64,000 nucleotides of DNA from Malacoraja senta (taxonomy: Eukaryota), in the NCBI GenBank assembly GCA_038087875.1, contig CM075989.1, positions 2,046,001-2,110,000 of the forward strand, written 5' to 3'. A program made the position numbers and the translations under genes. The stretch's first letter is position 1; each line of letters starts with the position of its first letter. Below the pieces are notes generated by a model. The model did no database searches, was not told the DNA's origin, and saw nothing but the letters and a program-made list of their open reading frames with translations. Shown one piece after another: positions 1-64,000 of the stretch.

Positions 1-675
1 TGACTATGCTAGCCAAGATGCCTTGCCTAAACTAGTCCCATTTACCCACATTTGACACATATCTCTTTTCTATCCATGTACCTGCCTAAGTGTCTTTTAA
101 ATCCTGTTATAGTACCTGTCTCAGCTACTTCCTCTGGCAGCTTGTTCCATATACTCACCACCTTCTGAGTAAAAATGTTGCCCCTTAAAGGTTCCTATTA
201 AATCTTGCCTCTCGCAACTTAAACCCATGTCCTCTGGTTCTTGCCTCTCTGACTCTGGGTAAAAGACTGTGCATTCATCATACTTCTTCCCCTCATCATT
301 TTATGCACCTTTATAAGTTCACACCTCCGCCTCCTGTGCTCCAAAGAATAAAATCCTAGCCTACCCTACCCCTCCCCAAAGCTCAGGCCCTCAAGTACTG
401 GAAACATCCTCGTAAATCTTCTCTGCCCACTTTCCAGCTAAATGATATCCTTGCTGTGGAAGAGTGACCAAAACCGAGCACTGTTCTCCAAATGTGGCCT
501 CATCTGTAACATAATGTTCCAACTTCTGTACAAAATACCTTGTCCGATGGAGGCCAATGTACCAAAAGCTTCCTTCACCACTCTATCGAATGCAGTGACA
601 CGTTGAGGAAACTGTGTACTTACACCCCTAGATCCCTCTGCTCTACTGGGCCCTGCCATTCACTGTGAGGGTCCT
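1..675 (-). mobile_element. CR1/HER1-type LINE 3' fragment (RT C-terminus and 3' UTR), degenerate
   Basis: ORF 438..659(-) reads VVKEAFGTLASIGQGILYRSWNIMLQMRPHLE..FWS, a typical CR1 ORF2 C-terminal motif. The 3' UTR matches other CR1 copies in the window. Confidence 0.85.
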
Positions 676-832
676 GCTCACATTTATTTATTGACTAATA
701 TTGCATGAGGCAAGTGTCACTGACAGGGAATGCCGGTGAGGGTCGGCCACATATAATCGCCCATCCTAATTACTATTGCACCACAGCACCCGTCTTATGT
801 TAATGCGGACGGGCTTGCAGCTTCCGGGTGGC

Positions 833-958
833 CAGGGTTATGGGGAGAAGGCAGGAGAATGGGGTTGAGTCGGAAAGTTAGATCAGCCATGGTTGAATTG
901 CAGAGTCGACTTGTTGGGCCGAATGGCCTAATTCTGGTCCTATAACTTAATGACCATA
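833..958 (+). mobile_element. CR1 3' UTR fragment
   Basis: GGGTTATGGGGAGAAGGCAGGAGAATGGGGTTGAG...GGGCCGAATGGCCTAATTCTG, shared with CR1 ends at 40560-40670 and 54360-54480. Confidence 0.75.
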
Positions 959-1579
959 TGAATTCATGAATGTGGCAGTGATGAAGAAATGGTGATATGT
1001 TTTCAAGTCTGATTGGTTCGCTCGCTGGTGTGTCAGACAACGTTCTTGCATCGCTTTGCCGCAGCCAGTGCCACATCTGTGCCTCTGTGGAGATGGTCCA
1101 CAGTGCCTGCCTCTCTGCCCCAAGTCAGTAGGTGGGCCGTTGTCTGTACCTCTCTGATTGGTATACAAGTGGAGGAAGCGATGGCTGGTGGTGTTCCCAT
1201 GTGCCTGCTGCCCTTGTCCTTGTTGGTAGAGGAGCCGGGTTTTGGGCGATGGGATGGGAGTAGTGTGGGTGAGTAACTGTACATGCTGTGGCCACAGTGT
1301 ATGGTGAAGAGGTTCAGTCGACATTTGCTGCTGACAGTGGCACTTCCTTACTGAGAAAAACCCGAGATGGATGAGTTTGCATCTCCAGTTTGCGGATGTG
1401 ACGGGGTTGTACACACAACATGCACAGGTTCCGGTGAGTGAGCCGTGTGCGGAGAGGGGAATGCCGGTGACGATTGGCCACATCCCCACAGCCGGCCTGG
1501 CTCCTGCACCTCGCAACCCGAGATATGTCACGTAGCGACAGAAAACTCCTGAGATGGAACTTGGTGGAATTATCCAGTG

Positions 1580-2299
1580 GGCGGGCCGCCGAGAGTGGGG
1601 GGGGGGGGGGGAACAGGAGTGAGAGGGGGGGGTCGCCAAGAGTGAGGGGGGGCCATCGAGAGTGAGGGGGGGTGCCGAGAGTAAGTGGGGGAGCACCGGG
1701 AGTGAGGGGGGGGGCACTGAGAGTAAGCGGGGGTGCATTTAGAGTGGGGGGGGCCAAGAGTGATGGGGGGGCACCAATGGTGAAGGGGCCACCGAGAGTG
1801 AGGATGGGGGGTGGCGAGAAGGAGGGGGTGCATTGAGAGGGAGGGGGGGGCACCAATGGTGAAGGGGCCACCGAGAGTGAGGATGGGGGGTGGCGAGAAG
1901 GAGGGGGTGCATTGAGAGGGAGGGGGGGGCGGGGCACCAAGTGTGAGGGGGGGGGCACCGAGAATGAGGAGGAGGTTGCCGTGAGTGAGGGGGGTGGCCG
2001 TTGAGAGTGAGGGGGCCATCGGAGAGCGAGGAGAGGCCCGCGCTGCCATTGGCGAACAGAGCCGTCAAGAGCAAGGAGGCCCATGGAGAGCGAGGGGAGG
2101 GGCGCTGAGAACGGCGGCAGGCCTGTTTCGCCTCGGCGAGGAAATAAAAACGATTCGATGAACTTTTTGTAACTTTGTCAGCACCAGAAGCGTGGCGACA
2201 CTTGTGTACGGCCTAGATGGGGTTGCAGGCAAAACCAAGCATTTGACTGTACCCAGGTACATGAGACAATGAAGTATCATTAAATCATTGAACTGAACT
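1580..2299 (+). mobile_element. G-rich non-autonomous retroelement-like sequence with Rex/Babar-type 3' tail; contains a 79-bp tandem duplication
   Basis: Degenerate GAGAGTGAGGGGGG units. CACCAATGG recurs at 1772 and 1851 (period 79). It ends in GCATTTGACTGTACCCAGGTACATGAGACAATGAA, like the tails at 18935, 36185 and 54170. Confidence 0.5.
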
Positions 2300-2705
2300 C
2301 CAGTGCCACTGTAGTCTCAATGCACAAAGACTACTGCAATGCTCACTACCTTCCCAGAGGACAATGTTCCAACTCCAGCTTGTTGATAAAACCTGTTTGG
2401 ATAACCTATCCATTCAAGCGTTGTCAAACCCTGAGTTGCTGGCTCAGCCCTGAAGTTTGTCATAATACATGGAAGGTGCCAGCATTTCAGGGAAAAGTTC
2501 CAAGTTTCTCCTCCAGTCGCTGCTCGAGCTCTTTGAAGCAACGTTTCCCAAGCCCCTGCCGCCCCTGCCCCGAATACCTGTCCACAGGTGACACAGACTG
2601 GGGAATGTGACCCTCACAGTCCACCAAGACACCATCCAGTGCCCGTACTCTGACACTGGGCGTTTAGTACATGCGGTACAAAATGGTACATCTTCTGCAT
2701 TGTGC

Positions 2706-3010
2706 GGCACGGTGGCGCAGCGGTAGAGTTGCTGCCACACAGCGCCAGAGACCCACGTTCGATCCTGACTATGGGTGCTGTCTGTACGGAGTTTGTACCT
2801 TCTCCCCGTGACCTGTGAGGGTTTTCTCCGGTTGCTCCAGTTTCATCCCACACAACAAAGACGTACAGGTTTGTAGGTTAATTGACTTGGTTTAATTGTA
2901 AATTGTTCCGTGTGTGAAGGATGGTGTTAGTGCGTGGGGATCGCTGGTCAGCGCGGACTCAGTGGGCCAAAGGGCCTGTTTCCCATGCTGTATCTCTAAA
3001 CTTAACTAAC
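2706..3010 (+). mobile_element. HE1-type tRNA-derived V-SINE
   Basis: A-box TGGCGCAGCGG, B-box-like GTTCGATCC, central GGAGTTTGTAC..TCTCCCCGTGAC domain, CR1-like tail GGGCCAAAGGGCCTGTTTCC..CTAAAC. Confidence 0.85.
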
Positions 3011-3028
3011 CTCTCTAAAGCCTTCATT

Positions 3029-3160
3029 TGTAGGAAGGAACTGTAGATGCTGGTTTAAAATGGTTAGTCTGAAGAAGGGTCTCGACCCGAAACGTCACCC
3101 ATTCCTTCTCTCCAGAGATGCTGCCTGTCCCGCTGAGTTACTTCAGCTTTTTGTGCCTAT
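3029..3160. mobile_element. Penelope-like element terminal fragments; intact minimal hammerhead motif at 3066-3099 (+)
   Basis: AGTCTGAAGAAGGGTCTCGACCCGAAACGTCACC, the same motif as in the 3' UTR of the PLE at 24925-24958. Confidence 0.75.
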
Positions 3161-3545
3161 CTAACAGCTTCTTAAACACCGCTATTGTAACCGCCTCCAC
3201 CACCACCCCTGGCAGCATGTTCCAGGCACCCACCTCTCTCTACATTCAAGTTATGCCCTGCATATCTCCTTTAAACTTCGCCCCTCTCACCTTAAATCTA
3301 TGCCCTCTGGTCTTTGACATTTCCTGCGGAAAAGGTTCTGACTGTCTACCACATCTATGCCTCTCATAATTTTATATATATACCTCCATCAGGTCTCCCC
3401 TCAGCCTCTGACTAGAGAAACCAATCCAAATATGTCCGACCTCTCCTGGGAGCTTCTACCCACTAATCCAGGCAGCATCCTGGTAAAACCTCTTCTGCAT
3501 CCTCTCCAAAGCCTCCTTGTACTGGGGTGCCCAGAACTGTACAGT
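3155..3545 (-). mobile_element. CR1 3' fragment
   Basis: Antisense CR1 blocks CCCCTGGCAGCATGTTCCAGGCACCCACC, CCTCTCATAATTTTATA and AATCCAGGCAGCATCCTGGTAAA. Confidence 0.7.
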
Positions 3546-4002
3546 GAGATAATACTGGTACCATTGGAATCATGGAAGGGACAATGTCAAAATGCCAGAA
3601 GCAAGTGGATAAACATTGATCTGTAACAGCTCCCAGTTTTACCTTTAATAAGAACACATTGCTCTTTCTGCAAGCAGCGTATTTCTGGAAATTTCAATTG
3701 TGAAATTGCATGTGCTCTGTTCACAATATATATTTTTTCAATATGAGTCCTTTTATGTCGCTCTCTGTCTGATTAATACCAAATCATAAACACATCAAAA
3801 TGCTGGATAATCACCAAAATAAAACGTATGCAGCGTGCTAAAAATGGAATTAGCACATCGATTTTATTCAATCAGAGCTCACGTCACTCTTCAAACTATC
3901 TACATCTACCTCTGCAAAGACGACACTTTACTGTAAAACATGAAGTGGGAGTAGGCTACAGAGTTGAACAAAGCCCATCCAACCATCCTATTAGATCATG
4001 GC

Positions 4003-4686
4003 TGAAGGTAGACACAAATAGCTGGAGTATCTCAGCGGGACAGGCAGCATCTCGGGAGAGAAGGAATGGGTAATGTTTCAGGTCGAGACCCTTCTCCATA
4101 CTGGTTAGGGATAAGGGAAATGAGAGATATAGACGATGATGCAGAGAGATAAAGAACAATGAGAGGAAACAGGCCATTGTTAGCTGTTTGTTGGGAGAAA
4201 ACGAGAAGCTGATGCGACTTGGGTGGGGGTGGGGGAGGGACAGAGAGAGAGGGAATGCCCAGGTTACATGAAGTGAGAGAAATCAAAATCATACCACTGG
4301 GCTGTAAGCTGCCCAAGCGAAATATGAGACCTAAAGTTAGAGACATCAACATTCATACCATTGGCCTGAAGTTATACCCTCTCTCTCTATCCCTCCCCCA
4401 CCCAAGTCGCACTAGCTTCTCGTTTTCTCCAATACAAACAGCTAACAATGACCTGTTTCCTTTATCATCTTTACTTTTTTGCATATCTTTCATTCATTGT
4501 TCTTTATCTCTCTACATTATCGTCTATATCTCTAATTTCCTTTATCCCTAACCAGTCTGAAGAAGGGTCTCGACCCGAAACATCACCCTTTCCTTCTCTC
4601 CAGAGATGCTGCCTGTCCCGCTGAGTTACTCCAGCATTGTGTCTCCATTTTTGGTTTAAACCAGCATCTGCAGTTCCTTCCGACAC
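4003..4686. mobile_element. Inverted pair of Penelope-like 3' termini
   Basis: A minus-strand copy (~4003-4330) is followed by a plus-strand copy (~4372-4686) of the same terminus. The arms are reverse-complementary over roughly 250 bp. Confidence 0.8.
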
Positions 4687-4818
4687 AAATTGTGGCTGAT
4701 CCAGGTGCCAATCCCTGTGTTGAATGGTTCATGAATATATTGATAGAATCCTTGCTGTAGGTGCAGTCTACCTAACACTGAATTCTCATCCCACACCCCT
4801 GTCAGTGTAACTGCTGAT

Positions 4819-5420
4819 TGTAGACACAAAATGTTGGAGTAACACAACGGGACAGGCAGCATCTCTAGAGAGAAGGAATGGGTGATATTTTGGGTCGAGA
4901 CCTTTCTTCAGACTGAGAGCCAGGGGAGGGGGAGAGGGAGACACAGAGATATGGAAGGGTACAAAGAGCATGCAAGGTGTGAAAAGGATAGATCAAAGCA
5001 GACGATGTTGAAGAAATTATACAATGGTTCATTGTTGAACGAGGGGAAGGTGACAAAAAGGCATCCAAACTAAAATTAATCAGGACAACAGTGAAACTAG
5101 TCAGAGAATCGGGGAGGGACACAGAGAGAGAGAGGGAAAGCAAGGATTACCTGAAGTTAGAGAAATCAATAATCATTCCACTGGGTGAAAGCTGCCTAAG
5201 CAAAATATGAGGTGCTGTTCTTCCAATCTGCGTGTGGCCTCACTCTGACATTATAGGAGGTCCAGGACAGAAAGGTCAGTGTGGGAATGGGAGGGGGAGT
5301 TGAAGTGTTTGGCAACCGGGAGATCGCGTAGGCCAAGGCGGACTGAGTGGAGGTGTTCAGCGAAACGATCGCCCAGTCTGTGCATAGTCTCGCTGAGTCC
5401 ACACATATTAACAACTGATT
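4819..5420 (-). mobile_element. Penelope-like element 3' fragment (GIY-YIG C-terminus and terminus)
   Basis: ORF 5251..5577(-) contains ETMHRLGDRFAEHLHSVR..DLPVAKHFNSPSHSHTDLSVL, a PLE GIY-YIG endonuclease motif. Confidence 0.85.
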
Positions 5421-5579
5421 GTAATGGGAAGCTCGGTACGCAGGAGTGAGCAGCGCTCCAAGAAGGGCTTCCGTTTTGGTTCCAGGTTCTAAGTTCAATC
5501 CCGGCCTTGGGCCTCTCTCCATGGAGTAACACTTTCCCCATGGCTGCGTGGATACTTGCCGGATCCTCCCATTTCATGA

Positions 5580-5910
5580 GTCACAGAAGCATAATTAAGT
5601 CATTCGGACCACTAAGTCTACTCTGCATTCAATCATGGCTGATCAATCTTTCCTGCTCAACCCCATTCTCCTGCCTTCTCCCTGACACCCTTACTAATCT
5701 GACAATCTCTGCTTTAAAAATATCCATTGACTTGCCCTCCACAGCTGTCTGCGGCAATGAATTCCACAGATTCACCACCTTCTGACAAAATTAATTCCTC
5801 CTCATCTCCTTTCTAAAGGTACCTCCTGTTATTCTGAGGCTATGGCCTCTGGCCCGAGACTCTCCCACAAGTGGAAACATCGTCTCCACATTCACTCTAT
5901 CCAGGCCCAA
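5580..5910 (-). mobile_element. CR1 3' fragment
   Basis: The antisense translation includes GLDRVNVETMFPLVGESRARGHSLRI..FRKEMRRN. Confidence 0.8.
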
Positions 5911-6024
5911 TACATTTACTCTCATACCCCAGGGATGTATTGAAGCTGTAAGTGGGGATGTGGCAAGAGAATGAGGGGTGTTAAAGGACATTTGGGAGAG
6001 TAGATGGAATGTGTGAACACAGTA

Positions 6025-6335
6025 GCTTAGAGATACGGTATTAAAACAGGCCCTTCGGCCACACTGACTACTAATCACATATTCACACCAATTCAACATT
6101 ATCCCACTTTCTCGTTGACTCCCTCCCCACTAGGGGCAATTTTAGAGAGACCATTTACACTACAAACTTGCATGACTTTGGGATGTGGGAGGAAACTGGT
6201 GCAACTGGAGGAAACCCAATCGGTCACAGTGAGAGCATGCAAACTCTGCAGCAGACAGTATCTGAGATTGGGATCCATCCCAGGACTCTGGCACTGTGAG
6301 GCCGCTGCTCTATCAGCTGAGCTACTGTGCTGCCC
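6025..6335 (-). mobile_element. Diverged HE1-type SINE
   Basis: Antisense tail AAACAGGCCCTTCGGCCA and antisense central domain GGATGTGGGAGGAAAC. Confidence 0.65.
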
Positions 6336-6959
6336 AAATGTGGGAAGATTAAAATGGCATAAGTGTAGGATCAGTGGAAATGGGTGAGTGATGGTTGGCA
6401 GGATATTGATGGGCCGAATGACCAGCTTTTAAGCTGTAGAACAGTATAACTGTAAGACAGGTAGTTGGCATGAGCCGATGGGCCGGCCACTTTCTCTGCT
6501 GCAATAAGGCATATTAAACATGTTGCAGGATTACTGGGTTTTTAATTTGAAGAGATAAGAAAACTACATTGCTGAACCTTCATCTGAAAACCCTGTGATA
6601 AATGTGAAAAGCTCACCGTGTGCGTGGGAATTGAGTTTATTGATTAAGCATGAAGAAGCGGTTTTGGCGGTGAGCCGTCTCCCAGCTGTAAATGTTTAAT
6701 GAATCGCCAGCGTTTAGGGCTGTTGAAACTGATCTGAATGTTGTAGTTGGCATGCTTGTTTACGAGGAGCCCTGCCCGCATTAGTTACACTCACCAACAG
6801 GCACTCACTTTTCCATGTCTCCTCCCTCCACCTCCCTCTCCAGGGAACCACTGCCCCCCTGCCTACCTACCTGAGGCTTCACTCACTGTGAAACCACTGC
6901 ACATCTACACAGGCATCCTTGCCCAGCAATTATAATGCATAAGATAGGCAAGGAATTAT

Positions 6960-7180
6960 AAAGGGTGATGGGTGTATGGAACGACCTGCCAGAGGAGGTA
7001 GTTGAGGCTTGGACTATCCCAATGTTTAAGAAACAATTAGACAGGTACATGGATAGGACAAGTTTGGAGGGATATGGACCAAACTTAGGCAGTTGGGACT
7101 AATGTAGCTGGGACATGTTGGCCGGTGTGGGCAAGTTGGGCCGAAGGGCCCGTTTCCACAGTGTATCACTCTATGACTCT
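6960..7180 (+). mobile_element. CR1 3' end
   Basis: GGGTGTATGGAAC..CTGCCAGAGGAGGTAGTTGAGG...GGGCCGAAGGGCCCGTTTCC..CTCTATGACTCT. Confidence 0.8.
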
Positions 7181-7402
7181 AAAAGCATGACTACATCCTG
7201 AAACTAAATATGCCCTGACTGGCTTTGAGGGATTACTAATCCATTTTATATTTGATGGGAAAAAATAATTAAAAACCATATTGAGGTAGAAATCAGAGGT
7301 CAGCAACATGTGCTAACTTTGTGGCAAACTGTGTGTACATGTGTTTTAATCTGTCTCCCAAACTTAGTCCCATTCTCTTCACTGGAACTCATTGGAAATG
7401 CG

Positions 7403-7712
7403 GGTGGCACGGTGGCGCAGCGGTAGAGCTGCTGCCTTACAGCGCCAGAAACCCGGTTCAATCCTAACTATGGAAGCTGTCTGTAGGGAGTTTGTACGTT
7501 CTCCCAGTGACCTGCGTTAGTTTTCTACGGGTTCTCCGGTTTCCTCCCACACTCCAAAGACGTACAGGTTTGTAGGTTAGTTGGCTAGGTAAAATTGTAA
7601 ATTATCCCTAGTGTGTGTAGGATAGTGTTAATGTGCGGGGATCGCTGGTTGGCGTGCACTCGGTGAGCCGAAGGGCTTATTGTCCGTGCTGCATCTCTAA
7701 ACTAAACTAAAA
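7403..7712 (+). mobile_element. HE1-type SINE
   Basis: tRNA-like head, V-domain and (CTAAA)n tail. Confidence 0.85.
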
Positions 7713-7879
7713 GACCTAAATATGTTCTCAGCTTAGCAGGAATCCATGTGGTAGTGAAGTTCTCGGTTTAGTTTCCGGTTTATTGTTGCCACGTGTACGC
7801 AGGTACAGGTACAGTTTTATTTTGCATTCTATCCAATATGCCGTCACGCCCTCCCTTAGAACCACTCTGATCATTATTA

Positions 7880-8735
7880 TCAGCAGATAGGCCAGACAAT
7901 CAGCACCCTTCACCCTTTTTTATTTTATTTTGTAGTCCTGTTAAAAAACAAAATGTTAGTTGGAGGTCTTTTATGTGGTGGGTGGGGGAGGGGAAGGGGG
8001 AAACTTTGTTTCCTAGTCCCTACCTGGTCAGAGAGGCGGCTTCCCTCCGAGTTGTTTCTTCGCCCCTTCCTCGCGGCCTACCATCGGACTGGAGCGACGT
8101 TTCCTGTCGGGACCGGCCGGGACTACAGCTTCGGCAGCGGCACAGTGCTGGGTCACCATCATGGAGCGGGCGATGACTTACCGGGTCGCCGTGCGGTAAG
8201 CTCCGGAGTGCTGCGACTGCCGACTCCAACATCGAGTAGCTGCGGTCTGCGGAGCGTTCAGCCGCGGGCGGCGCTGGATTTGGAACACCGCTGAGCCTGG
8301 GATCGAGATAGCCGGGCTCGGAGTTCCAACCGGCGCGGCCTGAGGACTTCGGGAGCCGCGGTCTCCGGGGAGGAGGCAGCGCTCCAGACTTTCCAAGCTC
8401 TGAGGAATGTTTACCCGACGCCGGAGTTCCAGCTTCACTGCAAGAGGGCCTGAAAACATCGGACTGGCTGCAAGGCCACAAATGGCCCCCGACCTCGGGT
8501 GGTCACAGAGGAAGAGGACTAAACTTTCTGGTGCCTTTCCCCACAGTGGAACATTTTGATTCTGTTGTGGGGGGTGACGTTCATGTTGAACTCTATAATG
8601 TGTTGTGTCAATTTTTCTTTTTTTAATCTTTTTCTATGGATGTACGGAAACTTATTATTTATTTTATGTAAAGCACTTTGGTTTCAACGTGAGCTGATTT
8701 AAAACGTGCTATATAAATAAAACTTACTTACTTAC
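7880..8735 (+). mobile_element. GC-rich long SINE-like element (copy A) with L2-type 3' tail
   Basis: T-rich/G-run head and CpG-rich body. The end TGTAAAGCACTTTGG...GTGCTATATAAATAAA(ACTT)n resembles the L2 tail at 51839-51928. Confidence 0.65.
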
Positions 8736-8827
8736 ACAAACAATGACTTATTTAGTTTGAAGGTAGACACAATGGAGAGAAGGAATGGGTGACGTTTCGG
8801 GTCAAGACCATTCTTCAGACTTCAAAC

Positions 8828-9930
8828 TTATTTAGTTTATTTAGTTTGCTTTAGAGATACAGTGTGGAAACAGACCCTTTGGCCACGAGTCCATGCCGTC
8901 TAACGACCACGTGCACTAACGCTATCGTAGTTCAAGTTCAAGTTTCAAGTTTACATTTATTGTCGCGTGCACCAGTTGGTACAGTGACATTTGAGTTACC
9001 GTACAGCCATACGAATAAACAGAGAACACAATACATGATAGAATTTAACATGAACATCCCCACACAGCGGAATCAGCGTTTCCCACTGTGAGGGAAGGCA
9101 CTAACGTTCAGTCATCTTCCTCTTTGTTCACCCGTGGTCGGGGCCTCCCGAGCCCTCCACAGTCGCCACTACGGCAGCCCGATGTTCAGGCCCTCTCGCT
9201 GGGATAACGGAACTCCGATGTCGGAATGGAAGAACACACTCAGCGGCTTGGAGTTCCGAATTGGCCACATCCTATCGGAGACCGCGGCTCCCGAAGTCCA
9301 CAGGCCGAGCTGGGCGGAGATTCAACACTGGCCGCCCTCGGCAAAGGGATCACCAGGACGCCGCGATGTTGAAGTCAGCGCTGCCCGCGGCTGGAAGCTC
9401 CGCAACCACAGCTCCACGATGATAAAGCAGCAGGCCCAACACTCCGGAGCTTCAACAGGCGATCCCCGGTAAGGCATCGCCCGTTCCGCGATGGCAAATC
9501 AGCGCTGCGCCGCTGCTGAAGCTCTTGTCGGTCACTGGCAGGAAAGGCCTCGCCAATCCAGATGGTAGGCCGTGGGGGGGGGGGGGAGGGGGGCGAAGAC
9601 GCATCTCGGAGAATAGTCGCATCCTCGCCAGGAAGTGACTGCGAAACGGTTTTCCCCTTACCCTCCCCACCTCCCCCACATAAAAAGACTTAGAAATCCC
9701 TAAAACATACTTTTTAAACAGACTAAAAATAACAAAAGATGAGAAAACAGACAGACTGTAGGCAGAGGCTACCTGGTGGTTTACACACACTACAGACTAT
9801 TTGCAATTTTACCAAATCCAATTGACCAACAAACCTCCACTTCTTCGGAATGTGGGAGGGAACCGGAGCATCCGAGGAAAACCCAGGTGGTCATGGGGAG
9901 AACGTACAAACTCCGTACAGACCACGTCAG
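8828..9930 (-). mobile_element. HE1-type SINE split by the element at 8929-9770
   Basis: The SINE tail portion (~8828-8928) resumes at ~9782 with TACACACACTA...GGAATGTGGGAGGGAACCGGAGCA. Confidence 0.7.
8929..9770 (-). mobile_element. GC-rich long SINE-like element (copy B) with Rex/Babar-type tail
   Basis: Head and subterminal block are homologous to copy A. The minus-strand end reads TCACTGTAC..GTGCACGCGACAATAAA..(AACTTG)n. Confidence 0.65.
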
Positions 9931-10150
9931 GATGAAGGGGAAAAGGTTTAATAGGAATCTGAGGGGTCATTTTTTCGCACAAAGGGTGGTGGGTGTATGG
10001 AACAAGCTGCTGGAGGGGGTAGTTGAGGCTGGGACTGTCCCAACGTTTAAGAAACTGTTAGACAGGTGGTGGGACTAGTATACCTGGGACATGTGGGCAA
10101 GTTGCGCTGAAGGGCCTGTTTCCATGCAGTATCACTCTATGACTCTATGA
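9928..10150 (+). mobile_element. CR1 3' end
   Basis: Translates RMKGKRFNRNLRGHFFAQRVVGVWNKL, followed by the CR1 tail. Confidence 0.8.
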
Positions 10151-10276
10151 TGAAGAACCTTCCTGCCACAGTCCTGAATGGCCACTGTTTTGAGACTGTG
10201 ATCTTTGCTTTTAGACATCCCAGCCAGGGGACACATCAATTTGACATCCACCCAGTCAAACTCCGTCAGAATGTTA

Positions 10277-10371
10277 GGTACACAAAAATGCTGGAGAAAC
10301 TCAGCGGGTGCAGCAGCATCTATGGAGCGAAGGAAATAGGTAACGTTTCGGGCCGAAACCCTTCTTCAGAC
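10277..10371 (-). mobile_element. 95-bp Penelope-terminus mini-element with hammerhead motif and 14-bp TSD
   Basis: TSD CCGTCAGAATGTTA at 10263-10276 and 10372-10385. The insert is identical to 19068-19162. Confidence 0.85.
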
Positions 10372-10539
10372 CCGTCAGAATGTTATTTGTTGCAGCAAGA
10401 TGTCCTCTTGTTCCTCTAAAAACAAGAGCATACATGCCCTATCTATTCAATCTGCTCTCAGAAGACAACCCCACCATTCCAGGAATCAATCAGCCTTCAG
10501 TGAACTCCATGTAAGGATATATTTTCTTCCAGTGAGACC

Positions 10540-10856
10540 ACAGGTGGCGCAGCGGTAGAGTTGCTGCCTCACAGCACCAGAGACCTGGGTTGGATCATAA
10601 CTACCGGTGCTGTCTGTACGGAGTTTGCACGTTCTCCCCGTGACTTGCGTGGGTTTTCTCGGAGATCTCCAGTTTACTCCCACACTCCAAAAACGTACAT
10701 GGTTTGTAGGTTAATTGGCTTGGTAAATGTAAAAACTGTCCCTCGTGAGTGTAGTGTGTTCAGGATTGTACATGTGCGAGGATCGCTGGTTGGTGCGGAC
10801 ACGGTGGGCCGAAGGGCCTGTTTCTGTGCTGTATCTCTAAACTAAACTAAACTAAA
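10540..10856 (+). mobile_element. HE1-type SINE
   Basis: GGTGGCGCAGCGGTAGAG head and (CTAAA)n tail. Confidence 0.85.
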
Positions 10857-10872
10857 TCTGTGCACAATATTC

Positions 10873-11393
10873 AATAGACAATAGACAATAGGTGCAGGAG
10901 TAAGCCATTCGGCCCTTGGAGCCAGCATCGCCATTCAATGTGATCATGGCTGATCATCCCCAATCAGTACCCCATTCCTGCCTTCTCCCCATATCCACTG
11001 ACTCCGCTATTTTTAAGAGCCTTATCTAGCTCTCTCTTGAAAGCATCCAGAGAACCTGCCTCCACCTCTTTTTCTCACAGAGAGTGGTGAGTGGAATTCT
11101 CTGAGGCAGAGAATTCCACAGACTCACCACTCTCTGTGAGAAAAAGTGTTTCCTCATCTCCATTCTAAATGGCTTACCCCTTATTCTTAAACTGTGGCCC
11201 CTGGTTCTGGACTCCCCCAACATCGGGAACATGTTTCCTGCCTCTAGTGTGTCCAAGCCCTTAACAATCTTATATGTTTCAATGAGATACCCTCTCATCC
11301 TTCTAAACTCCAGAGTGTACAAGCCCAGCTGCTCCATTCTCTCAGCATATGACGGTCCCGCCATCCCGGGAATTAACCTTGTAAACCTACGCT
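10873..11393 (-). mobile_element. CR1 3' fragment
   Basis: ORF 11026..11364(-) reads SYAERMEQLGLYTLEFRRMRG..GESRTRGHSLRI; (CTATTGT)n tail. Confidence 0.9.
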
Positions 11394-11703
11394 GTTCACT
11401 TGCAGTCTCAGTAGAGACCTTTATAGTTGTACTAAGTTTTTATCTATAAAGGCAAACCTATGGTGGGTAGCTGACAACCATATGGTATGAACATTGAATT
11501 CTCCAATTTTGCATAATGCCACCCCATCTCCCTATGCTTTCTTGTGCCTCCCCACTACAGTGGGCACCCATTTTCCCCATTGCCCTGTTGTCCCTGCCCC
11601 CACTCCCTCCTCGTCTGCCTATATCCCTCCCTCTGGCCTTACGTTTCACTTCTGTTCCCTCTTTATCTGACAGCCTTATGTCTCCTTTTCATCTCTGGTC
11701 TTT

Positions 11704-23025: not shown

Positions 23026-25020
23026 CTGAAGAAGCGTCTCAGTCCGACTCACTTCATCGCTTCCGGCTCCCTGCTCTCGCAAGCCTCCAACCTCACCGTT
23101 CCCCAGCCCCACACGGCCCGATTTTACCTTCTCCCCAAAATCCACAAACCTGACTGTCCTGGTAGACCCATTGTTTCTACTTGTTCTTGTCCCACCGAAC
23201 ATTTCCACATACCTCGACTCCATCCTATACCTCCTGGTCAAATCCCTCCCTACCTATGTCCAAGACACCTCACACACTTTCCGTCTCCTTCACGACTTCC
23301 ATTCCACAAGATAGATAGATAGATAGATAAATACTTTATTAATCCCCTCAGGGAAATTCAGATGTCCAGTAGCCAACACAGACAGAACGTAAAACAGACA
23401 ACACACAAAATACGGACAATACATAAAAGCAATAAATACTTGAAAATAACCCAATAAATAACTATTAAAAGTGCAAAGCATCCCCATAGAGCCCCCATCC
23501 CCTCATCTTCATTATGGATGTCCAGTCACTCTACACCTCCATCCCCCACCAGGAGGGTCTTAAAGCCTTCCATTTCTTCCTCGACCGCAGAACCAACCAA
23601 TACCCATCTACTGATACTCTCCTCCGCCTAGCGGAGTTAGTCCTTACCCTCAACAACTTTTATTTTGACACCTCCCATTTCCTCCAAATCCAATGTGTAG
23701 CTACGGGCACGTGCATGGGCCCCAGCTATGCCTGCCTCTTTGTTGGGTACATCGAACAATCCTTGTTCGAGGTTTACTGTGGCCCTATCCCCGAACTCTA
23801 CCTCCACTACATTGACGACTGCATTGGTGCCACCTCCTGCACCCACGCAGAACTCACTGACTTCATCCATTTCACCACTAACTTCCATTCCGCACTCAAA
23901 TACACCTGGACCATTTCCGACATCTCCCTACCATTTCTAGACCTCACCGTCTCCATCACAGGCAACAGTCTACTGACCGACATCCACTATAAACCTACCG
24001 ACTCCCATGGCTATCTAGACTACACTTCTTCCCACCCTGCTTCCTGTCAGGACTCTATCCCCTACTCCCAATTCTTCCTACTACGCTGCATCTGCTCCCA
24101 GGATGAGGTTTTCCACACCAGGGCATCGGAGATGTCCTCATTTTTTAGGGAATGAGGGTTCCCCTCTTCGACTATAGATGAGGCTCTCGCCAGGGTCTCC
24201 TCTATATCCCGCAGCTTCGCTCTTACTCCCCATCACCCCACTCGTAACAAGGTCAGAGTCCCCCTTGTCCTCACCTTCCACTCTACCAGCCGTCGCATAC
24301 AACATATAATCCTCTGATATATTCGCCACCTCCAACGGGATCCCACCACTGGCCACATCTTCCCATCTCCTCCCCTTTCTGCTTTCCGCAGAGACCGTTC
24401 CCTCCGTATCTCCCTGGTCAATTCGTCCCTACGCCACCCAAACCACCCCCTCCCCTGGTACTGTCCCTTGCAACTGCAGGAAATGCTACACTTGTCGCTT
24501 TACCTCCCCCCTCGACTCCATCCAAGGACCCAAGCAGTCTTTCCAACCTCATCTACTGCATCTGCTGTTCCAGCTGTCAACTTCTCTACTTCGGTGAGAC
24601 CAAGCGCAGGCCCAACATCTCTGCTCAGTTCGCAATAACCAACCTGATCTCCCGGTGGCCCAGCAGTTCAACTCCCCCTCCCATTCCGAATCTGACCTTT
24701 CTGACCTGGGCCTCCTCCATGGTCAGAGTGAGACCCACCACAAATTGGAGGAACGGCACCTCATATTTCGCTTCGGCAGTTTACACCCCAGCGGTATGAA
24801 CATTGACTTCTCCAATTTCAGGTAGTCCTTGCTTTCTCCCTCTTCCCCTCCCCTTCCCAGTTCTCCCACAGCCTACTGTCTCCACCTCTTCCTTTCTTTT
24901 TTCCGTCCCCCACCCCCCGACATCAGTCTGAAGAAGGGTCTCGACCCAAAACGTCGCCTATTCCTTCTCTCCATAGATGCTGCCTCACCCGCTGAGTTTC
25001 TGCAGCATTTTTGTCTACCT
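23026..25020 (+). mobile_element. 5'-truncated Penelope-like element: RT plus GIY-YIG pseudogene and 3' terminus
   Basis: ARFYLLPKIHKPDCPGRPIVS, MDVQSLYTSIP, YIDD, HYKPTDS and NLIYCICC..LYFGETKR motifs. The ORF ends GMNIDFSNFR* at 24825. The terminus carries a hammerhead-like motif at ~24925. Confidence 0.92.
23308..23487 (-). mobile_element. Rex/Babar-type 3' tail inserted into the Penelope RT
   Basis: Antisense AATTTCCCTGAGGGGATTAATAAAGTATT(TATC)n. The PLE sequence continues on both sides. Confidence 0.7.
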
Positions 25021-25639
25021 AATGCAATTGTTCTGCTCTGTGAGGATATATAATCCTTGGTCCAGTTGCCTGGAGCGGTACAATATTGGTTCCCTCTCTG
25101 ACGTACTACCCACCTTCATTACTTTTGATTAATAATCCAATTAATTCTACCCAGTGACTGCAATGCAACAAATTGACTGGAAAAAAATCCCCTATGACAC
25201 CAGAGAATAGTGCAAAGGTAAAATGACAGTTTAATACCTTGTCACAAGTATCTATGGTGTTGGTTGTTCTTGTGGTTATGTATCTGGATGTAAGTATCAC
25301 TGCATGGAATTAAATCCTGCTTCAGCCTTTATTTATTCAGTAAATATGGGGTGTAAACTGTGTCTTTTGTGTTGGATCACTAATTTAACTTAACGCTAAG
25401 TACTTTGTACTATTACTCAAAGTGTTACTTTCTGCATGACATGGAGACAACATGGAAAGCCGCAGCCATTGGGAACCTGCCAATATCATTGGCAAACAAT
25501 GGCAGGTTCCTTCCCTTCCTGACCTAGGTTTTGGAATAACTTAAATTTGCTACCGTGATATATAAAGCTTAGTGGTCATACACCTTTTGAGAAAAGTTGA
25601 ATTATCTATGATTCAAAGAGTGAGTGACTGTCCATTGCC

Positions 25640-26100
25640 ATCTGATAAGTTATAGAGCAGAATTAGCCATTCAGCCCATCAAGTCAACTGCCATTCAATA
25701 TGGGATATGGAGAGAAGGCAGGTACGGGTTATTGATTGGGATGATCAGCCATGATCGCAATTGATGGCAGTGCTGGCTCGAAAGGGCCGAATGACCTCCT
25801 CCTGCACCTATTTTCTATGTTCTATGTTCTAATTATGGCTGATCTATCTTTCCCTCCTAACCCCATTCACCTGCCTTAAAAATATCAATTGACTTGTGTG
25901 AGCCCTTCACACAACTGTCTGTGGCAATGAATTCCACAGGTTCACCACCCTCTGACTAAAGAAATCCCTCCTCATCTCCTTTCTAAAGGTACGTCCTTTC
26001 AATCTGAGGCGGTGGCCTCTGGTCCTAGACACTCCCACTCGTGGAAACATCCCCTCCACATCCACTCTATCCAGCCTTTTACTATTCGGTAAGTTTCAAT
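25640..26100 (-). mobile_element. CR1 3' fragment with a nested sense CR1 tail (~25700-25830)
   Basis: Antisense CR1 blocks flank GGGATATGGAGAGAAGGCAGG...(TTCTATG)n. Confidence 0.7.
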
Positions 26101-26634
26101 CTAATCAACTTGAGAACTCCATCATTCCAGTCAGCATGGCAGCATTCCATCAGCAACATTTCTCTTCGGCATGACTCCACCGCTGGGAATATTATCCATG
26201 AAGTCTGCTGCAAACTCCACCATGGGTAATGGTCTCTGTGATCTGTGTGGACGATCTCAGTGCTGCCAGCATTCGGTGCCAACTGTATTTGAGCCCAGCA
26301 TCACACACATCCACATCGGTGCTCGAGGATTCCATTACTGAGAATATGCTCCACAATTCTGTGGCAGAGAATCCCATCACCGATTATACTCTCGACAATT
26401 TGCATTGAAGAACTCCACCGCTGCCAATACTTCTCCCAATCTGCATTGGAACTCAGCCATTCACATTTCTCTCCATCATCTGCAAAAGGAAACTCATTCA
26501 CTCTCATGACTCACTGCTGTGCAGTGACCATTCTGTTGCTGCCAATACCGGCCTCAGTGGTAATCATGTTGACAATGTCTAATGAGCTGTACTGGGTAGA
26601 TGTCACTGCTGCCATACTTTCTATAACCTTTAGG

Positions 26635-26905
26635 GCCTGGTGGTGTAGTGGTAGAGCTACAGCCTTACAGTGCCAGAGACCTGGTTCGATCCTGACTATG
26701 GGTTTTTGTCTGTACGGAGTTTGTCCGTTCTCCCCGTGACCTGCGTGGGTTTTCTCCTAGATCCTCGTTGTCCTCCCACACACAATTTGTCAGTAAATTG
26801 GCTTGGTAAAATGTAAATCGTCCTCGTGTTTGTAGGATAGTGTTAGTGTGCGGGATCGCTGGTCGGTGCGGACTCAATGGGCCAAAGGGCCTGTTTCCGC
26901 GCTGT
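26635..26905 (+). mobile_element. HE1-type SINE
   Basis: Head containing GGTTCGATCC, V-domain and tail. Confidence 0.8.
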
Positions 26906-27408
26906 AATTCCTGAGCAATTCCAAGCAATGGGACTAGAATTTCACTAGATGGGTGAACAGGTGGAATTCATGTGTGCATTCCATAAATGCAAGCTAAGGA
27001 TTCTGTCTTGGGCACAAGAAGCAATAAAATTGGACTGGCCTTGCAAAGTGAACCTTTGCCTTCAAGTTTCAGTTTCAATTCATTTGCACAATGCTGACCA
27101 GCGGATCTTCAAGGAATGATTTAGAATATTGCTTTTCAACAGAGAAAGTTGGCATTAGAAACTACCAGGATATATTTGAACATAAAAGCACAGCACAGGA
27201 ACACAGTCTTCAGCACAAAATGTCTGTGCCAAACATGATGCAGATTAAATTAAGTCTTATCTGGCCTGCACATGATCCATACCCTCCATCCCTACTACCC
27301 ATGTTCCTGACCTAAAGCGTCTTAAATACCACTGTGTATCTGCCTCCACCACAACACCTGGCAGCGTGTTTCCAGGCATCCTCCACTCTCCTCACGTAAA
27401 AGGACCTG

Positions 27409-27608
27409 NNNNNNNNNNNNNNNNNNNNNNNNNNNNNNNNNNNNNNNNNNNNNNNNNNNNNNNNNNNNNNNNNNNNNNNNNNNNNNNNNNNNNNNNNNNN
27501 NNNNNNNNNNNNNNNNNNNNNNNNNNNNNNNNNNNNNNNNNNNNNNNNNNNNNNNNNNNNNNNNNNNNNNNNNNNNNNNNNNNNNNNNNNNNNNNNNNNN
27601 NNNNNNNN
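27409..27608. other. Assembly gap (200 N)
   Basis: Run of exactly 200 N. Confidence 1.
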
Positions 27609-27839
27609 TGTCCTGAGGTCCCAGACTGGGCTGGAGAGGTGAGCCTCAGCCACCCAGCAGCCTCACATCATGGAGAGCTATCACCACTGCCTCTGCTGAG
27701 GGAGATGATTGAAGGACCGTTCGGATATTAAAAATTGGAAACCCGCTCCCTATCGATGGCGGTGGGTTCTATGGAAACTGGAGGACGCTTGTGCAGTCTT
27801 CAAGTTGCTACTCTTGGTGTCAGTGCAGTGTGCCTTTAA

Positions 27840-28425
27840 ATCATAGTCATAGAGTGATACAGCGAGGAAACAAGCCCTTCAGCCCAACTTGCCCACACCG
27901 GCCAACATGTCCCAGCTACACTAGTCCCACCTGCCCGCGTTTGGTCCATATCTCTCCAAACCTGTTATTCCATGTACTTGTCCAACTGTTTCTTAAATGT
28001 TGGGAAAGTCACTGCCTCAACTACCTCCTCTGGCAGCTCTTTCCATACACTCAACATCCTTTGTGTGAAAAGGTTACCCTTCAGATTCCTATTAAATGTT
28101 TTCCCCTTCACCCTAAACGTATGCCCTCTGGTCCTCAATTCCCCTACTCTGGGCAAGAGTGTGCATCTACCCGATCTATTCCTCTCATAATTTTATACAC
28201 CTCAATAAGATCACCCCTCATCCTCCTGCACTCCAAGGAATAGAGTCCCAGCCTACTCAACTTCCATCTTTAGCTCAGACCCTCTAGTCCTAGCAACATC
28301 CTCGTAAATCATCTCTGTACCCTTTCCAGGTGACAACATCTTTCCTATAACATGGTGCCCAGAAATGAACACATTACTCTAAATACGGCCTCACCAATGT
28401 CTTATACAACTGCAAAATGACCACC
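27840..28425 (-). mobile_element. CR1 3' fragment
   Basis: ORF 27965..28156(-) reads RTRGHTFRVKGKTFNRNLKGNLFTQR. Confidence 0.85.
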
Positions 28426-28659
28426 CAGGTGGTAAAATCGTGGTAATCGCTAGCATGTAACAGAATGTCTTCCTGGGACATTCCACTGAGGCAGCGGCTG
28501 TGTGAAGCCTTGGGCCCTTATCTGTATCAGAGTATGAACATAGATGTATTAGCTTTGCACCTAATGCTGGAACATGGTCAGGTCCTGGGAGCGGATCACA
28601 CAATGTCCAACTACATGAATGGCACCATTTTGTTTGCACACTATCACTACGTATTAAGA

Positions 28660-29505
28660 GTGCGGTGGCGCGGATTACTGCAGCGCCCCCTACAGCCTGT
28701 CTGTCTTTTTTTTAAATTTTTGTCTAGTTAAATGTAATTGTTTGTGTTTTTTATACTGTTTTTAACTGTGTATATGTGGGGGGTGGGGGGGGAGGGGGAA
28801 ACTTTAAAAAATCTCTTCCCTGCACGGGAGACCCGACCTTTTCCCTGTCCGGTCTCCGTTGTCGTTGGGGCCTAGCTCCGTGGAGCGGCCTCCGACCGGG
28901 ACGACCTGGGGGCTCCAGTCGCGGAGCCTGCGGACTTACCGTGGGGCTGGCCGGCCTCGGAGCGTGAGGAGCGGTGGTGGCGCGCTGCTGCGGCCCGACT
29001 CCAGAGCTCCAGCTGCAGACCTGTGGACTATGATATCGGGAGCTCGCGGGTCCGGGTGAGAGACCGCTTTCCGGAGCTCCCGCAACGCAACTTCTCCCGC
29101 CCGTGACGCGGGGTTGGAACGACCCGGAGCAGGGCCGTATATCGCCCGGCGCGGCTTTAATGGCCGTGGGACATTCCAGCGTCCGCCGGGGGCTCCAACT
29201 TTGTGACTTTTGTGCCCGGAGCGGGGCCGTACACCGTCCGGCGCGGCCTCAACGGCCGTGGGACTTAACATTGCCCGCCTGGGGCTTCAACATCGGAAGG
29301 AAAATGGTGCAGGGGAGAGAAAAGACTTTGCTTCCATCACAGTGAGGAGGAGATTCACTGTGATAGATGTTTTTCTGTAAATTGAATTGTTTGTGTGTCG
29401 TGTAGGAATTGTTTTGTTTGTATGGCTGTGGAAACGGAGGTTCGTTTGAGCCTCATTGAGGTTCAAATGACAAGAAATAAAATCTCTAATCTCTCTAATC
29501 TCTCT
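28660..29505 (+). mobile_element. GC-rich long SINE-like element (copy C) with a Rex1-like stem-loop tail
   Basis: The head CCTACAGCCTGTCTGT..T-rich..ATGTGGGGG..GGGGGAAAC is shared with copies A and B. Tail TTCGTTTGAGCCTCATTGAGGTTCAAATGACAA..(TCTCTAA)n. Confidence 0.6.
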
Positions 29506-29869
29506 ACTGCAGTCTACCACAGGTAATACTACTTTGGGGTCACATGGTCAAAATTTCTACGTTTCTATCCACTTGCAGTTTCACCGTCTTCAATTCTGAT
29601 CTTCGCATCCAAGTCTGATCCCAGTTTCGATCCAATCAAACACAAAGAGTGAGCAGACTTGAAACAGAACACTGATTGGAACCTATCGAGAAATGTCCCA
29701 ATTTATATCACACACAGCCAGCCAGCAAATCAGTTCAAACTAATTACTGCCGTGGTTGGAATATTCACAATGTCACGTCCCCTATCTACAGAACAGAACC
29801 AGAGTTGGGAAAGTCCACATGTGGTCGCCTTTTTGGTGTAATTTCATATCTGACCCATATCTTTGTTTA

Positions 29870-30900
29870 TTTTGTTTAGAGATACAGCGTGGGAACAGGC
29901 CCTTTGGAGCACCAAGTCCGCACCGACCAGTGATCTGCACACATTAACACTACCTTACACACATGGGCGGAAATCCCAGGGGGACACATCCCCCCCCCCC
30001 ATGTTTTGAGAGGTGGGGGACGATCCCCCCCCATGTTTTGAGAGGTGGGGGACGATCCCCCCCATGTTTTGTAATCCGGATTTTAAAACTCGGTGATAAA
30101 AAAGCTATTAAAAATCTCCGCTTTCCGTGAGACAGTGGGGGTGGGACTGATGATCGAGGGCGCCGATTGTATGAGAGAGACGTCGGTGAGCAGGCAGTGG
30201 GGGGGGGGACCAAGATGATTCAGCGCGATGATTGGAGGAGGGAGGTGTCGGTCAGAGGCAGAAGTAGGGGGGTGGGACTGATGATAGAGCACGGTGATTG
30301 GAGGAGGGAGACGTCCTGGTGGAGCAAAGATCATAGGGCAGAGCTTGAATCGGCCCGTTCGCGGGGCTTTTCATCGCCCGGCGCAGCTTAAAATCGGCAG
30401 CGAGATCATCCACCACCCCGCGGTCAAATTGCTACGTCGAGGCGATCGAGGCTCCCGATGTTGAAGCCCCCGCCGGACGATGAAAGGTCCCGCGAACGGG
30501 CCGATTCAAGTCCCACGATTTGGGGCGGACGAAGCTGCTGTTGCTGGAGATCGGAGTCGGTCACCAACTAGGTCAGCTTCCGATATTACCGTCCACAGGG
30601 CCCACGGCCGAAGCCTCATGTGTGTGCGCATGCGCGCGCACGGCCACCAAGAAATTGTGTCCCCCCCATGTTTTGATAGCGATTTCCGTGCCAGCCACAC
30701 ACTATGTAACAATTTAACATTTATACCAAACCAATTAACCTACAAACCTGTACGTCTTTGCAGTGCGGGAGGAAACCAAAGTTCTCGGAGAAAACCCATG
30801 CAGGTCACGGGGAGAAACTGCATACAGACAGCACCCGTAGTCAGGATCAAACACGGATCTGGCGCTGTGAGGCAGCAACTCTACCGCTGTGCAACTGTGC
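29870..30900 (-). mobile_element. HE1-type SINE split by the element at 29962-30694
   Basis: SINE tail at 29870-29961; the remainder resumes at ~30695. Confidence 0.75.
29962..30694. mobile_element. MITE-like (possibly hAT) non-autonomous DNA element
   Basis: Imperfect TIR CATGGGCGGAAATC / GATTTCCGTGCCAG. The subterminal repeat CCCCCCATGTTTTG occurs three times at the left end and once at the right. It interrupts a SINE cleanly. Confidence 0.6.
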
Positions 30901-31410
30901 TGAGAAATGATGTGTTGGGGTTGGAGAGGGTCCAGAGGAGGTTTACGAGAATGATCCCAAGAATGAGTAGGTTACATAGGATGAGTGTTTGTCAGCACTG
31001 GCCTCTACTCACTGGAGTTTAGAAGGATGAGTGGGGACCTCTTTGAAACTTAACAAATAGTGAAAGGCCTGAACAGAATGGATGCGGAGAGGATGTTTCC
31101 ACTAGTGGAAGAGACTAGGACATAGCCTTAGAATAAAAGGATGCACCTTTAGGAAGGAGATGTGGAGGAATTTCTTTGGTCAGAAGATGGTGAATTTGTG
31201 GTATTCATTGCCACATAAGGCTGTGGAGTCCAAATCAGTGGATAATTTTGGCAGATAGATTCTTGAATAGTACAGGTGTCAGGGCTAATGGGGACAAGGC
31301 GGGAAGATGGGATTGAGAGGAAAAAATAGATCAGCTATGATTGAATGGCGGAGTAGATGATGGGCCGAATGGACTAATTCTGCATCTATAACTTTTGAAC
31401 TTATGAACTT
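30900..31410 (+). mobile_element. CR1 3' fragment
   Basis: LERVQRRFTRMIP translation and CR1 3' UTR. Confidence 0.8.
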
Positions 31411-31689
31411 ACATCAATTTGTGCAGACAGTAAGCTTGGATTGAGGATGTAGACACAAGGAATTGCAGATACTGGTTTATAAAACAGACACAAAGTGCTG
31501 GAGGAACTCAGCGAGTCAGGCAGTATTTCTGGAAGACCTGGATAGGCAACATTTCAGGTCCTCTGAAGAATGGTCCCGACCTGAAACATTGCCGATCCAT
31601 GTTCTCCAGAGATGCTTCCTGACCGCTGAGTTCCTCCAGCTCAATCTTGGATTGAGTGTGACGGGATGGGGAATATCCAAACTCCACAT

Positions 31690-32000
31690 GGTGGCGCAGC
31701 GGTAGAGTTGCTGCCTTACAGCGAATGCAGCGCCGGCCACCCGGTTCGATCCCGACTACGGGTTCTGTCTGTACGGAGTTTGTACGTTCTCCCTGTGACT
31801 GCATGGGTTTTCTCCAAGATCTTCAGTTTCCTCCCACACTCCAAAGATGTACAGGTTTAAAAGTTAATTGGCTTTGTATAAATGTAAAAAGTGGCCCTAG
31901 TGGGTGTAGGATAGTGTTAATGTACGGGGATCGCTGGTCGGCACGGACCCGGTGGGCCGAAGGGCCTGTTTCCGCGCTGTATCTTAACTAAACTGAACTA
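31690..32000 (+). mobile_element. HE1-type SINE
   Basis: Complete head, V-domain and tail. Confidence 0.85.
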
Positions 32001-33324
32001 TGGATTATTCTACCAGTCAGACATCTCAGGCGAAAAAAATAGATATGATTAAAATCCTCAGCCACATTCCATGGATTGAAACCTCATTCGAGTCTGAATA
32101 AAGTAGTAATTATTAAAGTTAATGAGGCTGATTAACAGGAGAGGTGAAAATGTCACTGCTTTGAACTGGGGATGAAGAGCCAGGCTGGCACACTTTGCTC
32201 TGCATATTTCCCATGTTGTCACCAGCCTGTGGTGATACACCTGCATCTTCTCCCAGCCTGACATCTTCACCTCACCAAAATAGGTCTCCTTTAACAAACA
32301 CCGCTTTGCATCTTCAACTAAAATTAGACATCCATCAGAAGGTTACACCTTATTAAATTAAATCCACTGCAAAGGTCATTAATTATCTGTAACAGCAAAC
32401 CAGATTAATTGGCGAGTAGCTCTGTAGCACCAGTCAAGGACTGGAGGTGCTCTTCCTTCTTCTATTCTGGGAGGGCTTTGTTGACTCGATATTTAATTAT
32501 ATTGCTCTGGTGAACTGTAATCTTGAAATTATCTTCCCCAGCAACAAGGAGAAGTGTCTTTTTGAGTAGAGAGACAAAAGGATTCTCAAGAACGGGGAAC
32601 GTGAAAACCCTTCAGTGAATTACCACACAATAAATATCAGTTGATTCACACTGTGTCGCCCTTTTACACTAAATTACCTTGCTCTTGACTATATTTGGAA
32701 AACATTTTGTTTAAGTCTGACCCGCTGAGTTACTATGTGTCTATCTGCACATTATGCTTTCACGGCTAATTAATTTATTACTGCACTCATTATTCTTTCA
32801 AGCATATCCCCTATTCATTAAGAAGTTTCTGATCAAAAAAAATCAAACCATTTAATCAAAAGAGAGACACAAAAAGCTGGAATAATTCAGCGGCTCAGAC
32901 AACATCTCTGGAGAAAAGGAATAGGTGACGTTTCGGGTCGAGACCCTTCTTCTGAGAGTCAGGGGAAAGGGAAACGAGAGATATAGAACAAATGAATGGA
33001 AGATGCAAAAAAGTAACAATGATAAAGGAAATATGCCTTTGTTAACTGTTTGCTAGGTGTGAACGAGTAGCTGGTGCGACTTGGGGGGGGGGGGGGGGGG
33101 TGGAGGATGGTGAGAGAAAAAATGTTGGGGTTACTTGAAGTTAGATAAATCTTTTAATAATATATTATTTTATCACGACGATCAGATCTTAACCCTGGAT
33201 AGCATCGCACAAAGTCATATTTATATGAACACTAAAGAAATTATTTCACTAAAGAAATTCCTGTTTGTGGCTCCCATTTATATCTTTATTTCAATATAGT
33301 CATTGGTCTAATTCTGTTGCAGCT

Positions 33325-33876
33325 TAGTTTAGTTTAGTTTAATTTAGAGATACAGCACGGAAACAGGCCCTTCAGCCCACTGAGCCCACGCCGTCCACAG
33401 ATCCCCGCACACTAGGGACAATTTACATTTATACCAAGACAAGTAGCTTACAAACCTGTACGTCTTTGGAGGGTGGGAGGAAACCGGAGCACCTGTAAAA
33501 ACCCACACAGGTCACGGGGAGAACGTACAAACTCCGTGCAGACAGCCCCGGTAGTCACGAACAAATCCATATCTCTGGCCCATGAGCGCGAAAACAAGAT
33601 CTTCAACCCACCGAGTCCACACCGACCAGCGATCCCCACACACTAACACTATCTACACACACTAAGGACAATTTACATTTATACCTGTACCAAGCTAATT
33701 AGTCTACAAACCCGTACGTCTTTGAAGTGTGGGAGGAAACCGAAGATCTCGGAGAAAACCCATGCAGGTCACGGGGAGAACGTACAAACTCCGTATAGAC
33801 AAGCACCTGTAGTCAAGATCGAACCTGTGTCTCTGGTGCTGCAAGGCAGCAACTCTACCGCTGTGCCACCGTGCCA
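33325..33876 (-). mobile_element. Two tandem HE1-type SINEs
   Basis: Two antisense V-domains at ~33450-33560 and ~33700-33876. Confidence 0.75.
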
Positions 33877-34393
33877 CGGCTATTTGAAAAAGTTCTCTGC
33901 CTCCCTCTCTCAATGCTCCCACTCTGTGATTCCTCCAGCGCTCCTGCTCTTGGTCCATGTTCTGACCCAGCCTCACCACAGTCACACCAAAGACATGTCC
34001 CGACCTGAAACACAGCCTATCCATTCCGTCCAAAGTTGCTGCCTGAGTTCCTCCAGCGCTTTGCGTTTTACTCAAATATAAATATTCGCTGCACACCGTC
34101 TTAAGTTGGGGAAGCTTCTTTATCCAGGCACTTCATCACATTATCTGCGGCTGGCTTTCTTCACTCAGAGGAAGGGCGAGGCCCATTGAATCTTATCTCT
34201 AAGAGAAAAACAGGTTCATTGGGCAGTCCTTCCTCTGGATTCTCACCAAAACCTTTACTCTGCGTTCAGTATTATAAACATTCATATTTTAGGAGAACAT
34301 TGAACTCTCTAATTTTCACGTACCCATTTACTAAATTTCGCCCACAAGCCCCCTTCATTCGCCCACACACCCTCCTATTTTCTGGAGAACATG

Positions 34394-34655
34394 AACGTCA
34401 CCTATCCATGTTCTCCAGAGATGCTGCCTGACCCGCTGAGTTACTCCAGCACTCTGTGAAACGTCACCTATCCATGTTCTCCACAGATGCTGCCTGACCC
34501 GCTGAGTTACTCCAGCATTCTGTGAAACGTCACCTATCCATGTTCTCCAGAGATGCTGCCTGACCCGCTGAGTTACTCCAGCACTCTGTGAAACGTCATC
34601 TATCCATGTTCTCCACAGATGCTGCCTGACCCGCTGAGTTACTCCAGCATTGTGT
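34394..34655 (+). repeat. Four 66-bp tandem units derived from the Penelope terminus
   Basis: AACGTCA recurs at 34394, 34460, 34526 and 34592. Confidence 0.95.
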
Positions 34656-36447
34656 TTTTTCCGTATTAACCAGCATCTGCAGTCCCTTGGTAGACATACA
34701 ATGCTGGAGAAACTCAGCAGGTGAAGCAGCATCTATGGAGAGAAGGAATAGGTGATGTTTATGGTCGAGACCCTTCCTGCCTCACCTGCTGAGTTTCTCC
34801 AGCATGTTAAGTCTACCTTCGATTGTTCCATCATCTGCAGTTCTTTCATAAACATCTGCACAAATTCAATTCACTGAGATGCATCTCAAGCACTTCTTTG
34901 TCATCAGGTGCAGAATAATGTTGCCGATCAGAGCAGTGATGTTTGCTGAGCACCATGTCATCTTCAGCCATCCCTCTGTCTCAGGTCAGGCACAATCAGA
35001 CACCAACACTCTGGCCATTGCAGTCACAGTGAATCATTGCTGGATATGAATTATTCTCACTCTTGGCTCCACTCATTACCTGATCCCCATTGACCACCAA
35101 TCGTAGACTTTACATCCGTCACTCCTACTCATTTACTCACAGCAATCTCCGCATTGTCTGCACGTATCATTCACGCCCGCCCTGCTCATACACCCTTCCA
35201 TATCACTCACGACTCTCACAAAGGCTCTTTAACTAGGTAAGTGTGCTTGGCAGCTCTCCACATCCCATCACCATGGAAGCTGTTACCGAAGGCTATGTTG
35301 AAGGGCCATTGTGATTAAGAGCAAGGACAGCAGCTGGCTGCAACTAGCATGCGAGCAGCAGCAGAGGACAGTGTTGGCACAGAGGGCCAGCTGATAGGAA
35401 GCCATCCCCTCCCCAGGCCGCGCTTCCCTGATTAATCCGACCAATCATAGGTCGATGTAATCTGCAGCATGATGTCATGGAGTGACAGGTGACAGCAACA
35501 CACTGGAACAATTGCTGGCTCTCACGCTGCCTCGGCATAGCCACCAGCACAACCCAGGAGGAGTCACTACCCAGACACTCTCTCTTTTCCCCTCTCCCAT
35601 CAGGTAAAATGTATACAGTAGGTGTGAAAACGCAAGCCTCCAGAATCAGGGACAGTTTCTTCCCAGCTGTTATCAGGCAACTGAACCATCCTAACACCAA
35701 CTCCTGACCTCCCATCTACCCTGTGCAGAAAGGAACTGCAGCTGCTGGTTTATGCTTCAGACTGAAGAAGGGTCACGATCGAAATGTCACCTATTCCTTT
35801 TTCTCCAGAGATGCTGCCTGACCAGTTGAGTTATGCCTGCACATTGTGTCTGTCTACATTCTACCTTATTGGAGACCCTTGGACTATCTTTAATCAGACT
35901 TTACTGGACTTTATCTTGCTCTAAACTTTATTCCCTTTATCCTGTATCTGTACACTGTGGACAGCTCAATTGTAAGCATGTCTCTCCGCCGACTGGAACT
36001 GTAGATGCTGGATTACACCAAAGATAGACACAAAAAGCTTGAGTAACTCAGCAGGACAGGCAGCATCTCTGGAGAGAAGAAATGGGTGACGTTTCCAGTC
36101 AAGACCCTTCTTCAGACTGAATGCTGAGATGCTGCCTGTTTCGCTGAGTTACTCCAGCATTTTGTGTCTATCACAACTAAACATCGTTTTACTGCACCTT
36201 GGTACACATGACAACAGACTAAACTAATCTAAACAAAAACAAATAAACATCAAGCCTTCAATTTTTCAGACCTGGGAATCTTCAAGCCAGTCTGAAGAAT
36301 GGTCTCGACCTGAACCATCACCTATTCCTTCTCTCCAGAGATGCTGCCTGTCCGGTTGAGTCATTCCAGCTTTTTGTGTCTATCTCCAGTTGAAATCAGC
36401 CCCTGCAGTTCCTTCCTACAACCTTCAAGCCATTCAGGGGATAAACA

Positions 36448-37120
36448 TTCTTGGCACGCAAATTACGCGACCACGTGATCGCGTTGAGTCGCGATGGTCC
36501 CGCGAAGGTCGCACGCGACTTCATGCGCCCGCACAGCCATCTGGAGCGCGTGACGTCATTTGAAGTTGGACACAAAATGCAGGAGTAACTCAGCGGGACC
36601 AGCAGCATCTCTGGAGAGAACAATGGATGACGTTTCGGGTCGAGACTCTTCTTCAGTCTGAAAGAAGGGTCTTGACCCGAAACGTCACCCATTGCTTCTC
36701 TCCAGAGACGCTGCCGGTTCCGCTGAGTTACTCCAGCATTTTGTGTCTATCTTCAATTTTCTTGGCCCCGCACTGGGAGTAGAAGTGGGGGCGGATCCGG
36801 ACTGCAACGGCCGTGAGTCCCAGGCCGAGTTTGACGATTGTTTGCCTGCTTCTGCTGCTGTTGGAGGTGAGACGCTGCGTCGCACCAGGGTCTTGGGCCT
36901 GTCCCACTTTGGCCATCAGTTACGCGACAGGCCGTTGGCGCGTGTAGATTTCGTTCGCTACAAAATTTCGGTGCGCCGCACTATGTCGCGTGCAACTACA
37001 TACCCCTCCGCGCTTCTCAGTGGGACCGGCCACGTGCGGCCACACGATGCCCGTGCGCCTCAAAGCGACGACGAGGTCACGTAATTTGCGTGCCAAGGAC
37101 ACGTAAGTGGGACAGGGCCT
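36448..37120. mobile_element. CpG-rich MITE-like element (PIF/Harbinger-like TIR) with an internal Penelope palindrome
   Basis: Subterminal inverted repeat CTTGGCACGCAAATTACG.. / ..CGTAATTTGCGTGCCAAG. Right end AAGTGGGACAGGGCCT; internal GGGCCTGTCCCACTT at 36895. Confidence 0.6.
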
Positions 37121-37739
37121 TGAGACTGAAAAAGGGACCTGACCTGAAACACCATCTACTGATGTTTTCCACAGATGCTGCCTGACTCGTTGAGTGACTC
37201 CAGCGCATTGTGTCTTCTTTTGCAAACAGCAAACATCCACAAAGAGCAAGATGATAGACACCAGAATGTCATCTAGAAAGCTGTGAGATACACTGTCTCT
37301 GGCCAACAAGTGGCCAGCTGAATAGTGATGCTGCCACCCTGGGTCACCATTGATTCAGCAAGTGTGAACATCCCAGCAATCTCTGACATCTCCCTTAGTG
37401 ACTTGCCTGATTGAAATGCTGGTAATGGCTTCCTCCATTTCCAAGGTGATTACTGAGCAGCATTTTGCTTGCTCATATTAATTCTGCAGCAGTTTGCAAT
37501 ATTTGCAACACCTCTCCATTTAATTAAATTTGGAATTGCATCAAGTTAGCTTTGCTGAAATTGTCAATTGGACTGGTGGACTTTGTCAATCCTTATGATT
37601 GTTATTGTGGATTTAAACTTGCCCTTATGTTGCTTAAATTTGCACAATTATAACTGTTGTATTTTGCAGAGTAAGCTGCTTGCTACGTCTCTCACCGGAA
37701 AGAAAAGACGCAATGCGCCTTAGTGCTGCCCTACTGCGC

Positions 37740-37997
37740 CGGCTATGATCCTGACCACGGATGCTGTCTGTACGGAGTTTGTACGTTCTTCCCGTGACCT
37801 GCGTGGGTTTTCTCCGAGATCTTCAGTTTCCTCCCACACTCCAAAGACGTACAGGTTTGTTGGTTAATTGGCTGGGTATAAATGTAAAATTGTCCCTGGT
37901 TTGTGTAGGATAGTGTTAATGTGCGGGGATCGCTGGTCGGTGTGGACTCAGTGGGCCAAAGGGCCTGTTTCCGCGCTGTATCTCTAAACTAAACTAA
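37740..37997 (+). mobile_element. HE1-type SINE (head truncated)
   Basis: V-domain and (CTAAA)n tail. Confidence 0.8.
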
Positions 37998-38464
37998 TTG
38001 CTAAGACAGCAATCATCTTGACATACTTCGAAGATAGACACAAAAAACAGGAGTAACTCAGCGGGCAGACTGCATCACAATTTCGTTCAGACCGAAAGGT
38101 CTGAATGACAATAAAGGAAATCTTGAATCTTGAATCTAGAATCTCTTGGAGGGAAAGAATGGGTGACGTTCCGGGTCGAGACCCTTCTTCAGACCATATA
38201 CTACTTCAGAATTGTCAGAAACCATTAATGTTAAAGGACAGATAATGGACCCGGCCTCAGGTGCAGTCCTGGGCTTCGGAGGGAAGAGAACATCACTCTG
38301 CTTCTAACCTGCTCTGTACTTACCCTGCCAGTGTTTGATGGGATGTGTACAGGAAACTCCACCTAACATCATTTATAGGTATAGAATACTTGATACAACA
38401 ACATAGAGGAAAGTGTCACAATTGAAAATAGAATTGATTAGAAAACCTCTTGTTTCATTTGGTT

Positions 38465-38736
38465 TAGACTCTAGACTTTAGAGATACAGCACGGAAACAG
38501 GCCCTTCGGCCCACTGAGTCCGTGCCGACCAGCGATCCCCACACACTAACACTATCCTACACGCTAGGGCCAATTTACAATTATACCAAGCCAATTAACT
38601 TACAAACCTGTATGTCTTTGGAGTGTGGGGGGAAACGGGAGCACGTACAAGTTCGGTACAGGCAGCACCCGTAGTCAGGTTCCAGCCCAGATCTCAAATG
38701 CTGTTAGACAGCAACTTTACCACTGTGCCACCGTGC
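38465..38736 (-). mobile_element. HE1-type SINE
   Basis: Antisense tail through head. Confidence 0.8.
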
Positions 38737-39602
38737 CATCCGGCTAACCAGACTTGGCCAGTGAAAGGGAACGATTGGTAGTTTGTTGAAAATTATTGTC
38801 CTGTTCTCTCAGCAGAATCGTTTAGAAACGTGGGCTACAGGTAACACAGTGTTATATGAGACCTCAGGAACAGGGTCCTTGGCCAACATGTCTATGATGG
38901 TTTTTATACCTCACATAAACCTCTCATACTTCATCCTATCTCATCAGCATCAGCACCAGAAAGAGCTAAGGGTTCTTTAATAGCTTCTTCAATAGCTTGC
39001 TTTAAGGAAAGATTTTGAATTATCAGAGCCAAACATGTCTTAATGACCCACCACAACACAAAGAGGTGAGTTGGTGCTGTTCGCACCCAACATTCAGATT
39101 CTCGGTTACTCAACAAGACGACGGTGCAACTTGCACAGCGACTAGGGTGGGGGTGGGGGGGGGGGGGCGGGATGGAGAGAGAGGTGACCTTTCATCCTCT
39201 ATCTCTCACACCCTCTCACACCCTAGTCGTCGTACTAGTTTCACTGTCGTCCTGTACAACTCAATATCACCTAGCTCACAGTGACCCATTGTGTGATCAT
39301 CATCACTTTTTGCATATCTTACATTCATTTGTTCTATATCTCTCTACATCACAGTCTATATCTCTCCTTTCCATTTCCCCTGAGTCTCAGTCTGAAGAAG
39401 GGTCTCGACCTGAAACATCACCTATTCCTTTTCTCCAGAGATGCTGCCTGACCCACTGAGTTACTCCAGCTTTTTGTGTCTATCTTCGGTGTAAACTAGC
39501 ATCTGCAGTTCCATGCTATACTGATTTTGGCCTCATTCCCATGGAGGACACAAGGCCACTCTCAATGTTAAACCAGACTCAACTATTCAGTAGGATTGAG
39601 AG

Positions 39603-39950
39603 GCCCGGTGGTGCAGCGGTAGAGTTGCTGCCTAACAATGCCAGTGACCCGGGTTAGACAATAGACAATAGGTGCAGGAGTAGGCCAGCTTCAATCCTGA
39701 CTACAGGTGCTGTCTGTACGGAGTCTGTACGTTCCTCCCATGACCTGCATGGGTTTTCTCCAAGATCTTCAGTTCCCCCCCCACACTCCAAAGACGTACA
39801 GGTTTGTAGGTTAATTTTCTTTGTGTAAGTGAATGAATATATAACTGTCCTTAGTGACTGTAGGGTAGTGTTAGTGTGTGGGGATCACTGGCCGGTACTG
39901 ACTCGCTGGGCCGAAGGGCCTGCTGCTGTGCTGTATCTCTAAAACTAAAA
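39603..39950 (+). mobile_element. HE1-type SINE with a ~32-bp antisense CR1 tail inserted in the B-box
   Basis: GGGTT|AGACAATAGACAATAGGTGCAGGAGTAGGCC..|TTCAATCC. Confidence 0.75.
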
Positions 39951-40224
39951 AGAAATTTAAAAAGAAAGTTGATGAATCCTCCATTACAATGCGAAAAGGT
40001 TAACCACTGTTTCACTGTCGCTATATCTGGCATCCACCGTCCCACACAGATAACTAACAGCTTCTGGGATCAATAGAATTTCATGCTGAAGGTCTGGGGA
40101 AAAGGAAGAGTTGCTGGTGACAGTGGCTGGGGCTTACTGTGCCAAAAGTCATAGGCTGATGCCTGGGAACTGCTCCCCCCCCCCCCCCCCCCCCTCTCTG
40201 GGTGACACAGCACACAATAGGAAT

Positions 40225-40670
40225 GATCGCAGGAAAGAGTGGGTTAACATATGATGAGTGTTTGACGGCCTGTACTCACTGCCGTTTAGAAGGATGAGTG
40301 GGCACCTCATTGAAACTTACCGAATAGTGAAAGGCTTGGATAGAGTGAATGTGGAGAGGATCTTTCCACTAGTGGGAGGGTCTAGGACCAGAGGTCATGG
40401 GCTCAGAATTAAAGGACGTTCTTTTAGGAAGGAGATCAGGAGGAATTTCTTTAGTCAGAGGGTGGTGAATCTGTGGAATTCTTTGCCACTGAAGGTTGTG
40501 GAGGCCGTCAATGGATATTTTTATGGCAGAGAGAGATTGATTCTTGATTAGTACGGGTGTCAGGGGTTATGGGGCGAAGGCAGGGGAATGGAGTTAAGAG
40601 GGAAAGATGATTGAATGGCGGAGTAGACTTGATGGGCCGAATGGCCTAATTCTGTTCCTATCACTTATGA
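40225..40670 (+). mobile_element. CR1 3' fragment
   Basis: ORF 40258..40551. Confidence 0.85.
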
Positions 40671-41599
40671 ACAACACAAACACCCACCATGGAGCCTGCG
40701 GTGGCAGGACTAATACCCAAAACCAAATCCAGCTGCAAGCTAAGCTCTATTAAGCTGATCAGATACATACAATGGAGACAAGAAACTGCAGATGCTGGAA
40801 TCTTGGGCAAAACACAAAGTGCTGGAGGAACTCAATGGGTTCCATCTGTGGAGGGCAGATAGACACAAAATGCTGGAGTGACTCAGCGGGACAGGCAGCA
40901 TCTCTGGGGAGAAGGAATGGGTGATGTGTGGAGGGAACGGACAGGCAAGTTCCAGATTCGTACCCTTCTTCACACTATATTAAATATCTCATTAAAAAAA
41001 TGACTGCTCATAAAATCTCAATTTGAAGTTTGTTGGCTGTTCAAACATAGAAAATAGGTGCAGGAGTAGGCCAGTTGGCCCTTCAAGCCAGCGCCACCAT
41101 TCAATATGATCATGGCTGATCAACCAGGTTCAGTACCCAGTTCCTGCTTTCTCCCCATATCCCTTGAAGATATCCCTTGACTTGAAATTATCATTCTAAA
41201 TGTATTTACCTACTAAATACACCTTCTAATACTCCCTTGTCTAGAACAAATGGCCTCCATTAAATGATCCAATAGTGTCTGCTTTAATAGGTATGTAGTT
41301 ACACTGTGCACATGGTCAAATAATTCTGTGTCATAAAAAGTCTTAAACTTATAGTTTTGAATCTATACCACATTTGTTAACAAGGGGAAAGTTATAGCAC
41401 AACTTTCCTTCTCGATGTCTTTTGAAAAAATACTGTTTGATCCACCTTGCTGTTTTCCATTCTCAAGAGAAAAGTTCGGAGCCTTCACATGGGCAAATAA
41501 GATAAGTGGGAGAAACAACACAGAAGCATTTTGATACAACATAGTGGAGAGTATCACAATGGAAAATAGAATTGATTCGAAGATTTCTTGTTTCATTTG

Positions 41600-42085
41600 T
41601 AGGAAGGAACTGCAGAAGCTGGTTTAAAGCAAAGATAAACACAAAAAAACTGTAGTAACTCAGCAGGACAGGCAGCATGTCTGGAGAGAAGGAATGGGTG
41701 ACATTTTGGTTTGAGACCCTTCTTCAGACTGGTTAGGGATAAGGGAAATGAGGTATATAACCGATGATGTAGAGAGATAAAGAACAATGAATGAAAGATA
41801 TACAAAAAAGTAAGGATGATAATGGAAACAGGCCATTGTTAGCTGTTTGTTGGGTGAAAACAAGAAGCTGGTGCGACTTGGGTGGGGGAGGGATAGCTAG
41901 AGAGAGGGAATGCCGGGGCTACCTGAAGTGAGAGAAATCAATATTCATACCACTGGGCTGTAAGCTGCCCAAGCGAAATATGAGATGCTGTTCCTCCAAT
42001 TTGTGTTTAGCCTCACTCTGACAGTGGAGGAGACTGAGGACAGAAAGGTCTGTGTGGGAATGGGAGGAAGAATTAAAGTGTTGAT
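41600..42085 (-). mobile_element. Penelope-like 3' fragment with 12-bp TSD
   Basis: TSD TTGTTTCATTTG at 41588-41599 and 42086-42097. Confidence 0.85.
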
Positions 42086-42128
42086 TTGTTTCATTTGATT
42101 GAGTTTAGTTTAGTTTAGAAATAAACTA

Positions 42129-42589
42129 AATGACCTTCCCATCCATGCTGACTTGAACAATCTGCCCAACATGTGCCTGAAGTCCCGCAAACCCTTTTGG
42201 TCTTCCGTTAAATCCCTGGAAGACTTTCATTCCAAGACTGAGTGGTGCAGAACCCGGAAAGATGCCAACACCAACAACAGAGAGGTCATCACAGACCGCA
42301 CAGTAAAACCACCGGGATTTGACCTCCATCGAGAGCAATGGCTAACCCTGTACAGAATCCGCACCCTCCATGCAAGAACCTGCATCAGTGGGGGATGACA
42401 GACAGCCCCCTGCTTGCGACTGCGGACATCCAGACCAGACCATCCCACACATAGTGAATGACTGCTCACTGAGGCTTTTCCCTGGGGGTATCAAAGCCGT
42501 CCACCCAGTAACTGATGCTGTCCTGGCCTGGATGTCTGCCCGAGGCCTACAACTTTAGGCTGTGCACGTCATACGCAAGAATAAAAGAA
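42129..42589 (+). mobile_element. Vingi/Ingi-clade LINE 3' fragment (C-terminal CCHC zinc knuckle and tail)
   Basis: PPGFDLHREQWLTLYRIRT and CDCGHPDQTIPHIVNDCSLRLFPGG..AVLAWM motifs. Tail CATACGCAAGAA. Possible TSD AAATA(A/G)ACTA at 42119 and 42590. Confidence 0.8.
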
Positions 42590-44239
42590 AAATAGACTAT
42601 TCCGTTATTTTCACGCTCCCACCTCTTTGTTCAGCTCCCCCCCCCCTACAACTACAATGTCTGAGTAAGTTCCTGACACAAACGTTGCCTATCTATGTCT
42701 TCCAGAGATGCTGCCTGACCCACTAATTTACTGCAGCACTCTGTATTTGTTTTCTTCCATAAAGCAGCATCTGCAGTTCCTTGTGTCTAAGTAAAGTAAG
42801 TTGGTGGGTGGGGGGTGAGGGGAGAGAGGGTGGGATTGTTGTGTTATTTATTGTAGATCGGTTAGACAGATGCCTAGACAAATGCTGTGTGATTGTCAGA
42901 TTTTGTTGCTGAATTGTTCCTTTGGATTAACAGATTACAACAAAATGCCATGGTTGCCTCTCCTTTAGTCAAATTAGAACAGGCAGGAATGAATCCACAG
43001 GCCTAGCCTTGCATTGCTGCATTGATCTGCATGGCTTAGTATTTCAGTGAGTGCAGCAATGAATAGTTTGAGGAATTACAGATGGAGACATGCGATGGCT
43101 GACCGACATTGCTGTTTTGCTTCAGTATTTGGCCTATTGATCTGTAGTGGCTGCACGTGATTCACTGCTCTTTACAACACCAACGATCAAGCAGAGCAAA
43201 GATAAAATCATTATGGCTTTTTTATTCGATAGTTAAAGGTCTTTGTTTTTCATAAAATAAATCCAGTGAACAAAACACAGGTAAAATTGAGGAAGAAGGG
43301 GCTGGGGATTGTCACTTTGGCAATCAGCACGGCGGGGCAAACAGGGCAGCCTGCTGAGGTATTGATCATTGATGATTCAGTTGCTTGTTTGTCAATAAGT
43401 GACGCAATCAATAACCAACAGGGTGCTACATTTAGATAGACACAAAATGCTGGAGTAACTCAGTGGGACAGGCAGCATCTCTGGAGAGAAGGAATGGGTG
43501 ACGTTTCGGGTCGAGACCCTTCCTCAGCCAACTGACTCAAGGGAGGGGTGAGCAGCATTTGTTACAGATTTTGATTGAGCTTAACGTTTTGGAGGATGGA
43601 ATGTCAGAGCCTAGTGCAGAGTCCGTTGGAACAGTCAAGTGTAGAGTGACAACGGTGTACGTGAGGGTTTCAGCAGCAGACAAGCAGCAACTGGGCTGCA
43701 GGCCGCCAGCTTCACCAGATTCTAATATGGGAACTCTTTGAGTTTAGTTTAAGCTGTGCATTAGTTGATAAGGTCAGCAATGGTCTGTTTCCCACATCAG
43801 GGAGACGTGACTGATCTGAGGGGAAGTTCTGACCTGACATGAAAGGAGCATTTAATCCTGATCCATTGAAGGGGCATGATTATTGGATTACAAGTCAAAA
43901 TCAATTGCTCATTGTTGCAGCACCAGGTTGTAACTCCAGCCTCTTGAGCAGCATTTGATCAACAAAGCCGTAATCACTGAAGACTGATGACACTTGCTAC
44001 AACACGGACGTTTTGAGTGTGTTACTAAACGGCATGTGCTCAGCAGTGTCAATACTCAGCAGCCACAAGTACAGAATTATTTATCCCTGTGAGGCAGTGG
44101 TCAGTTATATGGATGGGGAAGGTTTCGAGGGATATGGGCTAAATGGGACTAGTTTAGATAGGGCATCTTGGTCGGCATGGACACGTTGATCTGAAGGCCC
44201 TGTTTCCGTGCCACATTACTCTACAATAAACTTTATAGA

Positions 44240-44552
44240 GGGGTGGTGCAGCGGTAGAGTTGCTGCCTCACAGCGCTAGAGACTCGTGTTAGATCCTGAC
44301 TATGGGTGCTTGTCTGTACGGAGTTTGTACATTCTCCCCGTGACCCACGTGGATTTTCTCCGGGTGCTCCGGTTTGCTCTCTCACACTCCAATGACGTAC
44401 AGGTTTGTAGGTTAATTGGTTTTGGTAAATTTGTAAATTGTTCCTAGTGTGTGTAGGATAGTGTTAGTGTGCGGTGATCGCGGGTCAGCGTGGACTCAGT
44501 GGGTCGAAGGCCGTGTTTCTGCACTGTATCTCGAAACTAATCTAATCTAATC
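44240..44552 (+). mobile_element. HE1-type SINE
   Basis: Head, V-domain and tail. Confidence 0.8.
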
Positions 44553-44599
44553 TGCAAAAACTGGGAGAAATGAAGATCTCAGAGTCCAACTTTATATTG

Positions 44600-44734
44600 T
44601 AGGAAGGAACTGCAGATGTTGGTTTTAAACGAAGATGGAAAAAAAATGCTGGAATAACTCAGCGGGACAGGCAGCATCTCTGGAGAGAAGGAATGGGTGA
44701 CGTTTTGGGTCGAGACTCTTCTTCAGACTCAATA
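44600..44734 (-). mobile_element. Penelope-terminus mini-element
   Basis: TSD TTTATATTG at 44591-44599 and 44735-44743. Confidence 0.75.
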
Positions 44735-45944
44735 TTTATATTGAACTTTATATTTATGGAGAGTTCATTTATGCACTTTAAAGCTGAGCATTGTGATTAG
44801 AATATCACAATATCAGGAATCACGGGATATGGGGAGAAAGCAGGAACGGGATACTGATTTTGGATGATCAGCCATGATCATATTGAATGGCTGTACTGGT
44901 GCAAAGGGCCAAATGGCCTACTCCTGCACCTATTTTCTATGTTAAAATGTTCATTCAGGACCTACGGCTGGGCAAACCTTTTGCCCACAAATATCAATAG
45001 CAGATTCCAGTGCAACTTTTATCATCTTCAAGTAACATTCAATAAGTATTTTTAATTCTTCATCCAGTAATCATTTTCCTTTGTTGCTCCAGATTGCAAC
45101 TTGAATTACTAATCAGGTCAACACTGCTCATTAAACACCTCCTCATCTTGAAAGCATTGCCACACATTATTAAACGAATGAAACAAAACAAAAAGTATTT
45201 TTTTTCTCCGTTCAAAATGCCGCAAATTGTCTGGAACAAATTCTACTCGGACTTTAATCCTGACTATGTGTGGTGTAATAATTTGATATGGAACTCACTT
45301 CTCTTGTGTTTTAATTTGGGGATCAATGTGCTTAATAACCAGCTTAACATAAACTGCTGGATGAATCCAACCCGTCAGGCAGCATCTTTGGAAGGGGGAA
45401 CTGCAGATGCTGGTTTGCACCAACAAAATGCTGGAGTAACTCGGCAGGGCAGGCAGCATCTCTGGAGAGAAGGAATGGGTGACGTCTCACGCCGAGACCA
45501 TCATCTCAAGAGGGTCTCTGCCTGCCCCGCTGAGTTACGCCAACATTTTGTGTCTATCTTCAGCAACTTTGGAGGGAGTTGACAGACGATGTTTTGGGTC
45601 GGGACCCTTCTTGAGAAGATTCTAGCATCTTCAGTTTCTTGTGTCGCATGTTAATAATTTGCAGTTCCCTCTTAAAATAGTGAAAATACCAAAAGGATGG
45701 ACTTTCATTGATACGGTGCTCTTCACATCTCATCCTAATGTGTCTAACAGCCAGTGAAATACCTTACACTGAAAACTTGAGGGAAATGCGGTAATACAAT
45801 TTGACACAGCAAGCTCCCTTGGGCAGCAATATTACAACAACTAGATAATCTGTTTTAGTAAGGTAGAAGAGGTAAATATCTCTGAGAAAACTAACGGTTG
45901 CTCCCCTAATCTTCTTTAAAATATCCCCATGGGATCTCTTCATC

Positions 45945-46255
45945 AAGGTGGCGCTGCGGTAGATTTGCTGCCTTACAGCGCCAGAGACCAGGGGTTCAAT
46001 CCTGACTACGGGTGCCGTCTGTACGGAGTTTGTATGTTCTCCCTGTGTCAGCGTGGTTTTCCTCCAGGTTTCCTCCTAGACTCCAAAGATGCACAGGTTT
46101 GTAGGTTAATTGGCTTTGGCAAAATTGTACATTGTACCTAGTGTGTAGGATAGTGTATATGGTGTATATGTACCTAGTGTGTATGGGGTGATCGCTGGTC
46201 AGCAGGGACTGGGTGGGCCGAAGAGCCTGGTTCTGCACTGTATCTCTCTAGTCTA
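45945..46255 (+). mobile_element. HE1-type SINE
   Basis: Head, V-domain and tail. Confidence 0.75.
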
Positions 46256-46524
46256 GATGGGCCTGTTCGTGTTTGATCTAATGACCTTTGCCTCACCCAT
46301 CTCCAGCAGTTTGTGTCCCTGTGTTATAAGCCTTCAGAACAACTCTGAAATGTCTCCACTGATCTCGACGTAAATGCAGGACATAAAATGAATTTGTTCT
46401 GATGCCAGGAATTATGTGGAAGGTCATTACGATGTCAACAGCCCAACTGACCACAGCTGGACGTGTGATGAAGAAGTTTAGTCCGGACTTATTATTGTTT
46501 TAGGTTTAGGTTTATTATTATTAA

Positions 46525-46943
46525 AAACATAGAAACATAGAAAATAGGTGCAGGAGGAGGGCATTTGGCCCTTCGAGCCAGCACCGCCATTCATTGTGAT
46601 CATGGCTGATCGTCCCCTATCAATAACCCGTGCCTGCCTTCTCCCCATATCCTTTGATTCCACTAGCCCCTAGAGCTCTATCTAAATCTCTCTTAAATCC
46701 ATCCAGTGATTTGGCCTGCACTGCCCTCTGTGGCAGGGAATTCCATAAATTCACAACTCTCTAGGTGAAAATGTTTTTTTCTCACCTTAGTCTTAAATGA
46801 CCTCCCCTTTATTCTAATACTGTGGCCCCTGGTTCTGGACTCGCCCAACATTGGGAACATTTTTCCTGCATCTAGCTTGTCCAGTCCTTTTATAATTGTA
46901 TATGTTTCTATAAGATTCCCCCTCATCCTTCTAAACTCCAGTG
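46525..46943 (-). mobile_element. CR1 3' fragment
   Basis: ORF 46693..46980(-) reads LEFRRMRG..GLDKLDAGKMFPML. Confidence 0.85.
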
Positions 46944-47285
46944 TCACGTATACTGAGACAAATCTGATAATACTGTACATATATACATCAAGCCAAACTC
47001 AAGTACAACGGGTAAGCAAAGGGGAAGATACAGAGTGCAGAATTTGGTTAACAGCATCGTGGTGCACCAGCTCCAGAGACAAAGTCCAATGTCCACAATG
47101 GGGCAGAGGTGAATTGGACAGTATCCTGGATTATGGAAGGACTGTGGAAAAGCCCCAAGAGAGGGTAAGAAGCTGTTCCTCAATCTGGTGGCGTACACTT
47201 TCAAACTTCTGTATCCTCTGCCCAATGGGAGGGGTAGGCTGAAGGATGTGAAAGGTCATTGATTATATTGGCTGGTTTCCTGAGG
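46944..47285 (-). mobile_element. Rex1/Babar-type 3' fragment
   Basis: Antisense translation GRGYRSLKVYATRLRNSFLP. Confidence 0.7.
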
Positions 47286-48351
47286 TAGCAGTGTTGGTGG
47301 CAGCACGGTGACGCAGTTGACGCGGACTCGGTGGGCCGAAGGCTCTGTTTCCGTGCTGTATCTCTAAAGTCTAAGGTCTAAAATATAAGTGCAGATGGAA
47401 TAAATGATGGGTGATGGACTGGGCTACATCCACAGCTCTCTGGGATTTCTAGTGTTCCGAGGCAGAGCTGTCGCCAAGCCAAGCCATGATGCAGCCCAAC
47501 AGTAGGCTTTCCACAGAGCAAACTGCAGAGGTTTGTGGGAGTTGTTGGAGATACCTTGACTCCTGTCACATCTACGGAGGGTATCTCCAAGCCCTGCATT
47601 CCGACCCAGTGGAAGAGGATCGCTCTTCAGCCACATCTACCCTTGTGAACCCACACCTCATCCAGGAATCGAGTTGCAATGTAACAGTGGAGACTATTTA
47701 CAGACATTACTACCATCGCTGCCAGCTTCTCTTCTCTTCCCTGAACATCTGAGACTGTAAGCGATTATTATGCATGAAAAGAGCAGCTCATTAACCATTA
47801 ATTGAGTGTGGCTGCAGATAATTAATTATTTTAAGCCTGATTAGATGGGAAAAGGAGAATAGTTTTCCTCTGTTGACATCTTTCTTCATTTTTATTACAT
47901 TCCGTTTAAAAAAATAAATCCTCACACCACACAATGGAGCTTGAACATCCGATGCTGGGAATATAATGCGCAGGATTAAACAGTGAACAGTGCTTGATGA
48001 TGTTTTTAACCAACTGATTATCTGTCGGAGACGGAATGTAAACCTAGATGAAGTCCTGCAGGTAACGATCCACTGCCCACAGCAGCACCTTCCAGGCACA
48101 CAATCAGTAATATTTAATCAGGTACACAGTGGTAGTCGGGGAACTAGAATGGTGGACGGAGAGAGAAGGAAAGCAAGCGTTACTTGAAGCTAGGGAATCG
48201 TTCTCTGACTAGTTTCATTGTACTGATTAAATATAACTCTTGATAGACGCAAAAAGCTGGAGTAACTCAGCGGGACAGGCAGCATCTCTGGAGAAATGGA
48301 ATAGGTGACGTATAGGGTCAAGACCCTTCTTCAGACTGCCATATTACTGAT

Positions 48352-48897
48352 TGTGTGCCCCTAATCTGAGGAAGGACATCCTTGTGATTGAGGCAGTGCG
48401 GCGTAGGTTCACGAGATTGATCCCTGGGATGGCGGGACTGTCATATGAGGAAAGATTGAAAAGACTAGGCTTGTATACACTGTAGTTTAGAAGGATGAGG
48501 GGGGATCTCATAGAAACATATAAAATTATAAAAGGACTGGACAAGCTAGATGCAGGAAATTTTTTCCCAATGTTGGGCGAGTCCAGAACCAGGGGCCACA
48601 GTCTTAGAATAAAGGGGAGGCCATTTAAGACTGAGGTGAGAAAAACGTTTTCACCCAGAGAGTTGTGGATTTGCGGAATTTCCTGCCACAGAGGGCAGTG
48701 GAGGCCAAATCACTGGATGGATTTAAGAGAGAGTTAGATAGAGCTCTAGGGGTTAGTGGAATCAAGGGATATTGGGAGAAGGCAGGCACGGGTTATTGAT
48801 TGGGGAAGATCAGCCATGATCACAATGAATGGCGGTGCTGGCTCGAAGGACCGAATGGCCTCCTCCTGCACCTATTTTCTATGTTCTATGTTTCTAA
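48352..48897 (+). mobile_element. CR1 3' fragment
   Basis: ORF 48495..48737 and (TTCTATG)n tail. Confidence 0.88.
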
Positions 48898-50097
48898 TGT
48901 GCTGCCGTGGGTGGAGATTCCATTACAAATATTACTGTTTGTATGCCTCGTTGTCATCTTCCCTTCAGCTAGCAATGAACCATTCTACATTTCCTTGATC
49001 ATCGTCCCCTTTGATCTGTGTTTCCACCTTACCCTGCCATATCTCCATGTCTCCCTCTCCCCTGTCTCTCAGTCTAAAGAAAGGACTCGAACTGAAACAT
49101 CACCCATTCCTTCTATCCAGAGATGCTGCCTATCCTGCTGAGTTACTCCAGCATTTTGTGTCTATCTTTGGTGTAAGCCAGCATCTGCAGTTCATTCCTA
49201 CTCAGAGTTCCAAACTTTGCATGAACCCATTTGTAAAATGCAGCATAATCAAGGACTTGTCACACCCTGCCCACTCCCTCTTCTCCCCTCTCCCATCAGG
49301 CTAAAGGTATAGAAGTGTGAAAACGCACACCTCCAGATTCAGGGACCGTTTCTTCCCAACTGTTATCAGGCAACTGAATCATCCTACCACAACTAGAGAG
49401 CAGTGCTGAGCAAATACCTACCTCATTGGAGACCCTTGAACTATCCTTGATCGGACTTTGCTGGACCATTTTAGTTTAGTTTAGAGATACAGCGTGGAAA
49501 CAGGCCCTTTGGCCCACCGAGACCGCACCGACAAGCGATCTCCACACATTAACACTATCCTACACACTAGCAACAATTTACATTTATACCAACAAACCTG
49601 CACTTCTTTGGAGTGTGGCAGGAAATCGGTCTTGGACAAAATCATGACCTCCTATGAAAATAATGTACAGCATCTGCATACTTGGTTAGTCGTGGAGTCA
49701 TAGATCGATACAGCATGGAAACAGGCCATTCTACACTAGTCCCACCTGCCTGCGTTTGGCCCATATCTCTCTAAACCTGTCCTATCCATGTATCTGTCTA
49801 ACTGTTTCTAAAACGTTGGGATAGTCCCAGCCTCAACTACCTCCTCTGGCAGCTCGTACCATAGAGCCATCACCCTTTGTGTGAAAAGGTTACTCCTCAG
49901 ATTCCCATTAAATCTTTCCCCCTTCACCTTAAACCTATATCCTCGATTCCCCTACTTTGGGCAAGAGACCCTGTGTGTCTACCCGATTAGAATTGCTTGG
50001 AACACTAATTCTTGGGTTCGATCCTGTTTAAAATGAGTGCCGGGAAATGTTGAGAGGAAAATTGGTGGGTTGTCATCTGATGAATTATAATTGATTG

Positions 50098-50192
50098 TAG
50101 ACAAAAATGCTGGAGAACTCAGCGGGTGAGGCAGCATGTATGGAGTGAAGGAAATAGGCAACGTTTTGGGTCGAGACCCTTCTTCAGACTTG
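50098..50192 (-). mobile_element. 95-bp Penelope-terminus mini-element with 14-bp TSD
   Basis: TSD ATTATAATTGATTG at 50084-50097 and 50193-50206. An empty paralogous site lies at 53346-53359. Confidence 0.88.
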
Positions 50193-50308
50193 ATTATAAT
50201 TGATTGATCGATTGAAAGATACTGTCCAAGCCGACCATCGACCATTCGTTCACACCAGTACTATGTTATCACGCCTTTGCTTCCATTCCCGAAATCAGGG
50301 AATCAGGG

Positions 50309-50362
50309 GGGGTGGGAGATTGCAACCTTCACGTGGTCCACCCTGTTTCAACGAATGCAATC
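50309..50362 (+). ncRNA. Putative minimal HDV-like (CPEB3-type) self-cleaving ribozyme
   Basis: P1 GGGGTGG/CCACCCT with a G1-U wobble, P2 GATTGCA/TGCAATC, P3 ACC/GGT, L3 TTCACGT, J4/2 CGAA. It begins at the first base after the TSD. Confidence 0.8.
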
Positions 50363-50422
50363 AACCTGGCGTGCACAATTAAATAAGATCAAATAGAACA
50401 AGTTGTCCTACAACTTTAGGCT

Positions 50423-51928
50423 CCTGGCACTCACTATAAGCAACTACAGACCCATTTCTAAACTGCCTTTCCTCTCAAAAGCCCTTGAAAAGGTAATTTT
50501 AAGTCAACTTATACCTTACCTTCACCAAAACACTATCTTGGAAACTTTCCAATCAGGTTTCAGGGCTCACCACAGCACAGAGTCTGCCTTGTTGAAGGTA
50601 CATAATGACCTACTGCTCACCGTTGACTCCGGCGACTGTGCAATTCTGCTCCTTCTTGACCTCAGCGCAGCATTTGATACTGTCGACCATACCATCCTAA
50701 TTGACCGTCTCCGGTATGGGGTTGGTATTGATGGCACTGCCCTGAGCTGGTTCATCTCCTTCCTCAAAAGTAGGAGTTTCTCGACTAACATAGGCAACTC
50801 TTTCTCCTCCCCACCTAATCGCTGCTGTGGGGTTCCACAAGGTTCCATACTTGGCCCCATTCTCTTCTCCCTGTATATGCTCCCCTTAGGCCAAGTCATT
50901 GAAAGGCACAACATTTTCTTCCATTGCTACGCAGACGATACACAACTCTATCTCCCCCTGAAGCCCCAAAACCAATCAAATCTGTTTAACCTACCCACTG
51001 CCTCGAGGATATAAAGTGTTGGATGGCCCAGAACTTCCTCCAACTAAACGAGAGTAAGTCTGAGGTCATCCTTCTCGGCCCCTCGGACTCAATCTAAATG
51101 ATAGCAGGCAGCCTTGGAAGCCTTACCCCACTACTCAAACCTTACGTCAAAAACCTTGGCGTGATATTTGACTCAGCACTGAAATTTGACAAACAAGTCA
51201 ATGCCGTGGTAAAAGCTAGCTTCTTTCAGCTTCGGACGATAGCTAAAATAAAACAATTCCTCCAGTTTGATGACCTCGAAAAGATCATCCACACATTCAT
51301 CTCCTCCCGCCTAGATTACTGCAACTCCCTTTACACTGGCATCAGCCAATCTTCCCTGTCCCACCTGCAACTGGTCCAAAACGCCGCAGCGAGACTCCTG
51401 TCGGGCACCCGAAAAAGGGACCACATCACCCCGATCCTGGCCTCTCTCCACTGGCTCCCTGTGCGGTTCCGTATAAACTTCAAGATCCTTCTCCATGTCT
51501 ACAAAGCCCTCAATGGGCTTGCCCCCACCTACATAAAAAGTCTTCTCACCCACCACTCCACCTCCAGGCCCCTCAGATCGGCCGACTTCGGGTTGCTGAA
51601 TATCCCACGGTCTAGGCATAAGCTCAGGGGCGACTGCGCCTTTGCGGTTGCAGCCCCTAGACTGTGGAACAGCATCCCCTTTCCCATCAGAACTGCCCCC
51701 TCCATCGACTCTTTTAAGTCAAGACTAAAAATGTATCTATACTCTCAAGCCTTTCCTGACGTCCTCTGAGTGAGGGCTACATGTATATATGTATGTAGTT
51801 TGTTTTGTTTGTATAACAATAGCTATTCTTATAACAAATGTAAAGCACTTTGGCCAACGAGAGTTGTTTTTTAAATGTGCTATATAAATAAATGTGACTT
51901 GACTTGACTTGACTTGACTTGACTTGAC
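50423..51928 (+). mobile_element. 5'-truncated L2-clade LINE (RT pseudogene)
   Basis: NYRPISKLPFLSK, QSGFR, LLDLSAAFDTVDH, GVPQGSILGP, CYADD, RLDYCN and HITPILASLHWLPV motifs. Frameshift near 51000, stop at 51095, (GACTT)n tail. Confidence 0.93.
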
Positions 51929-52895
51929 TAAGCTGTGCACGCCATACGCAAGAAGAAGAAGGGAATCAGGGAAGGTATCTGTTGGTCCTTGGATCACTAA
52001 TTCTCCATTACATTTGGTTAGCAGACTCCATGCCATCTGGATGATTCCTGACCTCAGATGACTTGTGGAAGGGAAGTTCATAGTAATAATCAGAGGATGA
52101 AGCAAGCAGAATCTGCGTCCTGACAACACGGGTGAAACAGCAGAAAGGGGGATAATAGATTGCCTCAGCCAGCAAATGTAGCGGCTCCTCTAATAATTGC
52201 TCAAGGTGGGAACAAACTATTGTTGCATCTGCGCGATGGCAAAGTTTCTATTATCAGATACGTATTAAAAAGAGAAAAAGAAACAAGGTAAATATGAACA
52301 TTCAATCTGCATTTAAGGGCTTATATTGATCTTTAAAAGCTTTATGGTTTAGTTAATTCTCTTCCACTGCAGGATTAATGGCCACAGCTGCCATGACAGA
52401 TGTGAGAAAGCGAGGTCTTGCTCGGCTGTGTTTCAGCCGAGGTGATTAACCAAGACCCTGTCTGCTTGCATTGCTCATGAGGGGGGTGAAGGGTCCATGA
52501 TATTATTGGAAGCAGAGCAACATTCTCCCATCAAATCTCTACCCTGGATCTAACCTGCCCATTTGCCTCACTGCACTTTGCTGGTGCAGGGCTTGGCATC
52601 CTTGCCAACATCGCTTGCTAGCGTCACTCTGGGTGCTGTCTGTGCAACAGTAACCATTGCTGGGCATCTGCAAGATGTTCTCATGTGCCTAAGGAGATGG
52701 AAAGTTTACCACATACTTAGGAATTCCAATTCTCCTTGAATGTACAAGGGGACTGACATTGATATAGTAACAGCTCTGAGAGGCACGCTTCTTGTACAGT
52801 TGTTTGGCTTGATTGTATAGTATTATCTGATTTCATTGAATAGCACACAAACAATAGCTTTTCACTGCTTGTGACAATAATAAATGTAAACCTAA

Positions 52896-52897
<2 letters not shown>

Positions 52898-52933
<36 letters not shown>
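52898..52933 (+). repeat. (CAG)12 microsatellite
   Basis: Twelve perfect CAG units directly after a Rex-type tail. Confidence 0.95.
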
Positions 52934-52935
<2 letters not shown>

Positions 52936-53014
52936 CGATGCTTTACTGAGCTGCGTCTCAAAACCTCGGTCCTAGTGCAGAAATCATGGGTTCAATTGAC
53001 ATTATAGCTGCAGT

Positions 53015-53640
53015 GATAGAGGTACAGCGCAGAAACAGACCATTCGGCCCACTGAGTCCACGCCAACCAGCGATCACCCCATTCACTAACACTACGCTAC
53101 ACACCAGGGACAATTTACAATTTTACCAAAGCCAGTTAACCTACAAATCTGTGCGTCTTGGGAGTGTGGGAGGAAACCGGAGCGCCCGTAGAAACCCCAC
53201 GCAAATCAAGGGGAGAACGTACAAACTCCACACAGACAGCACCCAAAGTCAGGATCAAACGCAGCCATGGGTGAAACCAGATGATGGCAGGGAAATGAGT
53301 GCAGGGAAATGTCGAGAGAAACGCTGGTGGATTGTCATCTGATGAATTATAATTGATTGAAAGATACTGGCCCTTCAGCCGACAGCATCCAAGCCAATCA
53401 TCAATCACTCGTTCCCACTCGCTGTATGTTATCCCACTCACGGCCTCTTCCTCAACACCACGGGCAATTTACAGAGGCCTATTAAGCTACACGTGTCTTT
53501 GGGATGTGGAAGGAAACCAGAGCCCCAGGAGGAAACCCACATGGTTACAGGGAGAATGTGCAAACTCTGTGCAGAGAGCGCCCAAGGTGAGGATGGAACC
53601 CGGGTTTCTGGTGCTGTCAGGCAGCAACTCTGCCACCTTG
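53015..53640 (-). mobile_element. Two HE1-type SINE copies (~53015-53262 and ~53365-53640)
   Basis: Two antisense V-domains. Confidence 0.7.
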
Positions 53641-53944
53641 CTGTTCTCACTAAACACAGAGGTTGAGATTACACACATTTTCTGACCCTGCTCCTTTGGT
53701 TATCGTGCACATTGCATGTACACATACCTTTGAAACATGAATGTACTGTGTGATGTGACTCTTGATAATGATGATATCAATATAATAGGCCCTTGGACGC
53801 TACTGTGAGCCAAGTAACTCCTCAGATAAGGAAGCTTCATTGGGGCACTCTACACACCAGGCAGGTACATACTAGCACATGTGTTTGCAGATATTATATA
53901 TTTAACTACCCATCAGGCAGGGTACTGTCTGATTCACCTCTGTC

Positions 53945-54075
53945 GCACTGCGGACATCGGTCTTTGTCTGTGGGGCTGATGCGCTGTAATGCTGAGACCT
54001 ATATTCTGCACTGCGGACATCGGTCTTTGTCTGTGGGGCTGATGCGCTGTAATGCTGAGACCTATATTCTGCACT
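53945..54075 (+). repeat. Perfect 63-bp tandem duplication inside a Rex-type 3' UTR
   Basis: GCACTGCGGACATCGG... occurs at 53945 and 54008. Confidence 0.95.
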
Positions 54076-57000
54076 CTGTATCTTCCTCTTTACTCAAGTC
54101 TGCACATTTGTTCATGACTTTGGCTTGTTTATATTGCTGTATTGTATCTGATGGCATGCAAAACAAAGCTTCTCACTGTAGCTCGGTACATGTGCTAATT
54201 AAACCTAAATCTCAACCTAATCTTGAAATGAACTGCGTTCACACTTCTTCACAGCTGACATGTGGACATTGCCTCCTCACCGCAGTGCTAACGTTGACCA
54301 AAAGCTTTCATTTTCCTAACTCTTTTATAACTGCAACACATTTTATTCTCATTTTGATTCGATAAGGCAGGAGAATTTGTTTAGGAGGGAGAGATAGATC
54401 AGCCATGATTGAATGGCGGAGTAGACTTGATGGGCTGAATGGCCTAATTCTGCTCCTATCACTTATGGCCTTATGAACCTTATTGACAATCCATGATTTC
54501 AACTGGCTGAACTGGGCAGCAGTTAACCACAGAGGAGAGAGGGTATGGTATTGGGTAACGGCCAGACCAGGCCAGGATGGCAGACCTCTGCCTAGAAGGA
54601 CCGGGCTGAAGCAGGAGGCTTCTTGCAGCAACCTACTACTTCTGCGGTTTGATATTGCAACTAGTTTCATGTGGATATCTTTCAGCTGCTCAATGATACT
54701 TGCCAAAAGAAGAAGTATGTTGGAAGAAAAAACATTGGACAAACTAACCCCACCCCATCCCATCACTTTATAAATGTACGGTAGTTATCACACCTCCTCT
54801 AAGCCTGCATTATTATCCAATATCTCCAATATCTCATTATTCTCCTATGCAATAAACACCATACTCTTTCTCCCCCCCCCCACCCCCCCACCTTCCTCAA
54901 TGCCATGTACTTTATTTTCACATGTTTAAATTATAGTTTCATCTTGAATTGTCTACTGTATATCGTGTTATTACTCACGAGCAAAGCACCAAGACAAATT
55001 CCTTGTATGTATACAGACTTGGCCAATAACATTTTATTAGGCTGTAGATAGAGGACAATTGTTGGCTTTCTTCACACCTGTAGACCACAATGGCGCCTCC
55101 TCTATATGGACTGGGTGGGAACTGCACTAACTGGAGCCATTGTGCTTATGTAGCGGGATAGTCTTGCTGAGATGTGTGCAAAAAAATGTACTTCACTGTA
55201 TCTGGTACATAAAGAAACCATTGACCATTGACCATGTAAGAGAAGTACTTTCACCCATCGACACTCTCTGACTATGACAAAAACCATCTGTTTCACCCTT
55301 GTCGATCAAGGAAGAGAATCCATCTGAAGAAGGGTCCCGACCCGAAACATCACCCATCCTTTTTTTTTCCAGAGATACTTTCACTGAGTTACTCCAGCAC
55401 TTTGTGTCTTTCTTCAGTATATACCAGCATCTGCAGTTCCTCTCTACACGGAATCTGCCTGTGGTTTGATAAGACTCCATCGCTAAGCAGTTGGAAGATT
55501 GCCTGCCACTCCTCTATAAATACTAGATTATCACTCACTCTCATTGAAGGGAGACAGCAGTCCTTGTCCCCTTTGCTACAAGTCTGCTTTCACCTCTCAC
55601 TTGCTGAGTTAAAAGCTCTCTTGCCTGTGGAAATGTGTCTTCAATATTTCTTATTTATTACTGTACATTACACGGCCCTTTCATAGTGCAGCCTAGTTTG
55701 TAGTCAAAGTGCAAGTCTACATGTTAATATTTTATTCCTCATTCTGCTCCATATTGGATTTAATCTAAATTTGAAAGGCACGGGCTTTGTTCTGAAGGGA
55801 ATTGCCTGCAAAATCTGCAGAACCATCCTTCAGTTATATTGTTGTCATTCTTGGCAAAGACAGATGGGCAGATGGGTGGAAGGGAAGATCAATGAATCTC
55901 ACCTTCCACAGGGGAGAGAGAATAATGAGCAGTGATGTTCTCCAAGGGGCCAGTGTTTTGCCAAACAGAAAATTGTGTTTATAAACAAAAGTGACAATTG
56001 GGATTATCAAAGATGGAGGCAAAAATGCTTTCATGCAGACGCCAGCTCAAATTGGATAAGCATTCCGACAAAGATTGAAAAGCTCTGTTGCCCGAAAACA
56101 AAAATCATCATTGTTCTCCGTGACTTTACCATATTCATGCCATCACTATGGCAACAGTTTAGATCATCCCAGGTTACTTATCACACTCTGCTTTACCTCT
56201 TGGTTCTGCGGGAGGTGTAGATGGGCAAGAGACCCGCAGCTAGACTCAAAATGCTGGAGTGACTCAGCGGGTCGGGCAGCATCTCTGGAGAAAAAGGAAT
56301 AGGTGACCATTCGGGTCGAGGCCCTTCTTCTGACTGAGGGTCTGAATCACACGCAGTCTATGTTGCAATCTGTAATCCTTTACAAGCTGGGTCCAATATA
56401 ATGGTTCAGCAGCCAAGTATTTGCATAGCTGTTGCGGGGCATTGAGGGGCAGTGTTCCAGGTACATGACGTGTACATGACAGGAAGATCAACAGTGCAAA
56501 ACCAAATGTTGTAGCGACTGGAATTCTGAGTAATCGACCAGAAGGTCTCTAATGATGGCCAAGCCAGATCAAACTGCAAGTGGATAAAAATAGGACAGAG
56601 AGAATAACCAAGGAAGATTTTTAAATTGTTACAAGTGTAGTTAATACATGCGTACATTTTAAGATAAATATCATCCGTTGGCAAGTGCAAAGTCTGAAGA
56701 AGGGTCTCGACCCAAAACGGTGGTCTGTAAAAGGATCTCGACCCGAAACGTCATCTCTTCCATTTTCTCCAGAGAAGCTGCCTGACCCGCTGAGTTACCA
56801 CGTCTTTTTGTGTCTATCTTTGGTTTAAACTAGCATCTGCAGTTCCTTCCTGCACAAAGTGATCCCACTGATCTCTAACGAACCATGGAGCACTGTAAGC
56901 GCACCTCAAGGTACCAAGGCAATTAGATGTGGCATTTGAACAGTCAAAGAGTATGTGAGCAGGGTGACAATCAAGTTTATTAATGTCAAGGACTGGTGCA

Positions 57001-57134
57001 GTGGTTGGTTAGCTCAGAGGGATGCTAGTCTAATGGAAAGAAAACATGAAGATTGGGATTTGGAGTAATCACTGGTTTAACCATCCAGGCAACTGAAAAC
57101 TCGAAGGCACGCCAGATTGTAGAATATGGATGTT

Positions 57135-57447
57135 CTTAGTTTAGCTTAGAGATACTGCACGGAAACAGGCCATTCTGCCCAATGAGTCCGCACCGACCAG
57201 CGATCCCCGCACACTAACACTATCCTACACACACTAGGGACAATTTTACATTTATACCAAGCTAATTAACCTACAAACCTGTATGTCTTTGGAGTGTGGG
57301 AGGAAACCGAAGATTTTGAAGAAAACCCACGCAAGTCACGGTGAGAACGTACAAACTCCATCCAGACAGCATCCTGTAATCAGGATTGAACCCGGGTCTC
57401 TACCGCTGTAAGTGGTACCGCTCCACCACTACGCCACCGTGCCGCCC
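57135..57447 (-). mobile_element. HE1-type SINE
   Basis: Complete antisense copy. Confidence 0.8.
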
Positions 57448-59359
57448 TTAATGTGCCATTAAAGATCATCTCTGTCGGAGGCAGACAAGTAGACAAACTA
57501 TCTACACTGGCATCCACTGGATCCACAGTGAAACAATGTTTATATCATGAATTCCACTTCTGAAATTTGGTTCAGTTTCTTTCAGTGGAACTGAATTTGA
57601 AGGCACGTATATATTGTGAAATGAATCCAAATGAAAATAAAACAGGTTGCAGTTATAAAAGGGTTTGGAAAATGAAAGCTTTTGGTGAAAGTTAGCACTG
57701 CTGTGAGAAGGCAACATTCACATGTCCAGTTGTGAAGAAGTGTGAATGCAGTTCGTTTCATGATTGTTCACCCAGATTGAGGAAAATCACTGTTAAGACA
57801 TCACTGCAAGTATTTTCATCAGGTCATAAATTCAGAAGTGATAGGGGCAGAATTAGGCCATTCGGCCCATCAAATCCACTCCGCCATTCAATCATGGCTG
57901 ATCTATGTCTCCCTCCTAACCCCATTCTCCTGCCTTCTCCCCATAACCCTTGACACCTGTACTAATCAATAATCTATCTCTGCCTTTAAAACATCCATTG
58001 ACTTGGCCTCCACAGCCGTCCGTGGCAATGAATTACACAGATTCACCACCCTCTGACTAAAGAAAGTTTGCTGATAAAGTCTGAATACCATTGTGTAAGA
58101 TGCACTTTTGAATTGACCAAGGTATTAATTCCAATCAGATTAAAGCTGACAGCTTCCTTCCTGATAACCCTAACTTCTCCGATGCTAAGCCCAACTCAAA
58201 CCACGGCTTCTAATTTCTTCCCAACTGCATCCCCAACATCACACACTCAGTTCAATTAATTTATCTCAGCTGACATTTGCAATCACATTATCGCTCCAGT
58301 AAAAATGTCAGGCCCGACCACAATACTACATTAAAATTTGCCATTAAAATAAAAGCATGGCCTTGTTTTAAATCAATTTGAAATTTACAATGCACTCCAA
58401 GATCTGAAATGTTTACTCATTCTTCTTCCACCCCTTATGACATTGAGTAGTAAGTCATTGTGTGGGTAATCAGAGGTGCCTCGAGTCTCTATTGCATTTT
58501 AGTTTACAGATACAGCATGGAAACAGGCCACTTGGCCCATCAAATGGGATAACCCGTTCACACCAGTTTGATGTTTCCCACACCCACTTTCCCATCCACA
58601 CCCTGCTGGGTGCGGTCCATGCTGTACATATTACAGAGGGCAATTAACCTACAAATGCGCACATCTTTGGGGTGTGGAAGGAAAACCAGCAGGAAATTCA
58701 AGCAGTCACAGGGAGAACATGAAAACTCCACTCAGAGAGCACCCACGGTCAGGATTGAACCCAGGTCTCTGGAGCTCCACCCGCTACGCTACTGTGTTGC
58801 CCCAGTTGAACCTGGTGTGATGAAGCTACATCCTATTTCATCCCAGCCACTGGTTACAACTTCCAGGCAAACATGTCAGTGATTTAGGCCCAAGTGCAAA
58901 CAGTTCAGTATTTAAAGATACTGTAAGAATTTATATTGCGTGATACAGGTTCCCACGGGATGAGATGAAAATTACCGTGACAAAATGAACAAGAAGAAAC
59001 GATTATGAGCAAGGAAATTATTCCACCAAATGGGAATCTTCTTAAGTCATTTATTGGATGACGAGATATCAATCTGATATTAATGTCAATGTGAGAAAAG
59101 ATCAGAAAAGGACAGTTAATAATTAATTCATAGTTAATTGGAAATGTTCTCTTCGGTGTGTTTGTGTCCTTTCCCATTGAACTGTAGAGACTGAATTTCA
59201 CAGCATAGCTGGTGCCTGAGATGTTGGCATCACGTGGCAGCAGATGAGCAAAAGCCCTTGATCTTTATGAAGGTCAAAGAATGATGTGTGACACCCTTGG
59301 AGTGATATTGGGATACCGAGTGCGTGCACTTGTGTGATCTGTCTCATGTGAAGTAACTT

Positions 59360-59690
59360 AGTGGAGTGGCGCAGTGGTAGAGTTGCTGCCTCACAGCGCC
59401 AGAGACCCGGGTTCAATCCTGATTACGGGTGCTGTCTGTACAGAGTTTGTACGTTCTCCCTGTGACCTGCGTGGGTTTTCTCCAGGTGCTTTGGTTTCCT
59501 TCCACACTCCAAAGAAGTGCAGGTTTGTAGGTTAAATGGCTTGGTAAAATTGTATATTGTCCCTAGTGTGTGTAAGATACTGTTAGTGTGCGATTATCGC
59601 TGGTTGGCACAGACTTAGTGGGCTGAAGGGCCTGTTTCCGTACAATATCTCTAAACCAAACGAAACTAAATTAAACAATACTAAACTAAA
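59360..59690 (+). mobile_element. HE1-type SINE
   Basis: Complete copy. Confidence 0.85.
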
Positions 59691-60009
59691 CTACACTCAT
59701 GAGAAAAGATATATGGTGAATCTTGATGCAAGCTCAATTATTTGACCACAGCCAAACATGCAGTGCTTATTTTGACTCTCAGGAGATTGAGTCAACTTAT
59801 TCATGTTGTTACTTGTGCCTGTTTCTTGACGAGATCAACTTTGAAACAATCAGAATCTGAATTCAGTTCTGAATAGAACAGAACTCAGGTTGTGATGAAG
59901 AATCGTTGTCCTGGTATGCTTACTCAGCTTCTCTCTTCACGGATGCTCCTCAATATTTCCAGCACGTTTTGTTTTAATTTCTGCTGTTTTATAGAGGATT
60001 AGACCTTGA

Positions 60010-60760
60010 GACCATACGACATAAGAGCAGAATTAGGCCATTCAGCCCATCGAGTCTGTTCTACCATTTGACCATGGCTGATCTCTTTTCCTCCCTGCCT
60101 TCTCCCCTACCTTTGACGCCCTTATTAATCAAGCACTATCAATTCTACTATCAATCCACTTCTATCAATCTCTGCTTCAAAAATACCAATGACTTGGACT
60201 CCACAACATACAATGAATTCCACACATTCACCACCTTCTGGCTAAAGAAATTCATCTCCATTCGTTCATATATTTTGAGGCTATTCCCTCAGATCCTATA
60301 CTCTCCCACGAGAGGAAACACCCCCTCAACATCCATTCTATCTATCTGTTAGGTTTCAATGAGATCCCCATCATCCTTCTAAATTCCAGCAAGTCCTGGA
60401 CCAGAGTCATTAAACGGTCTTAAGGTCATAAGATCATAAGAGATGGGAACAGAATTAGGCCATTTGGCCCATCAGGACCACTGTACCATTCAATCATGGC
60501 TGATCTATCTCTCCCTCTCAACCCCATTCTCCTGCCTTCTACCCATCACCCCTGACACCCGTACTAATCAAATACGGTCCTGATATGTTAACCCAATCAT
60601 CCCCAGGATCGTTCTTGTAAACCTCCACTGGACCCACTCCAACAACAGCCTAATCTGCCTCAAAAATGGGGCCCAAAACTACTTGTAACATTCCTTTCAT
60701 ATTCTAGTCCCCTCAAAATGAATGCAAACATTGCATTTGCCTTCCTCACTACCGACTACA
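60010..60760 (-). mobile_element. CR1 fragment with a nested CR1 tail (~60420-60572)
   Basis: Antisense CR1 blocks. AAACGGTC/ATACGGTC flank the inner tail. Confidence 0.7.
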
Positions 60761-61619
60761 GCACATCATGCTGCTCCATGGTCGTTGAAGACTTGTGCTC
60801 GGTCCGCCAAGGCCTACTGGATCTCGTTTGCTAACTAATGAAACTGCCTGAACCCCCCACCTACTTTCCTCTCTGGCTTCACAATTCACAACTCTTCAAT
60901 CCTCTCTCACATCTTCTGCTTTTATCTCTAGCCTTTGTTTCAATCATCTGCCTCTTGCCTGGGTCCACATGCCACCTGCCATGCTCTTTGTCCTCCCTCT
61001 CCCCTGGTCTAGCATCCTTCTCTCCACATCTTGTCCGCCTTGCTGAGTTACTCCAGCACTTTCTGTCCTTTTGTGTATTACCCAGCAAGTTCTGTTTCTT
61101 AATTCCCTGCATATCCGTATGCCTATCCTAAAGCCTTTCAGATGCCTCTAACGTATCAGCTGCAACCCCTGGCAGCACCTTCCAGGCACTCACCACCCTC
61201 TGTGGAAAGAACGTGCCCCACACATCACCTTTGACCTCTGCCCTTTGCCCTGTCATCTTAAAGCTATGCCCTCAGTTCTTGATTTATCTATCCTGGCAAA
61301 AAGATTCTTATGAAATGAGATTGTTCTTGGCCTGGATACCATGTTGTTGTAGGGAACCAATTATCAAATATAATTCCTTTTCCATTTTTATTTCAGTAGT
61401 AAGGCTTTGGTAAACTCCAGTACAACATTAGGTTTGTGCATTGTGCATTTCTGTTTTATAACATCTAGCGAAAAATCAAAAAAACATTTTGGTTGGGATT
61501 TTGAAACAACTAGAACCAAACATAGAAACAAAGACATTGGGAAAGAATTGCATGGTACTGCAGATTTGGGTTACGATTGGACAAGACATTATGTAAGAGC
61601 AAGCCTTCACCAAGTTCCT

Positions 61620-61858
61620 GAGGCTTGTCTGTACGGAGTTTGTACATTCTCCCCATGAACGCATGGATTTTCTCAGAGATCTCCGGTTTCCTCCCACACT
61701 CGAAAGATGTACAGGTTTACAGGTTAATTGGCTTGGTATAATTGTAAAATTGTCCCCAGTGCGTGTAGGATAATGTTCATGTGCAGGGATCGCTGGTCGA
61801 TGCAGACTTGGTGGGCCGAAGGGCCTGTTTCCACCCTGTATCTCTAAACTAAACTAAA
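61620..61858 (+). mobile_element. HE1-type SINE (headless)
   Basis: V-domain and tail. Confidence 0.8.
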
Positions 61859-61879
61859 GGCCAAATTGTTAACATCAAG

Positions 61880-62170
61880 GGGAACTTGCCTGAGCCATTC
61901 TCCACCCAGCATCAACACTGTCTTGGGAAGGTTCACACACTCCCAAGCCGAACAACAACTGTACTGATCTTCAACATTGTTCCCATTCCACTTCCTATCA
62001 CCACTCTCTGATCCACCATCCCTAGTGCTGGCTGGCAAGACCTTTGCCAGTCTCCAGTGCTGAACATGACCACGTTCTTTATCTCGATGATGAACAGGCC
62101 TGATCTGAGCTTTAGATTTGTGCCTGGACTCCACATCCCTCACATTCAGCTGCAGCACCCCCCTTCCAGC
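61880..62170 (-). mobile_element. Highly degenerate LINE endonuclease N-terminus (possibly Vingi/I group)
   Basis: The antisense LQLNV..K..I pattern resembles APE domain I; otherwise decayed. Confidence 0.35.
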
Positions 62171-62299
62171 AGCGACCTGGAATGTTTGACTGTATCAGAA
62201 CCTGTTCTTCAGTGCATGATGCTTGAGATATAACACGATCTTCATTGGTCCATTGCACATTGCCACATTAATGCACCTTGTTGTGATGTCTTAGATCAT

Positions 62300-63010
62300 A
62301 AACAATTTATCAAAGAAAAGGTATTGGTGGTTTTAAAGTGCATTCAGGTGGATAAATCCCTAGGGTCTGATCAAGAGGCATCATTAGACGGCTGATGTGT
62401 CGAAAGACTGGAGTAGGGCTGAAATTGTAACTCTATTAAAGGGTTGCAAGGAAAAGCCTGGCTAACTATGCACCAGTGAGTCTAATGTCAGTGGTAGGCA
62501 AGTTATTGGAGAGTATGCTGAGGGATAAGATGTCAATGCATTTGGACAAGGGCTTATTACTTATAGTCAGCATGGTTTTGTACGTGGGAGATTGTGCCTC
62601 ACGGATCTCAATGAGTTTTTTGAGGAAGTGACTGAAATGGTTGACGAGAGCAAAGCTGCAGACATTGTCAATATGGACTTCAGCAAAGCATTTGACAAGG
62701 TTCCGCATGGCAGGCAGCTCTGGAAGGTTACATCGCATGGGATCCAGCGAGGGCTAGTCAACTGGATAGAGAATTGGCTTCATGGAAGGAAGCAGAGGGT
62801 GATGGTGGAAGGTTGTTTTTCAGACTGGAGGCCTGTGACTAGTGGTGTGCCTCAGGGATTGATGCTGAGCCCATTGCTGCTTGTGGTGTATATCAAAAGT
62901 TTGGATGAGAATGTACAAGGCATGATTAGCAAGTTTACAGATGACACTAAATTAGATAGTGAAGATGGTCATCAAAGATTGCAGCAGGATATTGATCGGT
63001 TGGGCAGGTG
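62300..63010 (+). mobile_element. CR1 RT internal fragment
   Basis: ORF 62592..63011 reads MDFSKAFDKVPH..SGVPQG..KFTDDTKL. Confidence 0.9.
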
Positions 63011-63016
63011 AGTTGT

Positions 63017-64000
63017 AGGTATGTTACAAAACTTACCTTCAGCGGCGCTGCAGTTCTGTCACTGCCCGTGTGCGCGACTTTGGCGCCTTTGAGAGGGGGG
63101 CAGGTTTAAAATGCGTTTTTTCGGCAGCCTATTCAAATCGACCTCTGTCAGGCTGTTTAGTTGCTAAATAAAAATCGCTTTGACTGCCATTTTATTAAGT
63201 TTATTCAAATTAGCACTGGATAATTAAATTGTTGGTGTAAAGTTAAAATCATCTTCAAATGCCGTCAACGCCGACAACAGGACGGATATCACGTAGGGGA
63301 CAAGGCAAGGTACGCCGTTTTTTTTTTCATATAAACTTGCTTCTTAGGATGCCCTTAATCAAAATTTCACGTTGCAAAAATGTGATTATGTAAATATACG
63401 AACCGGCAGTATTTTTCCTGCCGATATGGGGTTTAAATTCACTGCAACCGCAACGTTCCAAACCAGCGAGTTCCACAAAATCTCACTCGCAAGATGATTT
63501 AAATGCCCATTAATTTACAGGAATTAAACACTAAATTCCTTCCATTTGGCCTATAAATTCATGACAATGAGATTTAAAAATCGTTATATTGTGAATTCTT
63601 GTGTGAATGTTATTTGGACACTTAGGCTTTTTAAAAATGTTAACCTTTTCTTAAGAAATGGATAGATGTTTAGATCTAGTAATTGAATTTTGTAATTAGC
63701 TACAATTGGGTAACTAACTAATTATATGCTTTAATTTCTGGTCATCCAAGTAAGATTGTTTCATATTTGTTTCAGAATGCTTCAATGCATAATAACTGAA
63801 AATGTCATTCAGTTCTCTTAATTTTTAAGAAAGTTATGGGCTTTTGACTGCCCTCGATCACAGCTTTTGTGTTAAGTCAATGGAAAAGCAATAGGGAACA
63901 AGATGCTAATTACCGAGTATGAAAATGGCCATAACTTTTTTAATACTGAAGATATGAAAGTGAATTAGGTGTCAAATTAAACTTCTTTTTATGCTTTATC
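63017..64000. mobile_element. Probable non-coding interspersed element that truncates the CR1 and runs off the window
   Basis: Abrupt switch at AGGTATGTTACAAAA to a CpG-retaining and then AT-rich non-coding block. The other end is not visible. Confidence 0.3.

Follow-up and report, generated by a model that had tools for sequence, protein, structure and literature searches.

A short element of Malacoraja senta with a predicted ribozyme head as a candidate two-ended derivative of a Vingi-type LINE

The window, a 64-kb stretch of the Malacoraja senta genome, contains a short element (SINE-A) that combines a predicted HDV-like ribozyme with the tail of a LINE (LINE-A), a fragment of which lies in the same window. 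What kind of element is SINE-A, and how would its RNA be made and copied?

Two LINE ends in one short element

SINE-A (~135 bases) spans positions 50309-51960 and is split in two by a LINE insert (Table 1). The insert ends in a pentanucleotide-repeat tail, has a 5-bp TSD (4/5 matching) and is presumably a member of the CR1/L2 group, judging by its C-terminus. A second copy of its 3' end is found at 14679-15061. The initial annotation had claimed that the rejoined SINE-A and the LINE-A fragment share a 3' end that includes the LINE stop codon. The last 36 nt are indeed identical at 35 positions, comprising 16/16 between 42546-42561 and 50407-50422 and, by direct sequence comparison, 19/20 between 42562-42581 and 51935-51954 (BLAST of an overlapping 26 nt of the right half gives 92%). 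The stop codon (42556-42558) lies inside the matched stretch. The identical join is present in 28 uninterrupted genomic SINE-A copies.

Table 1. Coordinates of the features discussed in the text
Feature	Position	Strand	Basis or remark
SINE-B, second independent short family with a predicted ribozyme head	11704-11871	+	Weak RF00622 match
5'-truncated LINE-A copy (Vingi-type by architecture and host range)	42131-42587	+	ORF C-terminus, stop, 3' arm, degraded tail
Left TSD of SINE-A	50298-50308	+	11 bp, identical to 51961-51971
Predicted minimal HDV-like ribozyme, SINE-A head	50309-50362	+	Descriptor match
5' arm of predicted end-to-end helix	50367-50377	+	LINE-derived, element nt 59-69
Remaining LINE 5' part (to ~nt 77), ~22 nt of junction sequence, first 16 nt of LINE 3' part	50378-50422	+	BLAST to L106, junction count
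Unrelated 5'-truncated LINE inside SINE-A tail	50423-51929	+	1.5 kb, RT-encoding, PF00078 E 5e-26
SINE-A 3' half, made up of the 3' arm (51934-51944), a conserved 5-nt motif and the (AAG)n tail	51934-51960	+	
Right TSD of SINE-A	51961-51971	+	11 bp, encloses whole split element

The 5' part of SINE-A is also shared with the LINE. In BLAST alignments, nt 2-77 match the 5' end of a near-full-length LINE (L106) at 70/76 positions and nt 100-138 agree with the 3' end of that LINE at 35/39. Because both of its ends are common to the LINE, SINE-A is, on sequence grounds, a SIDE: an internally deleted, bipartite derivative of a Vingi-type LINE. It has a LINE-homologous 5' part, a 3' part with tail, and amplification as a unit with TSDs. 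SINE-A is of an already known class and is not a SINE with a borrowed tail. The shared ends and tail suggest that it is moved in trans by LINE-A's protein.

The LINE-A fragment aligns to positions 3014-3465 of L106 and shares 88-91% identity with the 39 other genomic copies that match it best. Its homology begins at 42131, not at 42129 as earlier given. The C-terminus of its ORF bears a CxC-x7-H-x4-C motif, and the fragment has a probable 10-bp TSD (42119-42128 and 42590-42599, 9/10 matching). Domain calls in pieces of one copy (L107) and in an intact relative (P0001, 72% identical) indicate that LINE-A has a single ORF with APE and RT within ~3 kb (Pfam accessions PF14529/PF03372 and PF00078); RNase H was not found in either. 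In a tree without named Vingi, Ingi or I-group references, the LINE-A RT joins (99/98) a clade with Anolis, Branchiostoma and Strongylocentrotus proteins of 36-40% identity. Our assignment of LINE-A as Vingi-type follows from architecture and host range, not from a named reference sequence. Vingi LINEs are described as ~3.1 kb long with one ~1,000-aa APE and RT ORF and no RNase H, and non-autonomous derivatives of them are known (PMC5786205; PMC13708176).

We identified 6,426 exact genomic matches to SINE-A head 18-mers and 2,557 to a 30-nt SINE-A junction (0 for each control). Corrected by 51/86 and 5/19, these counts correspond to ~10,000 SINE-A copies.

The predicted ribozyme head and the 5' end

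A descriptor search identified a 54-nt HDV-like fold without P4 at the SINE-A 5' end. This is the sole descriptor match within the window, and 0 matches arose when 322 kb of related loci was shuffled three times. Predicted P1 (50309-50315/50338-50344, with a G1-U wobble), P2 (50318-50324/50356-50362), P3 (50325-50327/50335-50337) and a P1.1 of one pair make up the nested double pseudoknot of HDV-like ribozymes, with L3 at 50328-50334 and the predicted catalytic C (C44) at 50352. The head also has the conserved L3 and the C-N-A-A in J4/2 that are consensus rules of HDV-like ribozymes. No Rfam family matches the SINE-A head, and no P4-less Rfam model appeared. The same fold, anticipated by the initial annotation on the LINE 5' end, is carried by LINE-A, and pairs are formed at 7/7, 7/7 and 3/3 positions of P1, P2 and P3 in both elements. 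Across 14 heads, 92.8% of P1 and P3 cells are paired, and P1 and P3 covariation is 0.62 versus 0.24 after shuffling (reached by 0/500 shuffles).

C44 is present in 81/84 and 67/73 SINE-A copies (two samples), the P1.1 pair is retained, and the common variants at nt 8, 32, 42 and 45 leave the fold in place. The whole fold is intact in only 28 of 68 ungapped copies. J1/2 of SINE-A is 2 nt long, and another HDV-like ribozyme was slower with short linkers (PMC4908430). Five distinct heads precede related ORFs in metagenome contigs, without exception on the sense strand, and are scattered over the RT tree; the descriptor matched in only 7 of the 23 metagenome loci that leave space for a head (hand count). 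In our judgement, self-cleavage is very probably real in source copies.

SINE-A 5' ends cluster at G1, as had been predicted. Among 90 copies chosen by the junction alone, not by their 5' end, 68 begin at nt 1 and 11 at nt 2. The TSD directly adjoins G1 in 53 of 74 copies and is 8-16 bp long in 66 of the 74.

If the head also served as an internal promoter, like L1Tc Pr77, transcription would start at nt 1 and cleavage would only trim or stabilise the end; the clustering at G1 is compatible with either model. L1Tc and NARTc, the nearest relatives whose head has been tested, combine promoter and ribozyme activity within the first 77 nt (PMC4035085), and SINE-A retains 77 nt of LINE 5' sequence. 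However, a capped start should leave a G at position -1 (for cap-G, see PMC2912911). A G occupies position -1 in just 11/74 and 7/70 copies (two samples), so a cap-G excess is absent, and the 23 nt past the ribozyme are explained by the 5' arm of a predicted helix between the two ends. We therefore regard the internal promoter as rather improbable, and lean slightly towards upstream host promoters as the supply of transcripts, in which case SINE-A could be freed from read-through transcripts by self-cleavage, as the initial annotation proposed. RNA contigs include SINE-A copies with upstream flank attached (24 runs, all contigs). One back-joint in putative RNA contigs hinted at tandem heads (a retrozyme or circle), which were found at none of 20 loci examined, of 58 candidates.

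A predicted helix between the two ends

SINE-A was initially described as a minimal ribozyme, a spacer and an RT-recognition tail. The ribozyme, as a predicted fold, and the LINE tail stand, but the neutral spacer does not: nt 55-77 are LINE 5' sequence and contain an arm with a complementary counterpart immediately ahead of the tail. In an intact copy, nt 59-69 and nt 114-124 form a predicted 11-bp helix (0/500 shuffles as good). Complementary arms of 9-13 bp occur across families and differ between them in their letters. Cognate arms average -13.1 kcal/mol versus -6.4 kcal/mol for non-cognate arms (permutation p 5e-5, 10 families), and 8 of 11 elements reach p<0.05 by shuffling. The windows for this analysis were set after four families had been seen and are partly post hoc; the end helix passes in four of six held-out elements and fails in two (mg264 and mg291). 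The first LINE-A copy tested also failed, as did one of three retested. Hairpins within the tail alone are no better than shuffles, and the whole-element folding energy of SINE-A is not significant in a model without pseudoknots (z -1.45).

We identified 18 distinct LINE copies in which the head is inverted. The inverted piece ends at nt 1-11 in 16 of these, and a TSD is present in 12 of the 16 copies examined. Between the pieces, 340-2,450 nt are missing in 17 of the 18; breakpoints of twin-primed L1 are usually adjacent. Short microhomologies or filler are seen at many of the inversion junctions. Twin-primed, 5'-inverted L1 likewise has an inverted 5' and a direct 3' segment within one TSD (PMC2912911), but the inverted piece in these LINE copies is the extreme 5' end.

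The end complementarity could be a side effect of template switching, or of fold-back, in reverse transcription, with the inverted heads arising by cDNA fold-back and not by second-strand priming. The microhomologies and filler would fit such an origin, as would a 6-nt palindrome contained in the family A arms and the lack of a significant duplex in 3 of 11 elements. Against this, the 3' arm keeps its place directly before an A(C/T)ACG-like motif and the tail in families with unrelated arm sequences. SINE-A subfamilies moreover gained A61G and then C59T, two propagated substitutions of one extra pair each, and the helix grew from 8 to 11 bp. We consider such a side effect unlikely, and think it fairly probable that the two arms do pair in vivo and that mobilisation depends on them.

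These considerations lead us to propose that the first ~77 bases of a Vingi-type LINE were joined to its last ~40 and that the product was copied thousands of times. The SINE-A 5' end would likely be freed at base 1 by the minimal HDV-like ribozyme, and the arm behind the ribozyme would pair with the pre-tail arm, a likely handle for the LINE protein as it copies the RNA into new sites. Both RNA ends would be held at the target site, which would explain why short derivatives have arisen repeatedly and why so many LINE copies have an inverted head.

Relation to known elements and to the CPEB3 ribozyme

R2 SIDEs of Drosophila resemble SINE-A in that they combine a ribozyme head with a LINE 3' end, with an internal deletion and precise 5' junctions (PMC3414825). 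They are ~530 bp long, rare and found only in 28S rDNA (PMC3414825), whereas SINE-A is ~135 bp and dispersed; unlike them, SINE-A has no P4 and would depend on an APE-type LINE. Trypanosomatid NARTc, RIME and SIDER are short derivatives in a sister clade (L1Tc/ingi) with a ~77-nt 5' HDV-like ribozyme, in some cases shown to be active, that includes P4 and also serves as promoter; RNase H is present in autonomous L1Tc (PMC4035085). An end-to-end helix goes unmentioned for these elements in at least part of that paper (PMC4035085), whereas SINE-A has a predicted one. Minimal HDV-like (drz-Mtgn, theta) ribozymes share the P4-less double pseudoknot and a catalytic C in J4/2 with the SINE-A head. 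About 99% of these are described from gut phages, and a search of human, mouse and protist genomes gave none (PMC10879173), whereas here one is predicted on an animal retroposon.

The LINE J4/2-P2 region holds an overlapping stop-start, TAA-TG, with its ATG in frame with the ORF (also in L266 and L327). J4/2 contains TAA in 16 of 18 LINE copies; SINE-A mostly has GAA. R2, like LINE-A, keeps a J4/2 stop codon that its derivatives lose (PMC3414825). Such an in-frame stop-start would suit a fold kept as a structural element (for protein binding, an exonuclease block or a translation start) that no longer cuts in SINE-A. Consistent with this, selection on C44 left no replicated sign: a deficit of C44-to-T changes in an analysis of CpG decay (3/84 copies, p 0.03, post hoc) did not recur in a second sample (5/73), and we dropped this argument. 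All SINE-A subfamilies, however, keep C44, L3 and every helix yet lose the stop codon, and the same pattern separates R2 from its SIDEs, which cleave (PMC3414825), making a purely structural role quite unlikely. It is highly improbable that SINE-A is a conventional Pol III SINE, tRNA-like at its head and with the tail of a LINE: the element has no run of four T, but its head is the 5' end of the LINE itself, no tRNA gene was found in four loci, and A and B boxes are no better than shuffles, in agreement with the earlier claim that a Pol III promoter is absent.

Other Vingi-type LINEs of this genome have heads that exceed the cut-off of the Rfam CPEB3 family (RF00622). We found 39 of 59 scored loci above it (best 64.2 bits), and sister Vingi-type heads score 43-64 bits versus a cut-off of 35. 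The top-scoring heads precede an APE-RT ORF, which is open for 1,014 codons in L417. Outside P4, a published gharial Vingi end, compared by eye, agrees with the CPEB3 consensus at 52 of 54 positions. The HDV-like head probably goes back to the ancestor of the clade. The CPEB3 L3 is identical to that of SINE-A, SINE-B and LINE-C; the CPEB3 ribozyme is single-copy and intronic with P4, whereas SINE-A has other P1-P3 letters and no RF00622 match.

SINE-B has a predicted head with a 6-bp P1, CPEB3-type P3/L3 and no P4, a predicted 12-bp end-to-end helix and a 13-bp TSD, and its tail has 1,171 exact matches. Its partner LINE was not found in a protein search with the LINE-A N-terminus, at 30 of the 1,171 tail loci or among the CPEB3-headed LINEs.

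CPEB3-like heads of related elements likely point to the origin of the mammalian CPEB3 ribozyme, which, from these sequence matches, is quite probably a stranded copy of such a Vingi-type head. The main text of a paper on ancestral CPEB3 forms contains neither 'origin' nor 'transpos' (PMC8233481). Overall, we think it likely that SINE-A is a two-ended Vingi derivative with a ribozyme-made 5' end and an end helix as copying handle, and that CPEB3 is a stranded head. Evenly balanced, in our judgement, is the broader proposal that Vingi LINEs use a closed-loop RNA, in which a self-cleaving ribozyme makes the 5' end and a 5'-3' helix beside the conserved pre-tail motif serves as handle, that the 135-nt RNA is a complete cis unit and that mammalian CPEB3 is a domesticated head.

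If true, Vingi would join the ribozyme-bearing LINE clades, of which six, without Vingi, are listed in PMC5786205, and the P4-less HDV-like ribozyme would gain a defined role in an animal genome. Kojima left open why few LINE clades spawn two-ended derivatives (PMC5786205). The end-to-end helix would provide a testable answer to why they arise from few clades only; end pairing is unmentioned in the main text of PMC5786205 and PMC13708176. Engineered Vingi donors use both UTRs, and SINE-A is a candidate minimal donor RNA for Vingi-based gene insertion, where both are needed (PMC13708176). Finally, Vingi-type heads would, if the proposal is true, provide a concrete source for the CPEB3 ribozyme.

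SINE-A and its partner LINE

We identify SINE-A, an element of ~135 nt with a predicted ribozyme head, as a real, abundant and minimal short internally deleted derivative (SIDE) of a Vingi-type LINE. The copy in the window consists of two halves parted by an unrelated 1.5-kb RT-encoding LINE, and an 11-bp TSD encloses both halves plus the insertion. The initial annotation had claimed that SINE-A shares its 3' end, LINE stop codon included, with a Vingi-like fragment. This proved correct: the left half matches the end of the fragment of the partner family, LINE-A, at 16/16 positions (50407-50422, window comparison) and the right half at 19/20 (51935-51954, read from the window sequence), with the stop codon (42556-42558) inside the common stretch. 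The join is seen uninterrupted at 28 loci elsewhere in the genome. A stepwise upstream walk from the window fragment yielded a near-full-length LINE-A copy (L106:666-3466), whose 5' end agrees with SINE-A nt 2-77 at 70/76 positions and whose 3' end agrees with nt 100-138 at 35/39. Because both its ends match LINE-A ends, SINE-A is, by sequence comparison, an internal-deletion derivative of a LINE-A-type LINE. The core of the earlier proposal, a minimal parasite made of ribozyme, spacer and RT-recognition tail, stands. Its 'spacer' and its release from read-through transcripts only both need amending; nt 59-69 are the 5' arm of the predicted end helix.

Pieces of another LINE-A copy (L107) encode APE and RT domains, with no RNase H found in them. 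The closest LINE-A match among database proteins is an intact APE+RT ORF of 1,019 aa (72% identity), and the remaining matches are mostly ~1,000-aa ORFs on ~3.2-kb contigs. This single-ORF layout fits the Vingi architecture in the accessible text of PMC13708176. LINE-A groups with lizard, lancelet and sea-urchin proteins in an RT tree; because that tree contained no named reference, the label 'Vingi' is by architecture.

Exact head motifs of SINE-A number 6,426 in the genome and exact junctions 2,557, giving ~10,000 copies after correction. Only ~20 LINE-A copies retain the 5' region. Among the matches listed, SINE-A sequence occurs in 24 public runs from 14 studies, under nine organism labels plus a metagenome. 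Other short LINE-A derivatives are joined elsewhere (after nt 91, after nt 96 or at one further site) and keep the predicted ribozyme and both arms. Tail-less SINE-A copies (6/7 without 10 nt of P3/P1) run into a CT-rich minisatellite and have common upstream flanks; they seem to have spread as passengers of another repeat. The LINE that interrupts the 3' arm of SINE-A in the window presumably belongs to the CR1/L2 group.

Positions of the elements in the window or at retrieved genomic loci (L numbers)
Feature	Position or loci	Strand	Description
SINE-A	window 50309-51960		split copy
LINE-A	window 42131-42587		5'-truncated fragment
SINE-B	window 11704-11871; L082-L105, L353-L382	+ (window copy)	P4-less ribozyme-type head
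LINE-C	L413-L420, e.g. L417:633-3674	minus (L417)	young Vingi-type, CPEB3-class head including P4
At least three further Vingi-type families	L387, L394-L400, L404, L406-L408		degraded, CPEB3-class heads
Copies with deletions in the predicted pseudoknot	L179, L202, L204, L215, L428, L447, L463, L475, L497, L500
Other short LINE-A derivatives	L134, L136, L138-L143, L466-L467, L496
Tail-less SINE-A copies	L429, L430, L452, L491-L494
LINE copies, presumably CR1/L2 group	window 50423-51929, 14679-15061		young, pentanucleotide tail

The predicted ribozyme head

SINE-A nt 1-54 are predicted to form an HDV-like double pseudoknot without P4, whose cleavage is likewise a prediction; Rfam models gave no match on this head. 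Of the 2,557 junction matches, the first 90 were picked irrespective of 5' end; 68 align from nt 1, 11 from nt 2, 4 from nt 3-5 and 7 from farther inside, the clustering at G1 that the initial annotation had expected. A TSD was identified for 66/74 distinct copies that have G1, and it adjoins G1 in 53. This set shows no excess of G at -1 (11/74), nor does a second (7/70; from 78 distinct copies among the first 100 head matches, previously sampled ones excluded), and for this reason we see no sign of a reverse-transcribed cap. T precedes G1 in 39/74 copies of the first set (flank background 34%) and in 37/70 of the second, mostly within the TSD, and possibly reflects a non-templated A pairing with the target.

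In a comparison of 14 heads drawn from several families, pairing of P1 and P3 reaches 92.8% and covariation 0.62, versus 0.24 in shuffled and at most 0.19 in slid controls; five of these rows are family A (SINE-A plus LINE-A), and one of the five supplied the structure. A descriptor of the fold, with 0 matches in shuffled sequences, found it upstream of the ORF at 7/77 metagenome loci, or 7/23 with room (5 distinct). Frequent SINE-A variants lie in J1/2, the loop in place of P4, a variable J4/2 base and one base of P1 where both variants pair, and the full fold is kept in only 28/68 ungapped copies. An initial hint of selection on the predicted catalytic C44 did not replicate in a second copy set. 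Scattered copies carry short deletions inside the predicted pseudoknot, perhaps from RT skipping structured RNA.

The J4/2-P2 region of LINE-A contains an overlapping stop-start (TAA in 16/18 copies, ATG in frame). The J4/2 stop is lost in the main SINE-A subfamilies and is absent from LINE-C, another Vingi-type family. Its loss in SINE-A relative to LINE-A resembles R2, for which the accessible text of PMC3414825 reports a stop kept in the LINE and lost in its SIDEs.

Predicted paired ends and inverted heads

When one intact SINE-A copy is folded, nt 59-69 pair with nt 114-124 in a predicted 11-bp helix. Eight base pairs of it occur in 2/3 retested LINE-A copies, and SINE-A subfamilies lead from LINE-like (17 copies) through A61G (12) to A61G + C59T (28), each change adding one pair. 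The 5' arm lies a few bases past the ribozyme and the 3' arm stops at an A(C/T)ACG-like motif that precedes the tail. The same layout, with unrelated letters, is found in SINE-B (a second ribozyme-headed short family), LINE-C, three further families of the genome and metagenome elements. Mean duplex energy in 10 families is -13.1 kcal/mol for cognate versus -6.4 for non-cognate arms (permutation p 5e-5). With arm windows fixed after families A, B, C and F were viewed, 8/11 elements reached p<0.05 by shuffling, the exceptions being a degraded LINE-A copy and the metagenome elements mg264 and mg291; 4/6 held-out elements passed. Wider windows gave a similar outcome (7/9 at p<0.05, one at 0.052).

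Head-bearing LINE-A copies, de-duplicated by hand, comprise 18 distinct copies with the head inverted relative to the 3' part, 4 long direct, 1 direct copy missing a large segment and 3 complex or of unsettled arrangement; the inverted proportion is biased because the sample was drawn by searching with the head plus an internal LINE region. In 16/18 copies the inverted piece begins at nt 71-462 and reaches back as far as nt 1-11, a 10-14-bp TSD surrounds the whole copy in 12/16 examined, and breakpoints are adjacent in only one. These pieces stop at the ribozyme start and all contain the 5' arm, give or take a few bases. Such pieces suggest that LINE RNA would end at G1, with its 5' part close to the target site during insertion. 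In three runs guessed to be RNA (X1, X6, X12), contigs show an inverted head fused to the LINE around L106:3064-3076 and depth rises 3' of the join; these may represent an inverted-head family that was amplified in other species.

Vingi-type heads and the CPEB3 ribozyme

SINE-B numbers at least 1,171 copies, with a P1 of 6 bp and a predicted end helix of its own (12 bp); a search for its autonomous partner found none. Of the eight LINE-C copies retrieved, one carries an uninterrupted 1,014-codon frame with tandemly repeated head pieces upstream. In the degraded families several heads are inverted relative to their 3' parts, and one family is CPEB3-like in the P4 stem too.

We found 51 CPEB3-type head matches among 59 scored loci in this genome, 39 of them over the cut-off of the Rfam CPEB3 model (RF00622; top score 64.2 bits); 14 control genomes gave none. 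The best matches are 5' ends of LINE-C; among named proteins, those closest to LINE-C are from lancelet, sea urchin, fish, lizard and insects. One metagenome head scores 55.6 bits on RF00622, and the RT tree places the CPEB3-like metagenome element as sister to LINE-C (99/92). For gharial Vingi-2, the accessible supplement of PMC5786205 prints the initial 74 nt, which agree by eye with the Rfam CPEB3 consensus at 38/40 positions up to the P4 base and 14/14 after. In the accessible parts of that paper the term 'CPEB3' is absent and the listed ribozyme-bearing clades do not include Vingi. Its supplement also holds an alligator element (SINE2-1_AMi) whose Vingi-derived body resembles the CPEB3 consensus, P4 stem included, and lancelet and sea-urchin Vingi ends with the same head type.

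Elements of the SINE-A kind are already known (R2 SIDEs, NARTc/RIME); its novelty probably lies in the P4-less ribozyme fold, the predicted paired ends and the family link to the CPEB3 ribozyme. In the sources compared, which comprise the papers cited here plus PMC4494074, PMC7761336, PMC10274809, PMC3391268 and two preprints, no accessible passage connects Vingi with a ribozyme or with CPEB3. Ruminski 2011 and Kojima 2011, like subscription papers and patents, could already contain part of the findings. The novelty of end pairing is less well checked than the rest; a term check of the accessible main text of PMC5786205 and PMC13708176 gave no mention of it.

Because P1 and P2 letters vary freely from family to family, the near-identity of Vingi-type heads to CPEB3 implies descent. 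Vingi traces persist in humans, according to the accessible text of PMC5753468. The broad range of hosts with such heads favours Vingi as the likelier donor of the CPEB3 ribozyme.
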